Shown: piece after piece, positions 1-33,862 of the stretch
How positions within the stretch are numbered: position 1 is the stretch's first letter
Layout: the number at the start of each line of letters is the position of its first letter
DNA from: a virus
DNA: 33,862 nt
Strand: one strand, 5' to 3'
IMG/VR virus record: IMGVR_UViG_3300045988_082433
Notes under the pieces: generated by a model
Told to the model about the DNA's origin: nothing
Databases searched by the model: none
Seen by the model: the letters and a program-made list of their open reading frames with translations, nothing else
Position numbers and translations under genes: made by a program

Positions 1-87
1 TACACGGGTCACGTTATTGTATGCGTTTGTAAACATAGTAAGGAACCAGGTTGCCACCAACGCCAGGGCATTTTTAATGTCCTGCCA
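1..87. repeat. Terminal overlap of a circular assembly (identical to 33776..33862)
   Basis: Checked base by base: tacacgggtcacgtt...aatgtcctgcca is identical at both window ends (87 nt). The overlap keeps the tape measure reading frame. Confidence 0.9.
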
Positions 88-240
88 CCTGGCACCGAAC
101 CACTGCCCTATGGATGCAAACACATTGGTTACATTGGTATAGGCATTTGTGAACATGGTTAAAAACCAGGTTGCTACCAACGCCAGGGCATTTTTGATGT
201 CCTGCCACCTGGCACCAAACCACTGCCCTATGGATGCAAA
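1..240. repeat. Tandem 120-bp (40-codon) repeats inside the tape measure gene; diverged extra copies at 241-360 and about 33656-33775
   Basis: Units 1-120 and 121-240 align base for base. The last ~75 nt of each unit (ccaggttgc..ccctatggatgcaaa) differ at only 3 positions. They encode the repeated motif ATWF..MFTNAY.NVT.VFASIGQWFGARWQDIKNALALV. Confidence 0.9.
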
Positions 241-2364
241 CACGCCTGTCACTCCGTTGTATGCTTCTGTAAATCTGTCAGTGAACCACTGACCCACATT
301 TTGAAATATCGCAACAAGCCCGTCCCATAAATTTTGGAAAAATTGCTTCACATTCGCCACAAAATTGTCCACAAATTCACGAAAAGTAGCACAATTGTCA
401 TAAATCAATTTGAACGCCCCGGCAAACGGGTTTACTATAAATAAAAGTAGTGCTTGCCAGTTCGATTTCACAAAATTTATGAAACTGTTAAATGCGTTTG
501 GAATTGTTACGGTAAAAAAATCCGCTATGGCTCCAAATACCTTGACCGCCGTTTCTTTTACAGCTTCCCATACTGCAATTACCTTGTTTCTGAAATCCTC
601 ATTCGTTGCAAAAAGTGTAACCAATGCGGCCACTAATGCAGAAACCACCGTTATTACAATCCCAATTTGATTGGCCGCCATTGCGGTGTTTAATAATTTT
701 TGTGCAATCGTCAATCCCTCTGTGGTGGTTTTCCACACCTTAAATGCGGATATTAGCCCTTGTATCATAGTTACCACATTCCATGCCAACATCCCGGCGG
801 CAATTCCGGCAATAATAGAAATAATGGTTGGACCGTTTTTTGCCAGAAAAGAAATAAATTCTTTTACTTTACTGATGACTGCAAGCACAATGGTTTTTAC
901 TTCTGGGATTTTGCTTTTTACCTCTCCTATTACCTCGCTGATAACTGGCTTTAATTCTTCGCCAACTGGTTTTATAAGGTCAACCTTGATATTCCGCCCT
1001 AAATCCTCAATCTGGTTTCCCAGGTCATCATATTTTGTTTCATTTATCGTTCCCAGTGCGTCATTGGTTGCGGTAATCTCTCCCTGTGTATTTACCAGGG
1101 CACGCACGGCATCTTCTCCCAAATCTTCCCACTTGGTTCCGTACAGTGCCACGCCCAAAAGGTTTCTTTGCACTTCATTATCACATGAGAAAAGGGCCGT
1201 ATTTACAATCTGGAACGCTTCCTTTGCACCCTCTCCCCCCTGTGCAAACTTTGTTTTTAAATCGTCAACATTTAACCCCAGGGTTTTAAATGCGTCATCT
1301 GCCGTTCCGTCTTTCACTCTTATGCCAAACTCTTTCACGGCATCATTTAAGTAATCCACCTGGAATGTACCGTTTTTTGCTCCGTTGGCAATCATATTAA
1401 AAGCGTCCTCGGCAGAAAGTCCCAAATCAGCATAATAAACGGAATATTCTGCCAACTGGTCGGCCAAATCCCCGTTCTGGTTTAATCCTTTTTGTGCCCC
1501 CTGTGCCAAAAGGTTGTATGCTTCATCTGCGGAAATGCCAAACTGTTTCATCATAGCATTTACGCCCCGGATGCTTTCGTTTACGTCTATATCAAAGGTA
1601 TCACGCATTAAAATGGCGTGTTCCGTGGTGTTTTTCAGTTCTTCCCCGGTCTGCCCTGTCTGCTGCTTCACCGCTGACATGGCCGTTGCAATATCGTTTA
1701 TATCCTCGCCGAAATTGTCCTTGTAAATGCTTAAAAGGGTTTCTTCCAACCCCTCAACTTCCGCATCCGCCGCCCCGGTCTGTGTGATTACAGTGTTTAG
1801 GGCTTTGTCACAATCCGTTTCAAACTTCGTTGCATATGTAGCGGCTGCCACGAACCCGGCACCCAACGCTTTTGCCGCTGTTACTGCCGTGTCCGCCATT
1901 CCGTCCAGTTTATCTTTAAAGGCTCCGGCCTTTTCCTGTGCTTCTTTCAGTTCTTCGCCGGAAAGTTCGGCAGCATTCCCCAACTGCTCAATTGCGTTGT
2001 CCGTCTGTTTTGCTGCTTCCTCTAAGTTTGCCAGTTCAACTTCCGTTCTTCCAATTTCTCTTGTCAGTGCCTTGTACTGTTCTTCGGAAATCTCGCCCCG
2101 TGCGAATTGTGCCTGTACTTGGCTTTCTGCATTTTTCAGAATGTCCAATTTTTCTTTGGTTTCTGAAATAGCGTCCGTCAAAAGTGCTTGTTTTTGTGCT
2201 AACATTTCCGTATTGGTCGGGTCTACTTTTAAAAGTTTATTTACTTCTCTTAACTCTACCTGTGTCCCTTTTATTTTTTTATCGACACTGCCCAGGGCCT
2301 TATCCAATTTTGTTGTATCTCCGCCAATTTCAATGGTTATACCTCGGATTTTACTATTTGCCAC
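1..2364 (-). CDS. Tail tape measure protein, N-terminal 788 codons (continues across the circular junction into 33862..33146)
   Basis: Uninterrupted minus-strand frame from GTG 2364 (AAAGGGGG SD 7 nt upstream) down to base 1. It is absent from the ORF track only because it has no in-window stop. My translation starts VANSKIRGITIEIGGDTTKLDKALG. It then shows long coiled coil, a TP901-type tape-measure core (GVNAMMKQFGISADEAYNLLAQGAQKGLNQNGDLADQLAEY), a hydrophobic segment and W/F-rich 40-aa repeats. The frame is continuous with 33146..33862 through the 87-bp overlap (about 997 aa in total). Confidence 0.85.
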   Translation of the reverse strand, partial: MANSKIRGITIEIGGDTTKLDKALGSVDKKIKGTQVELREVNKLLKVDPTNTEMLAQKQALLTDAISETKEKLDILKNAESQVQAQFARGEISEEQYKALTREIGRTEVELANLEEAAKQTDNAIEQLGNAAELSGEELKEAQEKAGAFKDKLDGMADTAVTAAKALGAGFVAAATYATKFETDCDKALNTVITQTGAADAEVEGLEETLLSIYKDNFGEDINDIATAMSAVKQQTGQTGEELKNTTEHAILMRDTFDIDVNESIRGVNAMMKQFGISADEAYNLLAQGAQKGLNQNGDLADQLAEYSVYYADLGLSAEDAFNMIANGAKNGTFQVDYLNDAVKEFGIRVKDGTADDAFKTLGLNVDDLKTKFAQGGEGAKEAFQIVNTALFSCDNEVQRNLLGVALYGTKWEDLGEDAVRALVNTQGEITATNDALGTINETKYDDLGNQIEDLGRNIKVDLIKPVGEELKPVISEVIGEVKSKIPEVKTIVLAVISKVKEFISFLAKNGPTIISIIAGIAAGMLAWNVVTMIQGLISAFKVWKTTTEGLTIAQKLLNTAMAANQIGIVITVVSALVAALVTLFATNEDFRNKVIAVWEAVKETAVKVFGAIADFFTVTIPNAFNSFINFVKSNWQALLLFIVNPFAGAFKLIYDNCATFREFVDNFVANVKQFFQNLWDGLVAIFQNVGQWFTDRFTEAYNGVTGVFASIGQWFGARWQDIKNALALVATWFLTMFTNAYTNVTNVFASIGQWFGARWQDIKNALALVATWFLTMFTNAYNNVTRV

Positions 2365-2367
2365 CGT

Positions 2368-2643
2368 TTAACCCCCTTTCTTCTTAAAGTTTTTCCGCAA
2401 TCCCTCACGGTCTGGTTTTTCCTGCTCCAAACGCCAACAATTCTTTAAATACTCCCGTCCCTCTTCGGTCTTGGAATTTTCAAAAATCATTGCTTCACGC
2501 ATAAAAAACAAATACACGTCAATTTCCATTTCCTGTACTTCGTAAATGTCAATATGGCAATAATCCATTACCAACTTTTCCGGCCTGGTGTGTAGCGTGT
2601 ATGGTATTTCATCCCCTTTATCCTGCCTTGGATAAAAGGGCAT
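2368..2643 (-). CDS. Tail assembly protein (Gp15-like; T part of a G/GT chaperone pair)
   Basis: 91-aa ORF immediately upstream of the tape measure gene. It is in the -1 frame relative to 2646..3002 and reachable through the CCCAAAC slippery site. Confidence 0.65.
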   Translation of the reverse strand: MPFYPRQDKGDEIPYTLHTRPEKLVMDYCHIDIYEVQEMEIDVYLFFMREAMIFENSKTEEGREYLKNCWRLEQEKPDREGLRKNFKKKGG

Positions 2644-2645
2644 TT

Positions 2646-3002
2646 TTAGTTTGGGTCCGTTTTAAGTTCGTCCACAAATTCCATATAGGCTTTCAGAATT
2701 GCGGTGCATTCTTCAATGTCATAATCTTCCACATCTTCTGCCTTTACAGGCACCTTTCCCATATTGTTGTTAAGCACCGCCGCCAACAATCTGTAAATGC
2801 TGTCTGTATCTTCAATTTTGGCGTTTTCCTCGTCCATTTCTTCCAGGTCTTTGATTGCTTCAAATACCTGTTTTTGTGGCATTCGCACCACAATTTTCTT
2901 TCCTTTTTCCAGGACTTCCCCGTTTTCTCCCACCTTGTCTTTTAAAGTGAACGGCCAAAATGTTCTTTTCAGTTTGTTGCAATTAAATTCTTTTACTGCC
3001 AT
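2646..3002 (-). CDS. Tail assembly chaperone (G-like)
   Basis: 118-aa acidic ORF between the major tail protein and the Gp15-like ORF. Position and frameshift geometry are typical of siphovirus chaperones. Confidence 0.6.
   Translation of the reverse strand: MAVKEFNCNKLKRTFWPFTLKDKVGENGEVLEKGKKIVVRMPQKQVFEAIKDLEEMDEENAKIEDTDSIYRLLAAVLNNNMGKVPVKAEDVEDYDIEECTAILKAYMEFVDELKTDPN
2649..2655 (-). promoter_or_regulatory. Candidate -1 programmed ribosomal frameshift site (C CCA AAC)
   Basis: Sense strand reads GAC CCA AAC TAA AA ATG CCC. The X XXY YYZ heptamer lies directly before the stop of 2646..3002. A -1 slip reads CCC AAA CTA AAA ATG CCC, which is in frame with 2368..2643. Confidence 0.55.
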
Positions 3003-3020
3003 GCTTTTATCTCCTTATCC

Positions 3021-3054
3021 AAAAATGCGGCCTGGGTGTCTACTCCCTGGCCGC
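3021..3054 (-). terminator. Rho-independent terminator/attenuator after the major tail protein gene
   Basis: Sense strand GCGGCCAGGG-AGTAGACA-CCCAGGCCGC (10-bp stem, one A-A mismatch) is followed by ATTTTTGG. Confidence 0.6.
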
Positions 3055-3068
3055 CTGTGTGCCTGTTT

Positions 3069-3620
3069 TTATTCTGTGTCCATATCTTCTTCGTACAAAA
3101 TTAAAGTACCCTCTTTATCCATAGGCTGTGCTTTAAATTCTGCATCAATGACCGTTTCACTGTCCTTGGCAAACGCAATGGTAAATCCAGCCTGGTTATT
3201 TCCTACAATCGTAACCCTTACATCCCCGTCCGCCGGGTCCTTGTGTACGAAATGAAGAATATATTTTTTCCCGTCTGCATTTCCAATTCCGCCAATCTTC
3301 ACAATGCGTTTTTTCTTGTCTGTTTCTTCCTTTACTCTGGCCGTCTGGCATAACTTCTGTAATGTAGTACCGCACCATGTCATAATTCCAGATTTAAGGG
3401 TTGCTTCCTCTTCTGTAATAATAACCTTAGAAACCTTTCCCATATCGTCTTTGGCTTCATAGAATGACGGTGCATATTCAATTTCTGCACCACCCTTGAT
3501 ATGCCCCAGGCGGTTTTCTTCTGTTTCTATCACTGCATTTTCCGGCAATGCTTCCCCCACTCCCGTAAATTCCATACAATACAAATCGCCAGAACCTAAA
3601 ACAATGCTTTCTTTGTTCAT
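3069..3620 (-). CDS. Major tail protein
   Basis: 183-aa ORF in the canonical position before the chaperones. Beta-rich sequence (MNKESIVLGSGDLY..GGAEIEY..TIAFAKDSETVIDAEFKA) resembles TP901/phi13-type major tail proteins. ATGA overlap with the upstream gene. Confidence 0.7.
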   Translation of the reverse strand: MNKESIVLGSGDLYCMEFTGVGEALPENAVIETEENRLGHIKGGAEIEYAPSFYEAKDDMGKVSKVIITEEEATLKSGIMTWCGTTLQKLCQTARVKEETDKKKRIVKIGGIGNADGKKYILHFVHKDPADGDVRVTIVGNNQAGFTIAFAKDSETVIDAEFKAQPMDKEGTLILYEEDMDTE

Positions 3621-3994
3621 GCTTTCTTTGCTCCTTTCGTCTTTTTCAACAATCCCCTTACTTCATAAGCAGTTTGGTAACAATCTTCATCTGCTACCTG
3701 GGCCAGATATGCGTCATACTCCACATCCGGCAGCACTTCCATTTCAAACGCCGCCGCCAGTCTTTCCCGTTCTTCATCATCCGCCATGGTGTAAAGTTCA
3801 AAATCAATTTCCTGGGCCTTTAGGTTATTCAATCCGTCTGCCCCTCTTCCCGTTTCATGTGGTGTAAGATAAACCATATACGGAAGCGGTGGCACCGGGT
3901 CATCCACGGTTCCCTCAAACTGATTTTTGGTTATTGGCACGTTATTTTTCTCTGAAAAATCCTTTGCCCTCTGTATCAATTCTTCCGCTGTCAT
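3617..3994 (-). CDS. Neck/tail-terminator-like protein (hypothetical)
   Basis: 125-aa ORF between the gp10-like gene and the major tail protein. Call is by synteny only. Confidence 0.4.
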   Translation of the reverse strand: MTAEELIQRAKDFSEKNNVPITKNQFEGTVDDPVPPLPYMVYLTPHETGRGADGLNNLKAQEIDFELYTMADDEERERLAAAFEMEVLPDVEYDAYLAQVADEDCYQTAYEVRGLLKKTKGAKKA

Positions 3995-3995
3995 C

Positions 3996-4388
3996 CTATC
4001 CCCTCACTTTTCTTTCTATCTTCTGGGCCGCCAAATCTCCCAGGGTGTCATTGACTGGTCCGATATGCTCAAACGCCCTTACTCTTCCGCCGTTTCTTGA
4101 CTGGTGCCCTTTTTCCAGTAGGTGCGTCAACTGATAATATTTTTTGTTGTACACCGTGTACCCTTTAAGCCCTGTAACCGCTGACGCTCTTTGTTTTCTT
4201 ACGCCATGCGTCCAGTCTTTTGTATATTTTTTGGTCCTTTCCTGGTATGGTCCGCCCTGTCTTAGTGTTTCTGCTGCCACGGCTGCGGTTTCTTCCAATC
4301 CCTCATTTACCGCACGTTTGATTTCCTCATTCCAGTTTTCCAGTTCCGCCATTATGGCTTCATCCAGGTTGTCAATGGTTGCTCTCAA
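3996..4388 (-). CDS. HK97 gp10-family tail-completion/neck protein
   Basis: 130 aa with N-terminal LDEAIMAELENWNEEIKRAVNEGLEETAAVAAETLR and a basic C-terminus, typical of the gp10 family. Synteny agrees. Confidence 0.6.
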   Translation of the reverse strand: MRATIDNLDEAIMAELENWNEEIKRAVNEGLEETAAVAAETLRQGGPYQERTKKYTKDWTHGVRKQRASAVTGLKGYTVYNKKYYQLTHLLEKGHQSRNGGRVRAFEHIGPVNDTLGDLAAQKIERKVRG

Positions 4389-4672
4389 CCTCTTCCCACC
4401 CTTTCCCCTGCGTAAAGTTCTATTTTCCCGTTGCTTTTCGGCCCGTATGTACGATAGATAGTCATTTTCTTTCCCTCAATCTCAATTTCTGTCTGGTTCT
4501 CATACTCAAATCCCCATACTTCCACCATGGCGGATGCCTTATAATCCCTCTGCCCTGCTGCCGTAAATTCATCACGTCCAACCGGGTTTATTTCCCCAAA
4601 TACTACCTTTTCCAGGTATTCTTTTTGGTTCTTTTTTGTCAGTAATTTAACTTCTGCTTCTATGGTAGCCAC
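4385..4672 (-). CDS. Head closure / head-tail adaptor protein
   Basis: 95 aa in the SPP1 gp16/HK97 gp9-like position. TGA/ATG overlap with its neighbours. Confidence 0.55.
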   Translation of the reverse strand: MATIEAEVKLLTKKNQKEYLEKVVFGEINPVGRDEFTAAGQRDYKASAMVEVWGFEYENQTEIEIEGKKMTIYRTYGPKSNGKIELYAGERVGRG

Positions 4673-4940
4673 CGCCTTTGATTTTCGTACAAATCATGTC
4701 ATATGATGCCATTAGTTCATTGTGATTTTCTGGGTTCCCAAAATTGGCTTTTGTATAAACCAGGGCGGCTTCCACAATTAACGGGTCCTCTAACTCTTCC
4801 AAATATGAGGGATGCACACCAATTCTTTTCAAGTCTGCAAGGGCAACTTCTACAAGCTGCCCCACATCCTCGTCCAGAATATCTTTTGACGTTTTACGCA
4901 CCCTCAGTTTGGCTTTTGCAATCAATTCTTCTTTTTTCAT
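4647..4940 (-). CDS. gp6-like head-tail connector protein
   Basis: 97 aa directly after the capsid gene. LIAKAKLRVRKTS..DEDVGQLVEVALADLKRIGV is typical of the gp6-like connector family. Confidence 0.6.
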   Translation of the reverse strand: MKKEELIAKAKLRVRKTSKDILDEDVGQLVEVALADLKRIGVHPSYLEELEDPLIVEAALVYTKANFGNPENHNELMASYDMICTKIKGGGYHRSRS

Positions 4941-4965
4941 GCTCCGCCGCCTTTCCTGCCTTTTT

Positions 4966-6183
4966 TTACGCTGACGGGTTCTTTACACGGATAAATCCGT
5001 TTTTGGCAACTACGTTTCCGCCCATGAACACGTCCGCCCTGTATGCAATCTGTCCCTGTTTAAACTTGTAATGTTCAGATTTTCTTGCGTCAATATCAGA
5101 GAAAATAGCAACTTCGTAATTGCTCATAGGGCCATAAGCCATACAATACTTGTCTTTCGTTCCGCCAATCTCTTCACAAGCGGAATTGATGATGTAAGGC
5201 ACTTCATCAATGCTTCCTGTATTTCCATGGTTTACAATGGTATAAACACGGCGGCCCTGCTTATCTCTTAATTTTGCAAACTTTTTAAGGTCTTTCTTGC
5301 TAAGAATAAGCACGGCAATATCTTCCACGTTCTCATCCCCACCATAGGAATAAATAATTTCATCCAGTGTTCCGTCATCAATAGCGGTAATGGTTGTAAT
5401 ATCTGTCGCCGGGTCAATAACCTGTTCTTTTTCTTCTGACGGATTGAAAAAAATACCACGGAATTTTCCAGTTCCACCAGGTCCCACCAAAATTTGACGG
5501 GATGCGTAACGCTTGATTGCACGGGTCACGCTTTCTTCCACAACACTGTCATAATCTGCATCCGGCAATTTAACCATTTCTTCCGGCTCTTCTGCATATG
5601 CCGTGATTTTCTCACGCACAATTTCCGCATAGTTAAATTCCGGTTCGGAAACATTGTAGTCCGCATTTTCATTTGTGCTTCCTGCTCCGTCCCCATAAGA
5701 AACAACATAAGGGCGTTTGTAACTCTCGCCGCCTGGAAGAGGTACTGTTTTTACACGGTCAATGAGGGAAGAAACATTGTTGAACGCCGGGGAAATTTCT
5801 GTGCTGCTATGCTGTGGCATTGCCACCTTTTCTGTGGTCATTGCGTTACGGGGATTTACCAGGACTTTTGCCTTGTACGAAACGGCTTTTCCGTCCTTTA
5901 ACGCTTTTCCGTTCTTTGCTCTTATCTGGTTTTTAGGCTCTTCGCCGCCCTCTCCCGGTTCGCTTCCTTTTCCCGGCTCCGGGTCATTGTTTCCTGCTGC
6001 CGCTGCCGCCGCCATAAGTTCTTCACGGGTTTTAATCTCGTCCAGGATTTCCCCAATGTTTCTGGCTTCATCCATGGCATCCGTCAATTCCTGGTCGCTT
6101 AATGCCTGGGCTTTCTTTCCCAGTTCCGCCAATCTGTTTTTAAGGTCCTTTTTTGACATATTCATTAACTCTTCTCTTGTCAT
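4966..6183 (-). CDS. Major capsid protein, HK97 family
   Basis: The track ORF starts at TTG 6201. ATG 6183 preceded by GAAAGGAGAACAGACA is the likelier start. N-terminal coiled-coil delta-like region followed by a capsid fold. It follows the ClpP-like protease. Confidence 0.85.
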   Translation of the reverse strand: MTREELMNMSKKDLKNRLAELGKKAQALSDQELTDAMDEARNIGEILDEIKTREELMAAAAAAGNNDPEPGKGSEPGEGGEEPKNQIRAKNGKALKDGKAVSYKAKVLVNPRNAMTTEKVAMPQHSSTEISPAFNNVSSLIDRVKTVPLPGGESYKRPYVVSYGDGAGSTNENADYNVSEPEFNYAEIVREKITAYAEEPEEMVKLPDADYDSVVEESVTRAIKRYASRQILVGPGGTGKFRGIFFNPSEEKEQVIDPATDITTITAIDDGTLDEIIYSYGGDENVEDIAVLILSKKDLKKFAKLRDKQGRRVYTIVNHGNTGSIDEVPYIINSACEEIGGTKDKYCMAYGPMSNYEVAIFSDIDARKSEHYKFKQGQIAYRADVFMGGNVVAKNGFIRVKNPSA

Positions 6184-6206
6184 TGTCTGTTCTCCTTTCA
6201 ATCTCC

Positions 6207-6980
6207 TTACCGGCCCATGTGTGCCATAGTAAGTGCAATGATGCCTTTTCTTTTTTCCTGGTCCTGCTGCCGTAATCGCTCATTATCTGCCGTCCCGGCT
6301 CCCACCAGGTCTTTTGGTGCATTTCTGCAATACATTTTTGTGAAGTCCTGTACCGCTGCCGCAACGGTGTTTTCTTCCCCTACCTTTACCTGGAAATATT
6401 CCGCTGCTTTGGTTCCGTCCAACCACGTTTCCTCTTCCATTAGTTTCTTTACGGTTTTAATGTCCACGCCCTCTGCCAGGTGTTCTTCATAAACGCTTAA
6501 AATCCCGGCTTCCACGGCATCCAATGTGTCTGCCATTTTCCGCATTTCTATGGCGTTTCCCTCGCATCCGGCCCACGGCTTATGTATCATCAAATAAGCA
6601 TTTGACGGAATAGTGGGTGCTTCACTGTCCGCAAAGGCAATCACGGAAGCAATGGACCCGGCCAGTGCATCCACATGGACGGTTTTCTTTCCCGGATAAC
6701 GCTTTAACATATTGTAAATTGCTATCCCTGCAAATACGGAACCGCCGCCGGAATTGATGTAAATGTTTAAGTCCTTGCCGTTTGCTTCTGCAAGGAAATT
6801 TTTGATTGCTTCCGGATACTGGTCCTCTTCCTGCCAGGCTCCCCACCAGTCACTCACAATATCCCCGTAAAAATACAGGTCCACGGAAGTTTCTGTGGCG
6901 TTCTTAAACTCATAGAATTTTCCCACCGTTGCGTGTGCGGCATCTTTGCAAGCAATAAACTTTTTTTCTATCCTTGGCAT
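6207..6980 (-). CDS. Prohead (head maturation) protease, ClpP/S14-like
   Basis: INSGGGSVFAGIAIYNML...ALAGSIASVIA...MIHKPW are ClpP-family Ser/His region motifs. The gene lies between portal and capsid. Confidence 0.85.
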   Translation of the reverse strand: MPRIEKKFIACKDAAHATVGKFYEFKNATETSVDLYFYGDIVSDWWGAWQEEDQYPEAIKNFLAEANGKDLNIYINSGGGSVFAGIAIYNMLKRYPGKKTVHVDALAGSIASVIAFADSEAPTIPSNAYLMIHKPWAGCEGNAIEMRKMADTLDAVEAGILSVYEEHLAEGVDIKTVKKLMEEETWLDGTKAAEYFQVKVGEENTVAAAVQDFTKMYCRNAPKDLVGAGTADNERLRQQDQEKRKGIIALTMAHMGR

Positions 6981-7053
6981 CCTATTAACCCCCTTTCATA
7001 GTTTCAAAATAAGCACGGGCCGCCGCTTCCATTGCCTTTCTTTGCTTGTCCTG

Positions 7054-8295
7054 CTACCCTGGTGGTGGTTCTGTGCCGTTTTCTTTTCCCACCTGGTAAA
7101 GGCTTTGGTCCCCTGCTTTTACATAGTTAAGTGACACCATACGCACGTCCCCGTCATCCACTGGCCCGTAATACATCAATGCTCTGTACTCGTTTATTGT
7201 CATGGCTCCACGGTCAAACATATTTCCGCCTATGGTGTCCCTGGTCTGCAATGTGGCGTACTGCAAAAGATTGGCTGTAAATTCAATCTTGTTTCCATAT
7301 CCAATTTCCCTTGGTGTCAGAAGTTTAAAGGTAAATTCATAACCCAACTGGATTGCCACGGGTTCAATGACATTTTCATAAAAACTAATCCATTCCTGGT
7401 CTGACAGTGTGGAAGTCAAAACCTTTTCATTTACTCCGTAATAGCGATATACGTTATCACGCAAGAAAGTAATCTGGTTTGTCGGCACGTTTGGCGTTCT
7501 TTGTGCAATTTCTTTAAAATCCACTGTGCTGTCAATTGCCGCAATACCCCCGGCGTTGTCGGCGTTCATATATGCGTCCTGGAAATCCTTTGCAATCTGT
7601 TTTAATTCTTCATTATCTGCCAGGTTGTTGTATTTCAAATATCCGGCAAGTGAATTGGAACGGTTTACAATGTTCTTTACTGTTTCCCCGGACGTTTCTA
7701 TAAGGTCCAGGCTTCGCTTTAACTCAATATCCGGGGACGTTCCCAGGAACCTTTTTTTGTTGTACCTTGCCTTTATGTGTATGACATTCTGGTAAGGCAC
7801 CGTGTAGGTTTCCCCGTCATAGTCCCAACGGAAGCGGAAAAGAATGTTGTTGTGTTCATCCTCAAAAATGCGGTAACTCTTTGTTGTAATCGGCTGTATG
7901 CTTGTTACTCTTGTAAAATCTTCATTGTAAAAAATTACAGAAAAGGAATTGGATGTATAAACCAGGTCTGATGCTATGCGGTAAAGAAAATCATACGTTG
8001 ACATTTCCGGGCACGGCCTTAATTTCAAAAGCCTTGCCAGATAATCATTTTTTATTGTCATTCCCTTTTCATCTTTTCGGATGACCTGGGGCTGTAATTT
8101 TCCCACGTTCTTTGCTATGGCATCCGCAATGGCTCCCACAATATCATTGTCCCGTAGGGTTCCCGTTGGCACATACTCGCCACGGCTCAATAAAAGTGGT
8201 CTGTACTTCGCCCTAAAGGCTCCAAATACATTGGCTATAATTCCCGTAACATTACCCCCTTTCCTCAAAAAAATAAGCCCATGGAACACATCCAT
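7054..8295 (-). CDS. Portal protein (HK97 family)
   Basis: 413 aa between the large terminase and the protease. Size and position fit a portal. Start ATG 8295 has only a weak SD, so the start is uncertain. Confidence 0.8.
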   Translation of the reverse strand: MDVFHGLIFLRKGGNVTGIIANVFGAFRAKYRPLLLSRGEYVPTGTLRDNDIVGAIADAIAKNVGKLQPQVIRKDEKGMTIKNDYLARLLKLRPCPEMSTYDFLYRIASDLVYTSNSFSVIFYNEDFTRVTSIQPITTKSYRIFEDEHNNILFRFRWDYDGETYTVPYQNVIHIKARYNKKRFLGTSPDIELKRSLDLIETSGETVKNIVNRSNSLAGYLKYNNLADNEELKQIAKDFQDAYMNADNAGGIAAIDSTVDFKEIAQRTPNVPTNQITFLRDNVYRYYGVNEKVLTSTLSDQEWISFYENVIEPVAIQLGYEFTFKLLTPREIGYGNKIEFTANLLQYATLQTRDTIGGNMFDRGAMTINEYRALMYYGPVDDGDVRMVSLNYVKAGDQSLYQVGKENGTEPPPG

Positions 8296-8301
8296 GGACC
8301 T

Positions 8302-8334
8302 ATTGTAAATTTGTTCGTGTTAAAATTCTGACCC
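8302..8334 (-). promoter_or_regulatory. Late-promoter-like element copy 1 (GGGTCAGAAT-N17-TACAAT)
   Basis: Sense strand GGGTCAGAATTTTAACACGAACAAATTTACAAT in the TerL-portal gap. Same motif and spacing as copies 2 and 3. Confidence 0.45.
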
Positions 8335-8362
8335 ACTTTAAAAGACTGCTGCCCGGCGTTCT

Positions 8363-10027
8363 TTACGCCGCTTCATTTAACAGTTTCTTCCCAATCTCGC
8401 TGTGGTATTTTGAAACCATTGTCATTGCATCGAACACGGAAACCGCCCCGTCTATCCTCATACGTTTTTCAATCTTAACGGGCTTCATCCTGCTATCATT
8501 CATGTTGATTTCAACGGCCACATTTAAAAAGTGGGATGCTAAAAGTGTATTATCTCCCAGGTTATACTTTCCATCCTTTAAATCTCCCTCAAACTGGTTT
8601 AATATCGGCGTTAAGTTCGTACCCTGGTAAACATCATCTGTCTGAAACCCGGCCATTTTCAAATCATCCACCAAATACCCTGCACTGTATCTGTCATATC
8701 CGATTTTCAGCGGCCTTATTTTATATACCTTTACCAGGTCAATAAACCATTTGTACACATCTTTGTAATCCACCTGGTTTTCCCCGGATATTTCAAGAAA
8801 TCCCTTTTCCCGGTAAATGTTGTATGGCACATTATCTTCATTTACTGCCACTTCATACCGTTTCTTTGGCATATAGAATTTTGTTATCACATTCCATTTT
8901 CCTTTTTTCCATATAACGATTGATGCCGCCGTAAGGTCTGTGGTTCGTGAAAGGTCTATGCCGCCCACACAATAACAACCCCTATACTCTTCCAGGGAAA
9001 TGCCTATGTCCTCATTAACCGCTTTCATCACATCCCAATAGTCAAGCCATGCCACGCTTGAATTTTGTTTAATATTGCAGTATTTTGTGAGAAACTCAAC
9101 TTTCTTTGATAATGACGCTCTGGCAATCTCTATCTGCTCAATGTAAAATTCTTCTGATACGGAAACGCCCAGGTTTGGATTGCTCTTTTTTAGTTCCTCT
9201 ATGCTGTCCCATTTCTCTATGTCATCAATCATATACAGGAACGGCAAAATTCTTGTTTCCTTGGAATTGCCTTTTAGGAATGAGGTTGCACGCCGCATCA
9301 ATTCATCATAAATTCCGTCATTGATATATCCGGCGGTTGATATGGATAAAATAAGCGGTTGCTTTCTGGCTCCCAGGGCGGAAGTCATAACCTCATACTG
9401 TTTCAATCCCTGGTCCCCCGGCCACGCTTCCATTTCATCATTCACAACCATTTGAGGGTTGAAACCGTCTGATTTTTTTGAGTTGAAAGCAATCTTTTTT
9501 ACACTTGTATTAAATTCTTTGATGTAAATATCACTTCGGCGTTTCTTTGTAATGCTGTCCAGTTCGTCATCCGCCTGTACAATCTGGTAAAAGGCATCAT
9601 ACACAAGTTCCGCCTGATCCAGTTTCGGTGCAAGGAAATAAACCTTTGCCCCGTACTCCCCGTCTATGTATGTCATGTATGCCGCTATTGCTGCGGCAAA
9701 CAATGTTTTTCCGTTCTTACGGGCTACAACAATAAAAACTTCTCTAAACTGCCTGTACCCGGTCTTTTTATCCATAATGCCAAAAATGGCACTTACTATG
9801 GCCTTTTGCCATAGTTCCAATTTCAGTAAATCGTTACGGCCCTCGGAATGGTGGCAAAAGTTTTCTATGAATTTTATTGCCTTTTCTGCCTTGCCCTCGT
9901 CATAGTCCCATTTGCCACTTTTTAATCCGTCCACCAATATTTTGTAAATGGTTCTTATCCATTTTCCTACTGTCACGGTGCCATTTTGTATGGCTTCCCA
10001 GTATTGGAAAATATAGTTGTTATCCAT
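8363..10027 (-). CDS. terL: Terminase large subunit
   Basis: 554 aa. Walker-A-like VVARKNGKT, then a DDE-type nuclease half. Follows a P27-type small subunit with a TAA/ATG overlap. Confidence 0.9.
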   Translation of the reverse strand: MDNNYIFQYWEAIQNGTVTVGKWIRTIYKILVDGLKSGKWDYDEGKAEKAIKFIENFCHHSEGRNDLLKLELWQKAIVSAIFGIMDKKTGYRQFREVFIVVARKNGKTLFAAAIAAYMTYIDGEYGAKVYFLAPKLDQAELVYDAFYQIVQADDELDSITKKRRSDIYIKEFNTSVKKIAFNSKKSDGFNPQMVVNDEMEAWPGDQGLKQYEVMTSALGARKQPLILSISTAGYINDGIYDELMRRATSFLKGNSKETRILPFLYMIDDIEKWDSIEELKKSNPNLGVSVSEEFYIEQIEIARASLSKKVEFLTKYCNIKQNSSVAWLDYWDVMKAVNEDIGISLEEYRGCYCVGGIDLSRTTDLTAASIVIWKKGKWNVITKFYMPKKRYEVAVNEDNVPYNIYREKGFLEISGENQVDYKDVYKWFIDLVKVYKIRPLKIGYDRYSAGYLVDDLKMAGFQTDDVYQGTNLTPILNQFEGDLKDGKYNLGDNTLLASHFLNVAVEINMNDSRMKPVKIEKRMRIDGAVSVFDAMTMVSKYHSEIGKKLLNEAA

Positions 10028-10409
10028 TCCGTAACGCTGCCAATCTGCTTATATTTTTCTTTTCTTTCGGTGGTAAATACTCAATAAGTGAGTGTATAAT
10101 TGCCGTATATTGGCGTGAATATTTTTCATAAATTGTGGCTGACGGGTGGGCTTTTACAAATTTCTGGGAAGCGTTTACCGTTTCCGTTGTAAGGCCCTCT
10201 TTTTTCAATTCTTCTTTTGCCTGGAAGCACGCCACTTTTAAAAATGCCGCTTCCTCAACCAGTGAATTTACAAGGCTTTTCTTGTCCTCGTCATCAATCC
10301 CGGCAAACATTGACTGTAAAAATTCTATCTCTTTTTTTATCCGGGCATTTGTCAGTTTGTTTGCCCTTTTAGGTTCTTTCTTCGTCTTAGTTTTTGTATC
10401 TTCTGCCAA
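10020..10409 (-). CDS. terS: Terminase small subunit (P27 family-like)
   Basis: 129 aa with a basic N-terminus, immediately upstream of terL and downstream of an HNH gene. TTG start with a GAGGGGGG SD. Confidence 0.7.
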   Translation of the reverse strand: MAEDTKTKTKKEPKRANKLTNARIKKEIEFLQSMFAGIDDEDKKSLVNSLVEEAAFLKVACFQAKEELKKEGLTTETVNASQKFVKAHPSATIYEKYSRQYTAIIHSLIEYLPPKEKKNISRLAALRNG

Positions 10410-10422
10410 ATTTTAACCCCCC

Positions 10423-10833
10423 TCATATGCGTGCGACCTTGCAGAGTTTTTTTGAGGTATCTCCCTCGGTTCTTTTTTCCCCGGTCAAAAATAAAGTACC
10501 GGGGGGTGTGGTCTGCTGTTTATTTTCTTTCGGCGGCAACAAATTTCCTTTTGCATCAAAAGTGTAACGGCTGTTTGGCTTTACCTTATGTTCTTTGTTG
10601 TGGCAGTCCTCGCAAACATATTCCAGGTTGTTAAGGTCCAGTGTTACCCTGGCATCATGTATGTTTCCTGGTGTAATGTATTTCTTATGATGCACAATCA
10701 CACCGGGTTTGTATTGTCCTGCTGCCCGGCAACGCTCACACAATCCATTTGCCCTTTTGATTACTGCCACCCTTGCTTTCTTCCATGCGTCTGACTTATA
10801 GAAATCCTTTGCATATTCTTTCACTGCTACCAC
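10423..10833 (-). CDS. HNH endonuclease (packaging-associated)
   Basis: CERC...VHHKKYITPGN...NLEYVCEDCHNKEH is a Zn-finger HNH motif. The HNH-TerS-TerL order is typical of cos-type HK97-like phages. The true start may be the GTG 9 nt downstream. Confidence 0.85.
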   Translation of the reverse strand: MVAVKEYAKDFYKSDAWKKARVAVIKRANGLCERCRAAGQYKPGVIVHHKKYITPGNIHDARVTLDLNNLEYVCEDCHNKEHKVKPNSRYTFDAKGNLLPPKENKQQTTPPGTLFLTGEKRTEGDTSKKLCKVARI

Positions 10834-10884
10834 CGTCCTTTCTTCATGTTCAAAGGCTTATGAATGTATCACACCCATAAGCCC

Positions 10885-10917
10885 ATAATAATATACTTCA
10901 CTCTTACATTCTGACCC
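10885..10917 (-). promoter_or_regulatory. Late-promoter-like element copy 2 (GGGTCAGAAT-N17-TATTAT)
   Basis: Sense strand GGGTCAGAATGTAAGAGTGAAGTATATTATTAT upstream of the HNH gene. It is followed by the hairpin GGCTTATG-N13-CATAAGCC (10852-10884). Confidence 0.45.
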
Positions 10918-10942
10918 ACTTACTTGTTATCCTGCTGCCTAT

Positions 10943-11176
10943 CTATCCTTTTCCAACAATCGGAATAAACTGAAATGTCCATGCTTCATCTGCAATCGAA
11001 ACAAGGTTTCCGTCCTCATTGATTGCCAACACATCAATCCACTTTGGCTTCATAACCGTTTCCCTATGCTCATAATCATGTGGTACATCTTCTTTCATTC
11101 TCGCATCTACGAGTGCCACGGCATTTAGTACCCTTTCTCCGTGTATTACTTTAAATCTGCTTAAATCAATTGTCAT
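10943..11176 (-). CDS. Hypothetical protein
   Basis: 77-aa ORF with an ATG start, in tight operon context. Confidence 0.5.
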   Translation of the reverse strand: MTIDLSRFKVIHGERVLNAVALVDARMKEDVPHDYEHRETVMKPKWIDVLAINEDGNLVSIADEAWTFQFIPIVGKG

Positions 11177-11181
11177 TTCTT

Positions 11182-11517
11182 TTATCCTCTCTCTGGCAGC
11201 ATATCCATAGCCTGTGCCACCAGTGTTATAAATTCTGTGCGGTATTCATAGAATTGGCGGCGACCACAAACCGCATCCGCTATGTATTCATACGGCGTGT
11301 TATATACAATGCTCTTATATATTTTGTCCTGCATCTGCCGCCTGGCCTGGATGCCCTCGATATTCCCACATGAAGCACGCAAAGCATCTTCCACGATAGC
11401 GGCGGCCTTTTCATCAAATGCACTTGCCCGGCCTGTCCTTATTCTTTTTTTTCGCTTCTCGTTGCCCTGTATAATGCTTCTGGCAATCGTCTTTATATCT
11501 GCATCCAGTCTTTCCAA
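11182..11517 (-). CDS. Putative late transcriptional regulator (ArpU/RinA-like, sigma region-4-like C-terminus)
   Basis: 111 aa. The C-terminal CGRRQFYEYRTEFITLVAQAMDML resembles the HTH of ArpU/RinA-type activators. The position just upstream of the packaging genes is typical. TTG start. Confidence 0.4.
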   Translation of the reverse strand: MERLDADIKTIARSIIQGNEKRKKRIRTGRASAFDEKAAAIVEDALRASCGNIEGIQARRQMQDKIYKSIVYNTPYEYIADAVCGRRQFYEYRTEFITLVAQAMDMLPERG

Positions 11518-11537
11518 CTCACTGCCGCCCCCCCCGT

Positions 11538-12011
11538 TTACTCTTCATACGTTTTCTTTGACGTTTCGGAACGCTCAACTTTTATGCTCTCTTTTGCCAT
11601 TTTCGCCACCTTTGCTTTCACACCCATTCCAACATCAATGGTAATCCCTTTCATGTGTCTTGCTTCTATGGCATCCACCGTTTTCAGCATTACTTCCACA
11701 ACATCCGTATCAATCGGCCTTTCTGCATTATCCCCAAATAATTCATTGATACGGTTCTTGGCTTTCTGCACACGCTCTTTACTTTCTGCGTATTTTTTGG
11801 CTTCGTCACACTCACATTTGCACGTTGCCGCTTCGTCAACTTCTGCCTGGCTCCATTCTTCCCGTGCATGAATAATCCCGGCCTGTCCACAAAATCTGCA
11901 ATATCCCGTCTGTGTCTTTGCTCCCTCTGGTACTTCCTGGCCGCCGTCCTGCTCCATTTCCCTTAAATCCTCTTCTGGTATCTCATGGCCGCCGTCTGTC
12001 TTTTTCTTCAT
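11538..12011 (-). CDS. Hypothetical Cys-rich protein
   Basis: 157 aa with an acidic N-terminus and a CRFCGQ..CKCEC cluster. Confidence 0.5.
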   Translation of the reverse strand: MKKKTDGGHEIPEEDLREMEQDGGQEVPEGAKTQTGYCRFCGQAGIIHAREEWSQAEVDEAATCKCECDEAKKYAESKERVQKAKNRINELFGDNAERPIDTDVVEVMLKTVDAIEARHMKGITIDVGMGVKAKVAKMAKESIKVERSETSKKTYEE

Positions 12012-12016
12012 GGTGT

Positions 12017-12763
12017 TTATTCTCCTTTCCCTTTCCTTGCCTGTTTATAAGCATCCATGGCAACGGTCAGCACTGCCGCTGACTGTTCCACGGTAAGCCA
12101 GTCCCCTTTTACCAGTAATGCCAGATTTTTATTTATTGTTTCCAGTGTTTCTTCCAGGGTTATATTTTTCAATGGTTTCCCTGCTGCCAACTCTGCTATT
12201 GCTTTTACAACTGGTCTTTTAAAGCAATCGTCTACTGCTGCCATGTTGGCTTCAATCACACTTTCCGCCCTGGTCTTTCTGTGCTTCTCGCATCCACAGC
12301 ACGGTTCCTTTGCAAACATCCGCCCAGGCATTGGCACGCCGTCACACATACCGTCAATCCACGGGGCATTTATGCACTTTGCAAGCGGCATCCGTTCCGG
12401 GTCCTGCAAATAGTCCATAATCTCTGTTTTTGCTTCCTCTGCTCCATAGCAAACCACTGTTTTATAACCCTGCTGCTGTAATGCCGCCATATACTCTTCC
12501 TGTGCTTTTGTGGGCTTATTGTTCCCATACTTCATTTCCAGGTAAAGCCCATGGAAATTGTGGCTTGCCACTGGCAAACACACATCCGGCACACCGTTTT
12601 TCATGCCCATTGCTTTAAGCACCGGGCCGTTTGTGCGTTTCCCCTCGTTTGGAACGTGATACATGAGGGAAAGGCACGGCAAAACGTGTGTGTTTCTCAT
12701 TGCCCAATTAAAAAGTGCTATCTGCTCCGTGGTTTCTCCACGTTTCATATTCTGCAATTTCAT
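12017..12763 (-). CDS. VRR-NUC domain nuclease with Cys-rich C-terminal extension
   Basis: EQIALFNW...NEGKR...GMKNGVPDV...GLYLEMKYGNNKPTKAQEEYMAALQQQGY matches the VRR-NUC PD-(D/E)xK layout. Confidence 0.75.
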   Translation of the reverse strand: MKLQNMKRGETTEQIALFNWAMRNTHVLPCLSLMYHVPNEGKRTNGPVLKAMGMKNGVPDVCLPVASHNFHGLYLEMKYGNNKPTKAQEEYMAALQQQGYKTVVCYGAEEAKTEIMDYLQDPERMPLAKCINAPWIDGMCDGVPMPGRMFAKEPCCGCEKHRKTRAESVIEANMAAVDDCFKRPVVKAIAELAAGKPLKNITLEETLETINKNLALLVKGDWLTVEQSAAVLTVAMDAYKQARKGKGE

Positions 12764-12773
12764 ATTCTGCCCC

Positions 12774-13046
12774 CTACTCTGTTAGTGTTTCGCTAATCCA
12801 ACCACATTTCCTGCACTCATAATTCCAACATCCCACACCCTCTGTTGATGCTCTGTCATATGCGGCGGCTTTTTCCCTGTTGCTCATTCTGTATGGTTTA
12901 TTTTTTAAAATATCAATGTATTTCCCTGTGTTTGCATCTTCTGACTTATTTAATGCCGCACTTGTGTTTATTGTTATTTTTTTACTTCCGCAAACCGGGC
13001 AATAATAAATTCCGTCTTTGCGAATAATCTCTTTTTGTTCTCTCAT
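12774..13046 (-). CDS. Zinc-ribbon protein (hypothetical)
   Basis: 90 aa with CPVCGS ... CRKCGW. Confidence 0.5.
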   Translation of the reverse strand: MREQKEIIRKDGIYYCPVCGSKKITINTSAALNKSEDANTGKYIDILKNKPYRMSNREKAAAYDRASTEGVGCWNYECRKCGWISETLTE

Positions 13047-13057
13047 GGTTTTCTCCT

Positions 13058-13978
13058 TTACGCTTCCTCAATGGCATATTCTCTTTTACGCCGCTTGCAA
13101 TCTTCCAACATGGCTTCTAAAATCCCCACTTCCTCTTCATTCAGCCATGTATAATATTTTTCAATCATCTTTACGGCATGAAGCTTCCGGGCATTTTCCT
13201 TTTCCTCTTCGGTTGTGTCGGTATCTGACACATTGGCTTCCCTGGTTTCCTCTTCCTTGGTTTTTCTGCCTTTCTTCTCTTCGGTCATTGCCCTTATTTC
13301 TTCCGCACCCACTCCACCTTTGCTTTCGGATGCCTGGGCAATCTCTTTTTGTGTTTCCTCGTCTGCCTTTGATGCTTCCAGGGCTGCCGTAATGCCCATA
13401 TTGCCTTTCTGGAACTGCTCTTTTACTTCCTGTGTGGCGTTTCCGTCTATGGTGTTTAAGTCCCTTATCTTCGGCACTGTTTCCCCCATGGCCGCCGCCA
13501 CATAGTCCCGGACCCTTTCCCCGGCTTCCAGAATTAAAAGCCCCTCTTTTCTTGCCTGGGTCAAAACCTCTTTCCATTCTGCCGCCTGTGTCATAAGGTC
13601 ATAGTCTGTCATTTTTCTGTTAAACGTATTTCCTACCAAAAGGGCAATTCTAAATTCTGTTTCTGTCATCTGCTTATATCTGCATTTGACTGTTTCAAAG
13701 GCTTCTTTCCCCTCTGCCACAAGAATATTTAATGCGGCCATGCGGCGGTGTCCAGAAATAAGCCAGTATTCCCCGTTTATCTGCCCTAAAACAAGTGGTT
13801 CCTGCAACCCGTCCATTTCAATTCCTGCCGCAAGGTCTTTCAATCCGTCCATGCTGTATTTATTATGTTTTGTCACAACAATGTCCCGGATGCCTAACGT
13901 GATTTCCTGGTATTCGTTGTTTTCCCCTGCTGCCGCTTTGGTTGTTGCATTCATAAGGTCCATGATGTTAAATGCCAT
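13058..13978 (-). CDS. parB: ParB/Srx-domain partition-like protein
   Basis: EPLVLGQINGEYWLISGHRRMAAL is a ParB N-terminal GxRR box. Directly downstream of a ParA ATPase. Acidic C-terminal tail. Confidence 0.75.
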   Translation of the reverse strand: MAFNIMDLMNATTKAAAGENNEYQEITLGIRDIVVTKHNKYSMDGLKDLAAGIEMDGLQEPLVLGQINGEYWLISGHRRMAALNILVAEGKEAFETVKCRYKQMTETEFRIALLVGNTFNRKMTDYDLMTQAAEWKEVLTQARKEGLLILEAGERVRDYVAAAMGETVPKIRDLNTIDGNATQEVKEQFQKGNMGITAALEASKADEETQKEIAQASESKGGVGAEEIRAMTEEKKGRKTKEEETREANVSDTDTTEEEKENARKLHAVKMIEKYYTWLNEEEVGILEAMLEDCKRRKREYAIEEA

Positions 13979-13983
13979 TTTTT

Positions 13984-14787
13984 CTATCTCCTTTCCTCTG
14001 CTGCCAGATGCCCAAACTTTTGCACATATTCTTCCGTAAACGCTTTGTAATCCTGGGCGGCTCCACTCCTTACGCTGTAATGTGTCGGTGTCTGCCTGTA
14101 AAATGTGGCATCCTTGGCCTTTTTGGAATGTCTGATTTTACACTGGAACACATGACAGCCGCTTTTTGTTCTCAACCACCTTTCTGCCGCTTCGCTTGTA
14201 TCTGATTTTTCAAAATCTGTAATGAGTACCCCGGCAATCCTGGCCTTTGGATTTAACGCCCGTATCTGGTTTATCTGCTCCACCAGTTCTTCCAGGCCGT
14301 CCAGGGAATAGGCATCTAAGCGGACGGGTATTATAATTTCATGCGTTGCCACCATAGCATTTATCACATTCATTCCTAAATCCGGCGGATTGTCTATAAT
14401 GCAATAATCATACTGCCCGGAAACTTCATGCAATGCAGATTTATAACGGTCATGCTGTGCGTGTTCTTTATCCGCCTTTATTTCCAATTCCGCCAATTCC
14501 ATGAAATAATTACACGGTACAATATCCAGATTTTCTTCTTTCGTGTCCCGGATATTCCCAGTAATCCGCCCCGTCTTAATAATCCGGCACGCTTCCGCTT
14601 CCCTCTCTCCGTTGTACACTCCAAACATTCTGGATGTATTTCCCTGCTTGTCATTGTCAAACAATAGAACCCTGCTGCCTTTGCGTTTTCTCCGCCTGTC
14701 CCCCTCTGCCAACAATTCAGCCAATGAAACGGCGGTTGTGGTCTTTGCAACTCCGCCTTTTAGGTTGATGACTGATATAATTTTCAT
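13984..14787 (-). CDS. parA: ParA/Soj-type partition ATPase
   Basis: MKIISVINLKGGVAKTTT is a deviant Walker A motif; DNDKQGN and IIDNPP are also present. The track ORF starts at TTG 14814; ATG 14787 is preferred. Confidence 0.85.
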   Translation of the reverse strand: MKIISVINLKGGVAKTTTAVSLAELLAEGDRRRKRKGSRVLLFDNDKQGNTSRMFGVYNGEREAEACRIIKTGRITGNIRDTKEENLDIVPCNYFMELAELEIKADKEHAQHDRYKSALHEVSGQYDYCIIDNPPDLGMNVINAMVATHEIIIPVRLDAYSLDGLEELVEQINQIRALNPKARIAGVLITDFEKSDTSEAAERWLRTKSGCHVFQCKIRHSKKAKDATFYRQTPTHYSVRSGAAQDYKAFTEEYVQKFGHLAAEERR

Positions 14788-14810
14788 GTTTTCGTTTCGC
14801 TCCTTTCGCT

Positions 14811-15683
14811 TCAATTCCGCACCATACGGGCGTATATGTAAAATGCCGCATTGATACCGTTGTATTTAACCTCTGCATCCAGAAATTCATATCCTGGATA
14901 TGCCTTTTCTAACTGTTTTTTTAATGTGTCAAAATTCTTTACCATTCGTTCCACCTGGCTTTTTTTGAATTTTGAATAACTTCGCTTTGGTTCCGGCGGC
15001 TTTTTGAGGTTCTTTGACGGGCACCACCGCTTTGTCCCATGTGGGTTTTGTGTGATATATGTTGCCAGTCCTGTAAGTAAAAATTTATCATCCGGCATGA
15101 TCCGTCTTGTGTTTGGTCTGTCACACTTTCCCCATAATTTTTCTAACTGGTCCCTGTCTATTCCGTCCCCAGAAATCAGAATGTGGAAATGCGGACGCTT
15201 GTACCCGTCAAATGCCAGGATATAAATATACTTTGCATTTTCCAATCCTGCTTTCTTTCTCCTGCGGTTGATACGCTTAATGAAATTCGTTATGTCCTTT
15301 CTTGCCCGTTCTACGCTGTCCGGCAAACAATCATCATTCCACCCAAACGTGGCCCAAATATCCCCTTTCCCAAAATTGATATTTGCCAGGCGTATGATAT
15401 ACCGCCTTGCGTTCTTGTCGTTTAGGTTGCTTTGTGACGGCCTGGTTTCTCTCTTTTTCTTCGTCACTGGCATATCCGCTTTATTCGTGAATGACGGGTA
15501 CACCTGGGCTTCCAAAAGGGTTGTTCCACTCTTTATGTTCTGGGACTTCGTTGTTGTTGTGCGATAAAGGCACGCCACCTTTCCGTCTTTCATCAACTTT
15601 TCCAATTCCCATTCTTCTAACTTCTCGCATTGCTTCTGGTATGCTTCCTCATAATCGTAATTATCATAAAAGCGTTTCTTCAT
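14811..15683 (-). CDS. HUH-type rolling-circle replication initiator-like protein
   Basis: 290 aa. KRPHFHILISG is an HUH motif and GLATYITQNPHG is a candidate catalytic Tyr motif. First gene of the rep-parA-parB operon after a 402-bp intergenic region. Confidence 0.5.
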   Translation of the reverse strand: MKKRFYDNYDYEEAYQKQCEKLEEWELEKLMKDGKVACLYRTTTTKSQNIKSGTTLLEAQVYPSFTNKADMPVTKKKRETRPSQSNLNDKNARRYIIRLANINFGKGDIWATFGWNDDCLPDSVERARKDITNFIKRINRRRKKAGLENAKYIYILAFDGYKRPHFHILISGDGIDRDQLEKLWGKCDRPNTRRIMPDDKFLLTGLATYITQNPHGTKRWCPSKNLKKPPEPKRSYSKFKKSQVERMVKNFDTLKKQLEKAYPGYEFLDAEVKYNGINAAFYIYARMVRN

Positions 15684-15819
15684 AGTTCCCCACCTTATGT
15701 AAAAACCCTGTTCCTTTCCCTGCCCCTTTCATCCCCTATATATCTAAATAAAAATATAGGTGTCTGATATGTTAATACCCATTACAAGGACGGGAACCGC
15801 CGGGCTGTGCCTTAATAAA

Positions 15820-15939
15820 TCAATCCAAAAAACATTCTTCCAGGGCTTTTTTGATGACTGCATACCCTAAAAGTGTAAATGCGGCCGCCAGTCCTGCTGC
15901 TACCACCACAATTAAAACAATCATCCAAACCATATTCAT
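15820..15939 (-). CDS. Small single-TM ORF (39 aa), tentative
   Basis: My translation is MNMVWMIVLIVVVAAGLAAAFTLLGYAVIKKALEECFLD. AGGAAAGG SD upstream. Below the track cutoff. Confidence 0.3.
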   Translation of the reverse strand: MNMVWMIVLIVVVAAGLAAAFTLLGYAVIKKALEECFLD

Positions 15940-16085
15940 AATAGGCCCTTTCCTTTCGTGCAATTTCTTTCCTATATATAGTTGAAACCGCTTTTATTCT
16001 TCTATATCTTGTGTTATAATGTCTTTGTTAAGTTCCAACCCGGTTGTTTTGGTTCCCCACCTCGCAACCGGGTTTCGCTTTGTCT

Positions 16086-16388
16086 TTATGCTTCTGGCAA
16101 TTCTCCATATAATTTTTCATAAATTCCCGTTGCATATCTCATTAAAAGGTTTTTCGCTTCCTCTTCTTTTATTGCCTGGCCGTACTTCATGTCGTAATCC
16201 TCTTCATGCGTCAAAAGCCAGTTCCCTTTTGCAGATTTCCACAACTGGCACGCATATTCCCGTCCAACTTCCTTTCCTGGGTACATGGCACGGGTCAACG
16301 TGTTATCTACTCTGTACCACTTCTTTACCTCTGCAACCATTTCCATGTTGTCAGTTTCATATTTCATTCCGTTTATTACAAATTGCAT
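16086..16388 (-). CDS. Hypothetical protein
   Basis: ORF 16086..16409. The probable start is ATG 16388 (MQFVINGMKYE) behind a GAGGA SD. Confidence 0.5.
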   Translation of the reverse strand: MQFVINGMKYETDNMEMVAEVKKWYRVDNTLTRAMYPGKEVGREYACQLWKSAKGNWLLTHEEDYDMKYGQAIKEEEAKNLLMRYATGIYEKLYGELPEA

Positions 16389-16708
16389 TTGTTGTCCTCG
16401 CATTTCCAATAGTATTCATTTATAATCAGCATTTCTTTTGACATTAAAAGCGTCACGCCTAAAGGAACCGTTAAAAGTGCAATCGTGGCATCCCCGTTTA
16501 ATATCTTAACTGCCACCGCCGTAAAAATTAGAATTGCCACCCCATACAGTTTTTGGGTCAGAAAGTATTTTTTCTTTTCCCTCTTCTCTTTTATGGCTTG
16601 TTTTCTTCTTTTTTCATGTTCCACCGCTTCCAGATACCCGGCCATGTATGCTTCCTCAATCAATACCTGGTCCGGCCCATTGCTTACCCTCTGCAATTCT
16701 GCCGTCAT
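16376..16708 (-). CDS. Membrane protein (hypothetical)
   Basis: The probable start is ATG 16708 (MTAELQRV) behind the recurrent GAAAGCGAGGAAACTTAAC cassette. Two predicted TM segments (LYGVAILIFTAVAV, IALLTVPLGVTLL). Confidence 0.5.
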   Translation of the reverse strand: MTAELQRVSNGPDQVLIEEAYMAGYLEAVEHEKRRKQAIKEKREKKKYFLTQKLYGVAILIFTAVAVKILNGDATIALLTVPLGVTLLMSKEMLIINEYYWKCEDNKCNL

Positions 16709-16730
16709 GTTAAGTTTCCTCGCTTTCCTG

Positions 16731-17093
16731 CTACTGCGTGTTGTAGTTATCCACAATATCCACAACGCTGTCCATAATGTTTTCTAACTCTTCAACCCTC
16801 ATGGCCTTGTCATCAATATAAAAGTCTGCATAAATCTTTCTTGTGTCATTGCCCCACCGCTGTATCTGCTCCGGCAATGGTGCGTTTACAGCATCAAATA
16901 CAATTCCCTGGGCCTTGCACCATTCCACTGCCGCTTCCAGTTCCTTTCCGTCCCTGCTTGTCCATAAAATGATTTTATGACCGGATGCTTTTAACATCTT
17001 TACCGCCGCCACAACCTTTTTGCGTGGTCCTATGATTTCCGGGAACCTGGTAACGGCCAGTGTGCCGTCAAAATCCACCGCATAAACCGCCAT
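16731..17093 (-). CDS. HAD-superfamily phosphatase-like protein
   Basis: VDFDGTLA (DxDxT motif I), LWTSR (motif II) and YIDDKA (motif III/IV). Confidence 0.6.
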   Translation of the reverse strand: MAVYAVDFDGTLAVTRFPEIIGPRKKVVAAVKMLKASGHKIILWTSRDGKELEAAVEWCKAQGIVFDAVNAPLPEQIQRWGNDTRKIYADFYIDDKAMRVEELENIMDSVVDIVDNYNTQ

Positions 17094-17107
17094 ATGTAAC
17101 CGCCTTT

Positions 17108-17470
17108 CTACTGCCCGTATTCTTCCATGCTCTCTTCTGTTTCTTTGCTTGGCATACTCATTTCATATTTCAGCAGCATGGCCGCCGCCTGTACCATTTC
17201 ACAAGCGGCATCTATGGCCTGTCTGTAAATTGCCACTGGCGTTGTTTCCTTATCCAGGAAATGTGCTATGCTCTTTCCCCGTACCCGGTCCCACATCACG
17301 CCCATGGAAGATTTCACATTTTCCATGGCTTCCTCTGCTTCCTCTATTTCTTCCAATGTCACGGCGTACCCCTCATGTGGGGAAGAAAAAAGCGGAAAAA
17401 TTGCATTTGCTCTGTTAAGTTCCGCCTGGGCCGCCGCTTCAATTTCTTTTCTTAACTCATTCATTGCCAT
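17108..17470 (-). CDS. MazG-like all-alpha NTP pyrophosphohydrolase (tentative)
   Basis: SPHEGYAVTLEEIEEAEEA resembles the EExxE metal-binding helix of MazG-like proteins. Start ATG 17470 behind GAGGGTG. Confidence 0.35.
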   Translation of the reverse strand: MAMNELRKEIEAAAQAELNRANAIFPLFSSPHEGYAVTLEEIEEAEEAMENVKSSMGVMWDRVRGKSIAHFLDKETTPVAIYRQAIDAACEMVQAAAMLLKYEMSMPSKETEESMEEYGQ

Positions 17471-18146
17471 TTTCCGCACCCTCGCTTTCTTCCTGCTGCC
17501 CCTCTGCTTCTTTCAATTCGTGGGCTTCCTCTTCCTCGTCATCTGTTTTGGTGTAATTGCTTCCGTCCTCGCAATTCCTGCAAAGGTCCATATCTATGCG
17601 GACAGGCTTACAATTTCCACACGTCCGGCAACTCCAACGGTCCCGGCAAGCCGCTTCCTCTGTGTCCTGTTTTTCCTTTCCTTTTCCAAAATCAATTCCC
17701 ATGGAAATTACAGGCATATGTCCCATTGTTTCCACCGCTTCTTTTACTGCTTCTTTCATACGTTCTTCGTTTTCTTTCTGGTTCGCTTCCATGGTCTTTA
17801 ATTCATCCATGCGGTTCTGTGCCAGGGTGTCAATAATGCGGTGCATAGATGCCGCCGCACTTTCCACGCCATTTTCTTTCGTCCACGCTTCAAAAATAGA
17901 AACTGCCGCCCCTGTCATCTGCTCATATTCCGCACCAAATCCCGTGCTTTCCTCTTCTGCTTCCAGTGTGTTTTGAAATTCCGGCTTTTCCCCGGTAATC
18001 ATTGCCTGTATATAGAAGCCCGGTACATCTGCCTTTACCGCTTTTTCTATCAGTTCCGCTTTTGCGGCTTCCCTCATAAGGTTGTAATATTCGGTGTGTT
18101 TCATTTCCACCATTCCGTCTGTTGTAAAATTATCCATAAATCCCAT
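17457..18146 (-). CDS. Hypothetical acidic protein with C-terminal Cys cluster
   Basis: The track ORF starts at TTG 18188; ATG 18146 behind AGAGG is preferred. Contains CRDRWSCRTCGNC..CRNC. Confidence 0.5.
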   Translation of the reverse strand: MGFMDNFTTDGMVEMKHTEYYNLMREAAKAELIEKAVKADVPGFYIQAMITGEKPEFQNTLEAEEESTGFGAEYEQMTGAAVSIFEAWTKENGVESAAASMHRIIDTLAQNRMDELKTMEANQKENEERMKEAVKEAVETMGHMPVISMGIDFGKGKEKQDTEEAACRDRWSCRTCGNCKPVRIDMDLCRNCEDGSNYTKTDDEEEEAHELKEAEGQQEESEGAENGNE

Positions 18147-18165
18147 GTGTTTTTTCCTCTCTTTC

Positions 18166-18480
18166 TTATCTGTAAATAGGTGTGTCAAAAGAATAAAGCG
18201 GCTTTTCTGTTGCTACTGCATCCCTGTTTTTGTAAATCAGAACTGTAAAATGTTCCTGCCCCTCTTCGTCTGGCCCCCGGTGCATCACTGCTTCAAATCC
18301 AAAACGGGCGTTTAATCTTGCCCCATAAATAGTATCTGTCAATTTTGCTACTTCCCGGCTTCCCAGTGCCACGGCGTTTTCTGCTAACTGCTGCCACCTT
18401 TTAAATTGCTTTTCCAGATATTCTAAAAAATCCGGCTCCACAACCCCATTTATCGGGGCATTTCCTTTCGCTGCTTCCAT
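18166..18480 (-). CDS. Hypothetical protein
   Basis: 104-aa ORF with an ATG start. Confidence 0.5.
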   Translation of the reverse strand: MEAAKGNAPINGVVEPDFLEYLEKQFKRWQQLAENAVALGSREVAKLTDTIYGARLNARFGFEAVMHRGPDEEGQEHFTVLIYKNRDAVATEKPLYSFDTPIYR

Positions 18481-18614
18481 GTTCTCTTTCTTCCTTTCCC
18501 GGTCCTGGTCTTTCCTACCCAGTCACGCCGTTTATTTATTTTTTTGTAACGCTCCAATATCGCTTTTACTTCTGGCATATCCAAAACGTGTACTTCCACT
18601 TTCATTTCCGCCAT
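18450..18614 (-). CDS. Small basic ORF (54 aa), tentative
   Basis: My translation is MAEMKVEVHVLDMPEVKAILERYKKINKRRDW... AAGGAAG SD. It fills an otherwise empty gap. Below the track cutoff. Confidence 0.3.
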   Translation of the reverse strand: MAEMKVEVHVLDMPEVKAILERYKKINKRRDWVGKTRTGKGRKRTWKQRKEMPR

Positions 18615-18626
18615 GCTTTCACTTCC

Positions 18627-18908
18627 TTAAATTGTGATTGTATGATAGATTGACATTTGCAAATCACTAAAGTTATATTCCGGCGTTTCCTCTGGCTGTA
18701 ATGGTTTCATAAGTCCACGCTTTTGCCATTCTTTGTGCCGTATTTCCGGCACCGCCTGGAACCTTTTAACTTCCGCACTCAATATTTCCTCTTCAATGTC
18801 TGTGTGTTCCATTGATGCTACATACCCGGCATAAATCAGTGTTTTTCCCTTTTTTATCTGCAACCTGTCTGATGATTGTAAAACCCTTATAATATCCTGT
18901 GTCTGCAT
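18627..18908 (-). CDS. Hypothetical protein
   Basis: The probable start is ATG 18908 (MQTQDIIRV), in an ATGA overlap with the upstream stop. Confidence 0.5.
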   Translation of the reverse strand: MQTQDIIRVLQSSDRLQIKKGKTLIYAGYVASMEHTDIEEEILSAEVKRFQAVPEIRHKEWQKRGLMKPLQPEETPEYNFSDLQMSIYHTITI

Positions 18909-19123
18909 CAAAATCCCCACCCGTTCTTCTGTAAATAAATAACCGCACAAACAAAACCGCAAACCGTAACCATTCCCAGGATGCCAAATGCAAGGCGGCG
19001 TTTCTTTGGACTGTCATTTGCTCCCAGTGCGTACATTATCGCCGTCCCTGCGGCTCCTAAATATGTAACGGCTCCCAAAATAGCCACCAGGCCAATGATG
19101 CCCATAATCAATAATTTCCCCAT
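18908..19123 (-). CDS. Small membrane protein (2 TM)
   Basis: The probable start is ATG 19123 (MGKLLIMGIIGLVAILGAV) behind AAGGTGGA. Confidence 0.5.
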   Translation of the reverse strand: MGKLLIMGIIGLVAILGAVTYLGAAGTAIMYALGANDSPKKRRLAFGILGMVTVCGFVCAVIYLQKNGWGF

Positions 19124-19139
19124 GTTCTCTTCCACCTTT

Positions 19140-19286
19140 CTAAAATGTGAAACCAACGGCCAACATATAATTTCCTAACATGATTGATAACTGCAAATCC
19201 TTTTCTGTTGGTTCCCATACCAGTGCAACGGAAATTCCAAATTCTTCCCGTTCCTCTGCTGCAAAATAAAATCCTCTTTCTTCCAC
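19140..19286 (-). CDS. Small ORF (48 aa, GTG start), tentative
   Basis: GTG 19286 lies 6 nt after AGAAAGCGAGGAA, which overlaps the methyltransferase stop. Translation: VEERGFYFAAEEREEFGISVALVWEPTEKD... Confidence 0.3.
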   Translation of the reverse strand: MEERGFYFAAEEREEFGISVALVWEPTEKDLQLSIMLGNYMLAVGFTF

Positions 19287-19288
19287 TC

Positions 19289-20576
19289 TTATTCCTCGCT
19301 TTCTGCTTTCTTTATCCCTATAAAAACACGCTCCGCACATGGTACGGCTATGCTGTTTCCCAGTGCCATATAACGGGCATTGTCGGACATTTCTTTGCCG
19401 CTTGCCCCGTACCTTGTCCAATAATCCGGGAAGCCGTCCAGACGTTCACATTCAAGCGGCGTAAGGCGGCGGACACGGTATTTTACTACCCTTGCAATCC
19501 GTTCCATTATCACGGCCAATGTTTCACTTCCACCCCCGGCGGCTCCACGGCTCCGCTTTAATGTGCCCACCCCCTCTTTCCACTCCGCAAATCCGCTTTG
19601 TGCGTATGCTATGGCGTGTCTGTCTGCCCCTGTCAATGTCGGTGCAACGTCCTTGTTTATGCCTGTCTGGTTTCCGCCGTTGCTACTTTTCCGGCCAATC
19701 ACGTTTCCGGCAATCGTATAAACAGGCAAAAGATAAAGCCCTGTTTTCCCACCGCCGCCCCCGGCACGTCCCATAAGTGTTACGCTCTTTGTGGCATTTA
19801 TGTAAATTCTGTCTGCGGTTCGGCCAAAATCTAATTTCATTTGTCCGCCTGGTTCCTCTGCCATTCCTCTGCAATCCGTTCCAACAACGCTATTTTCAAT
19901 ATGGTTGGGATTTCCTTTTGCTTCTCCTGTGCCCTGCGAATGATACCCCAACACGCTTTCGCACTCAAAAAGTATTTGTCCGGCACGTCCGCTTCCAAAA
20001 TCGCTGACAAGGTAGATACGTTTTCTACGTTGGGGCACTCCCCAAAATTGAGCATCAAGCATCCGCCATGCGGTACACTGAACCGCCCCCCCCTGCTCTC
20101 TCAATTCCAACCATTCCGGCATTTGCCCATTTTCCACTTTTAGGCATTGGAATGTTGCTTTCTGTGATTTCTTCCAGGACCCGGCGGAAATCTTCGCCTT
20201 TATTGCTTGAAAAAGCCCCGGCCACATTTTCCCATATAATGTACTTTGGATATTCTCCATTTGTCTTTTTCCTCATTTCCCTTACTATCCGCACCGCTTC
20301 CATAAACAGGCCGGAACGGGCACCGTCAAGCCCCTTTTGTCCCCCTGCAACGCTTAAATCCTGGCAAGGGCTTCCAAAACTGATAATGTCAACCGCCGGA
20401 ATACTTCCCCCGTCAATCTCGGTAATATCTCCCAGGTTCTCCGCATCCGGGAAGTGCCGCTTTGCTATCTCTATACAATTCGCTTCAATCTCGCTTATCC
20501 ATACGGTCTTTATTCCCTGCCGTTCTGCTGCCAGTGGAAAACCTGCGATACCGTCAAAAAGGCTTCCCAGTGTCAT
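19289..20576 (-). pseudogene. DNA (cytosine-5)-methyltransferase, interrupted by a 1-nt frameshift in a G8 tract
   Basis: ORF 20055..20576 carries FDGIAG, GSPCQDLS and ENV. ORF 19289..20260 carries QRRKR, RRLTPLECERLDGFP and GNSIAVP. The two frames fuse into one 428-aa ORF if the C8 run at 20086-20093 (G8 in sense) is read as 7. Confidence 0.85.
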
Positions 20577-20594
20577 GTTAAGTTCCTCGCTTTC

Positions 20595-21179
20595 TTAATT
20601 CTTCATTTTCATGTATGCCGCTTTTTCTTCCTTAGTAAAGAAAACCGCCCGTGTTGCTATTCCTGCATTATCCAGTTTTTCTTTTATATTTCTGGTTTCC
20701 ATGCGGTAAAAATTTTCTCTTACACTTCCGCAAGGTTCTGTATAGTCCAACGGCTGTGCTTTTGTGTCCAAAAGGTCTTTTAAAATCCTGGCTGTGGTTT
20801 CTCCATACTGCCGGAAAACTCCCCTTTCAATAAATGTTTTTTGCCAAATAAACAATTTGAACCCCAGGGCTTTTTCCACCGCTTCCAATTTTCTTTCCAC
20901 ATCCGGGTTCGTGCTTAACGGTCTATATATCCAACTTTCCTGCTGCCGTATTGCTTCTTTCTCTGGTTTCTTTGCTTCTCCTACCTCTTCAATGAAAATA
21001 AGTGCTGAATACTCAACCTCGTGCCCCACAATTTCTTTCCCTCTCATTTTAGGAACTACCGCCGTTTTGTACTGCGTGCATACTTGCTGTAAAAATGGTG
21101 CTTTTGAGTTTTCAAATTCTCTGTTTATTTTTTCTGCCAGTCCGTCTATTGTGGTATCTCTTAATATTTTGGCTTTCAT
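20595..21179 (-). CDS. Hypothetical protein
   Basis: 194-aa ORF with an ATG start behind the recurrent AGCAGGAAAGCGAGGAACTTAAC cassette. Confidence 0.55.
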   Translation of the reverse strand: MKAKILRDTTIDGLAEKINREFENSKAPFLQQVCTQYKTAVVPKMRGKEIVGHEVEYSALIFIEEVGEAKKPEKEAIRQQESWIYRPLSTNPDVERKLEAVEKALGFKLFIWQKTFIERGVFRQYGETTARILKDLLDTKAQPLDYTEPCGSVRENFYRMETRNIKEKLDNAGIATRAVFFTKEEKAAYMKMKN

Positions 21180-21208
21180 GTTAAGTTCCTCGCTTTCCTG
21201 CTACTGTC

Positions 21209-21391
21209 TTAAATCGTCCTCTGTGCTACCTCTGCCCTGTACGGTTCGCCGCCACGCTTCATTTCATTGTAAATAGTCGCTCTATGCACGCCCACCGCTT
21301 CCGCAATCTCTGTAACCCTTGCCCCGGTTTTAAGCATCTTTTCAATCTTTTCCCTATCTGCAAAGGTCAGTCTTTTGTTTCCTTTTCTCAT
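21209..21391 (-). CDS. Small HTH protein resembling the N-terminal HTH domain of IS30 transposases
   Basis: The probable start is ATG 21391 (AAAGGTGGA SD). MRKGNKRLTFADREKIEKMLKTGARVTEIAEAVGVHRATIYNEMKRGG parallels the transposase N-terminus LTQSDRIKMETMLNSGHTPEEVAKYLGVHRTTVWRERKRG. Confidence 0.6.
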   Translation of the reverse strand: MRKGNKRLTFADREKIEKMLKTGARVTEIAEAVGVHRATIYNEMKRGGEPYRAEVAQRTI

Positions 21392-21423
21392 GTTTTCCAC
21401 CTTTCTTTCTGTTTTTTTTGCAA

Positions 21424-21470
21424 TAAAAAAAGAGTGCAACAAGAGTTTTTTATTTCTCTTGTTACACTCT
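21424..21470 (-). terminator. Strong intrinsic terminator / attenuator hairpin (IR-A)
   Basis: Sense RNA AGAGUGUAACAAGAG-AAAUAAAAAA-CUCUUGUUGCACUCU forms a 15-bp stem with one G-U pair, followed by UUUUUUAUUG. It lies 33 nt before the HTH gene start. Confidence 0.65.
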
Positions 21471-21486
21471 CTCGATTTAATTTATA

Positions 21487-21527
21487 AATCAGATGCAACA
21501 ACTTATTTACTCTTGTTGCATTTGATT
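21487..21527. repeat. Inverted repeat IR-B (aatcagatgcaacaa N11 ttgttgcatttgatt): operator or RNA hairpin
   Basis: 15-bp arms with one mismatch. It shares the TGCAACAAG core with IR-A and with a fifth copy at 21560-21569. It overlaps the -10/+1 of the 21525..21554 promoter. Confidence 0.6.
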
Positions 21528-21554
21528 TTACAACTTACCCCTATATTTTGTCAA
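21525..21554 (-). promoter_or_regulatory. Sigma-70-type promoter TTGACA-N18-TAAAAT
   Basis: Sense strand CTATTGACAAAATATAGGGGTAAGTTGTAAAATC, 29 nt downstream of the transposase stop. Confidence 0.55.
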
Positions 21555-21582
21555 TAGTTATGCAACAAGTTTTTCAAAAAAA

Positions 21583-22617
21583 TTATGCCAGTTTCCTTAT
21601 TTCCTCTTCAAAGAGTTTTGCCGCTGTTTGAAACTCAAAAATCCCCCTTGGATAATTATTTATCCAGGTTTCTATATATTCAATGTCCCTGTCCTGTTTT
21701 TCGTCAAAATCTTCCCCTTTTGGAATATGGCGGCGGATTAGTCTATTTGTGTTTTCATTGCTTCCACGTTCCCAACTACTGTATGGATGACAGTAAAACA
21801 GAAATGTTCTTTTCTCTCCTGGGTGTATTGCTGACTTTTCCAGGCCGTCACAATCCGAAAATTCCACGCCGTTATCAACCGTAATGCTTCTGAATATGTT
21901 TTTGAACATATCGCCCCATTTCCGTTCTATTCTGTCCAGGGCATCCACCACGCTTTCTGCTTTCTGGTCCTGCAATTTTACTATTATTTCATTTCTGGTC
22001 TTTCTCTCTGTCAAAACAAGCATACAGGACTTTGTTACCCCTCTTTTGCCTTTCACGGTGTCCATTTCCCAATGTCCAAACACTTCCCGGTTTTCCACCT
22101 CTTCCGGGCGTTTTTCAATGCTCTGCCCTGCTGCCGCCCGTTTCTGTACCTTTACTTTTTTATTGTGTTTCTTTCTCTTTCCTTTCACTGGCAAGTCCTT
22201 ATTTGTCAATTTCAGAAAAATGCCGTCATCAATATACCTGTAAAGTGTCCGCACACTTATGGTTGTTTTAAATTCAATTCCGCTTTGTGCCACTGCTGCC
22301 AGTGCGGCTTCCGGGCTGTATTTATCATTCACAATCTTATTTTCTATATACTCCGCAAGCGGCAAATCATTTCCTATTTTAATACTTCGCCCTTTTCCCT
22401 GGGCGTTCCAGTCATGTGCCTTTTGCCCTAAATCACTGCTGTAACGTATCTCTTCTGTGTAGTCGCTATTTCTGTGTGTATAGGCTCCCCTTTTTCTTTC
22501 TCTCCAAACGGTTGTTCTGTGTACTCCTAAATACTTTGCTACCTCTTCCGGCGTATGCCCGGAATTTAACATGGTTTCCATTTTAATTCTATCGCTTTGT
22601 GTTAAGTGTTTTCCCAT
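21583..22617 (-). CDS. IS30-family DDE transposase
   Basis: 344 aa with an N-terminal HTH, HWEMDTV (D), ITVDNGVEF (D) and the IS30 signature PYSSWERGSNENTNRLIRRHIPKGEDF (E). Confidence 0.9.
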   Translation of the reverse strand: MGKHLTQSDRIKMETMLNSGHTPEEVAKYLGVHRTTVWRERKRGAYTHRNSDYTEEIRYSSDLGQKAHDWNAQGKGRSIKIGNDLPLAEYIENKIVNDKYSPEAALAAVAQSGIEFKTTISVRTLYRYIDDGIFLKLTNKDLPVKGKRKKHNKKVKVQKRAAAGQSIEKRPEEVENREVFGHWEMDTVKGKRGVTKSCMLVLTERKTRNEIIVKLQDQKAESVVDALDRIERKWGDMFKNIFRSITVDNGVEFSDCDGLEKSAIHPGEKRTFLFYCHPYSSWERGSNENTNRLIRRHIPKGEDFDEKQDRDIEYIETWINNYPRGIFEFQTAAKLFEEEIRKLA

Positions 22618-22679
22618 GTCAAATTCCTCGCTTTCTTCTATCCCCCTTGATTGTACTTTTTATTTATATTGCATTGTTA

Positions 22680-22937
22680 TGGGCGTTGTGGGGTCCAGGC
22701 TCCCAGTTCTATATTTTGATTAGGACGGTTCCCAACCGCCCAGGCGTGCCGCCTGTTTGCCTGTCCTGCTTGCACGCCGCCCGGTTCTCATTAAACCCTG
22801 GCTGTAACTTGTCAACCTACACCGCAACGCCCACCATTGCAACCCGTCAACTGTTTATAGGGGCTTCGGACCCTCACGCCGCCCATGGACAACGTGGCCG
22901 TTTTAATTGCCGGGCGGCGTAGTTGCCGCCCTTTCTG
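22680..22937. other. GC-rich ORF-free structured island (candidate ncRNA, long structured 5' UTR, or cis-acting DNA site)
   Basis: About 59% G+C by my hand count of 22681-22940, against AT-rich flanks. No credible ORF on either strand. Dense complementary segments are listed in the findings. Confidence 0.5.
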
Positions 22938-23132
22938 CTATGCACAACGGGCCTGTTCAACCCATTTCTTTGCTTCCTCTTCGCTTCCAAACCAATCATT
23001 ATAAATGTCTTTTCAGCTTGTGTTTGTGTATGTGCTTTCTGGGCACTCTTCCGCTTCTTTTGTTGCTGTAATTGCCGCTATGGCTCTTCCTCTATCATCA
23101 AATGAAGATGTTACGCAATACCATGTTTTCAT
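22938..23132 (-). pseudogene. Small conserved-looking ORF interrupted by an in-frame TGA (codon 38 of 64)
   Basis: My translation is MKTWYCVTSSFDDRGRAIAAITATKEAEECPESTYTNTS*KDIYNDWFGSEEEAKKWVEQARCA. Both halves are in the same frame; the TGA is at 23013-23015. AAAGGA SD upstream of ATG 23132. Confidence 0.5.
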
Positions 23133-23176
23133 AATATCGTCCTTTCTTGCGACACATTGGCCGCCCTGGTTCCTGC

Positions 23177-23374
23177 TTATTCTGTTTTTCCCATTCGTTC
23201 ATCAATTGCCTGGTTTATAAATTCATTTACGCTTTGCCCTGCTGCCTTGGCCGCTTCCTTTATTACTGCCTTTTTCCCTTTTGGCACCTTAATTTCTATA
23301 CGGTCATAATTCATTTTGTTGTATTCATTTTGGTACGCAATCTGGTTAAACTCTCCGCTTTTTGTTCTTGGCAT
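23177..23374 (-). CDS. Ribbon-helix-helix (Arc/CopG-like) DNA-binding protein
   Basis: 65 aa. A beta strand (DRIEIKVPKGKK) followed by two helices (AVIKEAAKAAGQSVNEFINQAIDERM). Confidence 0.6.
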   Translation of the reverse strand: MPRTKSGEFNQIAYQNEYNKMNYDRIEIKVPKGKKAVIKEAAKAAGQSVNEFINQAIDERMGKTE

Positions 23375-23497
23375 TTTCTCAACCTCTTTCTATTCTGGCA
23401 AATTCACGCTTCCTTTCTCTTGCCAAATGGTGTATAATTTCTTTTAACAGATTGGGCGGCTTTGGCAAGTCCACCGCCCTTTCTGAACCCCTAAAGC

Positions 23498-23644
23498 CTA
23501 TTCGTTAGGCTTTTCTTTTTTTGCCATGTTTCTGACTTCCTGCACGGCCTTGGCAACCTCTTCCATGTTCTTGCAATTACTGAACTTGTCGGCTACCAGA
23601 TTTAAAATGACTTCCATTTGCTTATCTGTCATGTTCTCTTCCAT
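23498..23644 (-). CDS. Small early ORF (48 aa), tentative
   Basis: AAAGGAGATAAC-ATG. Translation: MEENMTDKQMEVILNLVADKFSNCKNMEEVAKAVQEVRNMAKKEKPNE. First ORF after the consensus early promoter. Below the track cutoff. Confidence 0.45.
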   Translation of the reverse strand: MEENMTDKQMEVILNLVADKFSNCKNMEEVAKAVQEVRNMAKKEKPNE

Positions 23645-23702
23645 GTTATCTCCTTTCTATGCTTGCCCATGTATTTGTTAAGGTTCTTCCTTAACTGTCT
23701 TT

Positions 23703-23731
23703 ATTATATCGCATATGTCGGCATATGTCAA
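23703..23731 (-). promoter_or_regulatory. Consensus early promoter TTGACA-N17-TATAAT with embedded operator repeats
   Basis: Sense strand GTATTGACATATGCCGACATATGCGATATAATAAAG. Repeats ATATGTC(G/A) lie at 23713-20 and 23723-30 (+ strand), with an inverted copy CGACATAT at 23741-48. Confidence 0.7.
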
Positions 23732-23764
23732 TACATATTACGACATATTTTAATAAAATTATTT

Positions 23765-23801
23765 AACCCCCAATACACTGTTTTTTTGCATATTGGGGGT
23801 T
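23765..23801. terminator. Hairpin terminator after the PH-domain gene
   Basis: aacccccaata-N15-tattgggggtt forms an 11-bp perfect stem, 4 nt after the stop at 23805. T/A-rich flanks on both sides. Confidence 0.65.
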
Positions 23802-23804
23802 CTT

Positions 23805-24215
23805 TTATCTTCTACTTTCTATTACGAAAATGATTTCATTTATTTTTGCCTGGTTTGCTTCATTGCTTACACAACGCACAATTCTGTCTTTTCCGTCTGC
23901 CGTTGTAATTGTTATTCCAATATAGTTTCCCATTTTCTTTTCAAACCCTGTATTTTGGGATATGGCAACAATCTTGTCATACATAAGCGTTTCCGTTTTT
24001 GTTTGGCTTCCGTCCTGCTCAAAATAAAGGCACCTCTTTTCTGTTGTTGCCAATACTGCCGTTGAAAAAACTAATTTTTCCGCCTGGCCTTTGCCCTGGA
24101 TGCAATAATCAATCTTTTCTCCTGGCATCAGTGTTTTTCCGAAAACATTTTGTGCCATAACCTCTTCAATTGGTTTCTGCTCTTTTGCTTCTTTTTTCTT
24201 TCCAAAAAGTCCCAT
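23805..24215 (-). CDS. Bacterial PH-domain (YokE-like) protein
   Basis: 136 aa. The pattern LMPGEKIDYCIQGK...STAVLATTEKRCLYFEQ...YDKIVAIS...ITITTADG resembles bacterial PH/GRAM-like folds. Divergent from the repressor gene. Confidence 0.5.
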   Translation of the reverse strand: MGLFGKKKEAKEQKPIEEVMAQNVFGKTLMPGEKIDYCIQGKGQAEKLVFSTAVLATTEKRCLYFEQDGSQTKTETLMYDKIVAISQNTGFEKKMGNYIGITITTADGKDRIVRCVSNEANQAKINEIIFVIESRR

Positions 24216-24271
24216 GGCCTATTCTCCTTTATCGTTTTTATACCCTGTCATCTAACGTCAATTAAAAAACT

Positions 24272-24341
24272 GGACTGGTATTAGTCCCATTATATCACAC
24301 CCATGCCCCTAAAATAAAGTAAAAAGGACTGGTATTAGTCC
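24272..24341. promoter_or_regulatory. Two identical 16-bp operators GGACTGGTATTAGTCC (24272-24287, 24326-24341) in the divergent switch region
   Basis: Exact repeats with dyad arms GGACT/AGTCC, 54 bp apart. Copy 1 abuts an extended -10 (TGATATAAT, minus strand, 24289-24297). Copy 2 abuts the SD of the XRE gene. Confidence 0.65.
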
Positions 24342-24356
24342 AGAAAGGGGCCGTAA

Positions 24357-24599
24357 ATGTTTCAAGTCAAAATAAAAGAAGATGAAAACAATACAATTGG
24401 CCGCAATATACGGCGAATACGCAAATCTCGCCACATGGGGCAAACCGCCTTAGTGCGTGAATTACAATTACTTGATATTGAAATCACACGGGAAGCCTTG
24501 GTAAAAATAGAACGTGGTATTCAGCACATACAACTTTCCCAGTTGCGTGGCATTCGTGATGTTCTATCTACTTCCTATGAAGAATTATTGGACGCATAG
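24357..24599 (+). CDS. XRE-family HTH repressor (CI/Cro-like)
   Basis: IGRNIRRIRKSRHMGQTALVRELQLLDIEITREALVKIERG is the canonical HTH_3 motif. It is the only plus-strand gene. Confidence 0.85.
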   Translation: MFQVKIKEDENNTIGRNIRRIRKSRHMGQTALVRELQLLDIEITREALVKIERGIQHIQLSQLRGIRDVLSTSYEELLDA

Positions 24600-24608
24600 C
24601 ATTATAAT

Positions 24609-24635
24609 AGGGCACGCCTTTTATTGACGTGCCCT
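24609..24635. terminator. Bidirectional hairpin between the convergent XRE and endolysin genes
   Basis: agggcacg-N11-cgtgccct (8-bp stem). Confidence 0.45.
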
Positions 24636-24680
24636 GTGTGACATATTCTTTTTCCTTTGACCTTTAGGAAGTGTTTCTTT

Positions 24681-25958
24681 TTATTTCAATAACTGATTTA
24701 CTTTGTTCTGTACTGCCTGGTAATCATACCCGGCGGCTTCCAGGCGTTCTTTTCTCTGTGGGTTGTTTCCCCACTTCCCGGCAATTACTTCTTTGGCTAC
24801 CTCTGCAACGCTCTTCTGTGGTTTTGCATTGCCGTTCAGTATCGCATTTACCTGGTTCTGCACCGTCTGGTAATCATACCCGGCGGCTTCCAGGCGTTCT
24901 TTTCTCTGTGGGTTGTTTCCCCACTTCCCTGCAATTACTTCTTTGGCTACCTCTACAACGCTCTTTCCAGGCTGTGTGGTCCCGGTTCCTGCTTCGCTGT
25001 CATACTTCGGCACACCATACCCACGGATATAACGGCCATTTACGGAAAGCGTGCGGCGTTCCACGGCATTGTTCTTGTTTCCCTCAATAATTGTAATGCT
25101 GCCGCCGCTTACGCTCTCCACAATGCCCACATGGTCCGGCCACCCGGTATTGTCCCCGGTTCCCGTATCGTCCCAGTCATAAAATACAATATCCCCAGGC
25201 TTCGGCGTTCTGCTGTCACTCTCCTGCCATTCTCCCAGTTTTTTGAATAATTCAATCATCTGTCCGCAACCACATTCCGTTGGAATAATGCTTGTCAGTC
25301 CACATTTAATGGCTACGGCAGAAACAAAGGTTGCACACCACGCATCTGTGTATTTTACTTTGTACCCTCTTGCAAGCGGTCTGTGGGCATTGTACACATC
25401 AATGATTTCCCTGTGCGTTCCATTTGCTTCTTTTCTTCCAATCCAGGCCCTTGCCTGGCTTAATACGGCACTTGCTTTTTTTGCCATGCTCTCTTCCCCT
25501 TTCGTATCATACTTTTGCAGATTGTGCTGTGTAACAATCCTCATGGTATTTTCAACGTATTTGCTGCTTGTTGCGTACCCGTCCGCCTTAATGGTTTTAA
25601 GGTATTCTTCCGGGTCCGTGATGCCTTTCAAATTCTGATAGCGTTTTAACTGGATAAATTCAAAATATCCTTTCACACCCTCTTCCATGTTGTCATACAC
25701 CCGGAAATTATCCTTAATTTGTGTAAGGGTTCCCGGCGTGTATTCTTCCATGGTTTTAAGGTTTACGCTCTTGCCGGTCCATTTTGTCCCACATTTCAGT
25801 CCAAAATAATTATGGTACACGGCGGCCAGTTTGCTTTCTCCCCAACCGCTTTCAAGTATTGCCTGTGCAATAATAGGGCTATGTACTTTAATCCCGTACC
25901 CGGCAGCATACTTTTTCACATATCCGGCAATTTGTTTTATAAATTCCTGTTTTTCCAT
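24681..25958 (-). CDS. Endolysin: glucosaminidase + CHAP/NlpC-like amidase + 2 x CW_7 (Cpl-7-type) wall-binding repeats
   Basis: AQAILESGWGESKLA..NYFGLK (glucosaminidase). DAWCATFVSAV..GDIVFYDW..HVGIV (Cys/His CHAP). Two copies of VAKEVIAGKWGNNPQRKERLEAAGYDYQ.VQN.VN. Confidence 0.85.
   Translation of the reverse strand: MEKQEFIKQIAGYVKKYAAGYGIKVHSPIIAQAILESGWGESKLAAVYHNYFGLKCGTKWTGKSVNLKTMEEYTPGTLTQIKDNFRVYDNMEEGVKGYFEFIQLKRYQNLKGITDPEEYLKTIKADGYATSSKYVENTMRIVTQHNLQKYDTKGEESMAKKASAVLSQARAWIGRKEANGTHREIIDVYNAHRPLARGYKVKYTDAWCATFVSAVAIKCGLTSIIPTECGCGQMIELFKKLGEWQESDSRTPKPGDIVFYDWDDTGTGDNTGWPDHVGIVESVSGGSITIIEGNKNNAVERRTLSVNGRYIRGYGVPKYDSEAGTGTTQPGKSVVEVAKEVIAGKWGNNPQRKERLEAAGYDYQTVQNQVNAILNGNAKPQKSVAEVAKEVIAGKWGNNPQRKERLEAAGYDYQAVQNKVNQLLK
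24696..24966. repeat. 150-bp-period tandem repeat encoding the two CW_7 modules
   Basis: 24717-24816 and 24867-24966 differ at 2 positions. Confidence 0.9.
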
Positions 25959-25962
25959 ACCC

Positions 25963-26199
25963 TTACGCTTCCTCTTCTGTCACTTCCACCGTTGTTTCCA
26001 CTCCGGCGTTTGCCTGGTCTGTAAGCCCCTCGCCAATGATATAGGCCACAACGGATGCCCCGGCCATAATGAGTGCCGTTACCTGTGTGGCGGTGTTCTC
26101 TGCTCCGCCAGTCGCAACAATCATCATGGAAACAAAGGATGCAACCGCCGTCCATAACTTCCGGCTTGTCAACTTTCTTACCCAATCTTTTTTTTTCAT
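25963..26199 (-). CDS. Holin (2-TM phage holin family)
   Basis: 78 aa. KKDWVRKLTSRKLWTAVASFVSMMIVATGG..ALIMAGASVVAYIIG with an acidic C-tail. Immediately upstream of the endolysin. Confidence 0.6.
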   Translation of the reverse strand: MKKKDWVRKLTSRKLWTAVASFVSMMIVATGGAENTATQVTALIMAGASVVAYIIGEGLTDQANAGVETTVEVTEEEA

Positions 26200-26228
26200 T
26201 GTGCTTTCTCCTTTCCGCTTGTCTGCTG

Positions 26229-26543
26229 TTACTCATAAAGTCCTTTTATGCCCTGTTCTGTTAAGAAGTCCTTTTGCTCATGCTTAATTTTCCGGGTGTA
26301 TTCCAGGGCGGCTTCTGTTTCCCCGTTTGCGTGTCCGTTTTTCAGTGCGGTGGCTGCCGCTTCTCCCAGGGCTATGGAAGCCATAACACTTTTAATCAAT
26401 AAGACTTCACTTTTCTGCCGCACTTTTTCTTTTTCTTCCTGTTCTCGCCTTTCTCTTTTCATCTTTTCTTCGACAAGCCAAAAACAAAAAGCGGTCACAC
26501 CGCTTGGGATGCTCATAGCAAGCAAAAGTGTTTGTAAATCCAT
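26229..26543 (-). CDS. Holin-like / lysis accessory membrane protein (N-terminal TM + charged coiled coil; BhlA/UviB-like, tentative)
   Basis: LLLAMSIPSGVTAFCFWLVEEKMKRERREQEEKEK. First gene after late-promoter-like copy 3. Confidence 0.35.
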   Translation of the reverse strand: MDLQTLLLAMSIPSGVTAFCFWLVEEKMKRERREQEEKEKVRQKSEVLLIKSVMASIALGEAAATALKNGHANGETEAALEYTRKIKHEQKDFLTEQGIKGLYE

Positions 26544-26579
26544 TTTGTTGTCCTCTCCTTTCTTTTTGCCCTTATGTGC

Positions 26580-26612
26580 ATCATACCCCTTGCCGTGTTC
26601 AAATTCTGACCC
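26580..26612 (-). promoter_or_regulatory. Late-promoter-like element copy 3 (GGGTCAGAAT-N17-TATGAT)
   Basis: Sense strand GGGTCAGAATTTGAACACGGCAAGGGGTATGAT between the RT stop and the lysis genes. Confidence 0.45.
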
Positions 26613-26627
26613 GGTTATTTCTTCACG

Positions 26628-27680
26628 CTATGCCGGAATTGCAATGCCGCTTTCCGTTTGTTCCCATTCCCAGAATAACAATTCATATTCAATGGCCTTT
26701 GTAAGGTGGTAGGTGTCAGCGTGTCCCATATGTCCTAATCTGCTTTGATATTTCTTTTCAAACTCTACACGTTCCAATTCCCCGGCTTCTAATTGTTTTA
26801 CGTTCTTCTTTAACTTCCGCACGGATGCTTTGCGAACCTTTTTATATTCCGGGTGGTGGATATATCCGCAAAAATCAATCCCGTTTCCGGCATATAAAAT
26901 GGTACTTTTGGGATTTATTTGTAACTCCATTTCTTTTTCTAAAAATTCTTCTATCCGTTTCCGCCATTCTTTCAACTGTTCCAGGTCTGCGGAAAGTATT
27001 ATAAAATCATCCATATATCTGATGTAATACTTTGCGTGTAAGGTATGCTTCACAAACTTGTCCAGTTTATTCCCATATACATTGGCAAATAACTGGCTTG
27101 TAAGATTTCCAACTGGTATTCCTACACCGTCCGGCAGTATTCCGTTTTTATCAATAATACCATCCATTAAATACAGGGCTTTCTTGTCCCCTATGTATCG
27201 CCTGTTTTCTTCTTTTAATTTATCGTGTGGAATTGATGCAAAATATTTGTGTATATCCCCTTTAAATCCATAAAGCCGCAATCCCTCTTTTATCATCAAT
27301 TCATACATCCATTGTGATAACTGTTCACTTGCTGCGTGCATCCCCTTTCCCTCACGGCAAGCATAAGAATGATAATAAAAGCCCTGTTCAAATACTGGCC
27401 CTATGATATTTACAATCATGTGCTGCACTACTCTGTCATAAAACGGCAGTGCCATGATTAACCTTTCTTTTGGTTCCCACACTTTAAATATGGTGTATGC
27501 TCCCTGGGTGTATGTAAGGTTTTTCACTTCCTCGCACGCTCTCAAAAGTTCCTCTTCCTTTGACATAGAAAAAGCCAATACTTCTTTGCTGTACCGCTTG
27601 CATTTTGCGGCCTTTCTAAAAGAAGTATTGGCATTGTCAAAGGTGTGCATTTTCTCATGTAATCCTTTAACTGTTTTCAT
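26628..27680 (-). CDS. DGR reverse transcriptase
   Basis: GIPVGNLTSQLFANVY (DGR-type motif 4), YIRYMDDFIIL (YxDD). About 350 aa, adjacent to TR and avd. The track ORF starts at TTG 27701; ATG 27680 is preferred. Confidence 0.9.
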   Translation of the reverse strand: MKTVKGLHEKMHTFDNANTSFRKAAKCKRYSKEVLAFSMSKEEELLRACEEVKNLTYTQGAYTIFKVWEPKERLIMALPFYDRVVQHMIVNIIGPVFEQGFYYHSYACREGKGMHAASEQLSQWMYELMIKEGLRLYGFKGDIHKYFASIPHDKLKEENRRYIGDKKALYLMDGIIDKNGILPDGVGIPVGNLTSQLFANVYGNKLDKFVKHTLHAKYYIRYMDDFIILSADLEQLKEWRKRIEEFLEKEMELQINPKSTILYAGNGIDFCGYIHHPEYKKVRKASVRKLKKNVKQLEAGELERVEFEKKYQSRLGHMGHADTYHLTKAIEYELLFWEWEQTESGIAIPA

Positions 27681-27844
27681 AATTGCCCTACCAATTTTCA
27701 AATACTCTTCTACTAAAAGGCGGTGCCTTTGTTATTTTGTCCAGGTGTGCCCCGGAACGGGAAAACCGTCTGACTTATCGAAAAAAAATAGATAAATCTT
27801 TGCCAGTAACAAATAATGTTTCTGTGCCTGTAATATACTGATTA

Positions 27845-27972
27845 GTCACACACGCACCACACGCCAATGTTCGTGTTCACGTTCCACGGGTAATTGTTGC
27901 AATTGACGGCCCGTGAACCGCAATACACGCCGTTGTTCCAATTGCCGCCGCCAATGAGGGCGTGCAAGCCAG
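27845..27972 (-). repeat. DGR template repeat (TR)
   Basis: 128-nt gapless match to 28489-28616 with 16 mismatches, all at TR adenines (sense). In the VR frame it contains nine AAY codons. Confidence 0.92.
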
Positions 27973-28010
27973 GAAAGGCCCGGTGCGAATTAACAGTTTC
28001 CCCATATTTC

Positions 28011-28427
28011 TTATTTATCCGGCTTCCATGTTCCGGCCTTTACCGCTTCAATTATTCCGTTTAGCGTACTTCCTATTGCTGTTATGTGTCTGCTTATGAC
28101 CTCATAACGGTGTTTGCTCATTGCTTTATAATTCATTCCCTGCAAATTCAAATCATACGAAAGCCGCACCAGGGTTTTTATAAACTGCAACTCTATATCC
28201 GCCGCATATAGGTGGCTTTTTGTTCCTGTTTTCTTGAAACGGATTAAATCCTTTAACATTTCAAATATGGCCGTCTTAATCTGCGTCTGCAATGCGAACT
28301 TTTCAAACTTTGGAAATTGTGCCAATATTGGATAAATATATAAAAGAAATTCATATGTCTTTTGGTATGCTTTCATACTTTCCATATAGGCATCAATTTG
28401 TTTTTCTGGTTTCTTTTCTGCCGCCAT
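28011..28427 (-). CDS. avd: DGR accessory variability determinant (Avd, four-helix-bundle protein)
   Basis: 138 aa. YQKTYEFLLYIYPILAQFPKFEKFALQTQIK...LVRLSY is typical of the Avd / 23S-IVS four-helix-bundle family. It lies between the target and TR. Confidence 0.85.
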   Translation of the reverse strand: MAAEKKPEKQIDAYMESMKAYQKTYEFLLYIYPILAQFPKFEKFALQTQIKTAIFEMLKDLIRFKKTGTKSHLYAADIELQFIKTLVRLSYDLNLQGMNYKAMSKHRYEVISRHITAIGSTLNGIIEAVKAGTWKPDK

Positions 28428-28447
28428 TATTCATTTTCCTTTCCATG

Positions 28448-28474
28448 TTGGGGTTGGGCTTTCGCCCACCCCAA
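28448..28474 (-). promoter_or_regulatory. GC-rich hairpin with GAAA loop just downstream of VR (DGR homing-enhancer-like)
   Basis: Sense strand TTGGGGTGGGC-GAAA-GCCCAACCCCAA forms 11 bp with one bulged A. It starts 14 nt after the VR end, between the target stop and the avd start. Confidence 0.6.
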
Positions 28475-28479
28475 CGGGA

Positions 28480-29580
28480 TTACAGACTGTCACACACGCA
28501 CCACACGCCAATGCCCGTGTCCACGCCCCACGGGCAACTGCTGCAACCGACGGCCCGTGAACCGCAACACACGCCGTAGAACCAATAGCCGCCGCCAATG
28601 AGGGCGCGCAAGCCAGTGCTTGAATACATCCACGCTTGACCGTAACCGCCGCCAAATATATCATACCAGGCACCAGATGCCGCCGTTGGGTCATGCATCA
28701 ACTCATTCAACCACTTCCAGACATTTCCCACCAGGTCGCAAATATTTAATGCACTGACAGCATTTGCAATTTTCCCCACTGCCGTTCTGGCCTTATTGGT
28801 TTTCGCTGTCCACCCATTTGCATTGGAATTGTCAAGGCCCTGTGGGCTTCCGTCTGCTGCCACTGTAAATTCCATGTAATCCGGCAACCTTTTTCCTACA
28901 CGTCTTGCACGTTCTCCGGCAATATACCAGTTAAGTCCCTCGGTTCCTGTAATCGGTGTGCTATTATACACGGACTGTAAGCCGTTGGCTCCGTCATCAC
29001 TGGAAAGGTAAATGTCCCCCCATAACGCATTTCCCAGGTAGACCATGCCGGACGGGTCGCATTTTGGACGGTGTTTTGTTGTCCATACGGAATTTGGCAG
29101 AATATCCACACGGGTATTACTTTCCCAACCGCTTCCCCTTACGGACCCGGAAGTGTTTATGGCTCTTCCGTGTTCGTCTGTATTACGCACTCTTCCATAG
29201 TGGAATCCGCCAATTTTCCTTGTATTGGTATCGTCCCAGGTTTCCCCGTCCGGGAATGTGGAATTTAAGGAAATCAAATAAACTTCATCCTGGCTGTTTG
29301 TTCCTGGGTCGCAAATATATATATAATAATCCTTTCCATGTTCAAAATCTGCCCCCTGATCCAAGTTTGCTTTTGTTAATGCTTTTTCTACTGTCTTAAA
29401 TACTGCGTTTTCTCCCACGGCAATGACGCATCCGGCCAGTACGGTAACTTCCCCCTTATTGGTGTACTGTATATACTGTTTTTCCGGGGCTACAATGTCA
29501 GAAACGGCGGCCATTTTGGCAACTGTGATTTTTGCCCTTTCATCCACCATGTTTTCATCATAAATAAATAATCTGCTCAT
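28480..29580 (-). CDS. DGR target protein with C-terminal C-type-lectin/FGE-sulfatase-like variable domain (probable receptor-binding protein)
   Basis: 366 aa. RLPDYMEF...GNVWKWLNE...GGGYW..G..CGSR....C.....W......IG.WC is the Mtd-like CLec scaffold, carrying VR. It is the last gene of the tail module. Confidence 0.85.
   Translation of the reverse strand: MSRLFIYDENMVDERAKITVAKMAAVSDIVAPEKQYIQYTNKGEVTVLAGCVIAVGENAVFKTVEKALTKANLDQGADFEHGKDYYIYICDPGTNSQDEVYLISLNSTFPDGETWDDTNTRKIGGFHYGRVRNTDEHGRAINTSGSVRGSGWESNTRVDILPNSVWTTKHRPKCDPSGMVYLGNALWGDIYLSSDDGANGLQSVYNSTPITGTEGLNWYIAGERARRVGKRLPDYMEFTVAADGSPQGLDNSNANGWTAKTNKARTAVGKIANAVSALNICDLVGNVWKWLNELMHDPTAASGAWYDIFGGGYGQAWMYSSTGLRALIGGGYWFYGVCCGSRAVGCSSCPWGVDTGIGVWCVCDSL
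28489..28616 (-). repeat. DGR variable repeat (VR), 3' end of the target gene
   Basis: See TR. It encodes LRALIGGGYWFYGVCCGSRAVGCSSCPWGVDTGIGVWCVCD and ends 6 nt before the stop codon. Confidence 0.92.
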
Positions 29581-30050
29581 TATGCCAACTCTCCTTTCAT
29601 TGCTTCCACTTCCTCTTCTGTGATGCCCAGGCGGTCATAAAATGTCACTTCTGCCGGGATGCCAATTTCTGTGCTGCCCATGTTCAGTGCCTTTGAAATA
29701 GAAAGAACGGTGTGGACAATATCATTGTTCTGTCCTGTTTCCAGGTTTTCTGCCGCTGTCTGTTCTTCTCCCGTGTCTTTATTGATATGTACGATTTTAA
29801 TTCCCTGTACAGTCGGATATACTGCCCCATTTTTAATTTTCTGCCCCTCTTCTACCTCTGCACAATACATAATGGTTACGGTCTTTCTATCCTCTGATAA
29901 TTCAATGACCGGGCACATAATCCAGTTCTGATTTTCCAGTTTTTCAACTGCTGCCAACCAATCTTCTTTTTCCAGTCGGCCACGCTTTACCAATTTGAAC
30001 GTGTTTACCAGGTCTGATTTTGTTTTGATTACTTTTGGAAATCCTTTCAT
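29580..30050 (-). CDS. Hypothetical tail-module protein
   Basis: 156-aa ORF translationally coupled (TAATG) to the DGR target gene. Confidence 0.5.
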   Translation of the reverse strand: MKGFPKVIKTKSDLVNTFKLVKRGRLEKEDWLAAVEKLENQNWIMCPVIELSEDRKTVTIMYCAEVEEGQKIKNGAVYPTVQGIKIVHINKDTGEEQTAAENLETGQNNDIVHTVLSISKALNMGSTEIGIPAEVTFYDRLGITEEEVEAMKGELA

Positions 30051-31117
30051 CTTCTCTTTTCCTCACTTTCTTTTAATAAATAGGTGCCAATATAGTTTCC
30101 TATGTAAGCCATGTTTGTTCCCTCACGCAAAGCAATGGTTATGGTGTGCATAAGGTCCGTATTGTCTGCCTTGAATTTCTTTGGTATCGCCATAACGCTT
30201 TCCATGTTGCTTTCCACGGTGTATTCCCCGGCTTCAGTAACATAAAATCCAATTCCGCTTTTCGTAACCTCTGCCGTCTGTACGGTCCCCGTTGTGGTAT
30301 TTGTAAGGGTAATGGTAATGGGCGTTGTGATGCTCTCCAAAAAATATTCCATGTACACTTTGTACGCCATGTTGTGAACTTTGGTTTTTAAATCATCAAT
30401 CTGCAACTGTAATTTCCCGGCCACATCCCCGGCAAGTTCTGTTCTCTTTTCTTCAAACCATTTGTTCCATTCTGCTGCCTGTTCATCCATAAACCCTTGC
30501 GTCAGATTTTCATACTGTTTTACAAAATTGGCGTGGTCTTTTTCCATTGCCTTTTTCTCTTCTGAAAACCATTTGCTAAACTGGGCGTTCCACTGTGAAA
30601 AGTCCAATTCTTCAAACTGGGAACCAATGAAGCCGCACACGGTATCATCCGGCCTTTCATCTGTTATGTTTGCCTGTGTAATCTCCACGGCTCCTGCCGG
30701 AATATAAATGCGTGCCAGGCTCTTTTCCTGGATAACATCATTGTTTAAAAGTTCCGGGGCCTGCGGATTGCTTGAAAAAGCCCCCTCTAAAACATAAATG
30801 CTTGGTTTTCTTTCTGTTTCGTCATTCCTTAACACAATGCGGTCAATCCTCGGAAGTGTACCGCTTGCCTGGCTTAACGTGAGGGTCAGCGGTGCCGTAT
30901 TGTGTATGGTGTGCAAATTGATGTATGCGTACCCTGTCCGGGTGCCGCCGTCCACCACCACTTCCATGCTTCCGCCTGCTGCCGTGACCTGTAAATGCCC
31001 ATAGGCCACGCCCTCTTTGTAAAACGGGGCTTTGTCCTCGTTCATATCCTGGCCGTTGTACATATGCTCTTTATCGTTTAGGTCTGTGGCATTGTAAAAA
31101 AATCCTCTAACTGCCAT
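30047..31117 (-). CDS. Putative tail fibre / baseplate structural protein
   Basis: 356 aa. The N-terminus (YNGQDMNED..FYKEGV..LQVTA..MEVVVDGG..GYAYI..LPRIDRIVLR) resembles a common phage fibre/structural N-domain. Synteny agrees. Confidence 0.45.
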   Translation of the reverse strand: MAVRGFFYNATDLNDKEHMYNGQDMNEDKAPFYKEGVAYGHLQVTAAGGSMEVVVDGGTRTGYAYINLHTIHNTAPLTLTLSQASGTLPRIDRIVLRNDETERKPSIYVLEGAFSSNPQAPELLNNDVIQEKSLARIYIPAGAVEITQANITDERPDDTVCGFIGSQFEELDFSQWNAQFSKWFSEEKKAMEKDHANFVKQYENLTQGFMDEQAAEWNKWFEEKRTELAGDVAGKLQLQIDDLKTKVHNMAYKVYMEYFLESITTPITITLTNTTTGTVQTAEVTKSGIGFYVTEAGEYTVESNMESVMAIPKKFKADNTDLMHTITIALREGTNMAYIGNYIGTYLLKESEEKRR

Positions 31118-31138
31118 GGTCTTTTCTCTCCTTTCCGT

Positions 31139-32185
31139 TTATTCGTCCCATTTTATTGTGGTGGGTAGGGCATCCCCAAAAGTAGGCACCACATACATTC
31201 CCCCATATTCGTAAACTTCGCAAAGTTCTGTAATTCTTAGGTTTTGTGTAGTGTTCCACTTTTTCTTCTTTACCGTCACAACATCCCCCAGGTCATAATC
31301 TTTTCCGTAAATAAAATTAACGTCCGCTTCTGCTTCTGCTTCAAAGTTTTCAAAAATCTTATTTTCTTTCAAATATTCTTGTCCCCTGCTCCGCAATGCT
31401 TCCAGGTATTCTTTTTCTGTCAGTTCGTCTTTGTTTATGTCCTTGGCATCCAAAAACACTTCCCGTAAATCAAACCCGGTTCCGCCGCCCACTGTCACAT
31501 ATACACGGTTTGCCCCCTCTCCGGCACCGCCCACAATAACCTTTGTTTTCATGGTTGCGTCACTGTAATTATGCTTTGCCTGGTTCAGATTATCGTAACT
31601 TTCAGAAAAAATAACCCTTGGGTTTTTCCCTTGTGCCTGGGTTCTGTCTATGCCTTTGTAGGTTTCAAACGTCATGGTCTTTTTCTTAAAATCCGGCACC
31701 ACTCTGAAACCTATTTCCGCATACTTCGCCATTTTTATAATATATTCCAGTACATTTTTATAAGTGGCCTGGAACTGCACTTTGGTTGTGTCCTCCGTAT
31801 CTGCTCCAATCTGCAAAAGCGGTATTTTTTCCATACGGTTTATCATGTAGTGCATGGCATCTTCTACCGTTCCGCTAAAATTGAATAACGGCCCGGTCAG
31901 CCTGTCCCCCAGATATATTGGTAAAAAATGCCCGTTTCTGGTTATTTCATTTACAAGGGTGCTTTCTTCCTCTGCCTGGTCCCCTCTTATCACGGCGGCT
32001 TCCGCCTTGTTATCTCCCTTTGTGATAATATTTCCCGGCTGTAAAAGCCTTAAATTTTCCGCTGTTACTGGGCAATGAAGTTCAAATGTTCCGCACTCAT
32101 AATATTTGCGGTGCCATTGTAGGGATGTGTGATTTTCAATATGGCCTAAACGCCGCAAATTCCTGTCATAAACGTGTATTTCCAT
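31139..32185 (-). CDS. Tal-like tail protein (Siphovirus Gp37-like N-terminal family)
   Basis: MEIHVYDRNLRRLGHIENHTSLQWHRKYYECGTFELHCP is the characteristic N-terminus of this family. It follows Dit. Confidence 0.6.
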   Translation of the reverse strand: MEIHVYDRNLRRLGHIENHTSLQWHRKYYECGTFELHCPVTAENLRLLQPGNIITKGDNKAEAAVIRGDQAEEESTLVNEITRNGHFLPIYLGDRLTGPLFNFSGTVEDAMHYMINRMEKIPLLQIGADTEDTTKVQFQATYKNVLEYIIKMAKYAEIGFRVVPDFKKKTMTFETYKGIDRTQAQGKNPRVIFSESYDNLNQAKHNYSDATMKTKVIVGGAGEGANRVYVTVGGGTGFDLREVFLDAKDINKDELTEKEYLEALRSRGQEYLKENKIFENFEAEAEADVNFIYGKDYDLGDVVTVKKKKWNTTQNLRITELCEVYEYGGMYVVPTFGDALPTTIKWDE

Positions 32186-32189
32186 ATCA

Positions 32190-33140
32190 TCACACCCCCA
32201 AATAAGAAATTCTGTAATACACGGAAACAGAAAGGTAATTGGTTCCCTCGTCCGCTGAGTAGGTCAACGTATTTGTTCCGTCCTGTAACTGTATAAAGCC
32301 CCCGTCCTCGTCCAGGTATTCATTTATAACAGTTCCGAACTTTTCAATTACCGTGTCCCAGTCAATTACGCCATAGGCGTTTTTGTAACTCTCAATTTCC
32401 GCCTGGGTCACTCCGTCCAAAAGATATACATTTTTCTTTCCTGTGTATGTATTTATGATGACATACTGGCCGGATGCCATGGTAAAATCATTGTCCAAAT
32501 ATCCAACCTTTGTAAATTCTCCGCTTTCTGCATGATATATGGCCGGGTTCTTCACGGCTCCGTCTGCCCGGAAGATTACCACAATACCTATGTTGTCGGC
32601 TCCGCTGTCATTTTCAATTTCTTTTACCAGGTCCGCTTCTCTGTGCCCAAATATGCGACCCTCTTCCGGGAAACACGCCGGAAAATAAAAATCACTTACC
32701 CATGAAGCCATTACCACTTCAATATCTGCCAGGTCTTTAAAATACGGGTCTGTACACTTCAATGAAATGGTGTAATCTCTTACAACGCCCGTTGTTGCAC
32801 CCGGTATGATGCTTTCCACCTCATATTCAATGGTTTTGGCTTCTCCGTCCTCTATGTACTGCATATTCCCTGTCCTTTTAATAGGGAATGTCCTGTACAA
32901 AAGATTTCTGTTTTCTCTGTAATTCCCGTCCATTTCCACGGTCAGCACAATATTTCTTTCCTTTGCTGTGGCTCCTTGGTATGTACTTCCGTCCGTGGTT
33001 GTGTTCTCACTTGTTACCACATTGGCTTCTATTCCGTAAATCCCCTCTATGTCTACCAGGTGGAACGGGGTAAACTCGTCCCAGGTAAAGGTTATGGACA
33101 CGTTTTTGTCGCTTGTGCATATCACTTTAATGTCTGACAC
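32190..33140 (-). CDS. Distal tail protein (Dit)
   Basis: 316 aa immediately after the tape measure gene. Beta-rich siphovirus tail-component pattern. Confidence 0.6.
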   Translation of the reverse strand: MSDIKVICTSDKNVSITFTWDEFTPFHLVDIEGIYGIEANVVTSENTTTDGSTYQGATAKERNIVLTVEMDGNYRENRNLLYRTFPIKRTGNMQYIEDGEAKTIEYEVESIIPGATTGVVRDYTISLKCTDPYFKDLADIEVVMASWVSDFYFPACFPEEGRIFGHREADLVKEIENDSGADNIGIVVIFRADGAVKNPAIYHAESGEFTKVGYLDNDFTMASGQYVIINTYTGKKNVYLLDGVTQAEIESYKNAYGVIDWDTVIEKFGTVINEYLDEDGGFIQLQDGTNTLTYSADEGTNYLSVSVYYRISYLGV

Positions 33141-33145
33141 TTCAT

Positions 33146-33862
33146 TTACCCCCTTTGTACTGCTAAAATCATGCTTCTTGTCTGTAATCTGGTTTGTCTT
33201 GCTACTTCATAAGGGCTTAACGCTTTTGGGCTTGAAATATTGATTGTCTGGCTATATCCGCCCTTTCCGCTTCCTGTGTTTTCCAGACTTCGGTTTCTGG
33301 CTGAACCTGTCAGCGGCGTAACAACTGCCTTTCCGTTTACCATGCTTAAAAGTTCCGGTCCGGCTTCTGCTACCATGGCCGTTCCCTCTCGCAACACTCC
33401 GCCCTTTGCCAAACGTGGCAATGATAATTCCCCGATACTTCCCAGGGAAACTCCTGGTATTTTATTGATAATTCCAATTACTCCATTTATCATGCGGATA
33501 AACTTATTTACAACGCCCTCTATTGTGGCAAGACAGGAATTGATTGCCGACTTAAAGGCATCCCCTACCGCTGAACCAATTTTTACGCCAACATCCACAA
33601 AACAGCCTTTTATCTTATCCCATAAACCAGAAAAGAAAGAAGTCACATTTGCAAAGGCGTTTTTAATATTGGTCCATGCGTTCTGAAACTGCGTGCCAAA
33701 CCACTGCGGCACTGCTGCCAGTGCGGTTTTAATTTCTGTCCACCTGGCACCGAACCAGGAACCAATTGTCGCAAATACACGGGTCACGTTATTGTATGCG
33801 TTTGTAAACATAGTAAGGAACCAGGTTGCCACCAACGCCAGGGCATTTTTAATGTCCTGCCA
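33146..33862 (-). CDS. Tail tape measure protein, C-terminal part (joins 1..2364 across the circular junction)
   Basis: The open frame runs to the window end, and its phase matches 1..2364 through the 87-bp overlap. Stop at 33146. Confidence 0.85.
   Translation of the reverse strand, partial: WQDIKNALALVATWFLTMFTNAYNNVTRVFATIGSWFGARWTEIKTALAAVPQWFGTQFQNAWTNIKNAFANVTSFFSGLWDKIKGCFVDVGVKIGSAVGDAFKSAINSCLATIEGVVNKFIRMINGVIGIINKIPGVSLGSIGELSLPRLAKGGVLREGTAMVAEAGPELLSMVNGKAVVTPLTGSARNRSLENTGSGKGGYSQTINISSPKALSPYEVARQTRLQTRSMILAVQRG

Follow-up and report, generated by a model that had tools for sequence, protein, structure and literature searches.

The DNA analysed here (the window, 33,862 nucleotides in all) contains an IS30-family transposase gene within a phage genome, and the question is whether this gene provides the phage with its own means of integration or is an insertion sequence that has landed in it. 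The window begins and ends with the same 87 bases, and a tape-measure ORF of around 1000 aa is continuous across its ends, which indicates a circular assembly, as previously claimed; without this 87-bp terminal overlap, the true genome length is 33,775 bp. Pfam scans, which covered all ORFs of 150 aa or more and their neighbours, gave matches to capsid, Clp protease, portal, TerL, VRR-NUC, ParA, ParB-like, rolling-circle replication (RCR) Rep, C5 methylase, RT/Avd/mtd, lysin and tail proteins. The same scans returned zero matches to Phage_integrase, Resolvase or Recombinase, in agreement with the original prediction that the circle encodes no tyrosine or serine recombinase. The Rep protein corresponds to phrog_3584; encoded together with ParA and the ParB-like protein, it makes an extrachromosomal lifestyle possible as an additional option.

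The transposase gene (21583..22617, minus strand) encodes a 344-aa protein that had been read as an IS30-type DDE enzyme, and the profiles agree. It matches NCBIfam NF033563 with 231 bits (cut-off 80; profile positions 2-266 of 267) and phrog_4646 over its full length (E 6e-137), and carries the Pfam domains HTH_38 (residues 2-43) and rve (residues 178-254). The catalytic residues D186, D248 and E283 are intact (motifs HWEMD, TVDNG and SWERG, the last within SWERGSNENTN). The transposases of Clostridium phage Saumur and Faecalibacterium phage FP_Lagaffe and the phrog_4646 family are closest to it, while true IS copies in phages reach no more than 31-36% identity. The gene is the final one of a unidirectional gene array, its 3′ end directed out of the prophage, and the order lysis module, transposase, junction, HTH gene is kept in Saumur and Lagaffe. 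Its translation-initiation region (22618..22639, minus strand; GAAAGCGAGGAAtTTgACATG) was thought to be common to neighbouring phage genes. The shared cassette AAGCGAGGAA indeed occurs five times in the window against 0.12 expected, always on the minus strand, before the starts at 16708, ~19283, 20576, 21179 and 22617.

The ends of the element were defined by chromosomal copies whose host flanks differ, 10 for the right end and 10 for the left, and 25 further metagenome stretches agree with them. Every integrated copy leaves the window sequence on its right exactly at 21542. The left ends break from it at 21539, and all 20 unique ones begin GGTAAG or CGTAAG after unrelated host DNA. The tips of two imperfect 28-bp inverted repeats coincide with these breaks: the right, transposase-proximal repeat (21542..21569; tip 21542) reads TATATTTTGTCAATAGTTATGCAACAAG on the plus strand inward from its tip, and the left repeat (21512..21539; tip 21539) reads GGTAAGTTGTAAAATCAAATGCAACAAG as the reverse complement inward from its tip. 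The two are identical at 18 of 28 positions, including an identical inner 10-mer. In the circle they meet 13-70 nt beyond the transposase stop, on either side of a 2-bp spacer (21540..21541, GG in the transposase sense). The original prediction had seen no terminal inverted repeats within about 150 bp of the gene; this holds in so far as no pair brackets it, but both repeats are present downstream of the stop, at 21512-21569, in the abutted form for which it had asked a search. No inverted repeat was found upstream of the gene, nor was there any copy there of the 9-mer TGCAACAAG that lies in the inner part of the left repeat. The transposase gene alone does not form an IS30 element of about 1-1.5 kb; the repeats bracket the entire 33.8-kb phage. 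Another AT-rich inverted repeat, of 14 nt (21479-21492 / 23210-23223), might have marked an IS boundary, but its left arm falls on the far side of the prophage junction, and it was rejected for this reason. Scanning species-representative genomes with a degenerate pattern of the repeats gave one locus only.

The spacer varies between circles and is not phage sequence: it reads GG, AA, CA, AA, TT, AT and TA in seven circular contigs of the phage. In about 17 junctions of relatives, whose transposases are 75-86% identical, it is again exactly 2 nt long and variable in sequence. IS30 circles likewise abut their inverted repeats through a 2-bp spacing (PMC9333248), and, read from the sequences, the invariant 2-bp junction is the signature of an IS30 circle.

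In the integrated form, the transposase gene lies next to the right repeat and points outward, its stop codon 41 nt from the right tip, and a 60-aa copy of its first HTH lies next to the left repeat and points inward. The transposase was outward at the prophage edge in all 10 integrated copies. The index of the contig collection has the identical protein in 2,693 blocks. No solo IS was present among the 10 chromosomal copies examined, each of which has phage genes upstream. These data support the view that the transposase is a resident integration enzyme of the phage and not a recent IS hop. None of three observations that would contradict it was made: an IS-sized repeat pair with a 2-3 bp duplication around the gene was looked for and not found, solo copies did not appear among the 10 chromosomal copies examined, and the relatives compared keep the gene, which is at the same place in Saumur (77.5% aa identity), Lagaffe (56%) and dozens of viral contigs (48-86%). 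We conclude that the whole 33.8-kb phage very probably behaves as one giant IS30-type element, with the transposase as its integration enzyme.

By analogy with IS30 biochemistry (PMC9333248), the transposase would bridge both prophage ends, and a circular copy with a 2-bp-spaced junction of the two repeats would be copied out, the 2 bp being taken from flanking host DNA. This junction would then be the active insertion substrate: both tips would be cut, the 2 bp discarded and the circle pasted into a new target. The genome would otherwise replicate and be packaged as that of an ordinary tailed phage, with its RCR Rep, TerL, portal and capsid. From the behaviour of IS30 we infer the copy-out/paste-in route, where the spacer comes from and that the junction promoter described below is active.

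The stand-alone HTH protein of 60 aa (21209..21391, minus strand; HTH_38 E 6e-12; phrog_11420) is the first gene inside the left end; its ORF starts 148 nt from the left tip and is directed inward. It consists of HTH_38 only, without a catalytic domain, and shares 47% identity with transposase residues 3-49 (47 aa), so that its description as a mimic of the transposase N-terminal HTH stands. Of 12 sequences compared, seven have an intact ORF of 60 aa, namely the window, Saumur and five relatives among the viral contigs, and the helix GVHRATIYNE(M/L)KRGG is invariant in all seven. In the other five the search for a start codon failed; three of these have GTG at the corresponding position. The presence of IS30-derived coding sequence at both ends, in direct orientation, could also mean that the phage is a composite transposon, flanked and mobilised by two IS30 copies of which the inner one is decaying. 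This is how the IScream paper frames such phages, its main text (PMC12823448) reports variable, truncated or fused inward copies, and as an evolutionary origin it is plausible. However, each end has a single terminal repeat, and no inner repeat accompanies either IS30-derived gene, so that neither 'IS' can move alone. Furthermore, wherever the 60-aa ORF was identified, it is intact, of constant length and invariant in its recognition helix, next to transposases that differ by 14-25%, which argues against decay. A composite transposon therefore appears improbable.

Joining of the ends of the single giant element would create a promoter that exists in the circular form only (21525..21554, minus strand). 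It is a match by sequence, with the −35 TTGACA in the right end, an 18-nt spacer and the −10 TAAAAT in the left end, and is the best promoter-like site in 21150-23450 (11/12 matches). Both hexamers are kept in Saumur and other relatives despite differing tip sequences. The predicted promoter points into the HTH gene and the long array of minus-strand genes, and would fire into them only when the genome is circular. The circle junction of IS30 activates expression of IS30's own transposase. In the phage, the transposase gene ends at the junction and the junction promoter would thus fire away from it, into the HTH gene.

Two palindromes lie between the junction promoter and the HTH gene. The first (21486..21528) is formed by the inner 9-mer TGCAACAAG of the left repeat and an inverted second copy, with 16-nt arms that are 94% complementary, and is a candidate protein-binding site or operator; Saumur and relatives have an equivalent palindrome built from their own 9-mer, TGCGACAAG. 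The second (21421..21470, minus strand) is also made of the 9-mer TGCAACAAG, with 15-nt arms (93%) followed by T7 on the minus strand, and is terminator-like or operator-like. It folds as RNA with −40.3 kcal/mol (z = −7.9), is conserved in relatives and lies just upstream of the ribosome-binding site of the HTH gene. When the A/G variant of the 9-mer (TGCAACAAG or TGCGACAAG) was set against changes in the HTH helix of the transposase, one relative (L075) mixed both. We propose that the small HTH protein binds these repeated 9-mer palindromes and would thereby regulate the junction promoter and/or compete with the transposase at the left end. The earlier suggestion of a directionality factor is not called for by an IS30-type copy-out/paste-in pathway; a regulator or a competitor at the shared 9-mer sites is more likely, although the role of the protein is a guess.

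We then consider where the element inserts. Integrated copies occupy many different, unrelated host sites. Three pairs of ends, each from a single contig, have target duplications of 15 bp, and a fourth, whose ends come from one sample, has 16 bp; the sequence is different in all four. These lengths depart from the 2-3 bp of an IS30-type duplication; since IS30 itself gives 2 bp, the geometry of strand transfer differs. In one contig (L038/L043), the left and the right end do not share a duplication; this mismatch may stem from chimeric metagenome assembly or from recombination between copies.

An exact TTGAC begins at +27 beyond the transposase end in nine of 18 unique flanks of the phage and is found nowhere else within 60 nt. 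When relatives are included, at least five of the six positions of TTGACA are matched at +25..31 in 19 of 28 unique flanks, against 0-3 in control windows, and in 18 a −10 follows TTGACA at a spacing of 16-18 nt; 6-9 of these 28 sites are without a good TTGACA. An A-tract precedes TTGAC(A) at the target, the transposase end landing about 26-27 nt upstream of TTGAC(A). The downstream host gene is co-oriented in 10/10 integrated copies, which corresponds to a single insertion orientation. Compared in this way, the targets are non-random and lie just upstream of the −35 of predicted host sigma-A-type promoters. With one orientation and a landing point upstream of the −35, host genes keep their core promoters.

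Most insertion sites are intergenic and host core promoters are intact, as would be expected if only harmless intergenic insertions persisted and the preference reflected survivorship instead of target recognition by the enzyme. Yet selection explains neither the fixed distance of 27 ± 1 nt nor the strict orientation, one insertion lies inside the reading frame of a response regulator with TTGACA at +27 but without a −10, and the left (HTH) side of the insertion sites showed no conserved motif. We therefore hold survivorship to be an unlikely source of the pattern. Recognition by the enzyme is further suggested by the target motif A5-N4-TTG, which is in register with the inner motif AAAAACTTGTTGCA of the right repeat; the sequence-specific DNA-binding domain of the transposase thus probably picks the targets. 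As background outside this argument, the first HTH of IS30 contributes to hot-spot targeting.

A Mu-like transposable phage, replicating its genome by repeated replicative transposition, would share the DDE enzyme, the multiple insertion sites and the target duplications, but is very unlikely: profile searches of the ORFs found no MuA- or MuB-type domains in the phage, which has its own rolling-circle Rep and TerL terminase; the free genomes, joined by a 2-bp junction, are clean circles whose ends carry no variable host DNA; and Lagaffe packages from a cos site (PMC5883640). Least probable of all, and refuted by the junction data, is the recent hop of an ordinary IS30-family IS into an integrase-less or defective phage: the protein is a bona fide IS30-family member and true hops into phages exist in GenBank (IS983 in bIL311, and the element that splits attP in phiPV83), but these are only 26-31% identical to the transposase, and the gene has no bracketing repeats of its own, is attached to the phage in every chromosomal copy examined, is syntenic in relatives down to 56% identity and starts from the phage's own initiation cassette, the two repeats of the element enclosing the whole phage.

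Upstream of the transposase, a probable type-P1 twister self-cleaving ribozyme was identified at 22840..22909 (minus strand), 222 nt from the transposase ATG and on the same strand. It matches the full model of RF03160, positions 1-68, with 46 bits, under the gathering score of 67.2, and E 2.7e-7 for the whole window. At gathering thresholds Rfam gave no match in the window, and the twister emerges only with E-value thresholds. The core nucleotides are present (UAA, GCC, GGUCC.AAGCCC, UAAA and GA.GG). A match was found upstream of the transposase gene in five of 15 relatives; the six homologues are 94% identical, with one compensatory pair only. The absence of a twister match in Saumur and Lagaffe, together with the end of DNA homology to Saumur at the transposase start, indicates that the module does not always include the ribozyme.

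The original prediction had considered an IS30-driven lysogeny module unusual, which is no longer so in the literature (Cornuault et al. 2018, PMC5883640; Wirbel, Hickey et al., Nature 2025, PMC12823448). The IScream phages, as the main text of the latter paper describes them, are complete gut Clostridia phages without a classical integrase, found in different host contexts and with circular forms observed. They have an outward full-length IS30 transposase at one end and an inward truncated IS30-derived ORF at the other, the shortest of 183 nt, which is the length of our 60-aa HTH ORF. According to the same text, an IScream phage of Blautia hansenii circularises spontaneously and yields particles. 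The present phage has structural, lysis and packaging genes without a tyrosine or serine integrase, an outward IS30 transposase less than 1 kb from one prophage end and an inward truncated ORF at the other. It shows no difference in kind from the IScream phages and is a member of them. FP_Lagaffe, for which virions were shown, shares the order of lysis module, transposase and HTH DNA-binding gene, the direct-repeat flanks and a DGR (PMC5883640); it differs in its more distant transposase, in its description as a 48-kb myovirus and in a downstream HTH protein of 106 aa. Saumur (ON453901.1) shares the 60-aa HTH gene, both palindromes and the junction promoter hexamers, and its GenBank record was opened exactly at the homologous repeat tips; it differs in its length of 47 kb, in its 9-mer and in the rest of its genome, which is essentially unrelated at the DNA level. 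A paper on a prophage of Clostridium clostridioforme LM41 does not concern IS30 phages.

Among insertion sequences, E. coli IS30 (PMC9333248) has in common with the phage the HTH and DDE transposase, imperfect terminal repeats of about 26-28 bp, the circle with 2-bp-spaced repeats and a sequence-preferring choice of targets, IR-like sequences included; it measures 1.2 kb with a 2-bp duplication, in contrast to 33.8 kb with 15-16 bp here. Long duplications have a precedent in the family with the IS30-type IS1630 of Mycoplasma fermentans (19-26 bp; PMC2853133), whereas those of the phage are shorter, non-palindromic and at a fixed distance from TTGAC. A synthetic lambda in which the integrase was replaced by the IS30 transposase (Kiss, Szabo and Olasz 2003, as cited in PMC12823448 and PMC5883640) indicates that this enzyme can serve a tailed temperate phage as integration machinery.

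Tailed temperate gut phages that lysogenise by a domesticated IS30 transposase have thus been known since 2018 and form a named class since 2025, to which one more member is added here. The mechanistic details are a modest addition. In the main text of PMC12823448 we found nothing on inverted or direct repeats, on target, integration or insertion sites, on intergenic location or on promoters, and 'duplication' appears only for structural variants; relative to that text, the additions made here are the inverted repeats and their 2-bp junction, the duplication of 15-16 bp, the target next to promoters and the junction promoter. No earlier description of the exact ends or of the upstream-of-promoter preference was found in the literature open to search. 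The exact repeat tips, the invariant 2-bp spacer, the long duplication and the oriented pre-promoter preference may be useful as an end-level anatomy: the spacer ties the phage to the IS30 circle pathway, and the whole turns 'probably uses IS30' into specific, testable predictions. It also gives a simple sequence rule for the prophage boundaries and insertion sites of an abundant group of gut phages.

A broader proposal, which we put forward tentatively and at slightly less than even chances for all its parts jointly, is that the enzyme reads promoter architecture. It would insert a 34-kb genome one way, 26 nt upstream of an A-tract and −35 (TTGAC), with a 15-16-bp stagger, as a built-in 'safe harbour' for hosts with sigma-A-type promoters, the circle-junction promoter would sense the state of the genome, and the twister would insulate transposase expression from the late operon. 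A target that is a generic promoter feature, and not a host-specific attB, suggests why such phages can settle in taxonomically distant hosts. If true, the 'safe harbour' rule could account for the exceptionally wide range of host contexts described for IScream phages.

The gene at 21583-22617 (minus strand) encodes an IS30-family transposase, as originally predicted: it scored 231 bits against NF033563 (cut-off 80), carries the Pfam domains HTH_38 and rve, and retains D186, D248 and E283 intact. The genome around it is closed, as had also been claimed. Window bases 1-87 match 33776-33862 exactly, and a tape-measure ORF of roughly 1000 aa continues across the window ends. This 87-bp overlap, within the tape-measure gene, is what assemblers leave at the ends of a circular molecule rather than a biological terminal repeat, and the true genome length is 33,775 bp. 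The minus strand holds almost all genes. All ORFs of 150 aa or more and the neighbours of the transposase/HTH region were compared with Pfam, NCBIfam and PHROGs, which identified capsid, Clp-type prohead protease, portal, TerL, VRR-NUC, ParA, a ParB-like protein, a rolling-circle Rep, a C5 methylase, endolysin, siphovirus tail proteins and a diversity-generating retroelement (RT, Avd, mtd). None of these scans returned a tyrosine or serine recombinase, in line with the proposed absence of such an integrase.

Three other regions of the minus strand are of note. The rolling-circle-type replication initiator (14811-15683, phrog_3584), ParA (13984-14814, AAA_31) and the ParB-like protein (13058-13978) form a plasmid-like module inside an integrating phage, which raises the question whether the circular form can also be maintained extrachromosomally. 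The C5 cytosine methylase is broken in the window into a 173-aa and a 323-aa ORF that overlap (19289-20576); it is intact (428 aa) in two copies of the phage, L013 and L018, and split at different positions in other near-identical copies, which could reflect assembly error, decay or phase variation. The retroelement, with its RT (26628-27701), Avd (28011-28427) and mtd-like target (28480-29580), adjoins the tail genes, as it does in Faecalibacterium phage Lagaffe and Clostridium phage Saumur; in one relative, L008, the Avd gene is duplicated.

The prophage ends were located by host-junction comparison. A public contig collection has 2,693 indexed blocks with the identical transposase protein, and in 10/10 long bacterial contigs phage tail, retroelement and lysis genes lie upstream of it and unrelated host genes downstream, including rpsU, infC (twice), rpmE, motA and a GH31 gene. 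All ten copies match the window up to ...CTTGTTGCATAACTATTGACAAAATATA and diverge thereafter. At the other end, in 10/10 contigs with the identical 60-aa HTH protein, the phage starts at GGTAAGTTGTAAAATCAAATGCAACAAG after unrelated host DNA. The right repeat thus occupies 21542-21569 (tip 21542) and the left repeat 21512-21539 (tip 21539); they are identical at 18/28 positions and share the inner 10-mer ATGCAACAAG, and the 2 bp that separate them (21540-21541) are part of neither end. From these tips, both inverted repeats are abutted downstream of the transposase gene. The earlier failure to find repeats near the gene therefore holds upstream, where the window contains neither an inverted repeat nor a copy of the 9-mer of the repeat core, and not downstream, where the abutted junction for which a search had been suggested is present. 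These data support a resident integration enzyme; insertion of an ordinary IS30-family element into the phage is refuted, since the marks by which the original prediction would have recognised such a hop are not those found here. Genuine insertions of IS30-family elements into phages share no more than 31-36% identity with the window transposase.

Scanning viral and metagenome contigs for sequence patterns yielded six further circular copies, and in every copy the circle junction reads ...AAAATATA-NN-GGTAAG..., NN being GG in the window and AA, CA, AA, TT, AT and TA in the others. Furthermore, about 17 junctions of relatives from viral contigs (transposases 75-86% identical), with tips set by alignment to the window phage, have exactly two variable bases each. 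IS30 transposition is defined by an intermediate in which the inverted repeats abut with a 2-bp spacing (PMC9333248), and it is from IS30 biochemistry that we infer all mechanistic steps past the sequence anatomy. Two integrated copies, L011 and L029, have the right tip ...AAAATATC in place of ...AAAATATA, and the TTGAC target motif is missing from L029 as well; the tips may have mutated or been joined imprecisely.

In three cases both ends of one prophage lay on one contig (L004/L014, L007/L018, L008/L020), and each time a 15-bp direct repeat of host DNA was found at both tips; a pair from one sample (L034/L044) showed a 16-bp duplication. The sequence differs at each site, and the repeats are transposition-type target duplications and not a shared att core. 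They are much longer than the 2 bp of IS30, but IS30-type IS1630, which duplicates 19-26 bp (PMC2853133), is a precedent. One 91-kb metagenome contig (OLPL01000046.1) holds a left and a right end (L038, L043) with flanks that share no duplication; this could stem from an assembly chimeric over two insertion sites, from the presence of two prophages or from copies recombining with each other.

The choice of insertion site is non-random. Among 18 unique right flanks of the window phage, exact TTGAC begins at +27 from the tip in nine and at no other position within 60 nt, and an A-tract occupies +18 to +22. When relatives are included, 19 of 28 unique flanks match at least 5/6 of TTGACA at +25..31 (control windows, 0-3), and 18 have a -10-like hexamer 16-18 nt beyond. 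The downstream host gene was co-oriented with the transposase at 10/10 loci; no motif was found on the left side. Promoter-proximal sites might reflect survivorship rather than direct sequence recognition. However, one insertion within a response-regulator reading frame (…DLILLDIMMPGMDGF…) keeps TTGACA at +27 with no -10, which argues for direct recognition. The inner portion of the right repeat (AAAAACTTGTTGCA) is in register with the target pattern A5-N4-TTG, suggesting that the transposase's own IR-binding domain may select a pseudo-site, reminiscent of the IR-like targeting of IS30.

The best promoter-like site in 21150-23450 (11/12 matches, minus strand) spans the circle junction: its -35 TTGACA (21554-21549) lies in the right end and its -10 TAAAAT (21530-21525), after an 18-nt spacer, in the left end. 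This predicted promoter is present in the circular form only and is directed into the 60-aa gene and a long unidirectional gene array. Saumur and other relatives keep both hexamers, though the tips differ. Between promoter and 60-aa gene lie two palindromes of the 9-mer, the second followed by a T-run and terminator-like; all copies read TGCGACAAG in Saumur and TGCAACAAG in the window phage, within the same architecture. The 60-aa HTH_38-only protein (21209-21391, minus strand), encoded by the next ORF after the transposase, does resemble the transposase N-terminus (47% identity over 47 aa). Its ORF is intact, of the same length and invariant in the recognition helix in 7/12 sequences (the window, five viral-contig relatives and Saumur), and is therefore maintained rather than decaying; in the other five a start-codon search did not identify it, three having GTG at the corresponding position. 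With low confidence, we propose that it probably represses the junction promoter and/or, at the left end, competes with or assists the transposase. The shared translation-initiation cassette was confirmed: AAGCGAGGAA occurs five times in the window against 0.12 expected, always on the minus strand ahead of start codons. The same cassette as the transposase's precedes the gene directly after the 60-aa one (20595-21179, minus strand); its 194-aa product, without match in Pfam, NCBIfam or PHROGs, is kept in every integrated copy examined.

Upstream of the transposase, between its start and an Arc/RHH-like gene, 22618-23176 is GC-rich and devoid of minus-strand ORFs of at least 50 aa. It contains a probable type-P1 twister self-cleaving ribozyme (22840-22909, minus strand), 222 nt from the gene; RF03160 is matched over its full length at 46 bits (E 2.7e-7), short of the gathering score of 67.2. 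The element also lies upstream of the transposase gene in 5/15 sampled relatives, 94% identical and with one compensatory pair, and is absent from Saumur and Lagaffe. Late transcripts reading through towards the transposase gene might be cleaved by the putative twister before they enter it.

The transposase finding is real and already known in kind, so that IS30-driven lysogeny is less unusual than had been supposed. Lagaffe is a large temperate phage that forms virions, is flanked by direct repeats and uses an IS30-family transposase as integrase (Cornuault et al. 2018, PMC5883640); the window transposase is 56% identical to that of Lagaffe and 77.5% to that of Saumur. As described in the main text of Wirbel, Hickey et al. 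2025 (PMC12823448), 'IScream phages' carry a full outward IS30 transposase at one prophage end and a truncated inward one at the other, with 22 phages in the authors' data, 1,780 candidates in MGV, and circularisation and particles shown experimentally for a Blautia hansenii prophage. Every architectural feature of this class is found in the window, and the shortest inward ORF reported for it, 183 nt, equals the 60-aa ORF in length. That text treats the structure as a composite transposon, which is plausible as an origin; the window phage, however, has two inverted repeats only and no inner ones, and so today acts as one giant IS30-like element. The main text of PMC12823448 mentions no inverted repeats, target, integration or insertion sites, direct repeats, promoters or intergenic locations, and 'duplication' there refers to structural variants only; relative to that text, the details of the ends thus seem to be additions. 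What the window contributes is mechanistic: the exact ends, the invariant 2-bp junction and the 15-16-bp duplication, together with insertion in one orientation 26 nt upstream of promoter -35 elements, a predicted circle-only promoter and a probable twister.

Follow-up and report, generated by a model that had tools for sequence, protein, structure and literature searches.

The window, meaning the whole stretch of 33,862 nucleotides analyzed here, is the genome of a siphovirus, circular and complete at about 33.8 kb. Its siphovirus features are a tape-measure ORF of ~1000 codons, Dit, and a Sipho_Gp37-type tail protein. The host is a gut Lachnospiraceae, and the phage looks temperate. Together, the tail proteins and the Lachnospiraceae hosts back the assignment to a Gram-positive-type siphovirus made in a preliminary description of this DNA. 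The minus strand carries a cassette in the order: target gene; avd; template repeat (TR); and reverse transcriptase (RT) (Table 1). Tail genes lie on one side of it and lysis genes on the other, a placement and order kept in relatives. The order within the cassette, and the ORF coordinates of target, avd and RT, had been described correctly.

Table 1. Features of the cassette, listed 5' to 3' along the minus strand.
Feature	Position	Strand	Basis or remark
Target gene, 366 aa, Mtd-like receptor-binding tail protein	28480..29580	minus	Pfam, phmmer, PHROG, Foldseek
Variable repeat (VR)	28489..28616	minus	codons 322-364 of 366, within the C-terminal 45 residues of the target
DNA hairpin/cruciform, candidate target-recognition element	28447..28475	minus	DNA fold, compensatory changes
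avd, accessory variability determinant, 138 aa	28011..28427	minus	NCBIfam, Pfam bAvd, PHROG 3206
5' strand UGGGGAAACUGUU of TR-bracketing RNA duplex	27992..28004	minus	RNAalifold, covariation
TR	27845..27972	minus	non-coding; contains 26 adenines and, read in frame with VR, nine AAY codons
Spacer (Sp) RNA between TR and RT, 164 nt	27681..27844	minus	fold and family covariation
SL1, analogue of Avd-binding stem-loop	27824-27804	minus	in spacer
SL2	27798-27772	minus	in spacer
Candidate primer strand AGUCA	27775-27771 (priming A 27771)	minus	inferred, invariant
Stop-duplex 3' strand GACGGUUUUCCCG	27770-27758	minus	in spacer
SL3	27756-27740	minus	in spacer
A-rich single strand	27739-27728	minus	in spacer
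Diversity-generating retroelement (DGR) RT, 350 aa	26628..27680	minus	phmmer, Pfam RVT_1, PHROG 1423

The start of the target gene is translationally coupled to an upstream ORF (29580-30050) through a TAATG overlap. Its product matches Pfam mtd_2nd (8e-33), the C-type-lectin-like FGE-sulfatase family (1e-7), and PHROG 11262, "tail protein" (5e-68). Against BPP-1 Mtd (1yu3), the protein aligns over residues 30-366, nearly its full length (phmmer 1.6e-17), and the family profile reaches 2e-29 in a match that spans the VR domain. The positions at which Mtd-I1 and Mtd-M1 differ align with five variable codons of the window target. PDB matches were obtained with the full-length protein and with its longer C-terminal half, and none with the 67-aa VR-domain peptide alone. 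An AlphaFold2 model built with 35 homologues has a pLDDT of 57.6 overall and <50 for residues 168-366, the C-terminal lectin-like half, and was therefore not used to site VR residues on the surface. Foldseek with this low-confidence model returned Mtd variants only, in a match driven by the N-terminal half. At 90%, the target clusters into a group of 4,580 distinct sequences; a Clostridium scindens protein in this group has been named "phage major tropism determinant" by NCBI. The exact window protein is not in the protein-to-contig records, yet it is present among its 90% cluster members.

The span of the RT in Table 1 is that given by its ATG start, and the frame is open as far as a TTG at 27701. 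Both motifs named earlier as DGR-type, GNLTSQ and YMDD, are present, the first within IPVGNLTSQ; they fit the DGR-clade patterns (I/L/V)GxxxSQ and YxDD. The RT matches Pfam RVT_1 (3e-19) and PHROG 1423 (1e-113). Its top PDB match is 8ub7, which we take to be the BPP-1 RT, bRT (phmmer 2.5e-49, residues 6-329). Group II intron RTs follow at 2e-17 or weaker, and 8ub7 stands ~30 orders of magnitude above any group II intron or retron RT in the PDB comparison. Of the bRT residues with roles taken from the BPP-1 RNP literature, K29, F66, R74, I76, D138, G182, Q187, and D215/D216 are kept, and I181 is Val. The RT fails to reach the curated cutoff of any group II, retron or DRT model in NCBIfam (group_II_RT_mat, 114.5 vs 300 bits; retron St85 RT, 42 vs 235; Drt3a, 63 vs 200). 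It sides with the BPP-1 DGR RT and not with group II intron or retron RTs, in keeping with its earlier assignment. No second RT was found within the window. An Rfam scan of the window gave no RNA family, and so no intron or retron RNA; a tRNA scan was empty.

Avd scores above the cutoff of NCBI's curated DGR-Avd model (NF033474 DivGenRetAVD; 9e-26, 90.2 bits vs 80), which upholds its earlier identification. It also matches Pfam bAvd (8e-23) and PHROG 3206, "Avd protein of DGR" (7e-27).

A repeat search of the window recovers TR and VR as a single 128-nt direct repeat with 88% identity. Compared base by base on the minus strand, the two copies align without gaps and differ at 16 positions. All 16 mismatches lie at TR adenines, which is 16 of the 26 available (12 A>G, 4 A>T; hypergeometric p = 5.7e-14). 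This independent search and realignment reproduced the ungapped, adenine-only alignment of the preliminary description, including the two ends, at which the homology stops sharply. A mismatch at any other base was looked for, and none occurs. The nine AAY codons, the translation of TR in the VR frame, and the 12 changed VR residues (R,Y,F,Y,C,G,S,S,C,G,D,G) were likewise exact on re-derivation. TR itself lies between avd and RT, outside every ORF of the minus strand, and no further TR-like copy was found within the window. In the 366-aa target ORF, all 16 mismatches fall in codon position 1 or 2, and none of the TR codons can mutate to a stop. TR adenines occupy positions 1 and 2 in the nine AAY codons and in seven others; this stop-free design permits about 6e14 protein variants, and puts about 1e14 receptor-binding variants within reach.

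The pattern recurs among related genomes. A complete TR/VR pair is present at 57 loci, and adenines account for 700 of the 770 mismatches there. In the 68 distinct TR/VR pairs, substitution affects 47.8% of A sites vs 1.4% of other sites, a 35-fold excess, and each TR adenine in positions 10-105 is substituted in 26-77% of loci. The entropy at A columns in 70 loci is 0.14 bits for TR vs 1.48 for VR, and the A columns of the family TR are more conserved than its other columns. Among 15 sampled members of the 90% cluster of the target, TR-A codons make up all 11 of the most variable columns (entropy 1.72 vs 0.13 bits). Family-wide, substitutions are 63% A>G and 37% A>T or A>C; the bias may reflect selection, or an RT preference unlike that of BPP-1. 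An exact-motif scan of viral contigs for more TR copies gave 28 loci, most of them already in the sample, and megablast of the cassette against 50,697 GenBank phage records gave no match.

Two relatives, L002 and L003, are 98-99% identical to the window. Here, 13.3% and 10.2% of VR bases differ from the window (17 and 13 positions, respectively), as compared to 0-1.4% in avd, TR, spacer and RT. Each VR difference is in a column with an adenine in the relative's own TR, which is the outcome sought when the preliminary description proposed comparing related phage genomes for VR-only variation. The L003 TR is identical to that of the window. The L002 TR contains one point change, G95>A, and the same change is found in the L002 VR; on comparison of the repeats, it reads as a natural marker transferred from TR to VR. 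The part of the target outside VR is 2.1% and 5.4% diverged in the close relatives, vs about 1% for flanking genes. At the population level, such comparisons indirectly indicate that one-way, adenine-mutagenic transfer from TR to VR occurs in this lineage.

The RNA around TR is also conserved in architecture. RNAalifold pairs UGGGGAAACUGUU with spacer positions 27770-27758 in a 13-bp duplex that brackets TR. The 5' strand is located in the avd-TR gap, 7 nt past the avd stop and 19 nt ahead of TR. All 13 positions are paired in 16 of 16 sequences, and two columns are compensatory (AU>UA in 4 sequences; AU>GC in 2). The L030/L092 clade carries an additional compensatory variant, GGGGCAAC with GUUGC...CCC. 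The single-sequence fold of the spacer has z = -2.7. On family alignment A2, from which the structure was derived and on which it was also scored, 97.2% of cells are paired vs 88.2% when shuffled and ≤58% in slid registers, and 13 pairs have double changes vs 7.6 expected. SL1, SL2 and SL3 each contain 3-5 pairs changed on both sides. With a TR-deleted construct, RNAalifold also paired CGCACC (27987-27982) with GGUGCG (27858-27853); this helix was set aside as nearly invariant and a possible artefact of the TR deletion.

Priming of cDNA synthesis may involve the 3' end of TR. A candidate pairing joins UGACU (27848-27844) to spacer AGUCA (27775-27771). Both strands are invariant in the 16 aligned representatives, and for this reason covariation does not bear on the duplex. 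By analogy to BPP-1, the cDNA would be primed from spacer A27771, and TR G27849 would be copied first. TR A127 is substituted in 1 of the 68 distinct pairs. This immunity is consistent with the proposed geometry, and may equally be explained by selection on the invariant Asp364. The candidate primer strand shares bases with the 3' arm of SL2, a stem-loop supported by covariation, so that the primer duplex and SL2 are unable to coexist. In sequestering four of the five predicted primer bases, SL2 may be a conformational gate on cDNA priming, one without a BPP-1 counterpart.

On the other side of the transfer, a hairpin begins 13 nt past the last base identical between TR and VR. It has a 12-bp GC-rich stem (5' arm 28475-28464; 3' arm 28459-28447) and a GAAA loop (28463-28460), and its DNA fold has an energy of -14.8 kcal/mol (z = -4.5). 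Among the 13 distinct versions in the family, 6 of 10 pairs carry compensatory changes. Twelve of these versions have a GAAA or GGAA loop; that of L003 is AAAA, which departs from the GRNA consensus, yet the L003 VR is diversified. Lacking a downstream T-run, the hairpin is not terminator-like, and that role was ruled out. In BPP-1, the experimentally defined element has a 7-10 bp GC stem and a 4-nt GRNA loop, and is located 4-34 bp from VR (PMC3240598). The window hairpin matches it in GC stem, GAAA loop, and distance from VR.

The structural and evolutionary data, which comprise a DGR-clade RT, Avd, A-only mismatches, a 3' VR, a GRNA-loop hairpin, and A-site-restricted variation of VR, bear out the earlier proposal of a mutagenic-retrohoming DGR. 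We consider it very likely that the cassette is a complete BPP-1-type DGR. As part of a best explanation that as a whole merits the same high confidence, the DGR diversifies the predicted ligand-binding tip at the C terminus of the Mtd-like target. The element is a textbook case of a class that is very common in gut phages.

The proposed reaction would begin with an RNA that covers the avd-TR gap, TR and spacer. No minus-strand promoter-like site was found within 26100-30200, cassette included, and this RNA would be part of the minus-strand tail/late transcript. Next, UGGGGAAACUGUU (28004-27992) would pair with GACGGUUUUCCCG (27770-27758), looping out TR, as supported by covariation. The three spacer stem-loops, with stems also supported by covariation, would form a scaffold that binds RT-Avd through the protein contacts expected from the BPP-1 cryo-EM RNP. 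Spacer AGUCA would then pair with UGAC+U of TR and prime the cDNA. The RT would copy TR faithfully save opposite adenines; the A-only pattern reflects this outcome, and the chemistry is assigned by homology. Finally, the cDNA would replace VR, guided by the VR 3' flank and the GAAA-loop hairpin, a function suggested by BPP-1 mutagenesis. The resulting repertoire of variants could allow the phage population to keep pace with changes in the surface receptors of its host.

An alternative is that the element is a DGR by descent that is now inactive in the window genome, with VR diversity left by past activity of the lineage. This would fit the lack of a promoter-like site on the minus strand within 26100-30200 and the loss of adenines from the TR copies of two relatives, which indicates that decay happens in the family. 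Against it, the RT is full length with conserved catalytic and fingertip residues, Avd is above its curated cutoff, all 26 TR adenines are retained, and the hairpin and RNA elements are intact. In addition, genomes only 1-2% diverged already have different VRs, one of them with a transferred TR marker, which places activity very recently on the genome's own timescale. We therefore give inactivity a slim chance; judged from these sequence features, the DGR of the window is probably active.

The two relatives with altered TRs are L001 and L054. In L001, the RT of which is 4 nt from the window RT, 7 of 8 TR substitutions are at ancestral adenines, and in L054 the count is 9 of 9; normal TR evolution in their clade avoids adenines. 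A search for the mutated L001 segment elsewhere found only L001's own contig. These copies may represent real TR mutagenesis or an assembly/amplification chimera. If they are real, mutagenized cDNA sometimes homes into TR, or VR converts TR, and either would erode the element's own mutagenic capacity. The idea that TR is not fully protected in this lineage, and the related one of SL2 as a priming gate, appear unlikely.

The TR/VR pair could in principle be an ordinary partial duplication or gene-conversion tract that owes its divergence to selection acting on the tail protein and has nothing to do with the nearby RT. Tail fibre genes are recombination hot spots, and the non-VR part of the target is itself somewhat more diverged than the flanking genes. 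This reading does not account for an ungapped alignment with every mismatch on one base type, for the repetition of the A-specific pattern in dozens of independent loci, or for the co-occurrence of RT, Avd, hairpin and RNA elements. Nor would ordinary drift make a non-coding TR most conserved at its A columns. It is effectively refuted, with a negligible residual probability.

Equally negligible is an RT from a group II intron, retron or DRT, with A>G-rich changes made by deaminase-type editing: the best NCBIfam E-value is for the group II intron RT/maturase model (5.8e-33), Drt3a also matches, and 12 of 16 changes are A>G, but these scores are far under their cutoffs, the PDB comparison favors DGR RT, intron and retron RNAs are absent from the window by Rfam, the 350-aa RT ends where its group II intron RT matches (427-599 aa) go on, and deamination is unable to produce the A>T or A>C changes that make up 4 of 16 in the window and over a third family-wide.

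The closest known system is the BPP-1 DGR (mtd-avd-TR-brt). The two systems share: the order target, avd, TR, spacer, RT; a target homologous to Mtd over its full length, in which VR occupies the extreme C terminus and the variable codons align with those of Mtd; an AAY-rich TR; and Avd. The closest solved relative of the window RT is bRT, with key residues kept save for I181. BPP-1, a short-tailed phage, infects Bordetella, whereas the window phage is a siphovirus of Gram-positive gut Lachnospiraceae. Protein identity is low (about 25% for the target in the Foldseek alignment), and the 3' end of the window VR lacks a pure G/C run.

The order of elements in the BPP-1 RNP, including an avd:Sp "cPRT stop" duplex, has been described (bioRxiv 10.1101/2023.10.23.563531). 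The window spacer has the same order: stem-loop; primer strand; duplex with sequence upstream of TR; short stem-loop; and A-rich strand. BPP-1 priming pairs TR U118 with Sp A56, followed by template G117 and then Sp G57; the candidate priming site of the window has the same U:A pair, template G, and following G. In contrast, the upstream duplex strand is inside avd in BPP-1 and in the avd-TR gap here. The spacer is 140 nt in BPP-1 and 164 nt in the window, which has the extra SL2 overlapping the proposed primer strand, and the cDNA start is 17 nt from the TR 3' end in BPP-1 as compared to a predicted 4 nt here.

The conceptual gain is small, as the class was founded on DGRs that act on Mtd-like tail proteins, and gut phages often carry them. 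What the element offers in practice is a DGR that is both compact and complete, has the BPP-1 layout, resides in a Gram-positive gut phage, and has dozens of close and distant relatives already sequenced; no published description of this phage lineage was found in the literature. Covariation in the family supports, in a distant lineage, the RNA architecture solved for BPP-1, namely the TR-bracketing duplex and stem-loops, and the element yields a specific prediction of the priming nucleotide. The host group takes in Clostridium scindens-like Lachnospiraceae that convert bile acids, making receptor-switching phages relevant to gut ecology and phage engineering.

Other DGRs, in phages and prophages of the human and mouse gut, have been detected through A-specific TR/VR mismatches and comparison of near-identical genomes (PMC8008677, PMC11318856). 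Hankyphage and Quimbyvirus of Bacteroides, and the Avd- and RT-containing prophage LM41phi3 of Clostridium clostridioforme, share with the window a structural target of C-type-lectin type beside tail genes. The Bacteroides phages differ from the window in phage lineage and host family, and Quimbyvirus has a frameshifted RT and two targets, where the window has one RT ORF and one target.

A repeat finder run with no prior information returned a single long direct repeat for this region, a 128-nt pair of copies at 88% identity. On the minus (coding) strand, TR and VR align without gaps, and each of their 16 mismatches falls on an A in the RT-adjacent copy (12 A>G and 4 A>T). Given 26 adenines among the 128 bases of TR, the probability that all 16 would fall on A is 5.7e-14. 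The homology stops sharply at both boundaries proposed in the preliminary description, whose coordinates, TR translation and list of changed residues all proved exact on re-examination, as did its claim that TR and VR differ only at TR adenines. All 16 changes occur at codon positions 1 or 2 of the 366-codon target ORF. Read in the VR frame, TR has nine AAY codons, and in another seven codons the first or second base is A; mutation of these codons cannot reach a stop codon and gives access to ~6e14 protein variants. Neither a further TR-like copy nor a second RT was found within the window.

Features of the cassette and of its genomic surroundings, in window coordinates
Feature	Coordinates	Strand	Description
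RT	26628-27680	minus	350 aa; Pfam RVT_1; PHROG 1423, 1e-113
SL3	27756-27740	minus	predicted spacer stem-loop (RNAalifold)
SL2	27798-27772	minus	predicted spacer stem-loop (RNAalifold)
SL1	27824-27804	minus	predicted spacer stem-loop (RNAalifold)
TR	27845-27972	minus	128-nt repeat copy, RT-adjacent
Avd	28011-28427	minus	NCBI curated DGR-Avd model, 90.2 bits (cutoff 80); Pfam bAvd; PHROG 'Avd protein of DGR'
Post-VR hairpin	28475-28447	minus	GTTGGGGTGGGC-GAAA-GCCCAACCCCAAC; 13 nt past last shared VR base, just beyond stop codon
Target	28480-29580	minus	Pfam 'Mtd second domain', 8e-33; FGE-sulfatase/C-type-lectin-like domain
VR	28489-28616	minus	128-nt repeat copy, within target
ParB-like	13058-13978	minus	plasmid-like maintenance module
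ParA/AAA_31	13984-14814	minus	plasmid-like maintenance module; 6e-42
Replication initiator	14811-15683	minus	plasmid-like maintenance module
IS30-type ORF	21583-22617	minus	344 aa; HTH_38 and rve integrase core; PHROG 4646 'transposase', 6e-137
Endolysin	24681-25958		Glucosaminidase, CHAP and two CW_7 repeats
Endolysin repeat	24696-24815 / 24846-24965		120-nt direct repeat

The best PDB sequence match of the RT is 8ub7, a 328-aa reverse transcriptase that we take to be the Bordetella phage DGR enzyme bRT (E 2.5e-49, residues 6-329); in the same search of all PDB sequences, the best group II intron RT reached 2e-17. NCBIfam holds no DGR RT model, and none of its group II, retron or DRT models reaches cutoff on this RT, all falling far below. 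The alignment to 8ub7 retains K29, F66, R74, I76, D138, G182, Q187 and D215/216, with I181 replaced by Val. In the bRT-Avd-RNA structure, these residues are described as touching the template, the dNTP and the metal (bioRxiv 10.1101/2023.10.23.563531).

Residues 30-366 of the target align with BPP-1 Mtd crystal-structure sequences (1.6e-17), and a target-family profile of 35 homologues matches BPP-1 Mtd at 2e-29. The Mtd-I1/Mtd-M1 differences, at positions 346, 350, 359, 360 and 366, align with variable codons 334, 338, 347, 348 and 354 of the window. Foldseek matches for the AlphaFold target model comprise five Mtd variants and nothing else; confidence in this model is limited to the N-terminal half, the lectin-like half having pLDDT <50, which leaves any 3D placement of the variable residues tentative.

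Variation among relatives follows the same pattern. Scanning IMG/VR with the RT gave 275 relatives, and a one-genome-per-species scan gave 418, with 80 loci kept from each. Of 770 mismatches in the 57 viral loci whose TR/VR pair is complete, 700 lie at TR adenines, the remainder mostly at positions 1-5, at which the boundary of the repeat moves between clades. The substitution rate in 68 distinct TR/VR pairs is 47.8% at A positions and 1.4% at non-A positions. The 26 A columns have an entropy of 0.14 bits in TRs and 1.48 in VRs; for the remaining 102 columns, TRs and VRs share a value of 0.34. Distinct sequences number 4,580 in the 90%-identity cluster of the window target and up to 12,503 in sister clusters. 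Among 15 sampled members of the former, the VRs are all different and the 11 most variable target columns are all TR-adenine codons (mean entropy 1.72 vs 0.13 bits).

The preliminary description had asked for VR-only variation in related phage genomes, and this comparison supports the DGR interpretation. Two contigs, L002 (IMGVR_UViG_3300029633_000159) and L003 (IMGVR_UViG_3300023504_000105), share 98-99% identity with the window; their avd, TR, spacer and RT differ from it at 0-1.4% of positions, whereas VR differs by 13.3% and 10.2%, respectively. Every differing VR column has an A in the relative's own TR. In L002, TR carries the change G95>A (window 27878), the same A is present at VR position 95 (window 28522), and VR differs from its own TR at only 3 adenines. 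The shared G95>A is nature's counterpart of a marker-transfer experiment, and L002 looks like the outcome of a recent, lightly mutagenised homing event in which the marker moved from TR to VR. Separately, the part of the target outside VR (window 28617-29580) is 2.1% and 5.4% diverged from L002 and L003, with flanking genes at about 0-1.4%. This higher divergence suggests that the receptor-binding protein undergoes recombination or selection over and above what the DGR does.

Changes concentrated at adenines are also seen in two TR copies. The TR of L054 (IMGVR_UViG_3300014778_000012), a related contig, differs from its sister TRs at nine positions, all of them A (p = 2.5e-7). In a second contig, L001 (IMGVR_UViG_3300029796_000033), whose RT differs from that of the window by 4 nt, 7 of 8 differences in the TR copy at positions 77-204 are at ancestral A (p = 4.8e-5). 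This mutated copy sits at the TR locus, because its flank is the avd 3' end, and the segment has no second occurrence elsewhere in IMG/VR. Typical TR divergence in this clade spares adenines (11 of 92 differences), which are otherwise the most conserved TR columns. The mutated TRs may be chimeras that arose in assembly or amplification, or may stem from gene conversion of TR by VR or from off-target homing into TR. Either of the latter two, if true, would amount to TR erosion.

The BPP-1 cryo-EM RNA provides an order of elements for comparison: the upstream (avd) strand; TR; the Avd-binding stem-loop; the primer strand, whose last base is the priming A56; two further nucleotides; the spacer half of a duplex formed with the upstream strand ('cPRT stop'); a short stem-loop, with unpaired adenosines after it; the single-stranded 'thumb ring'; and the long RT-binding stem-loop (bioRxiv 10.1101/2023.10.23.563531). 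Here, 16 representative family 'mini RNAs', each joining upstream flank, TR ends and spacer, were aligned. RNAalifold predicts a 13-bp duplex of UGGGGAAACUGUU (28004-27992) with GACGGUUUUCCCG (27770-27758), paired at 13/13 positions in 16/16 sequences. Two of its columns are changed on both sides, AU>UA in four sequences and AU>GC in two. A distant clade outside the alignment has GGGGCAAC with GUUGC...CCC and an inserted GAAA-capped hairpin, a further compensatory version. Three spacer stem-loops are also predicted, and CAAAAUAACAAA comes after SL3. SL1, often UACG- or UAUG-capped in relatives, recalls the UNCG-capped Avd-binding stem-loop of BPP-1. With the structure derived from the same alignment as these values, paired cells amount to 97.2%, against 88.2% when shuffled and <=58% in slid registers, and 13 pairs have double changes, against 7.6 expected.

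The duplex also places a candidate primer. Directly 5' of its spacer strand is AGUCA-G, invariant in 16/16 aligned representatives. The AGUCA would pair with the invariant TR end UGAC and the first spacer base U (27848-27844), setting spacer A27771 opposite TR U27848. The next template base would then be TR G27849, with G27770 coming after A27771 in the spacer. In BPP-1, mapped priming has Sp A56 paired to TR U118, G117 as first template base and a specific requirement for G at Sp57 (PMC6182149). Consistent with a cDNA start at G27849, A127 (27846), the only TR adenine 3' of this base, is substituted in 1 of 68 pairs, and the 25 adenines upstream in 26-77%. Selection could explain this near-immunity equally well, as A127 lies in the codon for Asp364, which is invariant in the protein family. 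Because the primer duplex is itself invariant, covariation is silent on it. In the proposed priming arrangement, the primer strand overlaps the 3' arm of SL2, making primer duplex and SL2 mutually exclusive; that this exclusivity acts as a regulatory gate is speculation.

Beyond the VR lies a hairpin whose DNA fold has an energy of -14.8 kcal/mol (z = -4.5), with 0/200 shuffles folding as well. BPP-1 retrohoming needs a GC-rich 7-10 bp stem that is capped by a 4-nt GRNA loop and lies 4-34 bp beyond VR, in which the stem works via structure and the loop via sequence (Guo et al.; PMC3240598). Among 13 distinct family versions, pairing is kept despite stem sequence changes, which are compensatory in 6 of 10 pairs, and the loop is GAAA or GGAA with the sole exception of AAAA in L003. 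That variant, at the equivalent of window 28463, hits a position reported as sequence-critical in BPP-1; the VR of this 98%-identical relative has diversified all the same. A terminator was also considered; with no T-run behind it, the hairpin is not terminator-like. In the related contig L012 (IMGVR_UViG_3300045988_107758), the VR 3' end and stop codon are partly duplicated behind a degenerate hairpin copy, which may be the scar of an aberrant cDNA integration.

Window 1-87 is identical to 33776-33862, making this a circular assembly whose complete genome measures about 33,775 bp (~33.8 kb). A minus-strand tape-measure ORF of about 1000 codons runs from about 2367 over the circle junction to 33146, and plus-strand ORFs 671-1354 and 1727-2371 are its shadows. 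The minus-strand order is: tape measure, Dit, Sipho_Gp37-type tail protein, PHROG 1220 protein, 156-aa unknown, target, avd, TR, RT, PHROG 9428 protein, holin and endolysin. Terminase, portal and major capsid protein are encoded as well, and the gene layout is that of a siphovirus. The 120-nt direct repeat in the endolysin gene coincides with a duplicated C-terminal peptide repeat, the site of both Pfam CW_7 cell-wall-binding repeats. The IS30-type ORF may have come in as an IS element or may encode a DDE-type phage integrase; beside it, at 22.6-24.6 kb, L003 aligns in fragments only.

Among the window ORFs scanned, none looked like a tyrosine or serine integrase, so the phage may persist as a phage-plasmid. 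The genome carries a plasmid-like maintenance module; related DGR cassettes, by contrast, occur on large contigs of bacterial genome assemblies. The closest cellular RT copies, at 82-86% identity, are in Lachnospiraceae genomes (e.g. Petralouisia muris, Acetatifactor and mouse-gut MAGs). A search for GenBank phage records close to the cassette found none.

Taken together, tests of DGR membership place the cassette among DGRs, and it appears to work like that of BPP-1. Sequence identity to BPP-1 is low, and host phylum and virion type differ. Further differences are architectural: the avd-TR gap, not avd itself, holds the upstream duplex strand; the spacer is 164 nt with an extra stem-loop, as compared to 140 nt; and the cDNA would start 4 nt from the TR end, rather than 17 nt. 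DGRs are already documented in gut phages and Lachnospiraceae prophages (PMC8008677; PMC11318856). In addition, NCBI labels a Clostridium scindens protein from the same 90% target cluster, on a 1.8-Mb contig, 'phage major tropism determinant'. For both reasons, this DGR is a known kind of system and of modest interest.
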